A stretch of DNA of 64,000 bases, taken from contig CAWBPL010000002.1 of assembly GCA_963790805.1 (NCBI GenBank), positions 892,860 through 956,859 on the forward strand, read 5' to 3'. Positions 1 to 64,000 of this stretch are shown here, in pieces. The notes under the pieces are model-generated. The model saw only the letters and a list, made by a program, of their open reading frames with translations. It did not search any database and was not told where the DNA came from. Source of the DNA: Candidatus Gottesmanbacteria bacterium (GTDB lineage Bacteria > Patescibacteriota > Microgenomatia > UBA10105 > UBA927). The translations under genes and the position numbers were made by a program. Position 1 is the stretch's first letter, and each line of letters opens with the position of its first letter.

Positions 1-299
1 AGACAGGCTGGTTTTTGGAATCGATCGCCACCCAGACGCTCATTATCTTTGCCATACGCACAGCCCGTGTGCCGTTTTTCCGCAGTCACCCGAATAAATG
101 GTTTGCGCTCGGGCTTTATGCGGTGGTTGCGTTTGCACTTCTTTTCCCGCTGTTGCCTTTGGGACCATTCCTTTCGTTTGTTGTTCCGCCGCCATCGTTA
201 TATCTTGTACTGCTTCTCATCGTCGGAGCGTATGTCCTTATCGTGGAGCTGGTCAAAAAGTGGTTTTACGGGCGCTTCGCATATACAACAGACCGTTAA
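1..299 (+). CDS. C-terminal fragment of a Mg2+/cation-transporting P-type ATPase (MgtA-like); 5' end lies outside the window
   Basis: The open frame runs from the window edge (codons from nt 3: TGWFLESIATQTLIIFAIRTARVPFF...). The GWF.E..ATQTL..F.IRT...PF motif and two terminal TM helices ending ..VKKWFYGRF resemble the MgtA C-terminus. Confidence 0.6.
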   Translation, partial: TGWFLESIATQTLIIFAIRTARVPFFRSHPNKWFALGLYAVVAFALLFPLLPLGPFLSFVVPPPSLYLVLLLIVGAYVLIVELVKKWFYGRFAYTTDR

Positions 300-321
300 T
301 TAACTTCTTGGTTACTGTATC

Positions 322-975
322 TCATTGAGGGATTGCACGGGCGAATACGAGAAGTCGTTTACTTGTGGTTCCCGGCGGCCAGCAGGTTTGTAAGACTATT
401 GTTTCCATAGGATATGTACGATGGAGAAAAGACAAATCATTTGGGTCCGTAATCTGTTTCGTATATACCTGATAATCATACCGCTGACCGTCGTGGAAAA
501 TATATATTTCGTCTCCAAGAGCAAGTTTGTCCAACAGATAAAATACGGCATTAAACTGTTTGACGAATGCTGGAGTCGATGAATGTGCGAAATAATATCC
601 CAAGCCCCCGTGACCGGGAAATGCCGTTCCTGATGCGTGGGCAATACCTTTTTTGAGTGCCGCCAAGTATGCAGTTTCGTTATTGGGATCGACATTGTAA
701 ATAACCGGTTCATCGATGAAAAGCGATGGGATAGTGATGCCGTCGGTTGTATACGTACTTGTATATCCTTTAAGATCGAGCCGGAATTGCGGCAAAACGA
801 GTCCCCGGATATCCGAAACGTGGAACGTGTCGGCCATGATTTTGCGATATTGATAATTGATTTCGATGAAGGTGATGGGGAGTAAAACAGTGAGCATCCA
901 AAAAAGAAATACAGCAAATAGCACGGTGCCCACCAACAGGAAATGCAACGGGTTGAAATGAAGATTTCGTTTCAT
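322..975 (-). CDS. Sortase family transpeptidase (membrane anchored)
   Basis: The internal Met (MKRNLHFNPLHFLLVGTVLFAVFLFW..) gives a TM anchor. Sortase signatures are present: His in GIAHASGTAFPGHGG, Cys in IVLQTCWPPG (TLxTC-like), and Arg in KRLLVFARA. The ATG overlaps the upstream stop (ATGA at 972-975). Confidence 0.75.
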   Translation of the reverse strand: MKRNLHFNPLHFLLVGTVLFAVFLFWMLTVLLPITFIEINYQYRKIMADTFHVSDIRGLVLPQFRLDLKGYTSTYTTDGITIPSLFIDEPVIYNVDPNNETAYLAALKKGIAHASGTAFPGHGGLGYYFAHSSTPAFVKQFNAVFYLLDKLALGDEIYIFHDGQRYDYQVYTKQITDPNDLSFLHRTYPMETIVLQTCWPPGTTSKRLLVFARAIPQ

Positions 976-2135
976 GAACGATGTGCGCGTTTTTTGTGGT
1001 TTACTTTTGCCGCCTTCGGACTTAACGTAACCGAGACGATCATGCTTGCGCCAATAAGTCCGCTTGCGAGGGCTATGATCGTAAACCACGTTGGTGTGCC
1101 GGTTCCCGGTTGTTGTGTAAGCGTCTGAGTTGTCGCGTAGGCAACCTGCGTGCAGGAATCTGCCGTAAGCCATCGGTTCTGGGTATCCAGAACGTACCCG
1201 CGAGCGACATACGTTCCGGCAGTTGCGTATTGATAGGAAAAGGTATTACTCGTTTGCGTCAGCGTCTGGCCGTTGCCGAAGTCCATTTTATATTGGCTGA
1301 TTGCACCTTTATTATCATATCCCGTTACCTCAAATGTCATGGTGGTCGGCGCCTTGGTGTAATTCCCCTGAGTGATAAATACGTTGGAGCAGGCCGATTG
1401 TTGCGTTTCAACAGGGAGTCCGGCAACAGTCGCATGAGCTTCACACGAAGGTGACGTCACCCAGCTGCCATTTATATCCTTAACGAATGCGCGTGCGATA
1501 AACTGGCCTGAAGCCTGATATTGATGGGATGCCTGAGGAGAAGCTGTTTCAATAAACGTCCCGTCACCGAAATAATATCTGTATGCGCCGACAGCGCCTG
1601 ATGTATTTGCGGCAAATGTCAGAGTGGCGGGGATAAGTCCGTTGTTGCCGTTTGTAATTGTGAGTGAATTGCAGGTAGTGGTTTGGGCGGGCGTTATAGT
1701 CGGCGTCGGATTATTTGGTGAAGTTCCTGTACAGTCGCCGGAGTACCAGACCATATAATCTGTTTTATCATTGTCGCCACAGAACCATCCGAATAGCGTC
1801 TGACACTTTTTCGTATACACATCTATTTCGACCGTTTTCCCGCACGTTGCGCTTGCCAGACTTTGCGATTTGGCGAAATCCGACATGTTGTTGCGGCATT
1901 GCGTGGAGGCCCCGTCACAGGTGAATTTCACCACGTTTGTCGCCTTACACTGGCCGGTGGTGGGGTCGCACCCCTGATTGCATGTGTCGCCAGTCGCGGC
2001 CGTACTTGTTCCGCAGAGATTGGTGTAGTAACCGGTTTGAAATGTTGTTGCGGCATGTGTCGAAGAAAATAATGGAGTGAGAAGAAAATATACAAATATC
2101 AACAGGGGGAGCATGAGTTTTTTCATAATCATCAC
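972..2135 (-). CDS. Secreted surface protein with a Cys-rich N-domain, two PKD-like repeats and a C-terminal sorting signal (likely sortase substrate)
   Basis: A signal peptide is present (MMIMKKLMLPLLIFVYFLLTPLFSSTHA). Two ~80-aa repeats have PKD hallmarks (..YYFGDGT..HQYQASGQFIARAFV.. and ..YKMDFGNGQT..YQYATAGTYVARGYV..). The C-terminus reads QQPGTG, then a hydrophobic stretch, then KKRAHRS. Confidence 0.7.
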   Translation of the reverse strand: MMIMKKLMLPLLIFVYFLLTPLFSSTHAATTFQTGYYTNLCGTSTAATGDTCNQGCDPTTGQCKATNVVKFTCDGASTQCRNNMSDFAKSQSLASATCGKTVEIDVYTKKCQTLFGWFCGDNDKTDYMVWYSGDCTGTSPNNPTPTITPAQTTTCNSLTITNGNNGLIPATLTFAANTSGAVGAYRYYFGDGTFIETASPQASHQYQASGQFIARAFVKDINGSWVTSPSCEAHATVAGLPVETQQSACSNVFITQGNYTKAPTTMTFEVTGYDNKGAISQYKMDFGNGQTLTQTSNTFSYQYATAGTYVARGYVLDTQNRWLTADSCTQVAYATTQTLTQQPGTGTPTWFTIIALASGLIGASMIVSVTLSPKAAKVNHKKRAHRS

Positions 2136-2187
2136 TTGCTTTGATTATACCGGCCTGCTGATTTGTTTTCAATAAAATTGCGTGCAC

Positions 2188-2216
2188 TTGTATACCATCA
2201 GGTTCTTTCGTATACT
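2188..2216 (+). promoter_or_regulatory. Candidate sigma70-type promoter giving a leaderless dcd transcript
   Basis: TTGTAT (2188-2193), a 17-nt spacer, then TATACT (2211-2216). The dcd ATG at 2224 lies 7 nt after the -10 box and no SD is present. Confidence 0.4.
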
Positions 2217-2223
2217 GCAAGCC

Positions 2224-2793
2224 ATGATATTGTCTGACGGCGACATAAAGAAAGCCATGGCAAGCGGCCGCATCAAAATTACGCCGAAGCCGGATTTGGC
2301 TGTCCAACTGGGGAGTTGCATGATTGATCTGCGGCTTGGGGACGTCTATCGGGTATTTAATCACAGCAAGACTCCGTATATTGATCCGTTAAACCCAAAA
2401 ACGCTTATTGATATCACGACGGAAATTCGGATTCCTAAAGGAGAAGCATTTACGCTTCATCCGGGAGAGTTTATTTTGGCCGTCACGAAAGAATATATCG
2501 TTATGCCCGATGATCTGACCGGACGGTTGGAAGGCAGATCCTCGATCGGACGGCTCGGCGTTGTCATCCATTCAACTGCGGCAAATATAGAGTGCGGATT
2601 CCGCGGAAACATAACGCTGGAGCTTGCCAACATGGGACCCATTCCGGTGATGCTGTATCCCGGCATGCGCATTTGTTCGCTTTCATTTGAGGAGCTCACG
2701 AGTCCGGCTCTTATACCGTATTACAAAAAAAAGTCGGCAAAATATGTCGGTCAGAAAGTGCCCGAAACGAGTAAAATCGGTGATGAAAAGTAA
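2224..2793 (+). CDS. dcd: dCTP deaminase
   Basis: MILSDGDIKKAM..RIKITP..; the core GFRGNITLELANMGP and the length (~190 aa) are typical of Dcd/dUTPase-fold enzymes. Confidence 0.85.
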   Translation: MILSDGDIKKAMASGRIKITPKPDLAVQLGSCMIDLRLGDVYRVFNHSKTPYIDPLNPKTLIDITTEIRIPKGEAFTLHPGEFILAVTKEYIVMPDDLTGRLEGRSSIGRLGVVIHSTAANIECGFRGNITLELANMGPIPVMLYPGMRICSLSFEELTSPALIPYYKKKSAKYVGQKVPETSKIGDEK

Positions 2794-2826
2794 CCAAAGT
2801 TACTGTTTGGCAGCAGATCGCAGTGT

Positions 2827-3666
2827 ATGAAAAACATACGGCATCCGCACATAGGCTTCATGGGTGATTTAACCGCAGACGTTTACGTTGATCAAAAGAA
2901 AGCGCAACTCGGCGGTGCCGCACTCAACGGTGCGATGTGGGCTAAACGATTGGATGTTTCCATTTCCGTTTTATCAGCGGTGGGTGACGATGATAACGGG
3001 AAAAAGTTTTGTGAGAAATTGCAGAAAGAGAATTTCGATGAAATGTACGTTGAAAAACTTTCAGGCAGGACTTCTTCAATAGATATTTTTTTAAACTCCA
3101 AAGGAGAAAAATCGTACGGGATTTGGAAACCCGGAATTTTACGCTCCTATCATTTGTCTTCCCGCTTTTGTAAACAAATTCGGAAATTTGATGCGCTGGC
3201 TGTCACACTTTATCCGTATTACGCTCACCTCATTCATGAGCTCGGCGCCGTGAAGCCGGCGGCCGGTATGCATAAAAAACCATTCATAGTTTTTAATTTA
3301 GGAGATCTGAGGAAATTTGAACGCGATACCAGCATTGTTTACAACGTACTACCGAGAGCTGATATGCTTGTTTTTGGATTGGATAAAGATGAGGACGAAT
3401 CACGCATTAATGCAATCCGCGATATTGTGCCGAAACGAACGCTTCTCGTTATTACGCTGGGGGCTTACGGGTCTATTGCATACTATAAAGGGGTTTCTTA
3501 TGTTCAACCGGCCGGACAGGTTCAGGTCGTTGATACAACAGGTGCGGGTGACGCATTTTTAGCCGGATTTTTAGCGTCGTATTTGCAAACAAAAGATATT
3601 CAAAAATCCCTCCAAAGCGGGGCCGATCTCGCCTCGCGCGCGGTTCAGAGAATCGGGGCGTATTAA
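2827..3666 (+). CDS. PfkB-family carbohydrate/nucleoside kinase (ribokinase-like)
   Basis: The C-terminal PfkB signature DTTGAGDAFLAGFL is present, and the length is 279 aa. Confidence 0.8.
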   Translation: MKNIRHPHIGFMGDLTADVYVDQKKAQLGGAALNGAMWAKRLDVSISVLSAVGDDDNGKKFCEKLQKENFDEMYVEKLSGRTSSIDIFLNSKGEKSYGIWKPGILRSYHLSSRFCKQIRKFDALAVTLYPYYAHLIHELGAVKPAAGMHKKPFIVFNLGDLRKFERDTSIVYNVLPRADMLVFGLDKDEDESRINAIRDIVPKRTLLVITLGAYGSIAYYKGVSYVQPAGQVQVVDTTGAGDAFLAGFLASYLQTKDIQKSLQSGADLASRAVQRIGAY

Positions 3667-3674
3667 AATTCCGT

Positions 3675-4178
3675 TTATTTTTTCACAGAGGTTGTCTGAA
3701 CTGTCTTTACCGTCTTGCCTGTTGACACTGTTTTATTACTTTGTCGTGATCCAAGGCTAATGAAAAATATCGATATCACAGCAAAAATGATCCCCCATGT
3801 TTGGAGCACTGTCATATTATCCTTAAGAAATATGACGGCGAGGATAGCTACAACGACTGATTGCATGCCCGTTGATATGGCGAGAACCAAGCCTGCATTT
3901 GGTGCGACCGCCGAGGCCTGATACGCCACTAAATTAGCAAAAGCGCTTAATAGTCCAATCACCAGAATGATCATGATGCCGAGGGGAGTGACGTGCAAAA
4001 CAGCGTGAGAAAATACAAAGGTTTGGAGTGAATAATAGATCAAAAAAGCTACTCCGACCCCCAGCAAAATAAAGGAGACCGGATACCCTTTTTTCGCCAT
4101 GACAACAATAAGAAATGACATGAGGGAATAGCCGACTAACGCGATGAGCGAAAGAGAGAACCAATCAAGTTTAGTCAT
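3675..4178 (-). CDS. Small EamA/DMT-superfamily membrane transporter (single 5-TM domain)
   Basis: Five hydrophobic helices are followed by a Lys/Thr-rich tail, and the helix pattern is EamA-like. Confidence 0.55.
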   Translation of the reverse strand: MTKLDWFSLSLIALVGYSLMSFLIVVMAKKGYPVSFILLGVGVAFLIYYSLQTFVFSHAVLHVTPLGIMIILVIGLLSAFANLVAYQASAVAPNAGLVLAISTGMQSVVVAILAVIFLKDNMTVLQTWGIIFAVISIFFISLGSRQSNKTVSTGKTVKTVQTTSVKK

Positions 4179-4349
4179 ATTTGGGCCGAGTATATCACAG
4201 TTTAATTAATCGCGCAGTGGGCCTTTTGAGGCCTGATCATTAAACGCCGAGTACACTTGAATTCGTCGTGGAAGCAATGCACTCACCCTATACATAAAAG
4301 GGTAGTATGGCATCCCCGAGGGGGACTCATGTCGAAGACGCGGGCATTG

Positions 4350-6134
4350 TTATTTAACCGTTACGCTCTTTGCCAAGTTTCTCGGCATATCCGGATCAAA
4401 TCCTCGCGCAAGCGTTAAATAATATGCCAGAAGTTGGGCGACCACAACGTTGGGTATGATCGTTGCTTCTTTTGCATCTTCGACGTGTATATATTCGTCA
4501 AAGATTCCGTGCGGCGTATGCGAAATTCCGATTATATATCCGCCCCGCGCTTTCATTTCCATGACACCCGCGAGATTTGCCCCGTACGTTTCATCATCGG
4601 GCAAAAACGCGATACACGGTGTGCCGCTCGTAACAAGCGCGAGCGGGCCGTGTTTCAGTTCTCCCGCCGCAAGTCCTTCCGCATGGATATAGCTGATTTC
4701 TTTGATCTTAAGCGCTGTCTCCAGAGCCGTCGGATAGGAAAGTCCGCGTCCGATGACATAGATATGCTCTTTGGATTTGAGTGTCTGGGCGAGATTTTTC
4801 AGCTGCTTCACGCTTTTATCTGAAAGCACCGACTTCATGGACTTGACTGCCATCGTAAGCACACGGGATCCCTCAGCTGGATTCCCTGCGAGCGCATATG
4901 CAAGCATCGTCAGGTGGGCGAGCATGCCGGTAAATACTTTGGTTGACGCAACGCCTTTTTCCGGTCCCGCACCGATAAGCATTTTTTTATCCGCCTCACG
5001 ATACAGCGTAGACCCGAGGACATTGACGAGCGCCACAATAACTGCCTTTTTTTCCTTCGCTTTTTTTACGGACTCAAGTATATCCATGGTTTCACCGGAT
5101 TGCGAAATGGCGACTACAAGACTTTGCTGTGTCAAAAAATCCAGATGATATCCAAATTCGCTGCCGATGGCCACGTTTACGTGTTCACCCGCGATTTTGG
5201 AGAATAAATATTCTCCTGCAATTGCCGCATACGACGCCGTGCCGCATCCGACGAGATAAATGTGTTTTAACGTTTTCATGACATCCGCCATTTTTTGGGC
5301 CTGTCCTAGAGCTGATGCTGCAATATCAGCAACGACTCCGGGTTGCTCGTATATTTCTTTGAGCATGAAATACGGGTAATCTCCTTTTTCCACCTGCGTC
5401 TGCGACCACGTCAACAATTGTTTTTTGGGCCGGATGCGCTCGCCGGTTCTGGCATTGAAAATCATGACACCTTTTTGCGAGACTAAGGCCATCTCATCGT
5501 CTTCAAGAAAATGAACCTGCTTTGTATATGGTAAAAGGGCTGCAGCATCGCTTGCCAGAAAATTCTCAGTATCACCAAATCCGACAACGAGCGGTGACCC
5601 GTTTCTGACCGCGACAAATTGCTTATTCGTGGTATTCATGACTATGAACGCGTTTAATCCCTTCATTTCATTAAAAGCTTTTTGTACTGCTTTGCTAAAG
5701 AGCATGGTTTTGGCGTATTCCTCGATAAGGTGTACGGCCACTTCAGTATCGGTTTGGGATATAAATTTGTGCCCCTTCTTAAGGAGTCTCGCCTTAAGTT
5801 CCTGATAATTTTCTAAGATTCCGTTATGAATAATGGCAATTTTGCCGGTACAGTCGAGGTGCGGATGAGCGTTGATATCACTGACACCTCCATGGGTAGC
5901 CCAACGGGTGTGCCCGAATGCAAATGTGCTTTTGGGCATATCCAATACAGACGCTGTACCGATTTTGCCGGTCATTTTCTTTACGACAATTTTTACTTCT
6001 TCTTTGCCCTTCACTTCGGGAACAGCCGCGATGCCCCAGCTGTCATAACCCCGATACTCGAGATCTTTAAGACCGGCAAGCACGATCGATGTTGCCTTAT
6101 TTGACGGGCCGACGTATCCAAAAATACCACACAT
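4350..6134 (-). CDS. glmS: Glutamine--fructose-6-phosphate aminotransferase (isomerizing)
   Basis: N-terminal MCGIFGYVG (Ntn amidotransferase Cys), two SIS domains, and a C-terminal ..LAKSVTVK tail, in 594 aa. Confidence 0.97.
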   Translation of the reverse strand: MCGIFGYVGPSNKATSIVLAGLKDLEYRGYDSWGIAAVPEVKGKEEVKIVVKKMTGKIGTASVLDMPKSTFAFGHTRWATHGGVSDINAHPHLDCTGKIAIIHNGILENYQELKARLLKKGHKFISQTDTEVAVHLIEEYAKTMLFSKAVQKAFNEMKGLNAFIVMNTTNKQFVAVRNGSPLVVGFGDTENFLASDAAALLPYTKQVHFLEDDEMALVSQKGVMIFNARTGERIRPKKQLLTWSQTQVEKGDYPYFMLKEIYEQPGVVADIAASALGQAQKMADVMKTLKHIYLVGCGTASYAAIAGEYLFSKIAGEHVNVAIGSEFGYHLDFLTQQSLVVAISQSGETMDILESVKKAKEKKAVIVALVNVLGSTLYREADKKMLIGAGPEKGVASTKVFTGMLAHLTMLAYALAGNPAEGSRVLTMAVKSMKSVLSDKSVKQLKNLAQTLKSKEHIYVIGRGLSYPTALETALKIKEISYIHAEGLAAGELKHGPLALVTSGTPCIAFLPDDETYGANLAGVMEMKARGGYIIGISHTPHGIFDEYIHVEDAKEATIIPNVVVAQLLAYYLTLARGFDPDMPRNLAKSVTVK

Positions 6135-6184
6135 AGAAGACTCCTTAATGAATTAAGATGAAAGAATGTATTTGAACCTAAGAG

Positions 6185-6390
6185 GCGAACTCAGCTCCTG
6201 ACGATTTGTGTCCTGTTTTTCAAGGTTTTTCTCGTCCGGATTGCGGTAGAGAGTGCTACCGAAGGGTACCCGCAGATTATCCGATAAACCCTTTCCTCGT
6301 ATCCCCGATTTAATCGGGGCCACACGCTTAACTTTTCCAATTTCGCTTCTTGTTAAAGACCTCCGCATGCGTATAGTACGGCGCTTCAGT
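6185..6390 (-). promoter_or_regulatory. glmS ribozyme (GlcN6P-activated self-cleaving riboswitch) in the glmS 5' UTR
   Basis: The minus strand reads ..A|GCGCCGUAC..GGGGAUACGAGGAAAGGGUUUAUCGGAUAAUCUGCGGGUACCC..CUACCGCAAUCCGGACGAG... It contains the cleavage-site AGCGCC (6385-6380) and the conserved core ACGAGG..GGUUUAUCG..CGG..CCGCAA, directly upstream of glmS. Confidence 0.85.
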
Positions 6391-6589
6391 ATGACTGTCA
6401 AGTTACGTTAAAGCGGGATAACAATTGGGAGGATTCGTGCTTTTTTCCGGCTCGTTACAAAATTATTTTGCTCCGCTGCTCGCAATAGATTTTTTCTCCA
6501 TATATCATCTTCGTGTTTAGCTCGGGAAGCGAGCTGCAATAATTTTGTCACTCGCCGGACAAATTTGGTTCGTAAAAACTTTGTGGAGT

Positions 6590-7402
6590 TTAATATTTAA
6601 TAATAAATTCTTTGAGGAGTTTCTTTTCGGTTTTTCCTTTGATAAATGCATTGATTTCAAAATATTGTTCTATGCCTGAGTGTTCCATTTTTTCTTTGAG
6701 AAGCTCATCGACCTGAAAAACGCCTGCGGAGTTATTCATGGAAATATTGATAAGTATAGGTCTGTCTTTTCCTTCGACGATTTCAATATTTTCGACGGCG
6801 TATGCAGAAAGCGAGTGAATGTTAACTTTTCCCGCCTCGTACGGGATACGGGACCTTCCCTGCGTCATATCCAATGCGTCGGCAATTCGCACAATGCCGG
6901 CTTCAACAGTTAACGGTCTTCCGTCACTCCTATGGCTTATGATGGCGTGAAGCGTTTCGGATATGACGATGGTGCGCTCTTTGGTGGGAAGAAACGAAAG
7001 TGCTTCGCGAAGCATCGTATTTGCCAGAAACAAGCTGTATTCTTCGTGATTAACCCTATGGATCGACATGCCCATGTCATGAAGAATACTCGCCAGAACG
7101 ACGATGACCTCCGCGTGATCTTCGGTGAGTTTAAAATCTTTCACAACCGACATTTCGACATGATGTTTGTGGAGTATCCGCATAAGCCGGAGCGCTATAT
7201 TTGCAACGATTTGAAAATGTACGGGTCCGTGATCGGTGATACCCAGCCGGTCAATGGCGTTAACGTTTAATATGGTCCACAGCGTTTGTATTTCCTCACT
7301 TCCGTTGATGCGAAGAAGAGTTTCCTCCAGAAGTTTATTGCCGTTTAAAGGTACGTGGATTGTTTGCGGGAGGAGAGATGTTTTTTTCTGTATATCCTTC
7401 AT
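6590..7402 (-). CDS. HD-domain metal-dependent phosphohydrolase
   Basis: The H..HD pattern is present (HGPVHFQIV.., ASILHDMGMSIH, ADALD). The start was chosen at MKDIQKK (ATG complement at 7400-7402). Confidence 0.75.
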   Translation of the reverse strand: MKDIQKKTSLLPQTIHVPLNGNKLLEETLLRINGSEEIQTLWTILNVNAIDRLGITDHGPVHFQIVANIALRLMRILHKHHVEMSVVKDFKLTEDHAEVIVVLASILHDMGMSIHRVNHEEYSLFLANTMLREALSFLPTKERTIVISETLHAIISHRSDGRPLTVEAGIVRIADALDMTQGRSRIPYEAGKVNIHSLSAYAVENIEIVEGKDRPILINISMNNSAGVFQVDELLKEKMEHSGIEQYFEINAFIKGKTEKKLLKEFIIKY

Positions 7403-7511
7403 GTGAGTATTTTCTACACCAGTAGTATAACAGAAATGTCGAATTATAGGCGATTGTTCTTCGTATAACAATCGCTTGAGTAGTTGAATCGACTGTGGTA
7501 CAACAACGGGT

Positions 7512-8135
7512 ATGAAAAAACACCTGTATATTTCCGTGATGGGAACAATGGGCAGCGGTAAAACGACAGCCGCCCGGCTTCTTGCCAAAGAACTCGGATT
7601 TAAACTTCTTGAGGAAAATTTCGGTGAAAATGCATTTCTGCCGCGGTTTTATCAGGATATGAAGCGTTGGGCTTTCCATTCGCAAACGTTTTTTTTGATG
7701 GAAAAAATTACGCAGATGCTCGAAACGCCGAAATTACTTCTTAAAGAATCCGTTGTGCAGGATACGCCGATCCAGCAGGATGCACTTTCCTATGCAAAAG
7801 CCCAGCACGTTTTGGGTCACATTGATGATGCCGAGTGGAAGCTGTACCAGAAAATTTATAAATCATTTGAACCATACTTTCCTGCGCCTGATCTTATCGT
7901 CTATCTGGAAACGTCGCTTGATGAAATTATGGAACGCATTGAAAGCCGCGGCAGGGGATATGAACAGCAGATTCCGCAAAGTTATGTGGAGCTTCTGGAT
8001 ATGCTTAACCATCGCTGGATTTCGGAAAATAAAATAATTCCTATGTTGACCATCCAAACCGACGGGCTCAACATTGTCCGAAGTAAGACGGCACAGCGCC
8101 AACTTATTCAGACAATTACAAAGCGATTGCGATAA
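7512..8135 (+). CDS. Deoxynucleoside kinase (dAK/dGK/dCK family)
   Basis: P-loop VMGTMGSGKTT; the length (207 aa) and the ..FLMEK../..ERIESRGRGYEQ lid motif are typical of the dNK family. Confidence 0.85.
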   Translation: MKKHLYISVMGTMGSGKTTAARLLAKELGFKLLEENFGENAFLPRFYQDMKRWAFHSQTFFLMEKITQMLETPKLLLKESVVQDTPIQQDALSYAKAQHVLGHIDDAEWKLYQKIYKSFEPYFPAPDLIVYLETSLDEIMERIESRGRGYEQQIPQSYVELLDMLNHRWISENKIIPMLTIQTDGLNIVRSKTAQRQLIQTITKRLR

Positions 8136-8144
8136 ACTCATTGT

Positions 8145-8798
8145 ATGCAAACATCCCTTTCAAACATAAATGTTATTATCTGGGATATTGACGGGACGCT
8201 GTATCCATTGAATGAAACGATTTCCAATGAGGTTCTTGAGTCGGCGTATAAAACGATCGCAGAATATACCGGCTGGCCGCGCCACAAAGTTTTGGATGAA
8301 TTTAATAAAGTCCACGAAAAGATTACGCCAAGCTCGACCGAGGCAACGGCGCTTCTTTGCAATATCACGATTGCGCAGGCCGCTGCCAAAACTGATGAAT
8401 ACTTAAACCGTCTTCAGTTTCTGAAACATGATGACAAACTTGTTACGCTTTTTGAACAGCTGGAAGGATACAAACATTTCATTTTAGGAAACGGCGCAAA
8501 AAAACATATTGCCGAGGCTGTTGAAGTGTTAGGAATTCCGGCTTCTACGTTTGATGAAATCGTTACGTCAGAAATAGTCGGCGTCAATAAGCCCGAGGAT
8601 AACGGATTTCGCTACATCATGGAAAAAACCGGTTTGCCCGCCGCTGAGCATCTGATGGTGGGCGACCGCGAGCGCGTGGATCTTTTGCCCGCCAAAAAGT
8701 TAGGAATGAAAACGTGTCTGGTGTGGGCGCTTAAACCCAGCATGGTTGCCGATATTACGCTTCCTAACGTCTACGAGCTTCCGCAGATACTCATTTAA
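8145..8798 (+). CDS. HAD-superfamily hydrolase (possible nucleotidase)
   Basis: HAD motif I (IIWDIDGTLY) and motif IV (MVGDRERVD) are both present. Confidence 0.75.
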   Translation: MQTSLSNINVIIWDIDGTLYPLNETISNEVLESAYKTIAEYTGWPRHKVLDEFNKVHEKITPSSTEATALLCNITIAQAAAKTDEYLNRLQFLKHDDKLVTLFEQLEGYKHFILGNGAKKHIAEAVEVLGIPASTFDEIVTSEIVGVNKPEDNGFRYIMEKTGLPAAEHLMVGDRERVDLLPAKKLGMKTCLVWALKPSMVADITLPNVYELPQILI

Positions 8799-9744
8799 GC
8801 TGCGTGTATATCTCTTGAAATAAGAAAACGAAATGTTCAAGAGGTCGAGGTGGCGCTCCGGCAAAATACGGATCAATTGAAGGATCGAGTACGTCTTGGT
8901 TTCCCGTAACGGTGAATTGTTTTCGTTTGCCTAAAAAATCGATACTTGAAATAACCATCGGAACCGACGGGTCAATATACAAAGCGCGTGTCAGAGACGT
9001 AGAAAGGTTGAGGCTGCCTGCAATATCGCGTACATTCGGTGTATTTGCTACGTACGCTGCGGCGTCTTTTTGGGAAATGTGTTGCATTTTATATGACATA
9101 TCCACTTGGGTATATAGCTGGATCCAACGGCCCCAACGACTGGATTGTATAGGGACTTTCGCGACAATTCCGGTTATGGCGGTGACTCGTTTATCACTAA
9201 GACGCGCTATCATTGTTATTGCTTCGGCTTGGTTTTTCGGCTTTTCTCGGGGCATTGATTCCCCATCTATCCAAGTTACCGTGTCCATAGTCACCATGGG
9301 TATTGGCGCTGTTAGTCCTGTTGTACTGGGTTGTTTGTCATATGCGACAAGGACAGGGTAACTTGTTGAAGAAAGTGGAAGTTCCCGAATTTTTTGGTGA
9401 ATGATAGTTTCATCTTTGTCCGGATTGCGTTGGTTCGGTATCAATCCGGCTCGGCGTATAATATCTGCGCTCATCAGCCACTTTTGCTGCGATGTTGTCA
9501 GGATGTCTACCTGTGTAATACATGTTTCTTTCCACGAGCCGTCGCCTTTTGTGGACCACATCAGAGAATGTCCATACAACGCGGAAGTTGACTTTTCTGC
9601 CCATTCGTTTTCAAGGAGTCGTTGAAGACTCCCAAGGTCTTTGTAATTTTGAAACAATTCATCCGGCCAAAAAAATCGGTTCAGGGTATCTGAGAACGAA
9701 GATGCGTCAATTTGATTATCCTGACCGGATTCCGAGAGTGCCAT
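8791..9744 (-). CDS. Divergent Maf-like (nucleoside triphosphate pyrophosphatase fold) protein with an ~85-aa N-terminal extension
   Basis: By-eye alignment to Maf: VTMDTVTWIDGESMPREKPKNQAEAITMIARLSDKRVTAITGI versus the Maf pattern GaDTvV.ldg.ilgKPkd..eA..mL..LSGr.H.V.TGv. Further on, ISQKDAAAYVANTPNVRDIAGS aligns with ls..eI..Yv.tgEp.DKAGa. Confidence 0.45.
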   Translation of the reverse strand: MALSESGQDNQIDASSFSDTLNRFFWPDELFQNYKDLGSLQRLLENEWAEKSTSALYGHSLMWSTKGDGSWKETCITQVDILTTSQQKWLMSADIIRRAGLIPNQRNPDKDETIIHQKIRELPLSSTSYPVLVAYDKQPSTTGLTAPIPMVTMDTVTWIDGESMPREKPKNQAEAITMIARLSDKRVTAITGIVAKVPIQSSRWGRWIQLYTQVDMSYKMQHISQKDAAAYVANTPNVRDIAGSLNLSTSLTRALYIDPSVPMVISSIDFLGKRKQFTVTGNQDVLDPSIDPYFAGAPPRPLEHFVFLFQEIYTQLK

Positions 9745-9800
9745 ATTGGATAGCCATTATATCGCAATACAGCAAGATCGGTGTGTGATATGATAATTTT

Positions 9801-10484
9801 ATGACATTAGGTAAACTCATCGTATTTGAAGGCACGGACGGATCAGGCAAGGGGACGCAGCACCGGCTCCTTATTGAAGAATTTAAAAAACGTGCGATTC
9901 CGTTTGAAACTCTGGATTTTCCCCGCTATGGAGTATCGTTTTTCGGCGATCTCGCCGGTGAAATGCTCAAAGGTGAATTCGGAGGGATCGATGCGGTGCC
10001 ATCGAAACTCGCCGTTTTACCCTATGCCTGCGATCGCTGGCTTATAAAATCGGATCTTGAGCGCTGGTTGAATGAAGGGAAAATAGTGTTCAGCAACCGC
10101 TATACGGCTTCAAGCGCCGTGTATCAGGCGGCAAAGTTACCGGCTGACAAACAATCCGAATTCATAGATTGGGTGTATAAACTCGAACAGGAAGTGATAG
10201 GGCTTCCGCATGAGGATCTGGTTTTCTTTTTGCATTTGCCTATCGAAATTGCCGAGACGCTTGTTACCCAAAAAGTTTCCCGCAAATATTTGGGGGAGAA
10301 AAAGAAGGATATTTATGAAGAAAGCGGATCTATTCAAAGCGCTGTCAATACGCTCTACCAGACGCTTGCGCAAAAGAACCAAAACTGGAAAACCATTGAA
10401 TGTGTTGCCGGCGGAGTGCTTAAAAATCCAACAGAGATACATAATGATATACTTGACGAATTGGTGCGAAACGGAGTACTTTGA
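9801..10484 (+). CDS. tmk: Thymidylate kinase
   Basis: LIVFEGTDGSGKGTQ P-loop; DRW/..SS..YQ motifs; 227 aa. Confidence 0.9.
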   Translation: MTLGKLIVFEGTDGSGKGTQHRLLIEEFKKRAIPFETLDFPRYGVSFFGDLAGEMLKGEFGGIDAVPSKLAVLPYACDRWLIKSDLERWLNEGKIVFSNRYTASSAVYQAAKLPADKQSEFIDWVYKLEQEVIGLPHEDLVFFLHLPIEIAETLVTQKVSRKYLGEKKKDIYEESGSIQSAVNTLYQTLAQKNQNWKTIECVAGGVLKNPTEIHNDILDELVRNGVL

Positions 10485-10520
10485 GAGTAAATAGTCGTTC
10501 TTGCCCACCAAAACATCCAC

Positions 10521-11099
10521 ATGAAGAAAATGAGCCGATCCAAACGAGGACGTTTAACCGTTATAGCGGGTCCAATGTTCAGCGGAAAAACGAGTAAACT
10601 CGTTGCCATGGTTGAAGTATTCACCCGCATGGGGCACAAAGTGCTCACCGTCAAACCGAAACTCGATAACCGCTATGGCGGCAAGGAAGAAATTCATTCC
10701 CATGATCATAAAAAGACTCCCGCTATCATTGTTGATGGCGAGAAGCCGGAAGATATAATCGATAAAATCATTGCATCGGGTGCCGATAAAGTGATTTTTG
10801 ACGAGGTACAGTTTTTCGACAAAAAGAAAGTTCTTAAGGTCATTGAAGCCCTACGCAACAGAGGAATTCATGTCATTGCTGCAGGTCTTTTATACGATTA
10901 TCAGAGAAAACCCTTTGGCGCAACGCCTGATCTGATGGGTCTTGCCGATGAGAGGCTCGAGCTTTTTGCCATCTGCCAGCGGTGCGGGAGTCTGGCTCGT
11001 CAGACAGAGCGCGTTTCAGGAGGCAAAGGACAGATTGTTGTGGGAGCCGCCGGTATGTATATCGCTTCGTGCGACAAATGCCACAAAATATACAAATAA
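10521..11099 (+). CDS. tdk: Thymidine kinase
   Basis: GPMFSGKTS P-loop, FDEVQFF, and C-terminal zinc ligands CQRCG...CDKCH. Confidence 0.92.
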   Translation: MKKMSRSKRGRLTVIAGPMFSGKTSKLVAMVEVFTRMGHKVLTVKPKLDNRYGGKEEIHSHDHKKTPAIIVDGEKPEDIIDKIIASGADKVIFDEVQFFDKKKVLKVIEALRNRGIHVIAAGLLYDYQRKPFGATPDLMGLADERLELFAICQRCGSLARQTERVSGGKGQIVVGAAGMYIASCDKCHKIYK

Positions 11100-11114
11100 T
11101 GCTAAAATAGCTCC

Positions 11115-11705
11115 ATGCGCACCATCATTTATCTTGTCCGCCACGGCGACGTTCACAATCCCGATCAGGTTGTTTACGGCAGGTTGCCGAATTTCCCGTT
11201 AAGTGAAGAAGGGAAAAAACAGGCCCACAAATTAGGGAAACATCTTTCAACAAAAAAAATAGCAGCCATCTACGCCAGCCCGCTTGAGCGCACCCACGAA
11301 ACCGCATCAATTGTTGCATCGTATCACCCTGATTTGACCGTTTTTCACGATGAGCGGCTCCTTGAGGTTTGGGCTCCTCACTTTGAGGGGAAACCCGTTA
11401 AAGAGGCGGAAAAAGTCCATTGGGATTTCTACAGGCCGGAATTTACCATGACCGGTGACGAGAAGCTTGAAGATATTTGGGAACGGATGAGCGAGTTTAT
11501 CGATGACGCAATACGGAAGCATAAAGGCAAAGAAATTGTTATTGTTTCTCATGGAGATCCCATCATGGTCTCAATGGTCAAATATAAAGGGAAACGTTTG
11601 CATTTGCCGGCCATCCGCGGAGAAGAATATGTTGAAAAAGCAAACGGATTTATCCTCGTTTTTGATGGATTTAGAGCTATAGAAGTTGCTAAATTAGGCC
11701 TATAA
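11115..11705 (+). CDS. Histidine phosphatase family protein (phosphoglycerate-mutase-like)
   Basis: RHG motif (IIYLVRHGD) and a later SHGD motif. Confidence 0.8.
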   Translation: MRTIIYLVRHGDVHNPDQVVYGRLPNFPLSEEGKKQAHKLGKHLSTKKIAAIYASPLERTHETASIVASYHPDLTVFHDERLLEVWAPHFEGKPVKEAEKVHWDFYRPEFTMTGDEKLEDIWERMSEFIDDAIRKHKGKEIVIVSHGDPIMVSMVKYKGKRLHLPAIRGEEYVEKANGFILVFDGFRAIEVAKLGL

Positions 11706-11742
11706 GATTTGACACATCACTTCAAAAAGAGTATACTGGAAT

Positions 11743-12729
11743 ATGGTTCAGAAAACTCCTTCGTACCTCACCGATTTAGTTGATTTACACCTCCATTTGG
11801 GTTCCGCCTCTACGCCGCACTTTCTTTGGGAACTTGCCCATGAACAGGGCATCCGGTTATCGCAAAAGGACTACTGGACGTTTATACACTCCATCACCAT
11901 CAAGGAACAAACCACTTACGACAATTACCTCTCGTTTTTTACTATAACAGAACTTATTCAATCGTCAACGTATGCCATTGAACGCTGTGCCCACAAAGCG
12001 GTGTCCCGCGCGTATCGAAAGGGCAATATTGGAACTCTTGAAATCCGGTTTAATCCGATGCTACGGAATAAAAGCGGGGAACAGGATCTTGATAAAATTA
12101 TTTTCGGCGCACTTGTGGGCATGAAGCGCGCCTGCATGGAATATCCGGTGCAAGCAGGGCTCATCCTTATGATGGACCGGCGGTTTACCAAAGCGCAAAA
12201 TGACATTATAGCCGGCAAAGCTGCGCGGTTTGCGCGTGAGGGAGTGGTGGGACTGGATATCGCAGGACCAATTAATAAGGATTTTCATGTAAAAGATCTT
12301 GTGGATGCCGTCGCAATTGCGCGCGAAGCCGGACTTAAAATAACGATCCATACGGGGGAAGTGACGCCGGTATCGGAGATGTGGGAAGTCGTACGGCTCC
12401 TTGCTCCTGATCGAATCGGCCACGGCATCCGCGCAGTTGACGATCCGAAACTTATGAAGTATTTGGGCGAGCACAGAATTGCGCTTGAAGTGTGTCCGAC
12501 ATCCAATGTACAGACGAGCGCCGTGAAAAACTGGGACGAAATTGGCGCCATTATCAAAACGCTGAAAAAATATGAAGTGCCGTTTACCATAAATTCCGAC
12601 GGTCCGGAATTACTCGCTACCAACGTGAAGGAAGAATTTATGCGCCTCGTGGAAAAAAAGATTCTGACGGAAAATGACGTCTTTACCTGCACGAAAACAG
12701 CCAAGGATGTTTCGTTTCTTGTGAGATAG
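11743..12729 (+). CDS. add: Adenosine deaminase family protein
   Basis: DLHLHLGS metal site, ..HTGE.., IGHGIR, and a SDGP-type C-terminal motif (INSDGP). Confidence 0.8.
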   Translation: MVQKTPSYLTDLVDLHLHLGSASTPHFLWELAHEQGIRLSQKDYWTFIHSITIKEQTTYDNYLSFFTITELIQSSTYAIERCAHKAVSRAYRKGNIGTLEIRFNPMLRNKSGEQDLDKIIFGALVGMKRACMEYPVQAGLILMMDRRFTKAQNDIIAGKAARFAREGVVGLDIAGPINKDFHVKDLVDAVAIAREAGLKITIHTGEVTPVSEMWEVVRLLAPDRIGHGIRAVDDPKLMKYLGEHRIALEVCPTSNVQTSAVKNWDEIGAIIKTLKKYEVPFTINSDGPELLATNVKEEFMRLVEKKILTENDVFTCTKTAKDVSFLVR

Positions 12730-12742
12730 GAGGGAAAGGTAT

Positions 12743-13834
12743 ATGGATAATGAAAATAAAATTGTTATGGAAGGTATAACATTTGATGATATTTTGCTTA
12801 CCCCCGGTTTTACGGATTTTAAGCGTGCAGACGTTGATCTGACGACCATTTTAAGTCCCTCGATTACGTTAAAGCTTCCGATTGTTTCCTCGCCCATGGA
12901 CACAGTAACGGAAGAGCCGATGGCGAGAGCAATCGCGAAAGCCGGAGGAATCGGAATTATTCATAGAAATTTATCGATTCACGATCAGGCGCAGGTGGTC
13001 GCTCATATTAAAAAAGATGGGCTCATGGTTGGAGCCGCAGTCGGCGCCGGATCGGATTTTGAAGAGCGCGTTAAAGCGCTTGTCGGGGCGGGAGTCACGC
13101 TTATCGTTGTTGATTCAGGTCACGGAAATACCAAATTCGTCATTGATTCGGTTCGCTTTATCAAAAAAAATTATCCGTCGATGGTTATCATGGCCGGAAA
13201 TGTTGCGACCTTTGACGGGGCAGCGCGGCTTATTGAAGCGGGCGCCAATATTCTTCGCGTCGGCATGGGGCCGGGAAGTATTTGCACTACGAGAATTATA
13301 AGCGGTATGGGAGTTCCGCAGATTACTGCGATTATTGAGGCGGTCAAGGCTGCGAAGGGCAAGAACGTTACGATTGTTGCAGACGGCGGCATCAGGCAAA
13401 TCGGTGATATGGCTAAGGCATTCGGCGTGGGAGCACATGCCGTCATGCTCGGTAGTTTGCTTGCCGGATTTGATGAATCGCCGGGTAGCGTAGTCTTTAT
13501 GAACGGTAAAAAATACAAACACTATCGCGGCATGGGATCAGTTGCCGCCATGAAAAAGGGGAGCGCAGAGCGCTATGGCCAATCAAAAGAAACAGTTGAA
13601 AAAAAGCTCATTTCAGAAGGCGTTGAGGGCTTGGTAAAATACCGCGGATCGGTCGACGAGTATTTGGATCAGGTTGCAGGGAGCCTGCGATCTTCTTTTT
13701 ACTACGTCGGCGCCAAAACATTTCCTGAATTTCAGAAGAAGGCGCGGTTTGTCAGGATTACTCCCGCAAGTCTTATTGAAAGCCATCCGCATAGCATCAT
13801 CGTTGCCGATGCCGGCACAAACTACACTCTCTGA
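12743..13834 (+). CDS. guaB: IMP dehydrogenase family protein lacking the CBS (Bateman) subdomain
   Basis: [12 protein letters not shown].., catalytic loop [11 protein letters not shown], and flap [18 protein letters not shown]. At 363 aa, a short linker (..[14 protein letters not shown]) sits where the CBS pair normally lies. Confidence 0.8.
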
Positions 13835-13965
13835 CATTTCTTTCTTGCAAACGCAAAAGAGATCCACTATTATGGGTATAAATCTATGATCTGACAACTT
13901 CTCGTTATCCTCTGTTCTTGTTCTTTCTCATCTGCCCGTGGTATTTTTAATAAAGGAGACTACCT

Positions 13966-15288
13966 ATGAAAACGTTACAACAAACAGATCCGGAGATCGC
14001 GAACCTTATTCAGTCTGAGAGTAAAAGACAGCAAGATGTTTTGGAAATGATTCCGAGCGAGAATTATGCATCACCGGCGGTGCGCGAAGCTGTGGGAAGT
14101 ATTCTCATGAATAAGTATTCAGAAGGGTATGCGAATAGACGCTACTATCAGGGCAACAAGTTTATTGATACGGTCGAAGAATTCGCCATTGAACGGACGA
14201 AAAAACTTTTTAAAGTTCCGTTTGCGAACGTCCAGCCGTATTCCGGATCTCCGGCCAATGCGGCGGTATATTTTGCGCTTCTCCAACCCTGTGACAAAAT
14301 TATGGGACTTAAACTTTCGGGCGGGGGACACTTGACCCATGGCCACCCGAATGTCTCATTTTCCGGTAAATATTTTACGTCCGTGCAATTTGACGTTGAA
14401 CCCGACGGATGGATTGATATGGATAAGGTGGCGGCACTGGCGAAACAGGAAAAACCCCGGATCCTCGCGATCGGAACAACGGCATATCCGCGGTTTTTAG
14501 AATGGAAGAAATTTAAAGCAATCGCCGATTCCGTCGGAGCCTTTCTTTTGGCAGATATTTCTCATGTTGCCGGCATGGTTGTCGCCGGCGCATATCCGTC
14601 ACCTGTTCCATACGTTGATGTGGTCATGTTCACCACACATAAGACGATGCGGGGACCTCGCGGAGCGGTACTATTGGTGACCGATTTGGGGTTAAAAAAA
14701 GATCCCGACATGGGTAAAAAAATTGACCGTGCCGTGTTTCCCGGTTTGCAGGGGGGGCCACATGACAACGTCACTGCCGCAATCGCCGTTGCCATGAAAG
14801 AGGCAGATACTGCGAAATTCAAGGCATATGGCCAACAGATTACAAAAAACGCAAAAGCTCTTGCCAGTGAGCTCCAGAAAAGAGGATTGACGCTTACGAC
14901 AGGGGGCACCGATAGTCATCTTGTCGTTTTGGATTTGCGAAAGGAAGGCGTGATCGGCAATATTGTGGCTGAAGGCTTGGAAGTTGCTCATATCGTTGCC
15001 AATTACAATACCGTACCGCATGATATCAATCCGCCGATGTATCCATCGGGGGTCAGGTTAGGTACGCCCATTGTGACAACCCGCGGCATGAAGGAAAAAG
15101 ATATGGAAGCGATCGCGGATTGGATTGGTGCTGTGGTAAAAGAGGTGTCACATTACCGACTGCCGGGGCCCAAAGAGGAGCGCGGTCCGTTTCTCAAAAA
15201 GGTCAAGGGCGAGTTATGGAAAAACACTAAGCTTCTTTCCATTGCGCGCGAAGTTTCAGCGTTTTGTAAAAAATTTCCGGTGCCATAA
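13966..15288 (+). CDS. glyA: Serine hydroxymethyltransferase
   Basis: ..EMIPSENY.., YSEGYANRRYYQG, and TTHKTMRGPRG (PLP lysine); SD sequence AAAGGAG upstream. Confidence 0.97.
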   Translation: MKTLQQTDPEIANLIQSESKRQQDVLEMIPSENYASPAVREAVGSILMNKYSEGYANRRYYQGNKFIDTVEEFAIERTKKLFKVPFANVQPYSGSPANAAVYFALLQPCDKIMGLKLSGGGHLTHGHPNVSFSGKYFTSVQFDVEPDGWIDMDKVAALAKQEKPRILAIGTTAYPRFLEWKKFKAIADSVGAFLLADISHVAGMVVAGAYPSPVPYVDVVMFTTHKTMRGPRGAVLLVTDLGLKKDPDMGKKIDRAVFPGLQGGPHDNVTAAIAVAMKEADTAKFKAYGQQITKNAKALASELQKRGLTLTTGGTDSHLVVLDLRKEGVIGNIVAEGLEVAHIVANYNTVPHDINPPMYPSGVRLGTPIVTTRGMKEKDMEAIADWIGAVVKEVSHYRLPGPKEERGPFLKKVKGELWKNTKLLSIAREVSAFCKKFPVP

Positions 15289-15304
15289 CGATTTGTATAG
15301 GTTG

Positions 15305-15769
15305 TTATCCCTGCGGCATGGCGAGGCGCTCTTGGAAATACGATTTAAACGGTTCGGGAGTCGGTTTTCCGATTTTATTCAAATAATCCGTCATGCGCAG
15401 GACAATATACATATTGCGTTCCTCAAGTGCCTGATTGTAGGAGCCGTTTTTAAATCCAGTGACCATATCCGATAAGAGAATGCGTATTTTTTCTTCATCA
15501 ATTGTTCCGTTTTGGTTTTCTCCCCGTTCTAGGAGCGCCCGTTTTTCTTCTACTTCTTGGATTAAATGAGATTTTTGCTTGTTTTGATCGTCTTTTGCCC
15601 AATCGGTACACCACTCATTCATGAGTTGAACAACAGCCGTGTTAATGCGATCGCGGCCGGGCGGAATAGCTAACAGAGACTCGGTTTTCAGCCGCTGGGG
15701 AATATCATCAAAACTTAGAGCGTCAATAAAGGCATTATGGACGGTATTGAAATCCGTTAAATTTGCCAT
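15305..15769 (-). CDS. Hypothetical protein (154 aa, soluble, acidic)
   Basis: It is the only long ORF in this interval and its composition looks coding. I recognised no family. Confidence 0.5.
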   Translation of the reverse strand: MANLTDFNTVHNAFIDALSFDDIPQRLKTESLLAIPPGRDRINTAVVQLMNEWCTDWAKDDQNKQKSHLIQEVEEKRALLERGENQNGTIDEEKIRILLSDMVTGFKNGSYNQALEERNMYIVLRMTDYLNKIGKPTPEPFKSYFQERLAMPQG

Positions 15770-15909
15770 GCCAACCTTGTTCCTTTGTATATATTATACA
15801 CTATAAGGATAAAAAAAGTCACATTTGTTACAGTATGCGTACAGAATGCCGTATTGTTTGTAATGTAGCTTACAGATAATATTTGTATAAAGAGGTTAAC
15901 TTGTTATAT

Positions 15910-16203
15910 ATGGTAACAAAATTTAATTCCCACATAAATCCTATAAAAATTGCCCTGTTTGTTGCGTTCGGAATAATAGCGCTGGCGGTAGCGTATAAAG
16001 CGATGAGTACGCAAACGAATACAAAATCTAATGCATATAGTCCAACGGACTACACAAAATGCGGTCCCATGGTAAACGGGAAACAACTCTGTGTATCTTC
16101 ATCAAATCCGAAGATAACACAGACGTTAAAATCAACTTTTCAGGTAATAACGCCGGCTCCTGCCAAATCACGTTACGTACCCTCTTCAAAGAGGAAAAAA
16201 TAA
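15910..16203 (+). CDS. Hypothetical small membrane-anchored protein
   Basis: ATG at 15910 follows AAGAGG. One TM helix (IALFVAFGIIALAVAY) is followed by an extracytoplasmic tail. Confidence 0.45.
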   Translation: MVTKFNSHINPIKIALFVAFGIIALAVAYKAMSTQTNTKSNAYSPTDYTKCGPMVNGKQLCVSSSNPKITQTLKSTFQVITPAPAKSRYVPSSKRKK

Positions 16204-16234
16204 AAACTCTCTTATCCTCGTATTTTAGAGCGTA

Positions 16235-16263
16235 TTGCAAACTGTTTGATTTGACGGTATAAT
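16235..16263 (+). promoter_or_regulatory. Near-consensus sigma70 promoter upstream of rpsB
   Basis: TTGCAA (16235-16240), a 17-nt spacer, then TATAAT (16258-16263). Confidence 0.55.
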
Positions 16264-16357
16264 ACCCGTATTATTCGCACTCAATAAGCTATCTCTTGTC
16301 CGAGTGAGATCGGACCATTGAGTGTTTGTTTAAAGAGATACGCATAAAGGTCTTTTT

Positions 16358-16390
16358 AGCACCGGCGTATCGGTGCTTTTTTTATTTTTT
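16358..16390 (+). terminator. Intrinsic terminator/attenuator hairpin ending 6 nt before the rpsB start codon
   Basis: A 7-bp stem AGCACCG/CGGTGCT (16358-16364 / 16371-16377) with a 6-nt loop is followed by TTTTTTTATTTTTT. Confidence 0.6.
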
Positions 16391-16395
16391 ACATT

Positions 16396-17265
16396 ATGGA
16401 ACAGATCACGTTGCAGGCATTATTGGAAGCAGGTTGTCATTTCGGGCACAAATCAGAGCGCTGGCACCCGAAGGCCTCACAATTTATTTATACGGAAAAA
16501 GACGGTATTCACATTATTGATCTTGCGAAAACGAAAGCAGGATTAGAAACGGCCGGTGAATACATTAGAACAACGGTAGCAAGGGGCGGAGAAGTTTTGT
16601 TCGTCGGCACCAAGCGTCAGGCGCGTGCAATTCTAAAACAGGAAGCCGAGGCCGTGGGAGCTCCATATTTTTCCGAGCGGTGGATCGGCGGGTTTTTAAC
16701 AAACTGGGATCAGGTCCGGAAAAATATCGAAAAGATCAATAGAATGACCGAAGAACAGGCGCACGACGGCTGGAAAAAATTTCCTAAACATGAAAGAACC
16801 AAAATGGCCCGTTACCTTGCCCGAATAAAGACGTATTACGGCGGAGTCCTCAAACTTACCGATATTCCGACAGCAGTATTTGTCGTTGACGTGAAGAAAG
16901 AAATAGCGTCCGTTCGCGAGGCTATGCGTCGCGGAGTGCCGATTGTCGGCGTTGTGGATACCAATTCAGATCCAACGGGTATAGATTACGTCATTCCGGC
17001 AAATGATGATGCTGTGGGATCCGTGACTCTTATCGTTCACTATATAACTCAGGCATATAAAGAGGGGAAAGAATCATGGGCGAAACAAAACGAAGAGCTT
17101 CGAATGAAAAATGAAGAAGCTAAAAAGAAACAGGAAGCAGAAGCTGCCGCCAAAATGACTGTACAGTCAGAAGAAAAGCGGCTCGCTGAAGAAAAAGCAA
17201 AACAAAAAAATACGGTTGTTGAGAAGAAACCAGAAGACGTACAATCAAAGAAAGCGAAAAAATAA
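16396..17265 (+). CDS. rpsB: 30S ribosomal protein S2 with a Lys/Glu-rich C-terminal extension
   Basis: LLEAGCHFGHKSERWHPK.. is the S2 signature. A ~50-aa KE-rich tail follows. Confidence 0.95.
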   Translation: MEQITLQALLEAGCHFGHKSERWHPKASQFIYTEKDGIHIIDLAKTKAGLETAGEYIRTTVARGGEVLFVGTKRQARAILKQEAEAVGAPYFSERWIGGFLTNWDQVRKNIEKINRMTEEQAHDGWKKFPKHERTKMARYLARIKTYYGGVLKLTDIPTAVFVVDVKKEIASVREAMRRGVPIVGVVDTNSDPTGIDYVIPANDDAVGSVTLIVHYITQAYKEGKESWAKQNEELRMKNEEAKKKQEAEAAAKMTVQSEEKRLAEEKAKQKNTVVEKKPEDVQSKKAKK

Positions 17266-17266
17266 T

Positions 17267-17728
17267 ATGGTGCAGGTTTCATTGGAACAGTTGAAAAAGC
17301 TCCGCGCGGAAACATCGGCCGGCGTTTCTGATTGCCGACAGGCTCTTGAAGATGCCAATGGAGATTACGCGAAGGCGAAAAAACTTCTTATTGAGCGTGG
17401 AGTTGAAAAAGCCGCAAAGCGGAAAGATCGCGTCGCTTCTCAAGGCGTCGTCGAATCGTATGTGCATGCAAATGGCAAAGTCGGCGTACTCGTGGTACTC
17501 AATTGCGAGACGGATTTTGTGGCGCGCACCGACGAATTCAAAAAACTTGCACATGAATTAGCGCTTCAGGTAGCTGCGATGAATCCGAAAGATGTCAAAG
17601 CGCTACTCGCGAGTCCCTATATCCGCGATCAAGCGGTTACTATAGAAAATCTCGTGAAACAGACGATTGCAAAAACCGGCGAGAATATTACCATCGGACG
17701 ATTTACGCGTCTGGCGCTCGGCGAATAA
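17267..17728 (+). CDS. tsf: Translation elongation factor Ts (short form, ~153 aa)
   Basis: LKKLRAETSAGVSDCRQALEDANGDYAKA (UBA-like N-domain) and ..LNCETDFVART.. are present. The ATG lies 1 nt after the rpsB stop. Confidence 0.9.
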   Translation: MVQVSLEQLKKLRAETSAGVSDCRQALEDANGDYAKAKKLLIERGVEKAAKRKDRVASQGVVESYVHANGKVGVLVVLNCETDFVARTDEFKKLAHELALQVAAMNPKDVKALLASPYIRDQAVTIENLVKQTIAKTGENITIGRFTRLALGE

Positions 17729-17785
17729 AAATCCCGTAAGTTCTTCTTGACGGAACTGGCGCGGTATCCTAAGATAGGTCCAACA

Positions 17786-18349
17786 ATGATCGATTCAGTT
17801 ATAAACAAAGCGCGTGACCATATGAAAAAAGCTCTCGAGGTCACGAGTCAGGATATCGCAGGCATTCGTTCCGGCCGCGCCACCCCCGCACTTGTAGAAA
17901 ATATTGTGATTGCGTGTTATGGCGGTAGTCAGCATCTCAAACTTATGGAAATGGCAACGATAACGACTATGGATGCAAAGACCATCGTCATCGCGCCGTA
18001 TGACCCCTCTGTTATTGATGAAATTGAAAAAGGCATTATGGAGGCAAACCGCGGACTTACCCCTGTCGTTGACGGAGAACTTATCAGGATTTCCATACCG
18101 CCGCTTTCTGAAGAACGGCGTCAGGAATACATTAAGCTTGCCAAGGTTAAACTGGAAGCGGGCCGCGTCATGATCCGGCAGATTCGTCATGAAGCCATGC
18201 ACACGCTCAAAAAGCTTTCCGACGATAAAACAATTTCCGAAGACGAACAAAAGCACGGTGAACGTCTCACTCAGGAATTGACGGACGAAATGATTGCCGA
18301 AATCGACAGTTTTGGAGCCAAAAAAGAGGCGGAGCTCCTGCAGGTATAA
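17786..18349 (+). CDS. frr: Ribosome recycling factor
   Basis: ..IRSGRATPALVENI.. and ..IPPLSEERRQEYIKLAK.. are Frr signatures. Confidence 0.93.
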   Translation: MIDSVINKARDHMKKALEVTSQDIAGIRSGRATPALVENIVIACYGGSQHLKLMEMATITTMDAKTIVIAPYDPSVIDEIEKGIMEANRGLTPVVDGELIRISIPPLSEERRQEYIKLAKVKLEAGRVMIRQIRHEAMHTLKKLSDDKTISEDEQKHGERLTQELTDEMIAEIDSFGAKKEAELLQV

Positions 18350-18390
18350 TCTCCCTTGTGCATTTATTCCATTATTCGTAAACTAAATCT

Positions 18391-19476
18391 ATGTTCACAT
18401 TGCTGGTATTTTTCCTTATTTTAAGCATCCTCGTGTTTGTCCATGAGCTCGGGCATTTTGTAGTCGCGCGCTGGGTTGGTGTGAACGTCGAAGAATTCGG
18501 GTTCGGACTTCCCCCGCGCATTTGGGGGAAAAGAATTGGTAATACGATATATTCGATTAACTGGCTCCCGATTGGGGGATTTGTTAAATTATCCGGAGAA
18601 GATGAAGAAGAACTTCATAGAAAGACCGCGCTCAATAAGAAAAAATATTTCTGGGCCAGAAGTAAAAAAGAACGGGCAGCGATACTATTGGCCGGAGTTT
18701 TTATGAATTTCCTCGTTGCCGTTGGAATTACCAGTTACCTGCTTACGCAGGGAATTTACGAAACCTCAGGGCACGTTCACATAGAAAAGGTTTTAGCCGG
18801 TTCTCCGGCGGCAGCCGCGGGTTTGCGGGTAAATGATATTGTTTTATCAGCGAAAGAAGAAATAATTGGCGCATCCGAAAAGAATATTGTTGTTCCGCAG
18901 GATCTTATCGACTTAAGCCGTACGGATGCCGGTACGCCTATCGTTCTTGCGGTTAAGCGCGGATCCGAGATGGATTCAATAGTTTTAACACCACGAAAAC
19001 AGTTTCCGAAAGGAGAGGGGCCGATCGGAATCGCGATCTCGGATTTGGAGTTGAAAAAATACCCTTTGTGGCAGACCCCGTATATGGCCACGAAAATAAA
19101 TCTCGGTCGCGCGAAAGACATGATTGTCGGCATCGTGCAATTGGTGGGAAGGCTTATCCGATTGCAGCCGGTCGGTCAGGATGTTGCGGGTCCGATAGGC
19201 ATCGAGCAGGTTACCGGTCAGGCGGTAAAATTCGGATTTAGTGCTGTTTTGGAGTTTATGAGCATACTCTCCCTTAATTTGGCGGTACTCAATGTTCTTC
19301 CCATTCCGGCGCTTGACGGGGGAAGGTTGTTGTTTGTCATACTTGAAAAGTTTTTCGGTCATCGCATTAAACCGGCTTTTGAACGTTCTACCCATCAGAT
19401 CGGTATGCTCGTTCTTTTAGTTCTTGTGGTTATCATTTCCATTAACGATATTCTTCGTTTCGCACACGGCGGTTGA
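18391..19476 (+). CDS. rseP: RIP (site-2) zinc metalloprotease RseP/Eep family
   Basis: HELGH motif near the N-terminal TM, a PDZ-like middle region, and the C-terminal NLLPIPALDGG motif. Confidence 0.85.
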   Translation: MFTLLVFFLILSILVFVHELGHFVVARWVGVNVEEFGFGLPPRIWGKRIGNTIYSINWLPIGGFVKLSGEDEEELHRKTALNKKKYFWARSKKERAAILLAGVFMNFLVAVGITSYLLTQGIYETSGHVHIEKVLAGSPAAAAGLRVNDIVLSAKEEIIGASEKNIVVPQDLIDLSRTDAGTPIVLAVKRGSEMDSIVLTPRKQFPKGEGPIGIAISDLELKKYPLWQTPYMATKINLGRAKDMIVGIVQLVGRLIRLQPVGQDVAGPIGIEQVTGQAVKFGFSAVLEFMSILSLNLAVLNVLPIPALDGGRLLFVILEKFFGHRIKPAFERSTHQIGMLVLLVLVVIISINDILRFAHGG

Positions 19477-19509
19477 CGGCGAATGTTGCATGTCATACTG
19501 TAGTAAGTA

Positions 19510-20301
19510 ATGCGGAATAATTTTGTCGATAACCTCATTTGGATTATTCTTTTTATTCTGTTAGTGCCCAGCGGTCTCGTCATTGCCTCATGGAATAGTC
19601 TCCCTGGAAGCCATTTGTATGCCATGAAAATTGCAGCGGAAAATGTATTATTGGCGCTCGCCCCGACTCAGCAGGCGAAAGGAGAACTAGAAGTAGCCTA
19701 TACCGAGCGCCGTTTTTCAGAGGCAACGACGCTTCTTAACAACGGTTCTTCGGTTGAGGGATTAGCGAATTTTAGGTCGCAGGCAGAGGCCGCGAAAGAA
19801 GCTATACAAAAAGCGCCGCCGGGAGCAGCGAGAAACCAATTGGCGCAAAAATATATTTTATCTCTTGAAAACGCTTCCGCACAACTGGAACAACAAAAAC
19901 AAACGTACGCATATAATCGGACAACCGGCGTAAATAGTCAGCAGCCGGCAACCAATCAGGCGCCAACGAATAATCAGGCGCCTGTCATTAACGAACAGCG
20001 GGTTGTACAGGTTATAAACAATAATACGACAACATATATCTATGTGACCCCGACACCTGCGCAAAATACCACAGATTCGTCAAGCAACGTTAGCTCTGCA
20101 ATCGATCAGACCCAAGGGGATATAAATACGATTATAGGTGACCTTAACGGAACAGATTCAACACAATCAATCCCGTCAGTACCTACGATAACGGCACCAC
20201 CCCCAGTGATGCCAACGGTCTCTGCGGGTGGCCACAAACCATCAAATTACATACTAAAGACGTATGATTATGATTTAAATAACACGGGAAAACATAATTG
20301 A
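19510..20301 (+). CDS. Hypothetical membrane-anchored protein with a helical domain and a Q/T/N-rich low-complexity tail
   Basis: N-terminal TM (LIWIILFILLVPSGLVIA), a helical region reminiscent of DUF5667-type CPR proteins, and a low-complexity C-terminus. Confidence 0.5.
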   Translation: MRNNFVDNLIWIILFILLVPSGLVIASWNSLPGSHLYAMKIAAENVLLALAPTQQAKGELEVAYTERRFSEATTLLNNGSSVEGLANFRSQAEAAKEAIQKAPPGAARNQLAQKYILSLENASAQLEQQKQTYAYNRTTGVNSQQPATNQAPTNNQAPVINEQRVVQVINNNTTTYIYVTPTPAQNTTDSSSNVSSAIDQTQGDINTIIGDLNGTDSTQSIPSVPTITAPPPVMPTVSAGGHKPSNYILKTYDYDLNNTGKHN

Positions 20302-20324
20302 ACGGATAATTCCAGAACGGGAAA

Positions 20325-20353
20325 TTGACAGATTCGTGCGTTGTGACTATACT
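20325..20353 (+). promoter_or_regulatory. Consensus sigma70 promoter of the T-box leader
   Basis: TTGACA (20325-20330), a 17-nt spacer, then TATACT (20348-20353). Confidence 0.6.
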
Positions 20354-20359
20354 AATATC

Positions 20360-20527
20360 GAAAAGCGTTAAGAGTTCCGAATACCGAACGGAACGAGCTT
20401 CCCGATTAAGAATCGGGACGGGTAAGCCCGTAACAGCAGTAAACGAGAAAAAAGTAAGGTGGTACCGCGAGTATCCCTCGCCCTTACATATTAACGTGAG
20501 TTGATATGTGACGGGAGGGATTTTTTT
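20360..20527 (+). promoter_or_regulatory. T-box riboswitch leader (probable tRNA-Pro specificity) with a truncated Stem I and an intrinsic terminator
   Basis: The conserved T-box AAGGUGGUACCGCG lies at 20456-20469. A short Stem I hairpin GUUCCG/CGGAAC (20374-20394) carries the loop AAUACCGAA. Stem II is at 20400-20418 and a small hairpin at 20419-20430. A long terminator stem (~20474-20520) is followed by T7 (20521-20527). Confidence 0.85.
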
Positions 20528-20863
20528 ATGGCAACATATGATGATTTTAAAAAAGTTGATATCCGTGTAGGAAAAATTATTGCTGTTGATGATTTTCCAG
20601 AGGCACGAAAACCCGCGTATAAATTAACGATAGATTTCGGGATTGAGATTGGTGAGAAACGAAGTAGCGCTCAGTTGGTTAAACAGTACAAAAAAGAAGA
20701 GCTTGTTGGAAAACTGGTTTTGGGCGTTGTCAATTTCCCGCCGCGGCAAATCGGCCCGTTTTTGTCCGAAGTCCTGACATTGGGCGTGCCGGACGCGGAT
20801 GGTGAGTGCATCCTCATCGTCCCCGATACGAAAGATGCTATTATTGGAGGGAGACTTTATTAA
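20528..20863 (+). CDS. tRNA-binding domain protein (CsaA/Trbp111/EMAP-II-like OB fold)
   Basis: DFKKVDIRVGKIIAVDDFPEARKPAYKLTIDFG..; ..LVLGVVNFPPRQIGPFLSEVLTLG.. is typical of CsaA-type tRNA-binding domains. Confidence 0.8.
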   Translation: MATYDDFKKVDIRVGKIIAVDDFPEARKPAYKLTIDFGIEIGEKRSSAQLVKQYKKEELVGKLVLGVVNFPPRQIGPFLSEVLTLGVPDADGECILIVPDTKDAIIGGRLY

Positions 20864-20873
20864 AAGGAGATCT

Positions 20874-22322
20874 ATGCAACAACAATTTAACAAAAAGGAA
20901 TTAAAGAAAAAAAGTGAAAACCTTTCGGAGTGGTATACCGACGTTATTCTCAAAGCTGAGCTTGCGGATTACGCCCCAGTCAAAGGAACTATGGTCATTA
21001 GGCCGTACGGGTATGCGATCTGGGAAAAAGTACAGGAAGCCTTTAACGCGATGATTCATGCCAAAGGCGTTGAAAATGCGTATTTTCCTCTGTTTATCCC
21101 GCATTCGCTTCTTGAGAAGGAAAAAGAGCATGTCGAGGGATTTTCGCCGGAACTTGCCATTGTTACAATCGGCGGCGGTGAGAAACTGAAAGATCCTCTG
21201 GTCGTCCGGCCCACGAGCGAAACCATCATGTATGCGATGTACGCCAAATGGGTGCATTCGTGGCGTGATTTACCTATCCTTATCAATCAGTGGAATAACG
21301 TCGTCCGATGGGAAAAACGGACGTACCTATTTCTTAGGACGACGGAGTTTTTGTGGCAGGAAGGACACACCGTGCACGCGACGGAGGCGGACGATATTGA
21401 TCTTGCTATGGATGCGATGGACTGGTACCGGCAGATTCTGGAGGACTATCTGGCAGTGCCCGTGTATCAGGGAATGAAAAGCGTGACAGAAAAATTTGCC
21501 GGAGCTAAAACTACTTTTACCAACGAAGCGCTCATGCCGGATGGAAAAGCGCTGCAGGGTGCGACATCCCACAATCTCGGGCAGAATTTTTCCAAAGTTT
21601 TCGGCATACAGTTCCAAAATAAAGAAGGAAAGACGGAATACGCATGGCAGACATCGTGGGGACTCTCGACACGAAGCCTCGGCGCAATGTTTCTGGTACA
21701 CGGTGACGACAGCGGACTTATCATGCCGCCCAAGATTGCACCTATTCAGGTTGTGATTATGCCGATTTTGAAATCCGGCGTTGATGATAAAGCGCTGCAA
21801 GCGTATTGCGGTGAAATGAAAGAGGCGCTCACAAATGGCGGAGTCAGGGTCAAATTGGACAATCGCGAAGAGCCGAGCATCGGCAGGAGATTCAATGAAT
21901 GGGAAGTGAAAGGCGTGCCGGTTCGCTTTGAAGTCGGGTCTAAAGAACTGGCTGACAGAAGCGTGACGATTGTGCGCCGTGATACCGGCGAAAAAACGGT
22001 CATGGGCAGACAGGAGATGCTCACGGAAACCGAGAAAATTCTTAAAAATATTCAGGAGTCGCTTTTTGCGAAAGCAAAAAAATACCTTGCTGATAATACA
22101 CGTGACGCCAAGACGTATGAGGAGTTAAAACATATTATGGCAACGACGCGAGGGTTTATCAGGGCTTTCTGGTGTGAAGATGCTGAATGTGAAGCGAAAA
22201 TTAAAGAAGAAACGAAAGCGACGACGCGGTGTCTGCCGTTTGGCACAAAAGAAGAGAAGGGTGTCTGTATTCACTGCGGCAAGCCGGCCACGCACAAATG
22301 GATGTTTGCTCAGGCATATTAA
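20874..22322 (+). CDS. proS: Prolyl-tRNA synthetase, archaeal/eukaryotic-like type (no INS editing domain, C-terminal Zn domain)
   Basis: SEWYTDVILKAELADY.., class II motifs (..FLRTTEFLWQEGHT..), C-terminal CxxC..CxxC and a terminal ..AQAY. RBS AAAGGAGA precedes the ATG at 20874. Confidence 0.95.
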   Translation: MQQQFNKKELKKKSENLSEWYTDVILKAELADYAPVKGTMVIRPYGYAIWEKVQEAFNAMIHAKGVENAYFPLFIPHSLLEKEKEHVEGFSPELAIVTIGGGEKLKDPLVVRPTSETIMYAMYAKWVHSWRDLPILINQWNNVVRWEKRTYLFLRTTEFLWQEGHTVHATEADDIDLAMDAMDWYRQILEDYLAVPVYQGMKSVTEKFAGAKTTFTNEALMPDGKALQGATSHNLGQNFSKVFGIQFQNKEGKTEYAWQTSWGLSTRSLGAMFLVHGDDSGLIMPPKIAPIQVVIMPILKSGVDDKALQAYCGEMKEALTNGGVRVKLDNREEPSIGRRFNEWEVKGVPVRFEVGSKELADRSVTIVRRDTGEKTVMGRQEMLTETEKILKNIQESLFAKAKKYLADNTRDAKTYEELKHIMATTRGFIRAFWCEDAECEAKIKEETKATTRCLPFGTKEEKGVCIHCGKPATHKWMFAQAY

Positions 22323-22376
22323 CGCGCACCCATCAACTTGTGTAAAGAATATCGAGGCGATATACTTCAAAAGCCT

Positions 22377-23210
22377 ATGAAAACGATCGTTGCCCACATC
22401 GGCCCTGATCTTGACGCCATAACAAGCATCTGGCTGGTGAAAATGTTTTTCGCCGGTTGGGAAGAAGCTTCTTTGGCCTTTGTGCCTGCCGGCAAAACGC
22501 TTGAAGGCAAGCCGCCTGACGATAATCCCGAGATACTGCATGTGGATACGGGATTCGGGAAATTTGATCATCACCAGACCGATGCCGACACCTGTGCATC
22601 GCTTCTTGTCTATGAGGAGATTAAAAAAACGCGGGGCACAGATCATGCGCTTGAGCGTCTCGTCATGATTGTCAACGACGTCGATCATTTCCGCGAAGTG
22701 TTTTATCCTAATCCTGTTGCGGATTTCTGGGACTTCGGATTGGTTTCCCAAATCGACGGATGGCGTCTTATGTACGCCGACAACCCCATTAAAATTGTTG
22801 AGCTTGGTATGCAGGCGCTGGACGGCATTTACAAAATGTTTCAAAATAAAGTCTGGGCGGAAAAAGAGTTGAAGGAAAAAGGCGTGGCGTTTGAAACGAA
22901 GTGGGGTAAAGGAATCGGTGTGGAAACGCCGAACGATGAAGTCGTCCACCTCGCGCAAAAAATGGGCTATGTGGTAGCCGTTCGCAAAGATCCGAAAAAA
23001 GGATATCTTCGCATTAAAGCCCTGCCCAAAAAAGAGATAGATCTTGAGCCGGTCTACAATGAGCTGAAAAAACAGGAGCCCGATGCGACATGGTTTTTGC
23101 ACGCAAGCCACCACATGGTGTTAAATGGCAGCAGTAAAAATCCCGACATGCGTCCGACAAAGAAAACATTGCAACAAATTATTGATGTTATAAAAAAAGT
23201 ATGCATATAA
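22377..23210 (+). CDS. DHH-motif phosphoesterase-like protein
   Basis: IVAHIGPDLDAITSIW (DxD) and GKFDHHQTD (DHH) motifs. TTGTGT-17-TATACT at 22338-22366 gives a very short leader. Confidence 0.55.
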   Translation: MKTIVAHIGPDLDAITSIWLVKMFFAGWEEASLAFVPAGKTLEGKPPDDNPEILHVDTGFGKFDHHQTDADTCASLLVYEEIKKTRGTDHALERLVMIVNDVDHFREVFYPNPVADFWDFGLVSQIDGWRLMYADNPIKIVELGMQALDGIYKMFQNKVWAEKELKEKGVAFETKWGKGIGVETPNDEVVHLAQKMGYVVAVRKDPKKGYLRIKALPKKEIDLEPVYNELKKQEPDATWFLHASHHMVLNGSSKNPDMRPTKKTLQQIIDVIKKVCI

Positions 23211-23527
23211 ACGATTGTATTTTTTGCCAAATAATTGCGGGGAAAATTCCCGGTGACTTTGTCTATCAGGATCGGGATTTTATCGTGATCAACGACATCC
23301 ATCCGCAGGCGCCGGTGCATATGCTTTTTATTCCCAAAAAACACATCAAGGATCTCACGGATGCTGACATAAAACTCGTAAGCAAACTGTTTACGCTGAT
23401 GAAAAAAATAATCGGCGAAAAGCATATACGCGATTTCCGCTTCATCCATAACGGCGAAGGGGCAGCATACGTCAAACACATGCACGTTCATCTATTGGGA
23501 TCAGTCGCTGTAGATCGTACTTTATAG
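23201..23527 (+). CDS. HIT (histidine triad) family nucleotide hydrolase
   Basis: CIFCQII.GKIP.. and HMHVHLLG (HxHxHxx) motifs. Confidence 0.85.
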   Translation: MHINDCIFCQIIAGKIPGDFVYQDRDFIVINDIHPQAPVHMLFIPKKHIKDLTDADIKLVSKLFTLMKKIIGEKHIRDFRFIHNGEGAAYVKHMHVHLLGSVAVDRTL

Positions 23528-23616
23528 CCTCAAACGTATCAATTTTTGTCATCGAAATGCACCCCTCACCGTGATATAATCATTGCGGTCTTAAGTGTGA
23601 GGAGGTGTTTTCATGT

Positions 23617-23805
23617 ATGGTATTTGTTAAAGCACAACCAGGAGATTCATCAGATTCGCTCATTCGAAAATTTACCCGCAAAGTACTTGCGGAGGGGATT
23701 TTGCAGGATCTTAAAAAACGGGAATTTTATCAGAAGCCGGCCGAAGTCCGTAAGGAAAAAAAGCGCGAACTGGCACGTCGTCTTCGACACCCAAACAGAA
23801 TTTAA
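23617..23805 (+). CDS. rpsU: 30S ribosomal protein S21
   Basis: ..SLIRKFTRKVLAEGILQDLKKREFYQKPAEVRKEKKRE..; GGAGG lies 10 nt upstream. Confidence 0.9.
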   Translation: MVFVKAQPGDSSDSLIRKFTRKVLAEGILQDLKKREFYQKPAEVRKEKKRELARRLRHPNRI

Positions 23806-23818
23806 TTGATTTGACCGT

Positions 23819-24265
23819 ATGAACCTATCGCAATTTCAGGTCGATTTGAATGCATCCCTCAAAGCGGGGAAGACGATGCGCGTGGGTACGATCAGATTTC
23901 TCATATCTGCAATCCGAAATTTCGCCATAGCCAAATACGCTGCAGCATGGGAATCTTCTTTAACCGAAGCGGATATTCTTGAAGTCGTAAAAAAGCAGGT
24001 GAAGACCCATAAGGAATCTATTGAGGCATTCGAAAAAGCCAATAGGGCGGAATTAGCCGCCAAGGAAAAAGAAGAGCTTGCGGTACTTGAAGAGTTTGCG
24101 CCGAAAGAAATGTCCGATGAGGATCTTAAGAAATTGCTTGCACCAATTGCCGCCTCCGGCGAACAAAATTTCGGGCTTCTCATGAAGAACGCAATGGCGG
24201 CGGTCAAAGGTCAGGCAGATGGGGGAAGAGTAGCTGCCACACTCAAACAGATGCTTGCCAAGTAA
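23819..24265 (+). CDS. GatB/YqeY domain-containing protein
   Basis: The YqeY-like pattern (..LKAGKTMRVGTIRFLISAIRN..; ..VKKQVKTHKESIEAFEKANR..) runs over 148 aa. Confidence 0.85.
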   Translation: MNLSQFQVDLNASLKAGKTMRVGTIRFLISAIRNFAIAKYAAAWESSLTEADILEVVKKQVKTHKESIEAFEKANRAELAAKEKEELAVLEEFAPKEMSDEDLKKLLAPIAASGEQNFGLLMKNAMAAVKGQADGGRVAATLKQMLAK

Positions 24266-24326
24266 TGCATGCAATCTGGTTCTTGCAATCTCACTCGTTA
24301 TCGGATAATTTGTTGGTTGGATAATT

Positions 24327-24725
24327 ATGATAACCGTACTTTTTCAAACCGAATCGCATTTTCCTGTCGACCGGAAAAAAATAATTGATGCAATAACGCG
24401 CGAGCTGGAATCAAAGATGAAAAGCAACACTGAAGTGAGCGTAACGATTGTCGGCGACCGAAGGATGAAAGACCTGAACAAGAGATACCGGAATATTGAT
24501 TCGACTACCGACGTGCTTTCGTTTCCTCTTAACGATCCCAACGAAGTTCATGAAGCGCCGTTTGTGGAACCGCCGGACGGAATATTGCGCTTAGGTGATA
24601 TTATCGTTTCATTCCCGCAGGCGGTCGCTGAAGCGGCGGAAGAAAATAAACTTGTTGATGATCAAATTGCATTTCTTGCCTTACACGGATTAAATCATTT
24701 ATTGGGCATTCATCATCCGGAATAA
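24327..24725 (+). CDS. ybeY: rRNA maturation endoribonuclease YbeY
   Basis: Zinc motif HGLNHLLGIHH at the C-terminus, plus ..TDVLSFPL... Confidence 0.9.
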   Translation: MITVLFQTESHFPVDRKKIIDAITRELESKMKSNTEVSVTIVGDRRMKDLNKRYRNIDSTTDVLSFPLNDPNEVHEAPFVEPPDGILRLGDIIVSFPQAVAEAAEENKLVDDQIAFLALHGLNHLLGIHHPE

Positions 24726-24726
24726 T

Positions 24727-26088
24727 ATGTCATTTTACAGAACGTATCGGCCGCAGGTTATTGATGAAATTGATAATGTTGCGGTGCATGACGCACTTCT
24801 TCGATTACTCGATAAACCAAAAAAAGATCTTCCGCATGCATTTTTGTTTAGCGGTCCCAGAGGTGCCGGTAAAACTACGGCGGCCCGCGTGATAGCAAAA
24901 ATGTTTAATTGTCTGAAACCCACCAAATCAGGCCCGTGCGGAGTATGTGAGCAATGCCGTTCTGTTTCCGAAGGACGGAATCTGGATATTCTTGAGATTG
25001 ACGCCGCAAGTAACCGCGGAATTGATGAAATACGGGCGCTTCGTGACGGCATCAATCTGGCTCCTTCCGGCGCCTCATTTAAGATATATATTATTGATGA
25101 AGTGCACATGCTGACAACCGAAGCATTCAATGCGCTTTTGAAAACTCTCGAGGAGCCGCCGGCGCATGCGGTTTTCGTCCTTGCCACGACTGATCTACAA
25201 AAAGTGCCGGTTACTATTCAATCGCGCTGTGTTTCTTTAATCTTCGGTAAGGCCACGACAGAAGAATTGACCCGCGCGCTTAAACGGATAGTAACTAAAG
25301 AAAAAATTGAAATTGACGGTGAAGCACTTGGGCTTATTACCCAAAGTGTTGACGGGTCGTTTCGTGATGCAGTTAAGTTTTTGGAGCAGGTCAGTTTTCA
25401 CAAGGGAAAAATTACGCCTGACGTGGTTCGCTCGATGCTGTCTATTACGGAAGAAAAAACCCGTACAATGTTTTTATCGCATTTAGCTTCTTCTCATACC
25501 AAAGAAGCATTTGCGATCATTGAACAGCTCGCCCACGAAGGGAAGGATATTAAAACATTTGTAAAAGACTGTTTAGGGGATTTGGAACAACTCCTTGTGG
25601 GTTACGTTCAGGGAAACCCCTTAGATGGTTGGACGCCTGAGCAGTTGCGTCGGGCCGTCCACAAACTATCGCAAGCGTATGCTGAGATCAAAGGCGCTGC
25701 CATTGTCGAGCTTCCGCTGGAACTTGCGGTTGTGGAGTTTTGCGATGAATTCCCTCACGCACAGGAGGTTCAGGTAAAACGCCCAATATCTCAACCAAAA
25801 GAGGAAATAAACGCTCCAAACTCCGGATCGTTATTGCGCATCGAACAGTTGACGGAGCACTGGCCGGATGTTATTGCGGAGCTTAAGCCGTATAATCATT
25901 CTGTAGCAGGTGTTATGCGTTCTACTAGACCGAAGTCGGTGACAGATGGTATAGTAACGATCGAAGCGTTTTATACGTTTCATAAAGACAAATTATCAGA
26001 GGTTAAAACAAGAGAAACTATCGGATTGGTTTTAAAAAAACTGTTTGGGGAAAAAGTAAAAGTAGAAATTGTGTTAGGAAAGAAATAA
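24727..26088 (+). CDS. dnaX: DNA polymerase III subunit gamma/tau
   Basis: YRPQ..DE.., GPRGAGKTT, zinc module CGVCEQC, IIDEVHML, and SRC motif (TIQSRC). Confidence 0.92.
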   Translation: MSFYRTYRPQVIDEIDNVAVHDALLRLLDKPKKDLPHAFLFSGPRGAGKTTAARVIAKMFNCLKPTKSGPCGVCEQCRSVSEGRNLDILEIDAASNRGIDEIRALRDGINLAPSGASFKIYIIDEVHMLTTEAFNALLKTLEEPPAHAVFVLATTDLQKVPVTIQSRCVSLIFGKATTEELTRALKRIVTKEKIEIDGEALGLITQSVDGSFRDAVKFLEQVSFHKGKITPDVVRSMLSITEEKTRTMFLSHLASSHTKEAFAIIEQLAHEGKDIKTFVKDCLGDLEQLLVGYVQGNPLDGWTPEQLRRAVHKLSQAYAEIKGAAIVELPLELAVVEFCDEFPHAQEVQVKRPISQPKEEINAPNSGSLLRIEQLTEHWPDVIAELKPYNHSVAGVMRSTRPKSVTDGIVTIEAFYTFHKDKLSEVKTRETIGLVLKKLFGEKVKVEIVLGKK

Positions 26089-26177
26089 AATTATTCTAAT
26101 TAACCTAATTGATCTAATTTCTACGTTAAAATCATAGATAAAGAGAAATTAGAATAATTAGAAATTTAGGAGGCATC

Positions 26178-26444
26178 ATGATGAATCCATTTAAGATGTT
26201 GGGTGATATGAATTCGATGAGAAAACAGGCGATGGCGATACAACAGGCGCTTGAAAAAGAGGAATTTGAAGTTGTTTCCGGCAACGTACGAATTGTCATT
26301 TCAGGAAATCAGAATGTGAAAGTTGTCGAAATTGACGGCACACCCAATGAAGACGTTAAACGCGCAATCAATGATGCGATTAAAAAATCCCAGCAGGCTG
26401 CCGCCGGCAAACTCGCAGAACTCTCCAAGTCCATGGGACAGTAA
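26178..26444 (+). CDS. YbaB/EbfC family nucleoid-associated protein
   Basis: It sits immediately downstream of dnaX. At 88 aa it carries the pattern ..MRKQAMAIQQALEKEEFEV.SG.. ..V.ISGNQNVKVVEID. Confidence 0.85.
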   Translation: MMNPFKMLGDMNSMRKQAMAIQQALEKEEFEVVSGNVRIVISGNQNVKVVEIDGTPNEDVKRAINDAIKKSQQAAAGKLAELSKSMGQ

Positions 26445-26452
26445 AAACTTGT

Positions 26453-27013
26453 ATGAAGCAGGGTGCTATTATTAAAACCTTCAAAAGTAAAAAGGGGAAC
26501 GCGGTTGTTTTCCGCAGCCTCAGGAGCCGTGATCTTAATGATATGCTGGCCTTTGCGAATGCTCTTATCCGTGAAGATACGTTTATCGGATTAAGCGGAC
26601 AACCGCTAACCCGTGCAGAAGAGCAAAAACATTTGGATGATGCACTGAAACGTATGAAGTCCGGCGATTTGATGCACGTAGTTGTAGAGATAAATGGAGT
26701 GTTTGCCGGAAGCGCAGAGTTGAGACGAAACCCCATGCGGCGCAAAAAGCACGTCGGGGAAATAGGTATTTCTCTTTTAGCGGCATATAGAAACGAAGGG
26801 ATCGGTAGAGAGTTGATGAATACGCTTATTCACGAGGCGAAGAAAAAGGATTTCCGGCTTGTAGAATTGACGTGTTTTGAAAACAACCCCCGAGCGCTTC
26901 ATCTGTACGAAAAGATAGGATTCCGTCGGGTCGGGATTATTCCAGAGGCTATTTTGTACAAAAACGAATACGTCAATGAAATAGTTCTCTATTTACCTCT
27001 CGTTGAGGCTTGA
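26453..27013 (+). CDS. GNAT family N-acetyltransferase
   Basis: The acetyl-CoA motif is ..YRNEGIGRELM... ..NPRALHLYEKIGFRRVG.. is also present. Confidence 0.85.
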   Translation: MKQGAIIKTFKSKKGNAVVFRSLRSRDLNDMLAFANALIREDTFIGLSGQPLTRAEEQKHLDDALKRMKSGDLMHVVVEINGVFAGSAELRRNPMRRKKHVGEIGISLLAAYRNEGIGRELMNTLIHEAKKKDFRLVELTCFENNPRALHLYEKIGFRRVGIIPEAILYKNEYVNEIVLYLPLVEA

Positions 27014-27067
27014 GATCCCGCCGCCCGTCATTGAAATATCTTCGATAGTACGATAAAATTCCACAAA

Positions 27068-28390
27068 ATGAACGTATCTCGTGATTATTGGGTTAAAGAC
27101 ATCGGACTTGCCAGTGCCGGGGCTTTATATAGTAAAGAAGCTCTGAAAGACATGGAGGGTCTGGTTTCATTGCGGAGAGAATATCTTCACTCAAAACCCC
27201 TGAAAGATATTCATATTGTCGGATCTGTATTGGTAAGCTACGAGACCGCAAATTTTATCCTGTTGTTAAAGGACCTCGGTGCAGATCTTCGCTGGTGTTC
27301 AGACAGTCTGCATTATTCTCTCGATGAGGCGTGCGCATACGTTGCGTCAAATGGGGTACCAATTTTTGCCAAACGCGGGATGACGTTGAAAGAATATTAT
27401 TGGGTGTTTAACGAGGCGGTGAAATTTAAAAATAGTCGCGGGGAGATGATATCACCGGATTATATTTTAGACGACGGCGCCGAGTTTACCGAGTATATGC
27501 TTAAAAATCACCCTGAAAAGATTCAAGGCGTGAAGGGAGCGTGCGAGCAAACCACGAGCGGTATTACACTTCTGTATACCCAATTTATCAATAAAGGACG
27601 ATTGCCCTTTCCCGTCATTGATGTCAATAATTCGGTCACAAAAGCGAAGTTTGATAACGTGTACGGAAGCAGAGAATCGCTTATTGAGGGTATACAAAAC
27701 GCAATGAATGTTCAGTTGGGCGGTAAACGGGTTGTTATTTTCGGATTTGGCGAAGTGGGAAAGGGATGTGCCGAAGTTATGCGGGGAGTAGGAGCAAATG
27801 TTTCTATCGTAGAAGTAGATCCGATTATGGCGATGCAGGCCATAATGGAGGGATACAACGTATTGGAGAAGAAGAAAGCATGTGCGTGGGGAACAATTTT
27901 TATTACTACGACCGGCTGCATTAAGACAATTGATAAAGAAGAAATTGCTCATATGCGAAGCGGCGCATTTGTTATGAATATGAGTGAGCACGACATGGAA
28001 GTAAACAGCCATTTTTTTAGAGAAAACACCCAACTAACAAAAATAAAAATCAACGATTACCTCGATAAATACGTATTCCCTGATGGTAAGGAAATATACT
28101 TACTGTGCGATGGGTTTATCGTGAATTTATACGCAGGTAAAGGGCACCCTCCAAAAGTAATGGGCATTACTTTTACCAATATGGCTATCGCACTATTGGA
28201 TATGGTAGAGCACCCAAAAAAATACAAAGATCGAAAAATTTACAGACTGACGAGAGAGTTAGATGAAAAAGCAGCTCTGCTTAGTTTTCCGGAATTAAAG
28301 CAAAGTCTTAGCAAGTTAACGAAAGACCAGTGTGAGTATCTCGGTGTCGGTGCAAATGGGCCGTTTAAACGGGATGATTATCGGTATTAA
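27068..28390 (+). CDS. ahcY: Adenosylhomocysteinase (S-adenosyl-L-homocysteine hydrolase)
   Basis: ..DDGAEFT.., ..CEQTTSGI.., NAD fold FGFGEVGKGCA, ..GKGHPPKVM.., and ..RDDYRY at the C-terminus. Confidence 0.9.
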   Translation: MNVSRDYWVKDIGLASAGALYSKEALKDMEGLVSLRREYLHSKPLKDIHIVGSVLVSYETANFILLLKDLGADLRWCSDSLHYSLDEACAYVASNGVPIFAKRGMTLKEYYWVFNEAVKFKNSRGEMISPDYILDDGAEFTEYMLKNHPEKIQGVKGACEQTTSGITLLYTQFINKGRLPFPVIDVNNSVTKAKFDNVYGSRESLIEGIQNAMNVQLGGKRVVIFGFGEVGKGCAEVMRGVGANVSIVEVDPIMAMQAIMEGYNVLEKKKACAWGTIFITTTGCIKTIDKEEIAHMRSGAFVMNMSEHDMEVNSHFFRENTQLTKIKINDYLDKYVFPDGKEIYLLCDGFIVNLYAGKGHPPKVMGITFTNMAIALLDMVEHPKKYKDRKIYRLTRELDEKAALLSFPELKQSLSKLTKDQCEYLGVGANGPFKRDDYRY

Positions 28391-28479
28391 GAGCTAAGAA
28401 CTGTTTAGTATATGGTTTAATCCGTTGAAATCGTAAGGACATTGCGAGTTTAAGGGAGTATTGGTACAATAGGCAAGCA

Positions 28480-29271
28480 ATGAGCGAAGAACCGTCGCTA
28501 ATTCAACTGATAGCTGACTACGGTACCGGTGACCCCTCTTTCGGGGAGGTTATCCAAAAGCTCACCTCTCTCTATCGATCCGCCCGCGTAGTACGCACAA
28601 GCGTTCCCGCATTTAGTACGATTGCAACAGGCTTCTGGACAGCGCAGTACGCGCTTGTTAACCCCGTGCCGGACATGATCATCTATACCAATACTGCGCC
28701 GCGCAAAGACAATGAGGGTTCTCGTATAGAAAATGAAGGTGAACATTTGGCCTACGCGCTTCTTGATAATGGCGTGAAAGTCATCGGTGTAAATGCCGGG
28801 CACTGTTTTACCTTTGTAAAATCTCACATAAAAGAATTTTACTCGGTTGAGGTCGCCAACCGCGGATCGCAATTCAGATCGCGTGATTTTTATCCGGAAG
28901 CAGTAATAGGAATTGCCAATGGTGAAACAAAGTATATCGGTCAGAAACTCGACCCCAGCCGTTTATATGAAATACCCCAGCGCCGAATTGCGTGGATCGA
29001 CGGTTATGGCAATATGAAAACGACGGTTCGTGAAAGTGATATGAAGAAATATAAATCGGGTACTCCGCTTCTTATAACGATTGGAGATATGAAACGCACG
29101 GCATGGTATACAAATGGTACGTTTAGTGTTCGCGAAGGCGAGCTGGCGTTTGCTCCGGGATCATCCGGCGGAGAGGACCGGTTTATGGAATTATTTTTAC
29201 GGGGTCTTTCAGCATGGAAAGAATTAGGGAAACCGGACGTTGAAGAAGAATTTTCGATCGATGTGGAATAA
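28480..29271 (+). CDS. SAM hydroxide adenosyltransferase family protein (DUF62; SAM hydrolase/halogenase-like)
   Basis: N-terminal LIADYGTGDPSFGEVIQKL (DUF62 D-x-G..D.Y/F.G motif), with ..VIGVNAGHCF.. and ..WIDGYGNMKT.. further on. Confidence 0.75.
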   Translation: MSEEPSLIQLIADYGTGDPSFGEVIQKLTSLYRSARVVRTSVPAFSTIATGFWTAQYALVNPVPDMIIYTNTAPRKDNEGSRIENEGEHLAYALLDNGVKVIGVNAGHCFTFVKSHIKEFYSVEVANRGSQFRSRDFYPEAVIGIANGETKYIGQKLDPSRLYEIPQRRIAWIDGYGNMKTTVRESDMKKYKSGTPLLITIGDMKRTAWYTNGTFSVREGELAFAPGSSGGEDRFMELFLRGLSAWKELGKPDVEEEFSIDVE

Positions 29272-29274
29272 TAT

Positions 29275-30492
29275 ATGACGGCTGTTTCAAAAAGATTTTT
29301 AAGCGTTCCTTCGTCCCCGATGCGCAAACTTGCGCCACTTGCCCTTGAAATTAAAATGAAAGGCGTAAAAGTGTACCATCTGAATATCGGTGACCCCGAT
29401 ATCAAAACGCCCGAAGTCATGATGAGGGTGCTTAAGAATTGGAATATCGACCCCATCGGATATAGCCAATCGCAGGGAGAACCGGTTTTTATTGAGTCAC
29501 TTCTGTCATACTACCATAAGCTCGGTGCGACTTTTTTAACACCCCCCAGTATTCAGGTGACAAGCGGCGGATCTGAAGGAATCTCGATGGCAATGTTTGC
29601 TATTTGCGAAGCGGGAGATGAAATTATCGTCTTCGAACCGTTTTACGCAAACTACAATACATATGCTGCCGTCAACGGCGTCAAGCTGGTGCCTATTAGA
29701 ACATCGATAACCAACGGATTCCATCTGCCGAAACAGTCGGTCATCGAATCGAAAATAACGAGGAAAACGAAAGGGATTCTCATTTGTTCACCCGGAAATC
29801 CCACAGGAACGGTTTATACAAAAGATGAAACCGACATGCTCGTTGCCGTCGTCAAAAAACACGGGTTATATCTTTTATCTGATGAAGTCTATCGTGAATA
29901 TGCCTACGACGGCAGGAAACAGACGTCGATATTAACCTATATGAAGGAAATTCCGAAGCAGGCGGTTATGCTCGATAGCATGTCCAAACGATATAATTTG
30001 TGTGGTGTGCGATTGGGAGTTCTTGTATCTTTAAATACTGAAATTATGGCAGGCGCTTTGCGGATGGGACAGGGAAGACTTTCAAGCGGTCTTGTGGATC
30101 AGATGATTGCTTCAAAACTCACTGAAGTTCCGGTGTCATGGTTTCGCACGACGCATGATGAATGGGCAAAGCGCCGCGATGTTCTTTACGAAGGAATGAA
30201 AAAAATTCCCGGAGTTGTGATTCCAAAACCAGAGGGTGCGTTTTACAGTATCGTCGGGTTGCCTGTAACTGATAGCGAAGATTTCTGCAAGTGGCTTCTT
30301 ACTGATTTTCGGGATCCTTCGGCAAGCTCAGGACAAGCCGAGACGGTTATGATCGCACCAGCCGCAGGTTTTTATGCAACCAAAGGGTTGGGGAAAAATG
30401 AAGTGCGCATAGCCTATGTTCTTAATACGAAAGCATTAACGCGAAGCATCGAGCTTCTGTCGAAGGCCCTTGTAGAATATAATAGAAAGTAA
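29275..30492 (+). CDS. Pyridoxal-phosphate-dependent aminotransferase, class I/II (aspartate/aromatic type)
   Basis: ..LNIGDPD.., ..PGNPTG.., and PLP-lysine motif SMSKRYNLCGVRLG. Confidence 0.88.
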   Translation: MTAVSKRFLSVPSSPMRKLAPLALEIKMKGVKVYHLNIGDPDIKTPEVMMRVLKNWNIDPIGYSQSQGEPVFIESLLSYYHKLGATFLTPPSIQVTSGGSEGISMAMFAICEAGDEIIVFEPFYANYNTYAAVNGVKLVPIRTSITNGFHLPKQSVIESKITRKTKGILICSPGNPTGTVYTKDETDMLVAVVKKHGLYLLSDEVYREYAYDGRKQTSILTYMKEIPKQAVMLDSMSKRYNLCGVRLGVLVSLNTEIMAGALRMGQGRLSSGLVDQMIASKLTEVPVSWFRTTHDEWAKRRDVLYEGMKKIPGVVIPKPEGAFYSIVGLPVTDSEDFCKWLLTDFRDPSASSGQAETVMIAPAAGFYATKGLGKNEVRIAYVLNTKALTRSIELLSKALVEYNRK

Positions 30493-30499
30493 TGTTGTA

Positions 30500-30533
30500 A
30501 TCCTCGGCTTTGACCCGAGGATCTGTTTTTCTT
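30500..30533 (+). terminator. Rho-independent terminator after the aminotransferase gene
   Basis: An 8-bp stem ATCCTCGG/CCGAGGAT (30500-30507 / 30515-30522) is followed by CTGTTTTTCTT. Confidence 0.65.
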
Positions 30534-30568
30534 CGCTGAATACCAATACTGATTCGTGCATTCGCAAG

Positions 30569-31285
30569 ATGACATATATGAATACGAAATTAGTGTTATT
30601 CGACATTGACGGGACACTTATTTATCACATCGGCGTCCGTAAATGGGAGGAGCAGTATTACGAGGGGCTTAGCAAAGTATACGGAATCACCGGAGACTAC
30701 GATGTCATGCAATATAACGGAACGGTCGAACGCCTTTTGGCGTGGGAGCTAGTAAAGCAACAACGAAAGATGTCTCGCGATGAATTTCTGAAAAAATTTC
30801 CGGATTACGTCGATGTGATGCACGGATTTTTGGAGCACTGGGGAAAGAATACAAAACTATTTCATATTATTCCTGATGCAATTACGTTTGTGCAATTGCT
30901 CAAAAAAAAGCAACCGAATGTCGTGCGGGGAATACTTTCTGGAAACGCGCGAAAAATTGCGCAGTGGAAATTGTCTCATACCGGATTATTAGAATATTTT
31001 TCATTTGGTCTTTACGGTGATGAAGCAGATGACCGAGTCGAACTGGCCGGTCAGGTATTTGCCAAAGCAAAAACGCGCTTTGCATTAGATTTGAAGCCGA
31101 AGGACATTGTTGTCATTGGAGATACCGTGTTTGATATCCGTTGCGGTAAAGCAATAGGGGCGACAACTATTGCAGTAACAACTGGAATGCACGGAAGCCC
31201 GGATGAGCTGGCGAAAGAAAAGCCCGATTATTTAGTAAATTCTCTTATGGATCCCATGATCCTTAACCTCTTTTCATTGCAATAA
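30569..31285 (+). CDS. HAD-superfamily hydrolase (phosphatase)
   Basis: Motif I LVLFDIDGTL and motif IV VVIGDTVFDI. Confidence 0.8.
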   Translation: MTYMNTKLVLFDIDGTLIYHIGVRKWEEQYYEGLSKVYGITGDYDVMQYNGTVERLLAWELVKQQRKMSRDEFLKKFPDYVDVMHGFLEHWGKNTKLFHIIPDAITFVQLLKKKQPNVVRGILSGNARKIAQWKLSHTGLLEYFSFGLYGDEADDRVELAGQVFAKAKTRFALDLKPKDIVVIGDTVFDIRCGKAIGATTIAVTTGMHGSPDELAKEKPDYLVNSLMDPMILNLFSLQ

Positions 31286-31307
31286 CATTGCGGTAGTATA
31301 GTCGTAT

Positions 31308-32222
31308 ATGAAAGACTATCTTCTGTTTTCCGGTTCCAGTAATTTACCTCTTGCACATGAAGTTGCCAAAAATTTGAATATATCGCTCGGTCGGGTTGAA
31401 CTGACCCGTTTTGCTGACGGGGAGCTGCGGCCGTGGATTCAGGATGATTTGCGAGATAAAACAGTGATTGTCCTCGAATCGTTTTCATTCCCCATGGACG
31501 AACACATCATGGAAATGGTGCTTATGGGAGATGCGATCCGCCGGTGCGCCCCGAAAGAGGTTATCGCCGTCATTCCGTATTTCGGCTATGCCAGACAGGA
31601 TAAACTGCACAGAATCGGAGAGCCGATTTCCGCGCGGGTCATTGCGAAATTTTTGGAAATCAGCCAGTTTAATGAGATCATCGCCGTTGATCTACATAAC
31701 GATGCGATCGTCGGATTTTTTCAGATTCCCGTTACGCATGTTTCGGCCCTCAGCGTTTTAGCCAAAGAGGTAAAAAAACTGAATATTACTAACGGAGTCA
31801 TTATCTCGCCGGACGTCGGCGGAGTGAAGCGGGCGCGAAACCTCGCATATCTGTTGGATTTACCGATGGTTGTTATGGAAAAACGGCGGTTGCTCGATAA
31901 ACATGACACCAGCGAAACCTACCAGATTATCGGTGACGTGAATGACAAAACGGCGATTATCATCGATGACATCATTTCAACCGGCGGTACAACCGTGCAG
32001 GCAGCCGATTCGCTTAAAGAAGCGGGGGCAACGAGCGTTATTGCGCTTGCAACACATGGAATACTAGCGGGCGAAGCGGTGGAAAAACTGTCGCACGCGC
32101 CGATAGAGCGAATTATCTGCACAAATTCCATCAACATCGTTGACGACAAAAAGTTCGACAAACTGCATGTTGTGTCTATCGCAACAGTTATTGCCGATGC
32201 AATTTCAATGTTAGTGCGGTAA
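31308..32222 (+). CDS. prs: Ribose-phosphate pyrophosphokinase (PRPP synthetase)
   Basis: ..IPYFGYARQD.., ..DLH.., and PRPP loop IIIDDIISTGGT. Confidence 0.95.
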   Translation: MKDYLLFSGSSNLPLAHEVAKNLNISLGRVELTRFADGELRPWIQDDLRDKTVIVLESFSFPMDEHIMEMVLMGDAIRRCAPKEVIAVIPYFGYARQDKLHRIGEPISARVIAKFLEISQFNEIIAVDLHNDAIVGFFQIPVTHVSALSVLAKEVKKLNITNGVIISPDVGGVKRARNLAYLLDLPMVVMEKRRLLDKHDTSETYQIIGDVNDKTAIIIDDIISTGGTTVQAADSLKEAGATSVIALATHGILAGEAVEKLSHAPIERIICTNSINIVDDKKFDKLHVVSIATVIADAISMLVR

Positions 32223-32233
32223 TATACGACGGT

Positions 32234-32845
32234 ATGGCAATTCTTCCAAAAGCGGTTTCCCGTGTCATTGAGTCTTTCGAACGCTTACCGGGCATCGGTC
32301 CTAAAACTGCGCAACGTCTGGCGTTTTATTTACTCCACGTGCCGCAGGAAGAACTTGACCTTTTTGCAAAAAGTGTTTCGGACCTCAAAAAAGATACCGT
32401 GCTGTGCTCAGTTTGTAAAAATGTTGCAGAGGGAGATCCGTGTACGATTTGCGGCAGCAGTACCCGCGACCACACCATGATTTGCGTTGTGGAACAGCCA
32501 ACCGACGTTTTGTCTATCGAGCGCACCGGTCAGTACCACGGTGTCTATCACGTATTGCACGGGTCGATTGATCCCTTAAATAACATCGGCCCCGATGAGC
32601 TTTTTATCTACGATCTCGTGAAACGGGTAAAAGAGAGTAAGAGTTCGACGAAGGAAATTATTTTAGCCATGAACCCCAACATGGAGGGAGAGGCCACCGC
32701 CATGTATATAACCAAACAAATGAAACAGCAAAATCCAAGTGTTACAATAACCAGACTTGCGCATGGATTGCCCGTTGGGGCGGATATCGAATATGCAGAT
32801 GAAGTCACGCTTCGGCGTGCGCTGGAAGGGAGGCGGGAATATTAG
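32234..32845 (+). CDS. recR: Recombination protein RecR
   Basis: LPGIGPKTAQRLAF (HhH), a C4 zinc finger CSVCKN..CTIC, and a Toprim-like region. Confidence 0.95.
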   Translation: MAILPKAVSRVIESFERLPGIGPKTAQRLAFYLLHVPQEELDLFAKSVSDLKKDTVLCSVCKNVAEGDPCTICGSSTRDHTMICVVEQPTDVLSIERTGQYHGVYHVLHGSIDPLNNIGPDELFIYDLVKRVKESKSSTKEIILAMNPNMEGEATAMYITKQMKQQNPSVTITRLAHGLPVGADIEYADEVTLRRALEGRREY

Positions 32846-32846
32846 T

Positions 32847-33149
32847 ATGGTCACCAAAAAACAGGTCGAAACAGCTTTAAATGAAGTTTTGGATCCCGAG
32901 CTTGGGATCTCGATTTGGCAGTTGGGGCTTATTTATAAGGTAAAAGTTGACAAAAAGGGGAATGTGCGTATACTTATGACCTTAACAACGATCGGCTGCC
33001 CGTTACTTGATCAAATAGCCGATCCCATACGGCAGGAAGTAGGCAAAATTAAGGGTGTTAAAGATGTCCAAGTGGATCTCACATTTGAGCCACCGTGGAC
33101 ACCTGATACAATGAGTAAAGAGGCGAAAATGCAGTTAGGTTTTTCGTAA
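32847..33149 (+). CDS. DUF59/MIP18-family Fe-S assembly protein (SufT-like)
   Basis: ..VLDPELGISIWQLGLIY.. and ..MTLTTIGCPL.. are typical DUF59 motifs. Confidence 0.8.
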   Translation: MVTKKQVETALNEVLDPELGISIWQLGLIYKVKVDKKGNVRILMTLTTIGCPLLDQIADPIRQEVGKIKGVKDVQVDLTFEPPWTPDTMSKEAKMQLGFS

Positions 33150-33155
33150 AACAGT

Positions 33156-33635
33156 ATGGGAGATACGGTTGGCGGTCAAATTATCAGTGAGTTGGGTCAA
33201 TTGGGAAAAAAAGTCGGTGGTGAAGTTGCCAAAGTTCCCAAAGATATAGCCGGTAAGGCTCTCGAAAGCTTGGGGAGTTCAAGCGGAAAGAAACAAACCG
33301 GTCAGGCGTCAACCACGCCGCAGGTCACACCGGGTGAAAAACCCAAGACGGCGTGGGAACAGATTGACGTTGAACAAAATGAAAAAGTGAAGCGTCAGAT
33401 AGCAAGAAGAGCGCTTGAGGAACTGATGAAGGGTGATCTGAAGCGGCCGAAAGAACCGTCCATCTGGGAACGTCTCCAGATGGAGGCTGACCAGAAAAAA
33501 AAGGAGTCGGCAGCTCAGAGTGCTGCGGCAGCGCAACAGATTTCAATGCCCTCGAGTAAACGGGCACGGGGAGATTTATATGGCACAAAAGCAAAACAAA
33601 CTGCAACGGAAAACCGTAATGTCAGGCAAGACTGA
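33156..33635 (+). CDS. Hypothetical charged/low-complexity protein
   Basis: It is the only sizeable ORF here and I recognised no family. The K/E/Q-rich composition makes the coding call moderate. Confidence 0.45.
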   Translation: MGDTVGGQIISELGQLGKKVGGEVAKVPKDIAGKALESLGSSSGKKQTGQASTTPQVTPGEKPKTAWEQIDVEQNEKVKRQIARRALEELMKGDLKRPKEPSIWERLQMEADQKKKESAAQSAAAAQQISMPSSKRARGDLYGTKAKQTATENRNVRQD

Positions 33636-34008
33636 TGTGCCGCATGTTGCCGCAAAAAGCCAAACGCTCGGGCGAGTACTTTTTATTTGTCTCCTTTTTG
33701 TAGTATTTATCATTCAGACGGTGGTATTCAAAACTGGAATTCTTCATCGATTGACAGTGGTGTATCCAATAGCGTATCTCGGGCTTCTCATTCGGGATAT
33801 TCTCCATAGCAAGCTCATCCGTCCTATCGAAATGTGGCTTGCCGTGAATGCAACGTGGGTTACACTGATCGCATGGCCGCATTCACTGATAGTTTCCGTA
33901 CCGATGTTTGGTATCGTCATCTGGGTGATGCGCAAAACTTTCTGGGCGTGGTGGTCTGTTTTTCTCTTTCTTCTTATGTGCTACGCCACCGTGTTATATC
34001 AGAGGTAA
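33619..34008 (+). CDS. Hypothetical 4-TM membrane protein
   Basis: Four hydrophobic helices are present. The start is ambiguous (33580 or 33619) and overlaps the end of the previous ORF. Confidence 0.45.
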   Translation: MSGKTDVPHVAAKSQTLGRVLFICLLFVVFIIQTVVFKTGILHRLTVVYPIAYLGLLIRDILHSKLIRPIEMWLAVNATWVTLIAWPHSLIVSVPMFGIVIWVMRKTFWAWWSVFLFLLMCYATVLYQR

Positions 34009-34057
34009 ACTGTGCTTCGTCGTTGAAAATTTGCCGATTTAATAGTAAGCTAACCCC

Positions 34058-35485
34058 ATGCTGAAGCTGTTTAATTCTTTGGGAAAAAAAGTAGAAGATT
34101 TTACGCCCATTAACCCAAAACTCGTTTTGCTCTATTGTTGCGGCCCGACCGTATATGATTTTGCCCACATCGGAAATTTCCGTACGTACACCATGACGGA
34201 TTTGCTTGTCAGAACCCTGAAATATCTCGGGTATCCGGTCAAATACGTTTCCAATATCACGGACGTGGGTCACATGACGTCCAATAGCGATACGGGCGAG
34301 GATAAAATGGAAAAAGGGGCGCGCCGTGAAGGGAAAACCGCATGGGATATCGCGAAATTCTATACGGAAGCGTTTTTGGCCGACAGCAAAAAATTAAACT
34401 TACGTGCTCCCGATGTCCGGCCCAAACCGACGGATCATATAAAGGAGCAGATCGACATGGTAGCGACGCTTCTTAAAAAAGGTTTTGCATATACCATTGA
34501 TGACGGCATATATTTTGATACGAGCAAATTTAAGGATTATGGCAAACTCACGGGTCAAAGTCTTGACGAGCTAAAAGAGGGCGCGCGCGTCGAACCAAAC
34601 TTGCAGAAACGGAATCCGACGGATTTTGCACTATGGAAATTTTCGCCTCCGCCGGCTGACGGGAAAAAGCGCGACATGGAGTGGGAGAGTCCGTGGGGAA
34701 CGGGTTTTCCGGGCTGGCACATCGAATGCAGCGCTATGAGCCGGAAACACTTGGGCGAACAGATAGATATTCATACGGGTGGCGCGGATCTCATCCCTAT
34801 CCATCACACCAATGAGATTGCCCAGTCGGAAGCGGCTTCAGGCAAATCGCCGTTTGTCCGCTATTGGGTACACGGGCAATTTATGATGGTCGATGGCGTT
34901 AAAATGGCAAAAAGCAAAGGAAATTTTTACCGTCTCGCTGATATTGAATCCAAAGGATATGATTCTTTGGATTTGCGATATTTTTATCTTACCTCACACT
35001 ATCGTGCATTTTTGAATTTTACATGGAAGGGATTGGATTCTGCACGTAAAGCGCGTTTGGAACTTAATGATGAAATGAAACAGTTTGCCTCTGCCGACAA
35101 GGAAGAGACGGGCGGAAGGGTCCGAAAAGAAGAAGGCACGAAGTTGCTCAAAAATAAATTTCAGTCAGCATTAGAAAACGACCTGAATATTCCGCAGGCA
35201 CTTGCTGTTGTCTGGGAAACGGTGAGATCAAACAAAATAACCCCGAAAGATAAATATACTCTTCTTATTCAGTTTGATCAGGTGTTGGGGCTTGGTTTGG
35301 ACGCCATAGATACGTCGGCGGAAGAGATTCCGAAGGAAATTCTTGAGATAGTGCAAAAACGGGAAGCATTCCGGAAAGAGAAAAAGTTTGCCGAGTCAGA
35401 CGATATGCGAAAACAGATAGAAGAAAAAGGATATATCCTTGAGGATACCCCGACGGGTTACCGCGTAAAAAAAAAGACTATTTGA
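34058..35485 (+). CDS. cysS: Cysteinyl-tRNA synthetase
   Basis: Class I motifs HIGN (..YDFAHIGNFRT..) and KMAKSKGN, with ..GWHIECSAM... Confidence 0.95.
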   Translation: MLKLFNSLGKKVEDFTPINPKLVLLYCCGPTVYDFAHIGNFRTYTMTDLLVRTLKYLGYPVKYVSNITDVGHMTSNSDTGEDKMEKGARREGKTAWDIAKFYTEAFLADSKKLNLRAPDVRPKPTDHIKEQIDMVATLLKKGFAYTIDDGIYFDTSKFKDYGKLTGQSLDELKEGARVEPNLQKRNPTDFALWKFSPPPADGKKRDMEWESPWGTGFPGWHIECSAMSRKHLGEQIDIHTGGADLIPIHHTNEIAQSEAASGKSPFVRYWVHGQFMMVDGVKMAKSKGNFYRLADIESKGYDSLDLRYFYLTSHYRAFLNFTWKGLDSARKARLELNDEMKQFASADKEETGGRVRKEEGTKLLKNKFQSALENDLNIPQALAVVWETVRSNKITPKDKYTLLIQFDQVLGLGLDAIDTSAEEIPKEILEIVQKREAFRKEKKFAESDDMRKQIEEKGYILEDTPTGYRVKKKTI

Positions 35486-35517
35486 CCCGTCATAGAGCCC
35501 CGCGTGGCACTCAAGGA

Positions 35518-36303
35518 ATGATAGTGCTATTCGGCTCCGGCGAAATGTCTCCGACGGGCGGTACCATTCACGAAAAGGTGTTAAAAATGATGGGCGTTGG
35601 AGCTCCTGCCCGCATCGGAATTCTTGAGACGCCGACGGGATTTGAAGTCAATGCACTCCACGCATGGCCCGCGCGGATGGAGGATTTTTTTGCCAAACGA
35701 CTTGTCAATTACAAACCGGTCATTACGCGGATTCACGCGTGGAAAAAAGATGCGACGCCGCGCGGCACGAATAACGCCTCCAACGCGCAAAAAATTGAAG
35801 GATTGGATTATCTGTATTGCGGAGCCGGATCGCCAAGCTATACCGTGCGGCATCTTCACGACTCGCGCGTGTATAACGCGATGGTTGATGCGCTACACCG
35901 CGGCACGACATTGTGTCTGGGGTCGGCAAGCGCAATTGCAGCAGGCAAATACGCCCTTCCCGTGTACGAAATTTATAAGTCCGGTGAAGATCTTCGCTGG
36001 ATAGGCGGTCTTGATCTTTTTTCATCTTTGGGCATAGATGGGTTGGTTATCGTCCCGCACTGGAACAATCAGGAAGGCGAGGATTTTGATACGACGCATT
36101 GCTGGATGGGTAAAGACCGGTTCAATCATCTTGAAAAATTATTACCCAACGAAACGACGATGGTAGGTATCGACGAAGAAACAGCATGCATTGTCGATAT
36201 CGTTCAAAAACAGGTTGAGGTCGTGGGAGTGGGAGAAGTGCATCTTCGGAAAAACGGCGTTGAACACTCGTTTGCTTCAGGGCAATCATTTTCCCTCATC
36301 TAA
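35518..36303 (+). CDS. Hypothetical protein, possibly peptidase S51 / class I glutamine-amidotransferase-like fold
   Basis: By eye, ..YLYCGAGSPSYTVRHL..ALHRGTTLCLGSASAIAAG.. resembles the S51 pattern (GGN..L....G..y.G.SAG). This is a weak match. Confidence 0.35.
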   Translation: MIVLFGSGEMSPTGGTIHEKVLKMMGVGAPARIGILETPTGFEVNALHAWPARMEDFFAKRLVNYKPVITRIHAWKKDATPRGTNNASNAQKIEGLDYLYCGAGSPSYTVRHLHDSRVYNAMVDALHRGTTLCLGSASAIAAGKYALPVYEIYKSGEDLRWIGGLDLFSSLGIDGLVIVPHWNNQEGEDFDTTHCWMGKDRFNHLEKLLPNETTMVGIDEETACIVDIVQKQVEVVGVGEVHLRKNGVEHSFASGQSFSLI

Positions 36304-36310
36304 GCGAAGT

Positions 36311-36706
36311 TTACTTCGTCTGGACGATGGTGATCGCCGTCAGCGTGTGGGAGGAAGCCAGAAAAGTCGCGGGATCGATGCCGATAACAACGTTTATGCC
36401 TGGTCCGAATGATGCTAAATTCACGCTTGCGGGTGCCGTTACCGTCCAAGTTCCGAGATTTTTTGCATCGCTTGAGCGGCTGTTATCGGCAAAATATAAA
36501 TTGCTGACGACCATTGTTCCTTTCATTTGATTTACCGATGTAACTGTGGCGTTTACCTCGAGGGTTTTGGTAACGGCAGCACGCGCCCGTACGTCACCTG
36601 TCGATATCGTTGAGCTTGTTGCGCGGTCTAATATGGAGACAAGCCCGATAGCAAGTACAATAAGCCCGACGCTGCCAAAAAGAAGAATGTTTTTATTGCG
36701 CATCAT
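36311..36706 (-). CDS. Hypothetical small secreted/membrane-anchored protein
   Basis: An N-terminal TM/signal (ILLFGSVGLIVLAIGLVSIL) is followed by a Thr/Val/Ser-rich, beta-like sequence. Confidence 0.5.
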   Translation of the reverse strand: MMRNKNILLFGSVGLIVLAIGLVSILDRATSSTISTGDVRARAAVTKTLEVNATVTSVNQMKGTMVVSNLYFADNSRSSDAKNLGTWTVTAPASVNLASFGPGINVVIGIDPATFLASSHTLTAITIVQTK

Positions 36707-36829
36707 ACGTGTTTATTGTTCCACGCGAGGTTCATCTTGTCAATCTTCTTGTATTATAGGTATTTCTTGGGCATGAAGTCTTCTTTCCATGAGTTTCGGC
36801 TCAGTCGTTAAACGTGGTACCATGAGGCT

Positions 36830-37993
36830 ATGACGCTCCATAGGAACATTAAACTTCTTGCGTGGTTTAATTTTTTCATAGATTTTATTTTTTACGCACC
36901 GGTTGCGATACTGTATTTTGCTAAAGTTGCCGGATCCTATACGTTGGGCATGAGCGTGTTTTCCGTTGTAGAAATTTCCTCTGCGGCGTTTGAAATTCCG
37001 ACCGGCGTATTTTCGGACATGATCGGGCGGAAAAATACCGTTGTCGCCGGCGCGTTAAGTTGTCTTTTCGCCGTTGTCTGTTACGCTGTAGGCGGTACGT
37101 ATTGGATGTTGTTTATCGGCGCACTTCTTGAAGGTCTGGGCCGTTCATTTTACAGCGGCAATAATGATGCGCTTCTTCATGACAGTTTGGTAGAGTCGGG
37201 AAGCGAAAGCGAATATCACCGATACTTCGGTCGGCTTCAATCGTTTGATCAAATCGGTCTTGCCGTCGTTGCCGTCGTGGGAAGTCTTATGGCGAGCGTA
37301 TCGTTTCGTTTAGTCATGTGGACATCCGTTATACCTCGCATCATATTAGTTATTCTTGCGCTTCAGATGGTCGAGCCGAAAATCCATCTTGAAAAAAGTA
37401 CCAATATATTTTCGCATCTCAGAGAATCATTCATGCTGTTTAAGCAAAATGAAAAATTGCAGCTTCTTACAATTATTGATGCGGTCCGTTTTGCACTCGG
37501 AGAAGGTGCGTTTGTGTTCCGGTCGGCGTTTGTCGCAACGCTGTGGCCTTTATGGGCGGTCGGGTTTTCGAGCATGATCTCTTTTATCGGCGGCGCTGTG
37601 GGATTTTCGCTGAGCGGAGTGATTATAGATTCGCTTGGGTATAAAACAGTTCTCATATCCGAAATAATCGGCAATCGTATTATCAATTTTATTGCACTTC
37701 TTTTTCCCTCTGTGGCATCTCCGGCGCTTGTCGGATTGACCTCAGTGGGATATGGTCCCAGCACTGTCGCTATAAATACGCTGTTTCAAAAAGAGTTTAC
37801 CCAGCGGGAGCGCGCGACGTTGGGGTCGCTAAGCTCGCTTTTCGGCAGCATGACCTTTGGCGTCGTTGCCGTCGGTTTGGGATTTTTGGGCGATCGCGTG
37901 GGTCCGGTGAATACGCTTATTACAGTTAATATTCTTCTTTTGTCGCTTCTTTTTCTATATCAGCGGTTGTTTTCCCGAAAGCGTCCGGTTTAA
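36830..37993 (+). CDS. MFS transporter
   Basis: ~12 predicted TM helices, with the MFS loop motif ..GVFSDMIGRKNT.. between TM2 and TM3. Confidence 0.8.
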   Translation: MTLHRNIKLLAWFNFFIDFIFYAPVAILYFAKVAGSYTLGMSVFSVVEISSAAFEIPTGVFSDMIGRKNTVVAGALSCLFAVVCYAVGGTYWMLFIGALLEGLGRSFYSGNNDALLHDSLVESGSESEYHRYFGRLQSFDQIGLAVVAVVGSLMASVSFRLVMWTSVIPRIILVILALQMVEPKIHLEKSTNIFSHLRESFMLFKQNEKLQLLTIIDAVRFALGEGAFVFRSAFVATLWPLWAVGFSSMISFIGGAVGFSLSGVIIDSLGYKTVLISEIIGNRIINFIALLFPSVASPALVGLTSVGYGPSTVAINTLFQKEFTQRERATLGSLSSLFGSMTFGVVAVGLGFLGDRVGPVNTLITVNILLLSLLFLYQRLFSRKRPV

Positions 37994-38037
37994 GCTCTTT
38001 ACAGAAAATCATAAATCCCTGTATAGTAGTCTTATAT

Positions 38038-39186
38038 ATGAAATTTATCCGCCCGATTTTTCTATTTATCTTATTTCTCCTTGTTCTTCAAAGAGTACCC
38101 GCAATCTTTGCATTTGAAGTGCAAAGCGGCAAATCGGTTCAAATAGACAGGAGTCAATCGGTAATCGGGTCCCTTTTTGTCAGCGGCACGAATGTGGCTG
38201 TCGACGGCGCTGTGCATGGAGATGTGTATTGCGCAGGGGATCAGGTGACGATATCGAGTCTTGTTGACGGCGACGTGATTTGTGCGGCTCAATCGATTCA
38301 TATCACCGGCGTCGTTTTGGGAAACGTCCGGCTTGCCGCCAAAACTGTTGATATTGCAGGAACTGTCAAAGAAAACGGTACGATTTTGGCCCAGACCTTG
38401 ACGGTACCGGAATCAGGAAGGGTAAACGGGGAATTATTTACCGCCGTGCAGACGTTGGATGTGAACGGTCTTATCGGCAACACGATCGGCGGGTATGCCC
38501 AAGATTCTTCAATAGGCGGACGGGTAAACAACGATATTGACCTCTCGACGCAATCGCTTGATATCGGGCCAAAAGCGGTTATAGCGGGCGATCTTCGCTA
38601 TACGAGCGATACTGATGCGGTGATAGCAAAAGGCGCTTCGATTTCAGGGAAAGTGACAAAAACGACACCTAAAGAACAAACAAATACGTCTTCACCCGCC
38701 GTGACGAGTGCCCGTCGGTGGCCGGCCAACGCGATTCCCTCCATTCTCTGGAATTTAATTATCGGCATCCTTATTGTCCAGTTTTTCCCCACCATCACGG
38801 ATTTGATCGGCAAACATATAAAAGAATCGCCTGTCCGAACGGCGCTCGTTGGTTTGTTTGCACTTGTTGTCGTTCCCATGGTCGGGATAATCTTTGTTTT
38901 CACTCTCCTTGGAATTCCGATCGCGCTTCTTATATTTTTATTGTATGCGCTTGCGCTGGTCGTGTGCCGTGTATTTCTGGCGGTTCTCGTCGGAGAATAT
39001 ATCGTCGACAGTTTTTCGCCGAAGGCGAGTAGCAATAAATTTATCAATATGCTTATCGGCGTTCCGGTGCTCTGGTTTATTTTTAAAGCGCCGTATGTCG
39101 GCGGACTATTGAGTTTCATTGCCGTCATTTTAGGTTTAGGCGGCATGGTGCAGACGTACCGCTTTTCCAAACGTCGGGCGAAATAA
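38038..39186 (+). CDS. Membrane protein with an extracytoplasmic bactofilin-like (polymer-forming, beta-helical repeat) domain and a C-terminal multi-TM domain
   Basis: A signal/TM segment is followed by ~170 aa of degenerate repeats (G.V.GDV......V.I.G.V.GNV). Four or five TM helices follow. Confidence 0.55.
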   Translation: MKFIRPIFLFILFLLVLQRVPAIFAFEVQSGKSVQIDRSQSVIGSLFVSGTNVAVDGAVHGDVYCAGDQVTISSLVDGDVICAAQSIHITGVVLGNVRLAAKTVDIAGTVKENGTILAQTLTVPESGRVNGELFTAVQTLDVNGLIGNTIGGYAQDSSIGGRVNNDIDLSTQSLDIGPKAVIAGDLRYTSDTDAVIAKGASISGKVTKTTPKEQTNTSSPAVTSARRWPANAIPSILWNLIIGILIVQFFPTITDLIGKHIKESPVRTALVGLFALVVVPMVGIIFVFTLLGIPIALLIFLLYALALVVCRVFLAVLVGEYIVDSFSPKASSNKFINMLIGVPVLWFIFKAPYVGGLLSFIAVILGLGGMVQTYRFSKRRAK

Positions 39187-39199
39187 GGCTGCCACTTAT

Positions 39200-39228
39200 T
39201 TGACTTTAGCTTGGTTGCTTCGTACAAT
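39200..39228 (+). promoter_or_regulatory. Candidate promoter giving a leaderless transcript for ORF 39237
   Basis: TTGACT (39200-39205), a 17-nt spacer, then TACAAT (39223-39228). The ATG lies 8 nt downstream. Confidence 0.45.
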
Positions 39229-39236
39229 CCCGCCAT

Positions 39237-39560
39237 ATGCCTTTAACGGAAATAGGCGCCGGCAATGGTGCACGTCTTGGAGGAATTTATTGTCTCGGTA
39301 GCGGAGAAGCTGAACATCAGCCAGACACGTTACCCAACGGCCAGCCGGCAGCAGCAGAACCCGCGATTATGATGGATGCGCGGTATGCACAACAACAGGC
39401 GGTACTTCATATACAGGATGATCCTTCGCACACGGCCGTCGTGTTTTATTTTGATGCGAAGCATCCATTAACGGCAGAGGAATTAGCGGAAGCTCAAACT
39501 CTTGGAGTACCTGAGGGTGCAATACCTCTTTGCAGGCCTGAAGGTGCGCTTACTTATTAA
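39237..39560 (+). CDS. Hypothetical small acidic protein (107 aa)
   Basis: It is the only ORF in the interval and is preceded by a good promoter. I recognised no family. Its 3' end overlaps the convergent dsbB-like gene by 11 nt. Confidence 0.4.
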   Translation: MPLTEIGAGNGARLGGIYCLGSGEAEHQPDTLPNGQPAAAEPAIMMDARYAQQQAVLHIQDDPSHTAVVFYFDAKHPLTAEELAEAQTLGVPEGAIPLCRPEGALTY

Positions 39561-40107
39561 CCTTCGCCCTTTTGGAAAGGCGCATGAGAAGAAACATTGC
39601 GGCAAATGCCGACAATCCCATAACAGGAAACGTGACGTAGCCGATTTCAACCGGAAAATGCTGGGTACACGAGACGCCGCTGACGCCGCACGGCAGAAAA
39701 TTTGCGCCTCCGCGCTGGATGTAAAAATGATAGAGCGCGACGATGAATCCGGCGGCCGATAGTCCCATGCTGTAATCAGCGACCTCTTTGTCGTTTTTTA
39801 CGATTCCTAGGGCAATAAGGAGGGTCTGGGGGTACATGAAGATCCGCTGCCACCAGCAGAGCAAGCACGGCGCGAAGTGCCCGACGTTTTCATAAAACAG
39901 GCTTCCGCCCATGGCCGACAGGGCGATAATGAATGTAAGTATCCGTGCGTAGGGCAAAACGGCGTTCATGACGAAATTCCGAAGGTCGCGGACGGGTTTG
40001 ACGCCCAAGCCGATAAGCCAGCCCAAGAAGTACGCCGCAAGGCCGATATCGGTCGCGATGGTAAATCCGGTTATGACATAGGCAACGGGCATGAGAATCG
40101 GGTTCAT
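39550..40107 (-). CDS. Disulfide bond formation protein DsbB/BdbC family
   Basis: Four TM helices, with the first-loop CxxC in PCLLCWWQRIFMYP and a second Cys pair in LPCGVSGVSC. Confidence 0.8.
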   Translation of the reverse strand: MNPILMPVAYVITGFTIATDIGLAAYFLGWLIGLGVKPVRDLRNFVMNAVLPYARILTFIIALSAMGGSLFYENVGHFAPCLLCWWQRIFMYPQTLLIALGIVKNDKEVADYSMGLSAAGFIVALYHFYIQRGGANFLPCGVSGVSCTQHFPVEIGYVTFPVMGLSAFAAMFLLMRLSKRAKVNK

Positions 40108-40135
40108 GAAAGATAATTATATCAAATCCGGAGAT

Positions 40136-41638
40136 TTATTCCCTGTAGCTATTGAGTTTATTGGCAAGGTCGGTCATTTCGCTCTGAAGGGCGGCGTCCT
40201 GTTTGAGATAGGCGGTCTGGTCGTTGTTGAGCCAGACGTTTTTATCCATCGCGTAAACGATACCGGTAATATTCTGGATCCGTGTATTTATGATGTCGTT
40301 GATGCGGTCCACCTCGCTTTTGTGATCGGTGTAAAATTGCCCGTAGGTTGTGAGTTTCGCCCAGCTGGGCTGGACATTTTGGAGGCTGGTGAGCGCGTTT
40401 TTCCATGAGTTGACGACATCCTTCGTGTAATTGGGCGGCACCCAGCCGGCAAAATGGAGAACTACTACCTGCGCGGGGCAATTATTGAGCGACCCCTGTA
40501 CTTCGGCAATACCCATGTCACTGAAGTCTTTATCCGTCAGAAATGCCTTGCTGGAAGGCGATTCGAACATGTTGTCCAGAAGCTCACCCGCCTCGTAATA
40601 CCCCAATACCGCTGATTCGCCGTAGACGATATTACTGTATCCGGCATCCGCAACCGCCCGTTCCATCGTATAGCCGCTTCGCGTTGCGTCGAATGAAAAG
40701 TCATCGTACTCTAAAATGACCTTGCCGCGCGCGGTTGCCGACACTTCGAGTTTGGGCTGGTACTCAAGCGCCTGTTCCCCGAGCGTCCGGCGCTTGTTGT
40801 TTAAGAGCTTCATGAAGTCGATCTTATCGAGCGCAATTTTTGCGGATTCGGAAAAATCGTTGGTGGTGTCGCGCCAGTTTTTCGTCAGCGTTCCTTTCTG
40901 CGCCGCGAGGGGCAGGACATATTGAATGTCAGCGTTGTCAACCAGTCCCACATCCTGGCGCGAATCGCCGCTTGCTTTCCTGTTGTCGCCCATGATGAAG
41001 TATTTGTGCGGCGGGATGGTGATGGTCTGGCAATCCGGCAAAAAACTGCCGCCGAAGGTCGAGCGGGCACGCGCGGTGTAGGGTTCCTTCTGCGGCTGGC
41101 CGTTTATGGAGACAATGCCGTCGCGGATTTCGATCGTGTCGCCGGGGATCGCGATGACGCGTTTAACCAATCCCGATGCTTTTCCGTACAGCTGTTCGGT
41201 TAAGGCATCGATTTTTTTATTCTCCACAACGACGATATCGCCGTGGCCGATGACATCGTTAAAATATCTTTTTCCGAATAAAACTATCCCATTTGGGTAC
41301 CGGAACATACCCGGCGTTGACACAATCTGTTTTGAGAGCGCTTTTTGATCCTGCCCGACGCCTTTGGGAAACGTCGGATACATGGATCCTGTCCCCGAAA
41401 TATCAATCTCCTGCGCTATGTAGCCGGCTTTGTACATGATCGCATATCCGGCGGCGCCGTAGAGAGCCGCCCAAACGGGGAAGAGGACGAGACACGTGAG
41501 GAGAATGCCGACGATCCGGCGGGTGGGGGAATATTCGGATGCGGGACTTATGTGTTCCCGAAAGACGAAAAGCGGTAGGAAGAGAACGTATAAAAGGAAG
41601 AAGAAAATATTCCGTGATTTTTTCGGCGCGGTTTTCAC
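40136..41638 (-). CDS. lepB: Signal peptidase I (S26) fused to a C-terminal CAP/SCP (YkwD-like) domain and a helical tail
   Basis: S26 boxes are present: GTGSMYPTF (Ser), VKRVIAIPGD (Lys), and GDNRKASGDSR. A CAP-like segment follows (..LLNNKRR..LEYQPKLEVSA..GYSN..YGES...VVLHFAG). Confidence 0.8.
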   Translation of the reverse strand: MKTAPKKSRNIFFFLLYVLFLPLFVFREHISPASEYSPTRRIVGILLTCLVLFPVWAALYGAAGYAIMYKAGYIAQEIDISGTGSMYPTFPKGVGQDQKALSKQIVSTPGMFRYPNGIVLFGKRYFNDVIGHGDIVVVENKKIDALTEQLYGKASGLVKRVIAIPGDTIEIRDGIVSINGQPQKEPYTARARSTFGGSFLPDCQTITIPPHKYFIMGDNRKASGDSRQDVGLVDNADIQYVLPLAAQKGTLTKNWRDTTNDFSESAKIALDKIDFMKLLNNKRRTLGEQALEYQPKLEVSATARGKVILEYDDFSFDATRSGYTMERAVADAGYSNIVYGESAVLGYYEAGELLDNMFESPSSKAFLTDKDFSDMGIAEVQGSLNNCPAQVVVLHFAGWVPPNYTKDVVNSWKNALTSLQNVQPSWAKLTTYGQFYTDHKSEVDRINDIINTRIQNITGIVYAMDKNVWLNNDQTAYLKQDAALQSEMTDLANKLNSYRE

Positions 41639-41749
41639 AATTAAAATTTCTTAAGATGATTATATACCTTACCGGGATTTTCACTTTATGTCTATTGACT
41701 TGTAAGATACATTACAATTATGATTGTCGTACCTTAAGGAGGTACCCAT

Positions 41750-42112
41750 ATGTTGTCATTTAATTCTTTACTGGTTTTTTCCGAAGATCCGAAGAAGCTC
41801 TCCGCGTTTTACAAAAAAGTGTTTAACGTCGATGCCGGCTGGCAGCAGGGCGGCTATACGGGATTTCAGGTCGGAAACGGATTTTTCATGGTCGGACCGC
41901 ATGATAAAGTAAAAGGCAAAAACAAACAGCCCGAGCGCATGATGTTTAACCTCCAGACGAAAGATGTCGACGGAGAATTCAAACGCATCAAAGGCTATGG
42001 CACCAAAGTGGTTGCCAATCCGTATCATCCGGGAGAAGACAGCAAAATGACTTTAGCCACGTTCGAAGATCCGGACGGAAACTATTTCCAGCTGGCAACG
42101 CCGATGGAGTAG
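41750..42112 (+). CDS. VOC (glyoxalase/bleomycin-resistance) family protein
   Basis: 120 aa, with ..FEDPDGNYFQL.. near the C-terminus. SD AAGGAGG lies upstream. Confidence 0.8.
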   Translation: MLSFNSLLVFSEDPKKLSAFYKKVFNVDAGWQQGGYTGFQVGNGFFMVGPHDKVKGKNKQPERMMFNLQTKDVDGEFKRIKGYGTKVVANPYHPGEDSKMTLATFEDPDGNYFQLATPME

Positions 42113-42128
42113 AAAACGGTAGATCTTT

Positions 42129-42779
42129 CTAAACAGCGAGGCGGTCCCGCATGGCTTTGCGAAGAATTCCCCGTATGTCCGGTGGAGGGGGAGCAAACGG
42201 ATCATCCTTTTGATGGCGCACTAATTCCGTACCCTGCGAATCCGTTACAAGATATTCATACGGATAGTCGTGCGGGGATGGCGGGTCGCGAAAAAATCGC
42301 GTTTCACGGCTGACGCCCCGCATGCTTGTGATTTGACGTTCGAGTCTTGCCAGATAGGACGCATTTGCATGCGTTTCAAAATCCAGCCGCATCATATACC
42401 TGCCGTTTAATAGATAATGCCATGTCGTAACGTCGAGCGCTTTGCGGCCCCGTTCCACATCAAATGTCGCGCGCATAATCGGGAGCGACTGTGCATTAAC
42501 GTATGTAAGGCGTTCAAGGTATCTGTTGCCATACGGATGAAATATCTGCGCTTCAGAGGCTTTCAGGCCATCGTAATCGTCAAGCGGGGAGGGCACGTGA
42601 AGGATTCGCAACGCCGTAGGTCTCACGAGATTTTCTATCTGTGTCAGTGTCGGCGCAGGTCTAACGGCCATTTCCGCAAGTACATCCTGTGGTATCGGTA
42701 GCGTTTCGGTGACGAGTGCCGGTGCGAGAGAGTCAATAAACGAATCGGTAAAAACGGTGACTGTTTCGGTGTCTGCCAT
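42129..42779 (-). CDS. Hypothetical protein (216 aa), cotranscribed partner of the phosphorylase-like gene
   Basis: Its start lies 3 nt after the upstream stop. It is GC-rich with coding-like composition. I recognised no family. Confidence 0.55.
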   Translation of the reverse strand: MADTETVTVFTDSFIDSLAPALVTETLPIPQDVLAEMAVRPAPTLTQIENLVRPTALRILHVPSPLDDYDGLKASEAQIFHPYGNRYLERLTYVNAQSLPIMRATFDVERGRKALDVTTWHYLLNGRYMMRLDFETHANASYLARLERQITSMRGVSRETRFFRDPPSPHDYPYEYLVTDSQGTELVRHQKDDPFAPPPPDIRGILRKAMRDRLAV

Positions 42780-42782
42780 ACG

Positions 42783-44033
42783 TTACGCTACTTCAAATTG
42801 TCCTCGGATCGAGAATTTCGGGAAGACCCAAGATGGTGGTATGGCAAGCGGATGCGTTTGGTCGATCGTTTTCGATATTTCCTCGATCAATGCCCGTACT
42901 AATTCGCCGTTGTCCCCACCGTGCTTTTTCGCTTCCTCAACCACCGCATCATGTCCGACATCTTCGCTTTCAACGCCGACTATGTCGGTTGGAAGTCCCA
43001 AAATAAGAAGAGGAAATTCCTGTTCGCCGTATTTTTCGTGTCCATCAAGCTGTTCGCGCAGTTGCAGCATCCTAAGCATGTTCACGTCAAATGCGACGGC
43101 CATGTCAAAGAGCAGTGATGCCTTCGATCCTTCGCCAAGCGTTTCGACTGCTAATGTGTCAAGTTTTGCGCGGGCACGTTCAAACAGCACCTGTCCATCT
43201 GCCTGATCCATCGGATCCTGAAACTTCGGTGTATCAGCGGTTCCCACGGCTGCGACGGCACCGACTTTAATAGCGAATATATCCGCGAACCATTTCAGTT
43301 TCTTCGCAAGAACCGTGTCAGATCCGCGCCGGAGTTTCGGCTGGAACCGGATACCTTCCACCTTGTCCCATATGTCGTGCGGTCCGGCTCCTGCCGCCAG
43401 CACACCGCGTCCGCCGGCCCGTTCGGTGTACGACACGGCAACACCGATGTCACCTTTCTGAAGTTCGGTGGTTTCATCGGCGCCGGTTAAGTACGTGAGG
43501 ATGACGGCACACTGTTTCCCGCGCTCCCTTTGGCGTCGCATCAGTTCTTTGATGACGTTTAACGGCCGTCCGTAGAGCATTTCACCGAATTTATCTCCAA
43601 CGCCGGAGTATGCATGCGCCCGTCCGTTAAAAATCATTGCCGTATGGGTATTGTCTATTTTGAGCGCTCCGGCGACTCCCATATGCCCGCCAATGTCCGC
43701 GTGAAGGAGGTTTTGTAACGGTCCGGTACCGTACGGGGCTATTTCTGTGGCGTCATTCGGCGCTTCAAATCCTGCCGTATAGACGACGAATACGTTGGGC
43801 AATGCTATCCCTCTATTGTTGAAGTCCGCTTCGATAAGATCTGCCGTTTCGCGCACAAGATGGAGTTCCTGAAGTTGTGCTGCGGTTTTTATTTCATCCT
43901 GAAAGTTCGCATCAAGTTCACGCGAAGCGGCGTCAAATGCGTCGGCTGCGGGGAGTACGGCATCGGGGCCTAAAACGGCCTGTGCAAACTCTTTGCTGAT
44001 TACTCCTATTCGTCGATCCGCTTCTTCAGCCAT
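42783..44033 (-). CDS. Highly diverged nucleoside phosphorylase-like protein (PNP/MTAP fold, by-eye similarity only)
   Basis: Collinear weak matches to PunA-type PNP: IGGHMGVAGALKIDNTHTAMIFNGRAHAYSG versus GH.G.lv.G.l.g..v..mqGRfH.YEG; CAVILTYLTGAD..LQKGD versus lI.TNAAGg.n..f..GD; and GIRF versus G.RF. The catalytic signatures are altered. Confidence 0.4.
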   Translation of the reverse strand: MAEEADRRIGVISKEFAQAVLGPDAVLPAADAFDAASRELDANFQDEIKTAAQLQELHLVRETADLIEADFNNRGIALPNVFVVYTAGFEAPNDATEIAPYGTGPLQNLLHADIGGHMGVAGALKIDNTHTAMIFNGRAHAYSGVGDKFGEMLYGRPLNVIKELMRRQRERGKQCAVILTYLTGADETTELQKGDIGVAVSYTERAGGRGVLAAGAGPHDIWDKVEGIRFQPKLRRGSDTVLAKKLKWFADIFAIKVGAVAAVGTADTPKFQDPMDQADGQVLFERARAKLDTLAVETLGEGSKASLLFDMAVAFDVNMLRMLQLREQLDGHEKYGEQEFPLLILGLPTDIVGVESEDVGHDAVVEEAKKHGGDNGELVRALIEEISKTIDQTHPLAIPPSWVFPKFSIRGQFEVA

Positions 44034-44130
44034 ATGATGTTTTGTGCAGGGTACTTGGAGATCCTACTGCAACGCCCCGCCGACGTCAAGAAAGAAGGGA
44101 ATTTGGTAGTGGGTCAATTTGATATGAGAA

Positions 44131-44154
44131 CAAAAACCCCGCCAAAAGCGGGGC
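44131..44154 (-). terminator. Rho-independent terminator of the AT-rich gene 44178-44702
   Basis: On the minus strand the stem is CCCCGC/GCGGGG (plus-strand 44137-44142 / 44148-44153) with a 5-nt loop, followed by TTTTTG. Confidence 0.65.
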
Positions 44155-44177
44155 TATCTATACTTTAAACCGATTTA

Positions 44178-44702
44178 TTAAATACCCTTAACTGTTGTTT
44201 CAGAAGAGCGAATCATGTTTCCCCTTTCTGTATTAAAATTTTTTAGCACCACTAATACTATACCACCAATGACAAGTAGTACAAAAGCAGTAGTTAATAA
44301 TCTATTCTTTACGGTAACATGATTATTATCAGAAGATATTGATGTTATATATTCATCTCTAATATATTCTTTAAATTCCATTGCATTTTTATATTTTAGT
44401 TCTTTATGTTCTTTAAAATCAGTAGGTATATCCCAGTTAACTGGTCGAACTGCAATCATCAATAACGAGATTGCTATAATATATAAAGCTAGACCCAGCC
44501 AATAAAAAATTTTACCGTAGTTTTGAGCAGGAATAAACAGATCGCCATTACCATATAAAAAAGCTAAAATTCCGAGTGAACCCGCAAGGAATGTTAAAAT
44601 TCTATTTTTAGTATTTGTATAATTTTCACATATCTCATCATACATTCTGTGAAGTTCTTCAATGCTTAGTTGGAGGGCGATGTTTTTCTCATCTGAGTTC
44701 AT
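44178..44702 (-). CDS. AT-rich orphan 3-TM protein; architecture reminiscent of small defense-associated membrane effectors (DUF5706/Pycsar-effector- or SLATT-like)
   Basis: An N-terminal helix is followed by two TM helices, a ~55-aa soluble insert and a third TM helix. Composition is strongly AT-biased relative to the neighbours. The family assignment comes from architecture only. Confidence 0.5.
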   Translation of the reverse strand: MNSDEKNIALQLSIEELHRMYDEICENYTNTKNRILTFLAGSLGILAFLYGNGDLFIPAQNYGKIFYWLGLALYIIAISLLMIAVRPVNWDIPTDFKEHKELKYKNAMEFKEYIRDEYITSISSDNNHVTVKNRLLTTAFVLLVIGGIVLVVLKNFNTERGNMIRSSETTVKGI

Positions 44703-44779
44703 CGAGAGGATAATAGCACCATATCCTCAATTTTCCAAATTGAAATTGTACGTCATTAATTTGTGTTACAATTTGCTTC

Positions 44780-45643
44780 ATGAATGGAGAAATTCAGACG
44801 ATAAAACTCAAAGACGGGCGGAGGCTTGCGTTTGTTGAGTATGGTGATCCGAAAGGGAAACCGCTCATGTATTTCCACGGTTGGCCGGCGTCGCACTTAA
44901 GCGCTGCAAAATATGACGCGCTTGCCAAAAAAATGCACATTCGCGTGATCGCACCGGACAGGTCCGGATACGGGTTGTCGGATTTCAAAAAGGGAAGGAC
45001 GATTCTTGACTGGCCGCGCGATGTGGTGGAATTGGCAAATTTTTTAAAGATACAAAAGTTTGCCGTTTTGGGAGTCAGCGGCGGGGGACCGTATGCCGCC
45101 GTGTGCGGTTATGCTATCCCCAAGCGACTTACCAATGTAGGAATCGCCGTCGGGCTGTCGCCGATTATCGGACCCCATATGTTTGACGGCATGATGTGGA
45201 TGTCGCGAGTGGGATGGATGACATACGGCAAAGCTCCCGTTGTGCGGTTTCTGGCGGCGTGGATACAGTATATTAATTCGCGCTGGGGCCCCACGTGGGG
45301 CATTTACGGACATCTCTTCGGAGCCAAAGCGGATAAGAAATTCTATGAAGACCGCGAAACGCGTCTTGCCACCAAAGAGATTTTCCGCGAAGCATTCCGG
45401 CAGGGATGGCGTGGGCCGGAACTGGATTTGAAATTATATACGACGGACTGGGGATTTGAGGTTGGTGCCATCACATCCAAAACATATCTCTGGTATGGCG
45501 CGAGTGACCAGAACGTGTCCCTTAACATGGGTAAGTATTATGCAAACCATATTAAAGGAAGTAAACTGACGGTGTTTGCAGGCGGAGGCCACATGATTTC
45601 CGTGACGCACGCGCCGGAAATTTTTAAAACTTTGATACAATAA
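44780..45643 (+). CDS. Alpha/beta hydrolase
   Basis: HGWP oxyanion motif (YFHGWPAS), nucleophile elbow GVSGGG, and a C-terminal ..GGGH.. His. An extended -10 TGTTACAAT lies at 44764-44772, 7 nt before the ATG. Confidence 0.85.
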   Translation: MNGEIQTIKLKDGRRLAFVEYGDPKGKPLMYFHGWPASHLSAAKYDALAKKMHIRVIAPDRSGYGLSDFKKGRTILDWPRDVVELANFLKIQKFAVLGVSGGGPYAAVCGYAIPKRLTNVGIAVGLSPIIGPHMFDGMMWMSRVGWMTYGKAPVVRFLAAWIQYINSRWGPTWGIYGHLFGAKADKKFYEDRETRLATKEIFREAFRQGWRGPELDLKLYTTDWGFEVGAITSKTYLWYGASDQNVSLNMGKYYANHIKGSKLTVFAGGGHMISVTHAPEIFKTLIQ

Positions 45644-45647
45644 TTTT

Positions 45648-46340
45648 ATGAGTGTACAAAGCGATCTTCAAAAATTGGCGGATAAAAAGAAAGGGGAATT
45701 TCTTGGGCGGTATTTTAAAACCGGCAAAGGTGAGTATGGTGAAGGGGATATTTTTATCGGCGTGACTGTCCCTAACATTCGGACAATTGCCAAGAAATAT
45801 AAAGATCTTTCGCCTTCTGAAATTGAATTATTGCTGAAAAACAAAATTCATGAATACCGGTTGACCGGACTTATTATCCTTACCTATCAATTTGAGAGGG
45901 GGGATGATGCCAAAAAGAAATTAATTTACGACTTTTACCTCTCCCATACCAAATATATAAACAATTGGGATCTCGTGGATTTGTCATCACATGAAATAGT
46001 CGGCACCTATCTTTTAGAACATCCCAAAGATCGAAAGCTGTTGCTTTCGCTTGCAAAATCCAAAAGCCTGTGGGAACGGCGTATCGCAATGGTGGCGTGC
46101 TATGCGCTTCTTCGCAAAAAACAATTTGACGAGACGTTTGCTGTCGCCCAAATTCTTTTACATGACGAACATGACTTAATTCATAAAGCCGTGGGCTGGA
46201 TGCTGCGGGAGTTGGGGAAGATGGACCAAGATGCGCTGGAAGAATTCCTGAAAAAACATTATAAAACCATGCCGCGGACCATGCTTCGCTACGCGATCGA
46301 AAAGTTCCCCGAGAGCAAACGGAAGTTTTATATGAGCTGA
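45648..46340 (+). CDS. DNA alkylation repair protein (AlkD-like HEAT-repeat glycosylase family)
   Basis: ..YFKTGKGEYGEGDIFIGV.VP..R.IAKKY.. and ..WMLRELGK.. patterns typical of this family. Confidence 0.8.
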   Translation: MSVQSDLQKLADKKKGEFLGRYFKTGKGEYGEGDIFIGVTVPNIRTIAKKYKDLSPSEIELLLKNKIHEYRLTGLIILTYQFERGDDAKKKLIYDFYLSHTKYINNWDLVDLSSHEIVGTYLLEHPKDRKLLLSLAKSKSLWERRIAMVACYALLRKKQFDETFAVAQILLHDEHDLIHKAVGWMLRELGKMDQDALEEFLKKHYKTMPRTMLRYAIEKFPESKRKFYMS

Positions 46341-46513
46341 GTGGGTCCTGTCAGCTGCGTATTCCAGCGATATCCTCATCCCGCACCGAATCAGTGATAG
46401 TGTCTTATCTCGTCTTTTGACCACACACTACCTTTCTAAACATTACGTAGCGATTTGAGAAGCATTCGTGCGGGATTCCGGACTCGCTGGCAGCTTTCGC
46501 AGCTGCCACCCAC
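46341..46513. other. Long imperfect inverted repeat / hairpin (candidate structured ncRNA or MITE-like element)
   Basis: Five perfect helix blocks total 34 bp: 46341-46346/46508-46513 (6 bp), 46352-46359/46498-46505 (8), 46364-46370/46484-46490 (7), 46378-46386/46468-46476 (9), and 46388-46391/46464-46467 (4). They enclose a ~70-nt apical region. Confidence 0.5.
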
Positions 46514-46579
46514 AAAATTAAAAAAATAATATATTGTTTCCCTCGCGCTCTTTGTAAAGCGGGCAGGACCCGCGAAGTT

Positions 46580-46915
46580 TTACGGTTTAATAATTATTCC
46601 CACCACAATAAACAGCTGCATGAAGGCAAGCGTAGTGTTAAGAAACATAATGGATTTCGAGCGGTGGACGAATCCGTAAAATATCCAGAACAGCGAACTT
46701 AGGAAAAACGCGCCCCATGAAATAAGCGATACACCTGCGGAGTTATGATTAATCCATATTTCAATAAGCTGGGGAAGGTTTGCAGCGATCGATAAAAATG
46801 AGGCGGCATAAATAAACCCGTCGAGCATCCGTTTGGTTTTCGCCGAATGCATTTCATTACCATTTGAATGGCTCTTGTGCTGGCGCTGGTGCCAGTGATG
46901 ATATCCGTATGCCAT
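46580..46915 (-). CDS. PQ-loop (SemiSWEET-like) 3-TM membrane protein
   Basis: ..AANLPQLIEIW.. is a PQ motif and three TM helices are present. The His-rich N-terminus makes the start uncertain. Confidence 0.6.
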   Translation of the reverse strand: MAYGYHHWHQRQHKSHSNGNEMHSAKTKRMLDGFIYAASFLSIAANLPQLIEIWINHNSAGVSLISWGAFFLSSLFWIFYGFVHRSKSIMFLNTTLAFMQLFIVVGIIIKP

Positions 46916-47024
46916 ACATACACTATATCATGGAAACGGCTTCCAGACTTCGCAAAATCCGCTCACATGATTCATTCTCAAACTACTATGTTTGTGATAC
47001 CCTAAGAAATAGAAAGACTGCCCT

Positions 47025-47777
47025 ATGAATGTCGCGATTCGCATTCAGCCTGAATATGTCCTTCGACTTTTTGGGTTGCCGGTAACCAACACGCTTTTGA
47101 CAAGCGTGCTTGTTACCGTCGTTTTAGCCGCTATCGCCGTTACTTTTTCCCGACAGGTGCATAAGCCCAAAAGTCTCATCGTCGGAAGCCTTATTCTTCT
47201 TCTTCGCGAATGGCTTAACCGTGTTGACGCCGTCACCCATGACAGGACCATGTCGAAGCGGATTTTTCCGCTTACTGCGACATTTTTTCTTTTTATTTTT
47301 GCGGCAAACGTCTTGGCGCTTCTGCCCGGATTCTTAGGATCGTTTTATGTCGCAAGCGGGAGCGCCCGCATGCCGCTTCTTCGTTCGCCCAATACAGATC
47401 TGTCAACGACGCTGGCGCTTGCCCTTATTTCGGTTGGCGCGACCCAGTATTATTCGCTCAAACGCCTGGGGGTTAGCCGGTTCCTCGGCCGGTTTTTTAA
47501 CTTCAAAAGCCCCTTAAAAGCGACGATCGGATTTTTTGAACTCTTAAGCGAAATCACGCGAATCGTCTCGTTTTCCTTCCGATTATTCGGCAACATGTTT
47601 GCCGGCGAAGTGCTTCTGCTCATTACGGCATTTTTACTTCCGTACGTCGTGCCGCTGCCGTTTATGGTCCTTGAACTGTTCGTCGGATTTATACAGGCGT
47701 TTATTTTTGCGACACTGACACTGGCGTTTATTTCGATGAGTACACAAGCGGCAGAGATTGAATCTGGAAGGAGGTGA
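47025..47777 (+). CDS. atpB: F0F1 ATP synthase subunit a
   Basis: Conserved ..SFSFRLFGNMFAGEVLL.. (essential Arg) and a multi-TM layout. Confidence 0.92.
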   Translation: MNVAIRIQPEYVLRLFGLPVTNTLLTSVLVTVVLAAIAVTFSRQVHKPKSLIVGSLILLLREWLNRVDAVTHDRTMSKRIFPLTATFFLFIFAANVLALLPGFLGSFYVASGSARMPLLRSPNTDLSTTLALALISVGATQYYSLKRLGVSRFLGRFFNFKSPLKATIGFFELLSEITRIVSFSFRLFGNMFAGEVLLLITAFLLPYVVPLPFMVLELFVGFIQAFIFATLTLAFISMSTQAAEIESGRR

Positions 47778-47999
47778 GTGCCTAATATGGGAAATGCAAC
47801 TGCATTTGCTATGGGGGTGGGCACGATTGGACCGGCACTCGCAATCGGTATTATTGGAGCAGCGGCTCTTATGGGGATTGCAAGAAATCCGCAGCATGCT
47901 GACAAAATCCAGACGACGATGATTATCGCAATCGCGTTTGCGGAAGCTATCGCTATTTATGCTTTGGTGGTAGCGCTTCTTTTGAAGTTTATCGCATAA
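47778..47999 (+). CDS. atpE: F0F1 ATP synthase subunit c
   Basis: A helical hairpin with loop ..GIARNPQ.. and carboxylate ..AFAEAIAIY... The start is either GTG at 47778 or ATG at 47787. Confidence 0.9.
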
Positions 48000-48005
48000 G
48001 AGTTT

Positions 48006-48755
48006 ATGGAAGTATTAGGAAAACTCGGTATCGATGTGTGGTTAATAGTTGCACAAATTATCAATTTTGTGCTTTTGTTGTGGATTCTTAAAAAATACGT
48101 TTACAAGCCGCTTCTTACCCGTTTGGAGCGGGAGGAAAAAGAACGGAAGCAACTTATTGACGATGCCGAGAAAATTTCTCAGGATAAAAAAAATATTGAT
48201 ACGGATCGGGAAGCAGCGGTTGCCGAGGCGAAAAAGAAGTCGGAAGAAATTCTTGAGGAGGCCGAGCGCATTGCCGACGAAGTAAAACGGACGATCCGAA
48301 CGGAAGCCGAGGATTCCAAAAAATTTCTGCTCGCGCAGGCTGCCGAACAGGTAAAAGCCGAAATATCAGCGGTCCGCGATGAGGAAAAAAGAAAATTGCT
48401 TGAAACGGTGCGCGGACGGCTCGGCGACACCATTGCAAAAATGCGTGAAAGCGGGGTAGTGAAGGAACTGCAAAGAAAATACGTTGATGCGATGATATCG
48501 GAAATTGCTTCGCTAACGCTTGCCAACAGCCAAAACGTGCAAAGCGTCGTTCTCGAATGCGGGGCTGCGGCCGACGGCGGCGACATTGAGCGAATAAAAA
48601 ACGCGCTCAGGGACAAACTCGGGCACGATATACATCTTGAAACGAAAGAGCGCGAGGATTTGATCGCGGGATTTCGCATAGAAATTGACGGGTATCAGTT
48701 AAACCACAATCTTTTGGAAGATATCACGTATGCCACACACAACGAGACACCGTAA
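48006..48755 (+). CDS. atpF: F0F1 ATP synthase subunit b fused to a delta (OSCP) C-terminal-like domain
   Basis: An N-terminal TM and a long charged coiled coil form the b part. The C-terminal ~100 aa (..LRDKLGHDIHLETKEREDLIAGFRIEIDGYQLNHNLLEDI) resembles the delta C-terminal domain. No separate atpH is present. Confidence 0.7.
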   Translation: MEVLGKLGIDVWLIVAQIINFVLLLWILKKYVYKPLLTRLEREEKERKQLIDDAEKISQDKKNIDTDREAAVAEAKKKSEEILEEAERIADEVKRTIRTEAEDSKKFLLAQAAEQVKAEISAVRDEEKRKLLETVRGRLGDTIAKMRESGVVKELQRKYVDAMISEIASLTLANSQNVQSVVLECGAAADGGDIERIKNALRDKLGHDIHLETKEREDLIAGFRIEIDGYQLNHNLLEDITYATHNETP

Positions 48756-50204
48756 GGAAGTCGGACACATTGAAACTCTTTTTGCCGGTGTGGCAACAGT
48801 GTCGGGGTTACCTCACGTTTTTACCAACGAAGTCCTCGTTGATGCTGACGGACAGGGCGTCGGGTTGGTGGTCGGATTTGATGTGAATGTAGTTGAAGTC
48901 CTTTTATTTCATGAGCGCATATCGCCGAGTGCATCGCTTTATAGAAGCGAGAAAGAAATTTCGATTCCCATAAGCGACGCGTATATCGGGCGTGTCGTCA
49001 ACGGATTTGGTCAGGCCATAGACGGGCTGGCGCCGATCAACGGTGATGAGAAGTCGTTGTTTTCCCCAGCCGTGCCTATTATTGACCGCGAACCGGTGAC
49101 CATGCCCGTGACCACAGGAATAAAAATTATCGATACGACGCTGCCGATCGGACGGGGGCAGCGGGAACTTCTGATCGGTGACCGGAAATTGGGGAAAAGT
49201 ACGCTGGCCCAAGATATGGTTTTACATCAGCGCCGGGCGGATCCGGCCGTTTATTGCATATATACGCTTATCGGCCAGCCGGCGCGCAAACTCGAGGAGA
49301 TGATTCGCCTCTTTGAAGAGCGCGGAGCATTCCGGTACTCAATGATCGTGGCGGCTCCAGCAAGCGACAGTTATGCGGCGCAGTATCTGGCTCCGTTTGT
49401 GGCATGTACGATTGCCGAACATATCCGAGGGAAAGGGCAGGATGCGCTTGTTGTTTATGATGATCTCACGCGCCACGCGAACGTGTACCGCGATACCGCG
49501 CTTCTTTTTGGCAGAGCTCCCGGCCGCGAGGCGTATCCGGGTGATGTGTTTTCTCTTCATGCCCAGCTTCTGGAACGGGCCGGGTAAACGCGCAGCAGGT
49601 AAAGGCGGGGGATCTGTAACTGCCATTCCCATTGTCGAGACGCAGGAAGGAGATATCACATCATTCATTGCGACGAACATCATTTCCATAACCGACGGAC
49701 AGATTTATCTGGAACGGGGACTGTATCAGAAAGGATACATTCCGGCTATAAACGTCGGCCTGTCGGTTTCGCGCGTCGGATCTCAGGCGCAGCATAAGGC
49801 GCTCAAAGAGGTGACCTCAGGCTTCGTTTAGCCCTTGCGCAGCAAAAAGAGCTTCAAAAGCTGACGCAGCTTGAGACCGTGATAAGCCGTCAGTCCCAGA
49901 AAAAAATTTATCGCGGAGAGCTTATTCTTGAGCTTCTTAAGCAGAATAAACACGAAACGATTCCGTGGGCTGAACAGGTGGTGCTTTTTTATCTGGTCGA
50001 AGAAGGATATTTTGATGACCTCAAACACGATGAGTGGAGCGATTTCGAACGGCATCTGCGGGAGCTTATGAGAAGCCGATATAGCGACGTACTTTCTTCA
50101 ATCCACAGTAAAGATTTTAACGATGAATTGAAAAAACGGATTGTAGACATAGCGACCGATGTAAAACAGGAATTTTTAACGAGTGAACGGGGTGGCGAGA
50201 CCGT

Positions 50205-50208
<4 letters not shown>
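48730..50208 (+). pseudogene. atpA: F0F1 ATP synthase subunit alpha interrupted by two compensating frameshifts (apparent pseudogene, assembly error, or recoding)
   Basis: Alpha homology is continuous across three frames. The first segment, 48730-49584, includes GDRKLGKST and ..[22 protein letters not shown]. The second, 49586-~49822 in the +1 frame, reads [39 protein letters not shown]... The third, ~49822-50208, is back in the original frame ([11 protein letters not shown]...). Confidence 0.85.
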
Positions 50209-52680
<2,472 letters not shown>

Positions 52681-52715
52681 TTGTCTTCGTTTAATCTTTG
52701 GAGCATAATAAAGGG

Positions 52716-53675
52716 ATGAAATCGATTTGGCAGACGCTTCCCAAGCCTGTTTTTATTCTGGCTCCGATGGAAGATGTCACCGACACGGTGTTCCGGCAGA
52801 TTGTGGCTTCCTGCGCGCGCCCCGACGTGTTTTTTACCGAGTTTACCAATGTCGACGGTATGCAGTCTGTGGGGAAAGAGGTCGTCTCGCACAGGCTGCG
52901 GTTTACTAAAATGGAACACCCGCTTATCGCCCAACTCTGGGGAAGTAAACCGGAAAATTATTTGAAGACGGCAAAACTTCTCGTTGAAGTGGGAATTGAT
53001 GGCATTGACATCAATATGGGGTGCCCGCAAAAGAAAGTCACGTCTCATGGCGGGTGTGCGGCGCTTATCAACAATCCCTCGCTTGCGAAAGAAATCATTC
53101 TGGCCGCAAAAGAGGGAGTAGGAGGCAAGATTCCGGTGAGCGTCAAAACGCGGATAGGATTTAAAACAATTATCACCGAAGAGTGGATTTCGTTTCTTTT
53201 ATCCTCCGGCATCGACGCGTTGACTGTCCACGGAAGAACGGTCGCCGAAATGTCCAAAGTTCCGGCTCACTGGGATGAAATCGGTAAAGCCGTAGATATT
53301 CGGAATCGTATGAACGTTAAAACTGTTATTATCGGCAACGGGGATGTTGTTGATGTTGCCGACGGGATAAGAAAGGTGAATGAGTATGGCGTTGACGGCG
53401 TTATGATCGGACGGGGGATATTTGAAAACCCGTGGGCATTTGATCGATCCGGTCATAACCCTACAATTCATGAATTATTGATGCTTATGAAAAAGCACAT
53501 TGAACTTTTTGAAAAAACGTGGGGGAAAGAAAAAAGTTTTGTGATACTTCGAAAATTCTTTAAAATTTATATTAAGGGATTTGACGGAGCCTCAGAATAT
53601 CGCGCGCGCGTCATGACAGCACGGTCGTCCTCTGACGTATATCCGGTCATTGACGAATTACTGACCCATTTTTGA
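52716..53675 (+). CDS. dus: tRNA-dihydrouridine synthase
   Basis: ..FILAPMEDVTD..FR.., ..DINMGCPQKKV.. (catalytic Cys), and ..LTVHGRT... Confidence 0.9.
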   Translation: MKSIWQTLPKPVFILAPMEDVTDTVFRQIVASCARPDVFFTEFTNVDGMQSVGKEVVSHRLRFTKMEHPLIAQLWGSKPENYLKTAKLLVEVGIDGIDINMGCPQKKVTSHGGCAALINNPSLAKEIILAAKEGVGGKIPVSVKTRIGFKTIITEEWISFLLSSGIDALTVHGRTVAEMSKVPAHWDEIGKAVDIRNRMNVKTVIIGNGDVVDVADGIRKVNEYGVDGVMIGRGIFENPWAFDRSGHNPTIHELLMLMKKHIELFEKTWGKEKSFVILRKFFKIYIKGFDGASEYRARVMTARSSSDVYPVIDELLTHF

Positions 53676-53716
53676 CCTATTTTTCTTCTTCGTTTTGGAT
53701 GATACAATTTTGAGAT

Positions 53717-54250
53717 ATGAATACAACTGATGGTTCGTCTGTTCCTGATGAGAAGTGTCCGAAATGCGGAAGCGCGCTTGGCGAGGTGGTTACGACCCCG
53801 ACGGGGAAAAAACTTCGAAGATGTACGGCCGGCACATGGAATGCCGAAATGCACAAAACAGAAGGGTGCGATTACATCAAATGGCTCCCCGTTGAGCCTC
53901 AAACGCTTGATGAGAAATGTCCGAAATGCGGCTCACCTTTACTTCTTGTTGTGACACGGTTCGGCAAAAAGATGAAAAAGTGCAGTACGAACGTGTGGGA
54001 TCCGGCTGCAAAAAAAGCCAGCGGCTGTGATTATGTTGAATGGATAAACGGTACCACCGTGCCGCTGGATGAGGAATGTCCTGAATGCGGATCCAAGCTT
54101 GTCCTCTATACCACGGCCGCAGGGAAACGGATGAAAAAATGCAGTACTGCCGGATGGGACAGGGAGAAACGTGTTGCAACGGGCTGCACGTACGTCCAGT
54201 GGCTCAAGGCCGGCGAACAGCTTGAGCAGCCGCCACCGCCCGAAGAATAA
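53717..54250 (+). CDS. Protein made of three tandem topoisomerase-type C4 zinc-ribbon repeats
   Basis: The unit DE(K/E)CP(K/E)CGS.L....T..GK(K/R)(L/M)(R/K)(R/K)C(T/S)...W........GC.Y(I/V).W occurs three times, each ~55 aa. A Pro/Glu tail follows. Confidence 0.65.
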   Translation: MNTTDGSSVPDEKCPKCGSALGEVVTTPTGKKLRRCTAGTWNAEMHKTEGCDYIKWLPVEPQTLDEKCPKCGSPLLLVVTRFGKKMKKCSTNVWDPAAKKASGCDYVEWINGTTVPLDEECPECGSKLVLYTTAAGKRMKKCSTAGWDREKRVATGCTYVQWLKAGEQLEQPPPPEE

Positions 54251-54253
54251 GTT

Positions 54254-54883
54254 ATGAATCCAGTCATAGACGCGCTTTTCCGCCAGACTGTCAAATGGCG
54301 AAATACCATTGTTAAACTATTCCGGATATTTTACGCACTCCAGCTGGTACTGCTGTTTTTTGAATACCGTGTGTTTGTACTTGGGCAGGGAAACTACGAT
54401 CTGTTTTATGAAATCGGTAAAAAATGCGCTGAGGCAGCGATACTTTTATTTATTGCGACAGTTATTCCCGGCATGGCGCGACGCTTCGGCATTTCTCACA
54501 AGCTCGTCTCGATTCTCATGACGTTTCGCAGGTATTCAGGTATCGCGTGTTTTATGTTTGTCGTTAACCACTTGTCGGCGGTCTGGCTTTTTCCGTCAAT
54601 CGGCAGCGGCGGGTTGTTTATTCCTACGCGTGGATTTGAGCTGTTCGGGGTGATTGCCGCCATTCTTTTATTTTTTCTTTTTGTAACATCCAACGACGTC
54701 AGCGTAAAGTTGTTAGGTGACTGGTGGACACGAATTCATAAGCTCACGTATATTGTTATGTGGGTTGTTTTACTCCACGTTATGTTTCAGGGGCGGGGCG
54801 CGTGGGCATTCCTCATCGGAATCACGAGCGTTGTGGAGGTTATCTCATTCGTCGCTGTGAAAAACAGACGGGCGCGCCTATAG
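54254..54883 (+). CDS. Ferric-reductase-like transmembrane domain protein (MsrQ/YedZ-like)
   Basis: ~6 TM helices, with conserved His positions (..VVNHLSAV.., ..RIHKLTYIVMWVVLLHVMF). Confidence 0.45.
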   Translation: MNPVIDALFRQTVKWRNTIVKLFRIFYALQLVLLFFEYRVFVLGQGNYDLFYEIGKKCAEAAILLFIATVIPGMARRFGISHKLVSILMTFRRYSGIACFMFVVNHLSAVWLFPSIGSGGLFIPTRGFELFGVIAAILLFFLFVTSNDVSVKLLGDWWTRIHKLTYIVMWVVLLHVMFQGRGAWAFLIGITSVVEVISFVAVKNRRARL

Positions 54884-54893
54884 GTAATTGTGT

Positions 54894-55463
54894 ATGGATA
54901 TAATCGCCGAAAAAGAAATTCTTCGAAAACGCATGATGGAATTGCGAAATTTCCTGTTGCCGGTTGAACGCGAAGCGGCAAGTAAAAAAATAGAAGAAAC
55001 CGTTCTTGCGCATGCGGAAATAAAAGAGGCGGCCATTATATCGACCTACGTTTCACTTCCCGAGGAAGTTGACACACGCTCGTTGATCCGAAAACTTCTG
55101 GAGATGGATAAAACAGTCATGGTGCCGAAAATGATAGGTCAGCGCACAATGGTGCTTCAGAAAATTTCAACACTCGCCGATCTGGTCAAAGGACCATTTG
55201 GTATACTGGAACCCAAAAAAACATGTCCAGTCGTTGATCCGTTGTCTGTCCAGCTTTTTATTGTGCCGGGTGTGGCGTTTGATGCGTCAGGACATCGGCT
55301 CGGCCGCGGGCGGGGGTATTACGATTCGCTTCTTGCCAATCTTGGAGCTCCAAGAATAGCGCTTGCATTTCGTTGCCAGCTGGTTGCGCAAGTTCCCGTA
55401 ACATCGTATGATATTTCGATGACGGCGATTATTACGGAAGAAGAAACTATAATCATGCGATAA
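54894..55463 (+). CDS. 5-formyltetrahydrofolate cyclo-ligase
   Basis: ..LFIVPGVAFDASGHRLGRGRGYYDS.. is the MTHFS signature. Confidence 0.88.
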   Translation: MDIIAEKEILRKRMMELRNFLLPVEREAASKKIEETVLAHAEIKEAAIISTYVSLPEEVDTRSLIRKLLEMDKTVMVPKMIGQRTMVLQKISTLADLVKGPFGILEPKKTCPVVDPLSVQLFIVPGVAFDASGHRLGRGRGYYDSLLANLGAPRIALAFRCQLVAQVPVTSYDISMTAIITEEETIIMR

Positions 55464-55471
55464 GGAGGACC

Positions 55472-56431
55472 ATGATATCAACAAACGATCACACACATCC
55501 CGAATACCAATATTTGGATCTCATGAAGGAAATCATGGATCACGGTCAGTGGAAAATAAGCCACTCGACCGGAGTGAAATTAAAAAGCGTGTTCGGCCGC
55601 ATATGCCGCTACGATTTGTCCAAAGGATTTCCGGTACTGACTACCAAGAAAGTATTTACGAGGGGAATCATCCATGAGCTTCTGTGGTTTTTATCGGGTT
55701 CCAGTAACATCAAATATCTGGTTGATAACAACGTTCACATCTGGGACGAGTGGGCATATAAAAAATATACGTGGGCGGTAGCCGAAAAAAAGGCCAAGCC
55801 AATGACATATGAATTGTTTATGCAAAATGCGCAGACCGATCCGAAATTTCTGAAAAAATGGGGGGAGTTGGGGCCGGTTTACGGCGTCCAGTGGAGGAAG
55901 TGGCCGGTTGACCATAAACGGACAGTCGATCAGCTCGGGTGGGCGATTGAGAAAATTAAAAAGTATCCGATGAAAAAACATTACATTATCTCCGCGTGGA
56001 ATGCCGGATGCATTTACGAAATGTCAGGGAGCCACAGCGCCAGCATGGTGATAGCGCCCTGTCATACGATGTATCACATCAATATCACGGGCGATAAATT
56101 ATCCTTATTACTGTATCAGCGAAGCGCAGATTTATTTCTTGGGGTTCCGTTTAACATCGCGTCCTATGCATTGCTAACGATGATGCTGGCTCAGGTGACA
56201 GGGTATAAAGCCGGCGAATTTGTGCACGTATTCGGCGACGTGCACATCTATGAAAACCATTATGACCAGTGCAAGGAACAGCTCTCGCGAACTCCGCGGC
56301 AGTTTCCGACGATGAAGATCAATCCAAAAGTGAAAAATATCGACGATTTCAAATTTGAAGATTTTGAACTCGTCGGCTATGATCCGCATCCGCCGATTAA
56401 AGGAGAAATCACCGTTGTTGGAGGATTTTAA
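55472..56431 (+). CDS. thyA: Thymidylate synthase (ThyA)
   Basis: ..EYQYLDLMKEI.., ..ELLWFLSG.., ..IAPCHTMY.. (catalytic Cys), and ..LYQRSADLFLGVPFNIASYALL... Confidence 0.97.
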   Translation: MISTNDHTHPEYQYLDLMKEIMDHGQWKISHSTGVKLKSVFGRICRYDLSKGFPVLTTKKVFTRGIIHELLWFLSGSSNIKYLVDNNVHIWDEWAYKKYTWAVAEKKAKPMTYELFMQNAQTDPKFLKKWGELGPVYGVQWRKWPVDHKRTVDQLGWAIEKIKKYPMKKHYIISAWNAGCIYEMSGSHSASMVIAPCHTMYHINITGDKLSLLLYQRSADLFLGVPFNIASYALLTMMLAQVTGYKAGEFVHVFGDVHIYENHYDQCKEQLSRTPRQFPTMKINPKVKNIDDFKFEDFELVGYDPHPPIKGEITVVGGF

Positions 56432-56925
56432 TGCTGTCGATTATTGCCGTTATCGGAAAAAACAGGGAGCTCGGGGAAAAAAATCAACTCCTGTGGCACG
56501 TGCCCGGCGACCTGCCGAGATTTAAAAAATTAACAATGGGCCATCCCGTTATCATGGGCAGGAAAACGCATTCCACGTTTCAATATAAAGGGGGACCGCT
56601 TCCCGGAAGAACGAACATTGTCATAACCCATGACCTTCAATATAAGAAAGAGGGATTTGTTATTGTTCATTCGTTTGAAGAAGCACTTGAAATAGCGAAA
56701 AAATCTCAGGGTTCTGAAGAAATATTTATTATTGGCGGGGGACAGATATATGCCCAAGCGATAAATAAAGCGGACAGGATTTATCTTACCGTCGTCGATG
56801 CCCGCGCATCCAGCGCTGATACTTTTTTCCCTGATTATTCACGGTTTTCAAAAGTTATTTTCCAAGAACTACATGAAGAGGAAGGAATTAAATTCACGTA
56901 TTTGACATTAGAGCGAACTATTTAA
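56431..56925 (+). CDS. folA: Dihydrofolate reductase
   Basis: ..LLWHVPGDLPRFKKLTMGHPVIMGRKT.. and ..IIGGGQIY..; a TAATG overlap with thyA. Confidence 0.93.
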   Translation: MLSIIAVIGKNRELGEKNQLLWHVPGDLPRFKKLTMGHPVIMGRKTHSTFQYKGGPLPGRTNIVITHDLQYKKEGFVIVHSFEEALEIAKKSQGSEEIFIIGGGQIYAQAINKADRIYLTVVDARASSADTFFPDYSRFSKVIFQELHEEEGIKFTYLTLERTI

Positions 56926-58304
56926 CGCTTTTTCCACTCCTCAACGGCTCCGACGAGATAGAGCGAACCGGTAATAAGTAAAGGTTCCTTCGTATTGAGG
57001 TTTGATAAAAATTCGGGAAATTTCGGGACTGCGGTTACCTGTTTATTGCCGTCGACTTTTTTAATCACTTCAACTAATTGGGGTATATCGTACATAACGC
57101 GTTTGCCCCAATCAGTCTGTCGCTCGAGCGTCGTCGCATACCAATGTGACACGTGCGGCGCAAGAATAGAAATCATCTCTTTTACTTTTTTATCTTTTTT
57201 TACGGCAAGAAGTGCCGGAAATTGTATGGCAGGAAAATGATCAGTAAGCGCCTGGGAAAGTGCCGCCATTTTCATCGGATTGTGTGCTCCATCGATAAGA
57301 ACCGGAGCATTATGAATGGTTGCGATTTCAAGTCTGCCGATGTAATCGATGGAGAAGATGGCGCTTCGGATTGCCGGTTCGGTAACTTTCAGTCCCGAGT
57401 GGAGAACCGCAGTGATAGCAACTGCTGCGTTTGTTGCCTGATGACGACCGAAAAGAGAAAGTTTAAGATTTTTCAATGTTATCTCATCGGAAACGTAATC
57501 AAATGTTATTGGAGCGTCGTGTTTGCCTGTCGGAACGGATTTAAAAACGAGCGGGCGGATATTTTTTACGAAAAAATCCCTTTCAAGTAAATAAAGCGGC
57601 GTTTTTAGTTCTTTGCATTTTTCAATTATTATTTTTTTGACTGTCGGCTGAGTAACACCGGAAACCGCAGGATGGCCGGCTTTAATAATTTCGCGTTTAT
57701 CCTTTGCGATTTTTTCTACCGTATCGCCCAAAATTTCAGTATGGTCTAAGCCAACATTGTTAACGACCGACACAACCGGTGTAAGCACATTCGTTCCGTC
57801 GAGTTTGCCGCCCAGTCCCACCTCGATAACGGCGGCATCCACTTTTTCATCGGCAAAATATTTAAACATCATGGCAACGGTAATTTCGTAATAGGTTGGC
57901 GCTCCGTCGGGATTCGACTTACTCACTTCGTTAATTGCCGGAATAATGTCATGTAAGAGTTTTACGAATTTTTCTTCCGGAATGGGGGATCGGTTAATCA
58001 TCAATCGTTCGGTAATCGATATCATGTGCGGTGACATGTGGAGGCCTATTTTATATCCGGCCTTTTCCAGAATTGAAGCGGCTATATAGCTTGTTGATCC
58101 TTTTCCTGCGGTTCCGCCGATGTGGATAATGGGGATTTTGCGCTCGGGGTGTCCGAGGAGGGCAACCAGCTGGTTCATCCGTCCCAATGTGTACGTCCAC
58201 TTGGATGAAAGAAATTGGTTGAGATATTCTTCCGCATCATGTAATGTTTTTATAGTTGGTTTGTTTTCCACTTCGGCAATTATACAATAAAAGATCGCAG
58301 GCAT
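56922..58304 (-). CDS. folC: Bifunctional folylpolyglutamate synthase / dihydrofolate synthase
   Basis: P-loop HIGGTAGKGST and Mur-ligase-like middle and C-terminal domains. The start was taken at Met-11 (58304) to avoid overlapping the divergent gene. Confidence 0.9.
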   Translation of the reverse strand: MPAIFYCIIAEVENKPTIKTLHDAEEYLNQFLSSKWTYTLGRMNQLVALLGHPERKIPIIHIGGTAGKGSTSYIAASILEKAGYKIGLHMSPHMISITERLMINRSPIPEEKFVKLLHDIIPAINEVSKSNPDGAPTYYEITVAMMFKYFADEKVDAAVIEVGLGGKLDGTNVLTPVVSVVNNVGLDHTEILGDTVEKIAKDKREIIKAGHPAVSGVTQPTVKKIIIEKCKELKTPLYLLERDFFVKNIRPLVFKSVPTGKHDAPITFDYVSDEITLKNLKLSLFGRHQATNAAVAITAVLHSGLKVTEPAIRSAIFSIDYIGRLEIATIHNAPVLIDGAHNPMKMAALSQALTDHFPAIQFPALLAVKKDKKVKEMISILAPHVSHWYATTLERQTDWGKRVMYDIPQLVEVIKKVDGNKQVTAVPKFPEFLSNLNTKEPLLITGSLYLVGAVEEWKKR

Positions 58305-58311
58305 CTTACGT

Positions 58312-58905
58312 ATGGATCGAAAACATTTTGTCATTATCGTGCCGGGACTTGGTGATGAAATCCGCGCAACGAAGTTTCTTACGTGGCACTTTCGAAGAAA
58401 TGGTTTGGAGCCAGTCGTTCATCGAGTCGGGTGGCAAAATGAAGAACAGGAATTTAAACCGAAGCTTGACCGGTTTGTTCGCTACATAGATGAACTATCG
58501 AAAAAAGGAACAGTTTCGCTTATCGGTTGCAGTGCAGGCGGGAGTGCCGTACTTAATGCGTTTCTTGTCCGTCCGAAGGCCATAGAAAAAGTAGTTACGG
58601 TTTGTGCGAGGCTCCGTACGGGTCCGACAACCGGTTGGCGATCGTTTGCCGCGAAAACGAAATCAAGTAACGCGTTTGCCCAGTCGGTGAAACTGTTTGA
58701 AAGCAGAGAACGGGAACTCACACGGTCTTATAGAAAGCGCATTTTGACAGTTCATGCCATGTTTGGCGACGAGCTCGTACCTCCTGAGACAGCCACCGTT
58801 GAGGGTGCATATACTATAAAGGTACCTACCATGGAGCATGTCGCCTCAATTGCGGCAGCGCTCTCGGTTTTTTCGGGAGAAATCATACGTTTTATTTTGA
58901 AATAA
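58312..58905 (+). CDS. Alpha/beta-fold hydrolase (lipase/esterase-like)
   Basis: ..VIIVPGLGD.. and nucleophile elbow GCSAGG, with a C-terminal His (..MEHV..). Confidence 0.6.
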   Translation: MDRKHFVIIVPGLGDEIRATKFLTWHFRRNGLEPVVHRVGWQNEEQEFKPKLDRFVRYIDELSKKGTVSLIGCSAGGSAVLNAFLVRPKAIEKVVTVCARLRTGPTTGWRSFAAKTKSSNAFAQSVKLFESRERELTRSYRKRILTVHAMFGDELVPPETATVEGAYTIKVPTMEHVASIAAALSVFSGEIIRFILK

Positions 58906-58926
58906 ATTGAAGTGTGCGGTGTTGTA

Positions 58927-60009
58927 TTACTCGGAGATAAATTTTTCAACCGAAGCTTTGGCCTCGTGATCATTCATCTGCCGAGGAGGAGACTTCATAA
59001 AGTACGAGGACGGGCCTTCAAGCGGACCTTTTATGCCCCGGTCGAGTGCAATTTTGCAACAACGGATTGCGTCAATGACGACTCCTGCTGAGTTTGGTGA
59101 ATCTTCAACGGATAGACGGACTTCAATTTCCATAGGAATATCGCCGAAATGTCTGCTTTCGATACGGATAAATGCGACTTTATTGTCTTTGAGCCACGGT
59201 ACGTGATCGCTGGGACCGATATGGACGTCGTCATCGGCGATAGAAAGCTCACGAAGTTTTAATTGCGACGTGACGGAACGGGTTTTTGACAATTTCTTGC
59301 TTTTCAACCTGCTTCTTTCCAGCATATTGAGAAAATCGGTATTCCCGCCGACATTTAATTGATATGTATGATCAATCGGCATTCCGCGATCTAAGAATAG
59401 ATTGACGAGTGTCCGGTGAAGTATGGTCGCTCCGACCTGAGATTTGATGTCGTCGCCGACTATGGGAATTCCTGCATCGGCAAATTTTTTCGCCCACGTC
59501 GGATCGGAAGCGATAAATACCGGAATACAGTTCACCATGGCGACTTTCGCCCGAAGACATATGTTTGCCCAATATTCTGTGGCTTTTTGGCTGCCGACGG
59601 GTAAATAACTTACTAAAATATCCGCTTTGGATTTTTTGAGGATTTCGACAGGGTCGGGGATTGCTTTGGCGCTCGGTTTGACGACGTCTTGAATATATTC
59701 ACCGATACCGTCGAGTACTTTGCCGTTTTGTACGATAACGCCGGTTTTGGGGACATCGGAAAACTTTTTTGTATTATTGGGGTGGGCGAAAATTGCATCG
59801 GCGACGTCTTTTCCGACTTTCGTCGCATTGACGTCAAACGCCGCTACCACCTGTATGTCGCCGATTTTATATCCCCCGATAACGTTATGCATCACTCCGA
59901 CTACTTTGGAATTACCCTGAATATTTTTATAGTACGTCAGTCCCTGCACAAGGGATGATGCGCAGTTTCCGACGCCGACGATTGCGATGCGGACGGATTT
60001 TTGTGTCAT
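58927..60009 (-). CDS. Inositol-3-phosphate synthase (myo-inositol-1-phosphate synthase)
   Basis: N-terminal Rossmann motif IAIVGVGNCASSLVQG, ..LPVGS.., ..NVGGNTDF.., and a length of 360 aa typical of bacterial/archaeal MIPS. Confidence 0.88.
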   Translation of the reverse strand: MTQKSVRIAIVGVGNCASSLVQGLTYYKNIQGNSKVVGVMHNVIGGYKIGDIQVVAAFDVNATKVGKDVADAIFAHPNNTKKFSDVPKTGVIVQNGKVLDGIGEYIQDVVKPSAKAIPDPVEILKKSKADILVSYLPVGSQKATEYWANICLRAKVAMVNCIPVFIASDPTWAKKFADAGIPIVGDDIKSQVGATILHRTLVNLFLDRGMPIDHTYQLNVGGNTDFLNMLERSRLKSKKLSKTRSVTSQLKLRELSIADDDVHIGPSDHVPWLKDNKVAFIRIESRHFGDIPMEIEVRLSVEDSPNSAGVVIDAIRCCKIALDRGIKGPLEGPSSYFMKSPPRQMNDHEAKASVEKFISE

Positions 60010-60136
60010 ACGTTACAAAGGGCAGAACAATTTCTCTATCCTACGACAACGAAAGACAATAATCAATGCCGTTGAGAGTATACACTTGATCTTTTCTTGC
60101 GGGGGAGTACTCTAAGAAGAGGGAAGGAGAATTTCT

Positions 60137-60409
60137 ATGAAAAATCGCGTAAATCCATATCAGGTAGGATTGATTTTGGGAATATTGACGGCATCATGGT
60201 ATCTTATTTGGTCGGTTATCGTGTTGGCGGGATTCGCGAAGCCCGTCCTTGACTGGGTTTTGGCACTGCAATTTCTTTCCGATCCGTTTGAGGTACAGCA
60301 ATTTAACCTGACCACCGCATGTATTTTACTGGTCGTAAATTTCGTCATCGGATTTCTCGTGGGATGGGCAGGGGCGTGGCTTTGGAACTGGAAAACGAAA
60401 AAGAAGTAA
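60137..60409 (+). CDS. Hypothetical small 3-TM membrane protein
   Basis: Three hydrophobic helices. SD GGAAGGAG lies upstream. Confidence 0.45.
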   Translation: MKNRVNPYQVGLILGILTASWYLIWSVIVLAGFAKPVLDWVLALQFLSDPFEVQQFNLTTACILLVVNFVIGFLVGWAGAWLWNWKTKKK

Positions 60410-60427
60410 CAGTAGACGGTACAAGAT

Positions 60428-60545
60428 AAATACGTAATGTATACATATACATAACATATATCCTGAAAATAGCGTTTGTAGTAAGCTAAATAAAGTAATA
60501 CAATACGTAATTGACTATTTACGTAAAAAAGATATTAACGTATTA
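60428..60545 (+). promoter_or_regulatory. AT-rich promoter region with repeated TACGTA-core palindromes (candidate TrmB-regulator operators)
   Basis: AATACGTAAT occurs at 60429-60438 and at 60502-60511. The perfect 10-nt palindrome TTTACGTAAA (60518-60527) lies in the spacer of TTGACT (60511-60516) -16- TATTAA (60533-60538). AACGTA is at 60537-60542. Confidence 0.35.
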
Positions 60546-60556
60546 GGAATGGATAT

Positions 60557-61342
60557 ATGAAAAAAGTTGTTGATTTGTTACACAATCTTGGCCTTTCCGA
60601 AGCTGAGATCAAAATCTACATCAAATTGCTCGAACTCGGCCGTTGTTCCGTAACCGAACTTGCCCATTCGCTGGGTATGAACAGAGTCACTGCTCATTTT
60701 AATATCCAGAGTCTTATCGATATAGGGCTTATTACTCACATGAAACAGGGAAGGTCCCGTGAGCTTACCGCCCAGCCGCCCGAAGCGCTTCAGTATCTTA
60801 TTGATCAAAAAGACAGGCAGATGAAAGAGATTCACGAGGAATTTACAAGTGCCCTTCCGGTATTAAGCGCTCTTATGCCGACAGTCGGCCCGGATCGTTC
60901 GAAGTTTGATTTGAAGTTTTATAGAGGAGTGACCGGTGTGCGATCGGTTTATCATGAAGTATTGAAGGCGAAAGAGTTACGATCGTACGTAAATACGAAA
61001 AATACATTTGACATTTTTCCGGAAAATCCGAAATTATTTCTTGAGGCACAGGACAAAAATAATCTGAAAATGTGGGAGATTACTGATTCTTCGCCGGAAT
61101 CTTTTGGATACATTAAGCATGCGGATCCCAAAAAATATTTTTATCGATTTTTTCCGTCATCGTGGAATACCAGTGTTTTCGATTACATGATTTTTGAGGG
61201 AAAAATTGCCATGGTGGCCGGAAAAGAAGAACCCAACGGAATACTCATCGTGAACGAGGATATGTATCAAAATGCGGTAGCACTGTTTGAGATGGTTTGG
61301 AAACTTCTACCCGTTCCGTCACAAGAGGCGGCGCTTACTTAA
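60557..61342 (+). CDS. TrmB-family transcriptional regulator
   Basis: N-terminal winged HTH: LGLSEAEIKIYIKLLELGRCSVTELAHSLGMNRVTAHFNIQSLIDIGLI. Confidence 0.8.
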   Translation: MKKVVDLLHNLGLSEAEIKIYIKLLELGRCSVTELAHSLGMNRVTAHFNIQSLIDIGLITHMKQGRSRELTAQPPEALQYLIDQKDRQMKEIHEEFTSALPVLSALMPTVGPDRSKFDLKFYRGVTGVRSVYHEVLKAKELRSYVNTKNTFDIFPENPKLFLEAQDKNNLKMWEITDSSPESFGYIKHADPKKYFYRFFPSSWNTSVFDYMIFEGKIAMVAGKEEPNGILIVNEDMYQNAVALFEMVWKLLPVPSQEAALT

Positions 61343-62912
61343 CGATGTTGGTGACGTCAAACACGTCGTACGGTTTATTCAAATTAGTTTGAGCAAAATT
61401 TTTGTCAGGCAGAAGCGGCAAGTTTTCCCCCAGATAAAGATTCAGTACGACGCGGAAGGTGTTGACCGGGGAAATTGAAGGGTAGAGTGTATCTGTCGGC
61501 TTGCCGGGTAAATAATACGAATTCAATATTCTGATTTTTTTACGTATCTCTTCGGTTGTAGCACGGTGCCAGTTAAAATTATCAAGGTTAGCCCGAAACC
61601 GTTGGGGATACGGACCTTCATCCGATTGAAATATGATAATCGGCGGGGTTTTTGAGCTCTGGATTATCGAATCGATGACGGTAAGCCAGAGTGTGTTGGC
61701 AAATTGGAGTTGGCTTAAATAAAGATAGTTGTTATACCCTTTAATGTTTGTTGCATGACGGTTGTAGAATAAGCCATTCTTATCAAAAACATATGGATCG
61801 TGAGTTAACAGTGAATGCACAAAAACGAATTTGGGTCCTGGTTGCGACACAATTTTTGTGAGCTCCAGCAATTGTTCAATGCGATAGTTCGCGTTTGCTT
61901 GAGGAAGACTCAGTAAAAATCCCGTGAGTCCGTATGAATGATTATGAAGATATTGTCCTAAATAATTGGACGGAATTTGGTTTAGCGCAATAAGTTCTAA
62001 CGCAGTTTCGTTTAGGGTCTGCTGTTTATAGGTGAATTGATAGTCGGCATTGTTATTTGTCGATGTGACCCATTCCGCACCGAAATGATAATATTTGTAG
62101 CCGCGTGATTTGAGATACCGGATTGCCTCGTTATTTTCCAAGAGATTTAATATGGGAGTCATATCGTCTGAATTTTTACTCATTTTGTTGTAGAGATCGT
62201 CAAGATAATTAAAGTTCAGCGATGAAGCGAGAGACGGCTCAGTAAAAGGGTAATTCGCGGCACTATTATCTGCGACGTAAAATCCTCGGTTTCGTAATGC
62301 TGTTATAAAACTTGAATTATCAAAGCTGTAATAATCAGAAAGCGTTTGACCGTTGGCGTAGCGGTCGGAAATAATGTAATAAATATCAGGAAGATTTGAA
62401 GTTTTAACGTTTTTTTCCTGATAGTGAGGAGGTTGCAGCCGAAGAAACGCGTAGCGGATTCTATCTCCTTCGGCGCGAAGAATTATAAACAGAGGAACCG
62501 CGACGAACGAAACAGCGAAAATATTAAACAGCAGCGTGGCTTTTGAGACATTGATTTTAACGAACCTAAGGATGATTGCGCAAACAAGCGAAAAACCCGC
62601 CAACCAGAGAATCGGATCTTTATATATTATGAGTAGTTGAATGGGCGGTATGTTGCCGTTGAGAAAATCAATGTTTGAAAACGGCCTGAAAATAAAAAAA
62701 GCGAGCGACAGAATAAGCGAAGATTTCAGTATATTTTTCAGTATCGCCACATCAAGAACAAACCAAAGGACGAGGACAAAGAAAAGTACGTACCCGATGG
62801 ACGTGAGTATCTGATACGGGAACAATTCGCGGATGTTATATGAAATAAGCGCAAGCGTCGGGAAAAGCGGCAACAGAAAAACATGAAAAGGCGTTCGGAA
62901 TAATTTTTTCAT
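61335..62912 (-). CDS. Membrane-anchored sulfatase-like (alkaline-phosphatase superfamily / LTA-synthase-like) transferase
   Basis: ~5 N-terminal TM helices are followed by an extracytoplasmic domain with ..YYIISDRY.. and ..VHSLLTHDPY.. motifs. Confidence 0.65.
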   Translation of the reverse strand: MKKLFRTPFHVFLLPLFPTLALISYNIRELFPYQILTSIGYVLFFVLVLWFVLDVAILKNILKSSLILSLAFFIFRPFSNIDFLNGNIPPIQLLIIYKDPILWLAGFSLVCAIILRFVKINVSKATLLFNIFAVSFVAVPLFIILRAEGDRIRYAFLRLQPPHYQEKNVKTSNLPDIYYIISDRYANGQTLSDYYSFDNSSFITALRNRGFYVADNSAANYPFTEPSLASSLNFNYLDDLYNKMSKNSDDMTPILNLLENNEAIRYLKSRGYKYYHFGAEWVTSTNNNADYQFTYKQQTLNETALELIALNQIPSNYLGQYLHNHSYGLTGFLLSLPQANANYRIEQLLELTKIVSQPGPKFVFVHSLLTHDPYVFDKNGLFYNRHATNIKGYNNYLYLSQLQFANTLWLTVIDSIIQSSKTPPIIIFQSDEGPYPQRFRANLDNFNWHRATTEEIRKKIRILNSYYLPGKPTDTLYPSISPVNTFRVVLNLYLGENLPLLPDKNFAQTNLNKPYDVFDVTNIVK

Positions 62913-64000
62913 ACAGAGTGTTTGTTTTGTAAAAGATAAAGGACGCGCACTGAGTCAACAACGGGTTTGATATGACGGATGGTAAATAGCTTGTTACATT
63001 CCCGTTCGAATTCCTTTTGAGAGTAGCGGCTAAATATGTCTTCTCGGTTTGAAAGCATCGTCTGCACTTCAGCGTCCTGTTTTGGCACGAATTCGACGAT
63101 GACGTAGGTGCCCAAACGACTGAACAGTCGGATGATGTTGGAAAGCGGAATATTTCGTTCAATCGCGATGTGATGGATGATGGCAAGCGCTAAAACAAGG
63201 TCGAACGGCCCGCGGTCGACAAACGATAACCGCTCCTCATTGGCCCATCCGATGGCGGGGGAGGGATTCGTAATATCCAAAACCAAGGGGAGGCAGTTTG
63301 CGGTTGTTTGCGTGTTTGATTGATAGAGCCGTTCGACGGAAATGTGATCATTGTCTATGGCAACCGTGCGTATATTTTTTCCTGTGCAAATGGCCGTAAA
63401 CTCTCCGGTATTTGCACCGATATCTAACGCAGTTTTTGCTGATGTTTGTTTGATAAAGTCGTTGACGGTACGTTTTTTGTCGATGAACGACTCCCTGCCA
63501 TACACATGAAGCTCGCTATATTCACTCCAATAACTTTTGTTAGTCGGAAGCCGTAATTGCTGTATGGTTTTCGTAAGATTATCGAGCATTGCTATAAAAC
63601 TTTCTTTCTTCATTCCTCGTAACTGGCGCGATCCCTTTTTACCGGAAAATTTCTTTTCCATAAACGCGTGAAGATGAATATGCGTCAAAAGCGAGGGATT
63701 CATATACGTCATTTTTGGGAGGAGCGCACTTACCAGCGGCAATGGTATGCCATCCAGAAAATACAGAAGAAGCTTGTTCAGGTCCGGATTTTTTTGACTC
63801 ATCAAAAGAAGAGGTGCCAAAAAGTGCATGCAGAATTGCCGGTACGCTATCCAGAGCGAATTTTCCACATAGCGTTCAAAGGAGAGCGTATCGATAAAGA
63901 CAGGTTTCCCGTTTTGCCATTGGATGTTATAGGCGCTGGCATCTTTGAGGGTGAATCCGTACGAAAGAGCTGTTTTTTCTATTTTAAGCGTGGTTATGGC
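62909..64000 (-). CDS. Class I SAM-dependent methyltransferase (5' end outside the window)
   Basis: Motif I ALDIGANTGEFT. The frame stays open upstream of the GVG/GTG at 63868 to the window edge (..NIQWQNGKPVFIDTLSFERY..). The stop overlaps the downstream start (ATGA at 62909-62912). Confidence 0.75.
   Translation of the reverse strand, partial: AITTLKIEKTALSYGFTLKDASAYNIQWQNGKPVFIDTLSFERYVENSLWIAYRQFCMHFLAPLLLMSQKNPDLNKLLLYFLDGIPLPLVSALLPKMTYMNPSLLTHIHLHAFMEKKFSGKKGSRQLRGMKKESFIAMLDNLTKTIQQLRLPTNKSYWSEYSELHVYGRESFIDKKRTVNDFIKQTSAKTALDIGANTGEFTAICTGKNIRTVAIDNDHISVERLYQSNTQTTANCLPLVLDITNPSPAIGWANEERLSFVDRGPFDLVLALAIIHHIAIERNIPLSNIIRLFSRLGTYVIVEFVPKQDAEVQTMLSNREDIFSRYSQKEFERECNKLFTIRHIKPVVDSVRVLYLLQNKHSV

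Follow-up and report, generated by a model that had tools for sequence, protein, structure and literature searches.

T-box riboswitches of actinobacterial ileS genes (class II; Sherwood, Grundy and Henkin 2015; 6UFG and 6UFM, cited in PMC7583486) have a short Stem I close to their 5' end, whose terminal loop presents the specifier codon and its 3' purine, and are devoid of the double T-loop platform that binds the tRNA elbow. Stem II, which is long and carries an S-turn and a string of five purines, and the Stem IIA/B pseudoknot come directly afterwards. Stem III is kept and often enlarged, and the Shine-Dalgarno sequence is sequestered. Descriptions of an ultrashort Stem I to date concern translational T-boxes (PMC7583486).

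The T-boxes of archaeal-type proS genes in Clostridia (RF00230 class I) are terminator/antiterminator switches with a 14-nt T-box sequence and a proline specifier followed by a purine. Their Stem I is long, with AG bulge, distal loop and internal Specifier Loop, and they have a Stem III and a G·U pair at the base of helix A2. Their Stem II is a short hairpin (GCGG-CCAAUCC-CCGC), and they feature the IIA/B pseudoknot as well as a purine stretch of the AAUGAG type. The glyQS T-boxes, also transcriptional, are a natural reduced variant that retains Stem III and the complete Stem I platform and has dropped the Stem II domain, indicating that modules are dispensable in particular lineages. According to PMC7583486, a T-box acting on transcription has to have the elbow-binding platform for the tRNA to be captured quickly enough, binding and read-out of the tRNA 3' end cannot do without Stem III, and the aminoacyl group is sensed sterically by the G·U pair at the A2 junction.

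The window analysed here is a stretch of 64,000 nucleotides from a Candidatus Gottesmanbacteria-like (Microgenomates) genome of the Candidate Phyla Radiation (CPR), the bacterium being ultra-small and uncultivated. Judging from the anatomy, the covariation, the correspondence of codon and gene and the conserved terminators described below, it very probably contains a functional T-box leader with specificity for proline, by which transcription of the csaA-proS operon is attenuated.

Promoter and layout of the leader

Positions 20325 to 20527 comprise a near-consensus promoter and a leader of about 168 nt with the anatomy of a T-box, which confirms the T-box leader reported there by the initial annotation. 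Every sequence feature listed at that time is present, displaced by at most 1–2 nt.

20325–20353, + strand: sigma-70-type promoter, with −35 box TTGACA (20325–20330), 17-nt spacer and −10 box TATACT (20348–20353)

The promoter agrees with the consensus at 11 of 12 positions, as expected from the TTGACA-17-TATACT reading made earlier. It is the best match within 19500–23500, a region in which matches of at least 9/12 are not commoner than in shuffled sequences. Transcription would start near 20360, about 7 nt 3' of TATACT. Of 46 distinct relatives, 34 likewise have a promoter-like site (at least 9/12) 5–19 nt 5' of the leader. The MITE-like element of relatives was not found in the window.

Rfam match, relatives and covariation

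The Rfam model RF00230 matches positions 20359–20488 with 48.5 bits and an E-value of 7.8e-10 in a 351-nt search, far better than chance would give. The alignment covers the Stem I base, Stem II, Stem IIA and the antiterminator, and deletes 84 Stem I positions as well as Stem III. The initial annotation had named a covariance-model hit as a check on its claim; the match is there by E-value threshold only, its score lying under the gathering score of 93 bits. Since 48.5 bits is below this value, routine Rfam annotation misses the leader. A scan of the whole window yielded no T-box at the Rfam gathering threshold, and none of 20 scanned loci, comprising relatives and Clostridial proS T-boxes, reached the threshold for RF00230.

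The leader is kept in 21 of about 49 related CPR proS loci and was also found at 31 metagenome loci. Comparison was based on about 45 distinct homologous leaders from genomes of Candidatus Gottesmanbacteria/Microgenomates (CPR) and from metagenomes. For 17 genome-derived leaders, aligned with the covariance model and hence fitted to the model structure, 96.9% of the cells are paired and compensatory changes occur at 18 of 29 pairs. None of 500 shuffles was as good, and slid controls gave 29–44%. In 27 distinct metagenome leaders, a set picked by a sequence pattern over Stem II, IIA and the T-box with Stem I outside the pattern, the corresponding values are 97.4% and 19 of 29 pairs. The covariation in related genomes that the initial annotation had called for is thus present. 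A search for tRNA genes yielded none in the window and a single tRNA-Met in 81 CPR and metagenome loci.

Stem I and the specifier

20364–20399, + strand: ultrashort Stem I, formed by a base helix AGC/GCU (20364–20366 with 20397–20399) and a 6-bp hairpin
20367–20373 / 20395–20396, + strand: asymmetric internal loop of Stem I with possible GA/GA pairing, K-turn-like but non-canonical
20374–20379/20389–20394, + strand: Stem I hairpin of 6 bp with a 9-nt terminal loop
20380–20388, + strand: terminal loop AAUACCGAA, the Specifier Loop, with the proline codon CCG (20384–20386) followed by the purine A20387

The hairpin and its loop, with CCG followed by A, agree in full with the initial annotation. 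Stem I of the window is devoid of the AG bulge and of the distal loop that forms the elbow platform; 21 nt take the place of 84 positions of RF00230. At its base, GA (20372–20373) lies opposite GA (20395–20396) with a bulge of 5 nt, compared to 3 nt in a K-turn. Many Pro relatives have at this place an uninterrupted helix from which 2 nt bulge on the 3' side, and the Asp leaders show a canonical GAU-GA/GA K-turn. Covariation extends to every pair of Stem I, with helices such as GUUCCG/CGGAAC, GCGCCG/CGGCGC and GUCCUG/CAGGAU.

All of the approximately 40 distinct Pro leaders carry CCN plus a purine at one and the same loop position, with CCG, CCC or CCU as the codon. Only this element of the loop is conserved across them, which bears out the earlier reading of CCG as proline specifier. 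The short Stem I loop reads GAC-A before aspS (in L101 and in seven of seven Gottesmanbacteria aspS loci, L114–L120), CGC before argS and before argH-argG, and ACC-A before thrS. Among the Asp, Thr, Arg and ArgH loci, it is the Asp locus that was assigned to a taxon, namely Gottesmanbacteria/Patescibacteria. Because the codon matches the gene in the Asp, Arg and Thr leaders as well, the terminal loop is identified as the Specifier Loop. The automated Stem I finder mis-called the divergent leaders L001, L045, L087, L097, L101, L103, L105 and L110, most of which were re-read by eye.

The triplets UAC (Tyr) and ACC (Thr), both contained in the window's loop, were considered as specifiers and rejected, as relatives have AUC, CAC, CCC or UCC in their place.

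Stem II, the pseudoknot and the linker

20401–20405/20413–20417, + strand: Stem II, a hairpin of 5 bp whose 7-nt loop is UUAAGAA (family consensus YYAAKAA)
20418–20437, + strand: Stem IIA/B pseudoknot, in which IIA is ACGG/CCGU (20418–20421/20428–20431) with the loop GUAAGC
20426–20427 with 20436–20437, + strand: Stem IIB, G20426-C20427 paired with G20436-C20437 as part of the pseudoknot
20432–20453, + strand: purine-rich 22-nt linker AACAGCAGUAAACGAGAAAAAA at the usual place of Stem III, the helix being absent

Stem II and the small hairpin behind it had been placed initially at 20400–20418 and 20419–20430. They were located at 20401–20417 and 20418–20431, the latter being Stem IIA. The Rfam alignment pairs 20401–20417 with Stem II and deletes the S-turn region. 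All five pairs of Stem II covary. A hairpin of this size and loop makes an S-turn impossible; the IIA/B pseudoknot is present. A long Stem II is kept in the more distant members L018, L084, L097 and L111.

In most leaders the IIB pairing begins 4 nt past IIA. It covaries, divergent members included, in the forms GC/GC, AAGC/GCUU, GAC/GUC, AUCUA/UAGAU, GCUA/UAGC and GCGA/UCGC; in L095 it was read by eye as GA/UC.

The Stem III positions are deleted in the Rfam alignment of the window leader. A linker of at most 30 nt without Stem III was observed in 28 of 45 distinct leaders, and the remainder have a Stem III hairpin there. The purine flanks of Stem III (RRRxG-Stem III-AA) are retained though the helix is missing.

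Antiterminator, terminator and probable mode of control

20454–20487, + strand: antiterminator, with A1 (20454–20459/20482–20487) and A2 (20467–20471/20477–20481), −12.5 kcal/mol on its own
20460–20466, + strand: T-box bulge UGGUACC, of which UGGU (20460–20463) is complementary to a tRNA 3'-ACCA
20474–20527, + strand: intrinsic terminator, consisting of a hairpin of about 20 bp (20474–20520, −26.8 kcal/mol) and U7 (20521–20527)

The canonical T-box sequence reported in the initial annotation was located at 20457–20470 as AAGGUGGUACCGCG. It conforms to the T-box pattern AGGGUGGNACCGCG, with the 7-nt bulge UGGNACC between A1 and A2. Pairs of A1 and A2 show either conservation or covariation, and the position of the bulge is invariant. 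The A2 junction pair of the window is G20467-C20481, not the G·U pair that is present in the Rfam consensus and in Clostridial proS leaders (read by eye in the latter, where the automated count chose the wrong A1 strand). Of 44 leaders, 22 have G-C at this position, 19 have A-U and one has G·U.

The terminator's 5' arm takes in the 3' strand of A2 and that of A1, which makes terminator and antiterminator mutually exclusive. Its 3' arm contains GGAGG (20514–20518), the Shine-Dalgarno sequence of csaA, and U7 directly adjoins the csaA ATG at 20528, in line with the long terminator and T7 run abutting the start codon that had been noted before. The hairpin and U-run are present in most of the distinct relatives checked and are kept while the position of the start codon after the U-run varies from −2 to +155 nt.

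The arrangement in the window, which is shared by about a dozen relatives, would also suit an actinobacterial ileS-class T-box that acts on translation alone, with the hairpin as a Shine-Dalgarno sequestrator and U7 as a mere spacer before the ATG; as set out above, the ultrashort Stem I is known from translational T-boxes. However, many leaders (L001, L002, L006, L009, L015, L020, L041, L082, L088, L101, L110 and L112) keep a hairpin followed by 5–7 U, with the start codon 8–155 nt downstream and a separate Shine-Dalgarno sequence outside the hairpin. Intrinsic terminators are recognised by just such a conserved U-tract right behind a GC-rich hairpin, whereas class II is defined by a sequestrator without a terminator. 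Translational control alone is therefore considered improbable. Because leaders with the start codon 8–155 nt away still have the U-tract terminator, transcription attenuation is concluded to be the mechanism.

By analogy with the established T-box mechanism, we infer that the leader binds tRNA, senses its charging state and terminates transcription. The nascent leader would fold into a compact anticodon-binding domain composed of Stem I, the 5-bp Stem II and the IIA/B pseudoknot, in which AAGAA of the Stem II loop probably replaces the purine string of the S-turn. The anticodon of tRNA-Pro would then pair with CCG. If this tRNA is uncharged, pairing of its 3'-ACCA with UGGU would stabilise the weak antiterminator, and RNA polymerase would continue into csaA and proS. 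In the absence of this tRNA, or when it is charged, the much stronger terminator would form and transcription would stop just before the ATG. Full-length RNA that has refolded would also be translationally silent, as the ribosome-binding site of csaA would be held in the terminator 3' arm; this would constitute a secondary layer of control.

The downstream genes csaA and proS

20528–20863, + strand: csaA-like gene (111 aa), coding for a free-standing OB-fold tRNA-binding-domain protein of the CsaA/Trbp family
20874–22322, + strand: proS (482 aa), coding for an archaeal/eukaryote-type prolyl-tRNA synthetase (ProRS), beginning 10 nt past csaA and with its own Shine-Dalgarno sequence

The first gene had been annotated as a CsaA/Trbp111-like OB-fold protein, which its profile matches support: PF01588 with 45.9 bits (cut-off 27), TIGR02222 with 144.8 bits (cut-off 119.65) and NF007495 with 156.3 bits (cut-off 117). 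It has the same size of 111 aa as the CsaA/Trbp111/YgjH proteins. The nearest solved structures are those of CsaA, namely 2q2i (E 6e-36), 2nzh (E 2e-32) and 1gd7, and Trbp111 (1pyb) matches with an E-value of 3.5e-11. By a hand count in the printed alignment, identity to Agrobacterium CsaA (2q2i) is about 60–65% over the aligned residues. CsaA of B. subtilis is reportedly a secretion chaperone. We know of no report of a member of the CsaA/Trbp family under T-box control or in a conserved proS operon. Assignment of the second gene to the archaeal type of ProRS, as made initially, is in line with 594 bits for TIGR00408 (proS_fam_I; cut-off 437) and 75.8 bits for the ProRS-C_1 C-terminal domain (PF09180).

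As the first gene, csaA follows the T-box in 18 of the 21 genome-derived Pro leaders. T-boxes without csaA in cis were found in L001, L002, L006 and L095 and in all Asp, Arg and Thr leaders; csaA-proS without any T-box was found in L007, L023, L024 and L040. In L087 and L088, csaA is paired with a swapped-in ProRS of bacterial type. Many sister genomes have proS without any leader. Fusions to ProRS were sought among the best 120 of 8000 CsaA homologues, and all of these are single-domain proteins of about 111 aa.

The initial annotation suggested that CsaA could supply tRNA contacts in trans. As a cofactor of the riboswitch, the protein would hold the tRNA at the elbow or elsewhere and offset the lost distal Stem I platform. 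The frequent first position of csaA and its membership in a tRNA-binding OB-fold family fit such a role. However, the co-crystal structure of Trbp111 with tRNA and mutagenesis demonstrate binding solely to the 3'-terminal CA and not to the elbow (PMC11286949). Because the T-box bulge must pair with the same tRNA end, competition by CsaA is likelier than help. Short-Stem-I T-boxes and csaA each occur without the other, and a cofactor whose own synthesis needs the switch to be ON would create a bootstrap loop. A role as riboswitch cofactor is thus unsupported and very unlikely. Most likely, CsaA is instead a partner of ProRS or of tRNA-Pro that binds to the 3' end of the tRNA and is co-induced with ProRS.

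Comparison with known T-boxes

The initial annotation compared the leader to the reduced actinobacterial ileS type. The likeness holds for Stem I, with its terminal-loop specifier and missing platform, and both types share the directly following Stem II and IIA/B pseudoknot, the T-box bulge and A1/A2. It does not extend to the intrinsic terminators, to the mini Stem II lacking an S-turn or to the frequent loss of Stem III. Where actinobacterial leaders sequester the Shine-Dalgarno sequence, the CPR family uses hairpin and U-tract terminators, and its Shine-Dalgarno sequence often lies well downstream. The two types also differ in host and target, namely Actinobacteria, Ile and ileS compared to CPR, Pro/Asp/Arg/Thr and, at this locus, csaA-proS.

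With the Clostridial proS leaders (L055–L079), the window leader shares the terminator/antiterminator switch, the 14-nt T-box sequence, the Pro specifier plus purine, a short Stem II hairpin, the IIA/B pseudoknot and a purine stretch of the AAUGAG type. It has none of the long Stem I, AG bulge, distal loop, internal Specifier Loop, Stem III and A2 G·U pair. The ProRS proteins of Clostridia and of the window type are 50–54% identical. A common origin of the CPR and Clostridial proS T-boxes is plausible. Compared to glyQS, the CPR family shows the reverse reduction, as it keeps the mini Stem II and IIA/B but lacks the platform and, in many leaders, Stem III. The published needs for the platform and for Stem III (PMC7583486) count against the leader working in the manner proposed here.

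It is hardly credible that a canonical, Clostridia-like proS T-box has decayed here to a relic by loss of Stem I and Stem III and is now only a constitutive or leaky terminator, or that the leader instead senses tRNA-Tyr or tRNA-Thr: the canonical modules are indeed absent, proS is leaderless in many sister genomes and UAC and ACC do occur in the loop, but compensatory changes in every helix of the approximately 45 distinct leaders point to purifying selection on the structure, the T-box bulge, specifier and purine are invariant in position, CCN is conserved where UAC and ACC are not, and aspS, argS, argHG and thrS are all preceded by this minimal design with the codon that suits each gene.

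A minimal T-box family in CPR bacteria

The T-box leader of csaA-proS belongs to a minimal T-box family that spans about 125 nt between the base of Stem I and the antiterminator's end, is without the elbow platform, often without Stem III, and has a Watson-Crick pair where G·U sits at the A2 base. The family is apparently undescribed so far. Among open-access papers and preprints, no paper linking the T-box with the Candidate Phyla Radiation or Patescibacteria was found, and nothing relevant on a truncated Stem I or on proS with a specifier. None of the top-ranked papers on Microgenomates, Parcubacteria or Saccharibacteria mentions a T-box riboswitch.

A more far-reaching reading is put forward tentatively and is, as a whole, rather unlikely. 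CPR bacteria might possess an unrecognised class of transcriptional T-boxes of about 125 nt that sense tRNA identity and charging without elbow platform, S-turn, Stem III and G·U sensor. In the Pro version, CsaA might bind the 3'-CCA end of the tRNA and either compete with the riboswitch or hand the tRNA off to ProRS, which would result in a protein-RNA feedback loop on uncharged tRNA-Pro.

Taken together, T-boxes of this CPR family are conserved, covarying and codon-matched and have clear terminators, despite possessing neither the platform nor, in many cases, Stem III. If they work as proposed, they would be the smallest natural T-boxes known and a natural test of which modules are truly needed for tRNA recognition and aminoacylation sensing. 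They could then be of use for structural work and for the engineering of compact tRNA-responsive switches. The conserved pairing of csaA with proS, seen with two unrelated types of ProRS, suggests a so far unstudied connection between a CsaA/Trbp protein and the charging of proline tRNA. For CPR/Patescibacteria, the finding indicates that aminoacyl-tRNA synthetase genes are controlled by riboswitches which standard Rfam annotation overlooks.

Leader anatomy and default state

The promoter, leader, T-box parts and downstream genes described in the initial annotation are all present in the sequence. The features are as follows (window positions).

Features of the leader and the genes it precedes
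20325-20353 (+): promoter TTGACA-17-TATACT, 11/12 consensus match, the best within 19500-23500
20364-20366/20397-20399 (+): Stem I, base helix
20374-20379/20389-20394 (+): Stem I, 6-bp hairpin
20384-20386 (CCG) and 20387 (A) (+): within the Specifier Loop AAUACCGAA
20401-20405/20413-20417 (+): Stem II, loop UUAAGAA
20418-20431 (+): Stem IIA
20426-20427 (+): Stem IIB, loop residues G20426-C20427 of Stem IIA, able to pair with G20436-C20437
Between Stem IIA and antiterminator (+): purine-rich linker, 22 nt
20454-20487 (+): antiterminator, bulge UGGUACC at 20460-20466
20474-20520 (+): terminator hairpin, followed by U7 (20521-20527) and ATG (20528)
20514-20518 (+): Shine-Dalgarno sequence GGAGG, within the terminator 3' arm
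20528-20863 (+): CsaA/Trbp-family protein, 111 aa; PF01588, TIGR02222 and NF007495 above cut-offs
20874-22322 (+): archaeal-type ProRS, 10 nt past the csaA-like gene

The leader starts about 7 nt past the promoter and ends at 20527. Promoter matches of at least 9/12 were no commoner in 19500-23500 than in shuffled sequence; 34 of 46 distinct homologous leaders are preceded by such a site, at a distance of 5-19 nt. Folded alone, the leader forms three hairpins in its 5' part and a long one at its 3' end, with a minimum free energy of -57.1 kcal/mol (z = -4.0 against shuffles). The terminator re-employs the 3' strands of both antiterminator helices (A2 and A1) and far exceeds the antiterminator in stability (-26.8 vs -12.5 kcal/mol), indicating that the default state is probably OFF.

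Assignment to the T-box family

A search of 20250-20600 with RF00230 at permissive thresholds yielded the covariance-model match expected for a T-box (20359-20488, 48.5 bits, E 7.8e-10), although it scores under the curated 93-bit cut-off, so that routine annotation would miss this leader. The alignment retains the Stem I base, Stem II, Stem IIA and the antiterminator, has 21 nt in place of 84 Stem I positions and deletes Stem III. At the Rfam gathering threshold, no T-box was found in the whole window, where a glmS ribozyme was the sole match. The canonical long-Stem-I proS T-boxes of comparison loci (L055-L079, from Clostridia and Bacteroidales-labelled MAG contigs) also fell below 93 bits in a gathering-threshold scan; their Stem II hairpin is unusually short, with a CCAAUCC-type loop.

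Among one-genome-per-species contigs, MAGs of Candidatus Gottesmanbacteria and Patescibacteria encode ProRS relatives with 65-78% identity, placing the window in a Microgenomates-group CPR bacterium. Of about 49 CPR-type loci, 20 have the leader ahead of proS according to a family covariance model built on nine orthologous leaders, which also detects the leader of the window. Covariation in related genomes was observed: for the 17 best leaders from genomes, standard pairs account for 96.9% of cells, and both partners have changed at 18 of 29 pairs. None of 500 shuffles attained any of the pairing or covariation measures, and pairing fell to 29-44% when partners were moved by 1-3 columns. Model-based alignments are biased towards the model's own structure. 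A metagenome scan with a family-specific pattern (Stem II loop, Stem IIA and T-box, Stem I excluded) returned 32 loci, of which the family model recognised 31; their 27 distinct sequences are paired in 97.4% of cells, with compensatory changes at 19 of 29 pairs. In most leaders the IIB pseudoknot begins 4 nt past Stem IIA, and divergent members show covarying IIB pairs (AAGC/GCUU, GAC/GUC, AUCUA/UAGAU, GCUA/UAGC, GCGA/UCGC).

The CysRS gene of the window (PF01406, 34058-35485, +) has no T-box match with either model, indicating that T-boxes control only particular genes in this genome. Between terminator and start codon, some homologous loci carry a MITE-like insert of about 150 nt (L001 at ~1160-1313, L106, L119 at ~990-1200; possibly L082 and L112), bounded by the inverted repeats CCRRGTAGTAGAATTTCGACACGC ... 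GTCGAAATTTCACWACYYGG and flanked on both sides by TATG; it is absent in the window.

Specifier and amino acid identity

In all leaders preceding proS, the Stem I terminal loop is 7-9 nt long and carries CCG, replaced in a few leaders by CCC or CCU; a purine comes next, and usually one further base before stem closure. The proposed reading of CCG as a proline specifier is supported by this conservation. UAC or ACC as specifier was rejected, as the flanking bases are not conserved and relatives show AUC, CAC, CCC or UCC.

The decisive control, at the level of sequence comparison, is the occurrence of the same short-Stem-I design before other genes with the matching codon. Leaders of aspS display CUGACAA (GAC-A) in L101 and in seven of seven independently fetched Gottesmanbacteria loci (L114-L120), those of argS (L084, L109) UCGCAA (CGC-A), that of argH-argG (L111) CCGCCG (CGC) and that of thrS (L103) ACC-A. 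The Asp leader L119 and the Pro leader L027 belong to one MAG (GCA_016214885.1), which thus holds at least two such switches. The antiterminator bulge is UGGC in L114 and UGGU in the remaining leaders; bacterial tRNA-Asp has G73 as discriminator, with which the L114 bulge is consistent.

All eight aspS loci examined carry an Asp T-box that combines a short Stem I with a canonical K-turn. About half of their AspRS homologues (624-630 aa) have a PF04073 tRNA_edit (YbaK/ProX-like) domain, C-terminal as far as the L101 sequence shows, and the rest (~460 aa) lack it. In the Thr leader (L103, 2004-2133, -), Stem I is apparently smaller still, an 11-nt loop ACCACUCCUGA closed by a 3-4-bp base helix alone; the Thr codons ACC and ACU are adjacent in this single example, and the register is uncertain.

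Comparison with known T-boxes and mode of regulation

Transcriptional T-boxes generally require a long Stem I with a double T-loop platform, and an ultrashort Stem I is known from translational T-boxes, mostly those of actinobacterial ileS (PMC7583486). The window leader lacks this platform. By itself its layout is ambiguous, with the Shine-Dalgarno sequence inside the hairpin and U7 adjoining the ATG. Across the family, the start codon lies anywhere between -2 and 155 nt from the U-run, and many leaders have a separate Shine-Dalgarno sequence outside the hairpin (e.g. L001, L002, L009, L015, L020, L041, L082, L101, L110, L112). A hairpin with 5-7 U is nevertheless found in most distinct leaders checked. 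Retention of the U-tract wherever translation starts argues for intrinsic termination, and the family is apparently transcriptional; Shine-Dalgarno occlusion is a plausible extra layer in window-type leaders. A second terminator design was observed in L006, L010, L015, L020, L021, L041, L089 and L095, where the self-complementary GGUACC occurs a second time as the 3' arm, with the U-run after it, so that the terminator pairs with the T-box bulge itself and not merely with the A1 and A2 3' strands.

In known T-boxes, the Stem II S-turn is the source of a five-purine string clamping the codon-anticodon helix, Stem III and flanking purines are indispensable for binding the tRNA 3' end, and steric sensing of the aminoacyl group relies primarily on a terminal G·U pair of A2 (PMC7583486). 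In contrast, Stem II of the window has 5 bp and a 7-nt loop (UUAAGAA; family YYAAKAA) that keeps the purine run alone. Stem III is missing in the window and in 28 of 45 distinct leaders, while the remaining ones have a hairpin inserted precisely at its position. The A2 junction pair is G-C in the window (20467/20481), where the Rfam consensus and Clostridial proS T-boxes have G·U; among 44 distinct leaders with a short Stem I, G-C occupies this position 22 times, A-U 19 times and G·U once. The Clostridial elements precede a ProRS 50-54% identical to that of the window. Their short Stem II hairpin, IIA/B pseudoknot and purine stretch recur in the window leader, which lacks their Stem III, their G·U pair and their long Stem I, the last of these bearing an AG bulge and a distal loop. 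Based on these shared and lost modules, the CPR element looks like a pared-down member of the Clostridial proS T-box lineage.

CsaA-like protein and operon

The initial annotation suggested that the CsaA-like protein could supply the missing tRNA contacts in trans. Its nearest solved structures are CsaA (2q2i, E 6e-36; 2nzh, 2e-32), with Trbp111 more distant (3.5e-11). In a 2024 co-crystal, Trbp111 recognises solely the 3'-terminal CA of tRNA, without contribution of the elbow (PMC11286949). This is the same end with which the T-box bulge must pair, which counts against the suggestion. So does the separability of the two: T-boxes occur without csaA in L001, L002, L006, L095 and all Asp, Arg and Thr leaders, and in L007, L023, L024 and L040 csaA-proS directly follows an upstream gene, with no space for a leader. 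Two metagenome loci (L087, L088) retain the Pro T-box and csaA, followed not by the archaeal-type enzyme but by a short ProRS of the bacterial type (412-418 aa, TIGR00409) that apparently lacks the insertion/editing domain. At the loci compared, csaA tracks proS rather than the T-box, and the synthetase type has been exchanged in L087 and L088. CsaA is most economically read as a ProRS- or tRNA-Pro-related factor co-induced with the synthetase. Speculatively, should it bind free 3'-CCA ends, its competition for uncharged tRNA could also dampen the switch.

The next gene after proS (22338-23210, +, probable start near 22377) encodes a protein of 277-290 aa that has DHH-like motifs (HIGPDLDAITS ... 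DHHQTD), no NCBIfam match and only a sub-threshold Pfam match. The same gene is next after proS in L088, L095, L100 and L104, and was also seen after proS in L087. No terminator-like site was found between proS and this gene, which may be part of the csaA-proS operon.

Significance for CPR bacteria

No report linking T-boxes with the Candidate Phyla Radiation or Patescibacteria was found in the openly accessible literature, and top-ranked publications on Microgenomates, Parcubacteria and Saccharibacteria do not mention T-box riboswitches. The TBDB class II model was run only on Actinobacteria and on class I matches with truncated Stem I. Given these literature results and this scope, we regard the minimal T-box of CPR bacteria, apparently a family with a transcriptional mode of action, as a variant that is apparently undescribed. 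The window also contains a full-length glmS ribozyme (RF00234, 65.8 bits, E 6.9e-13) at 6187-6339 (-), directly upstream of a GlmS-type gene with GATase and SIS domains (4350-6134, -). It constitutes a second classic Gram-positive-style RNA regulator within the same CPR window.
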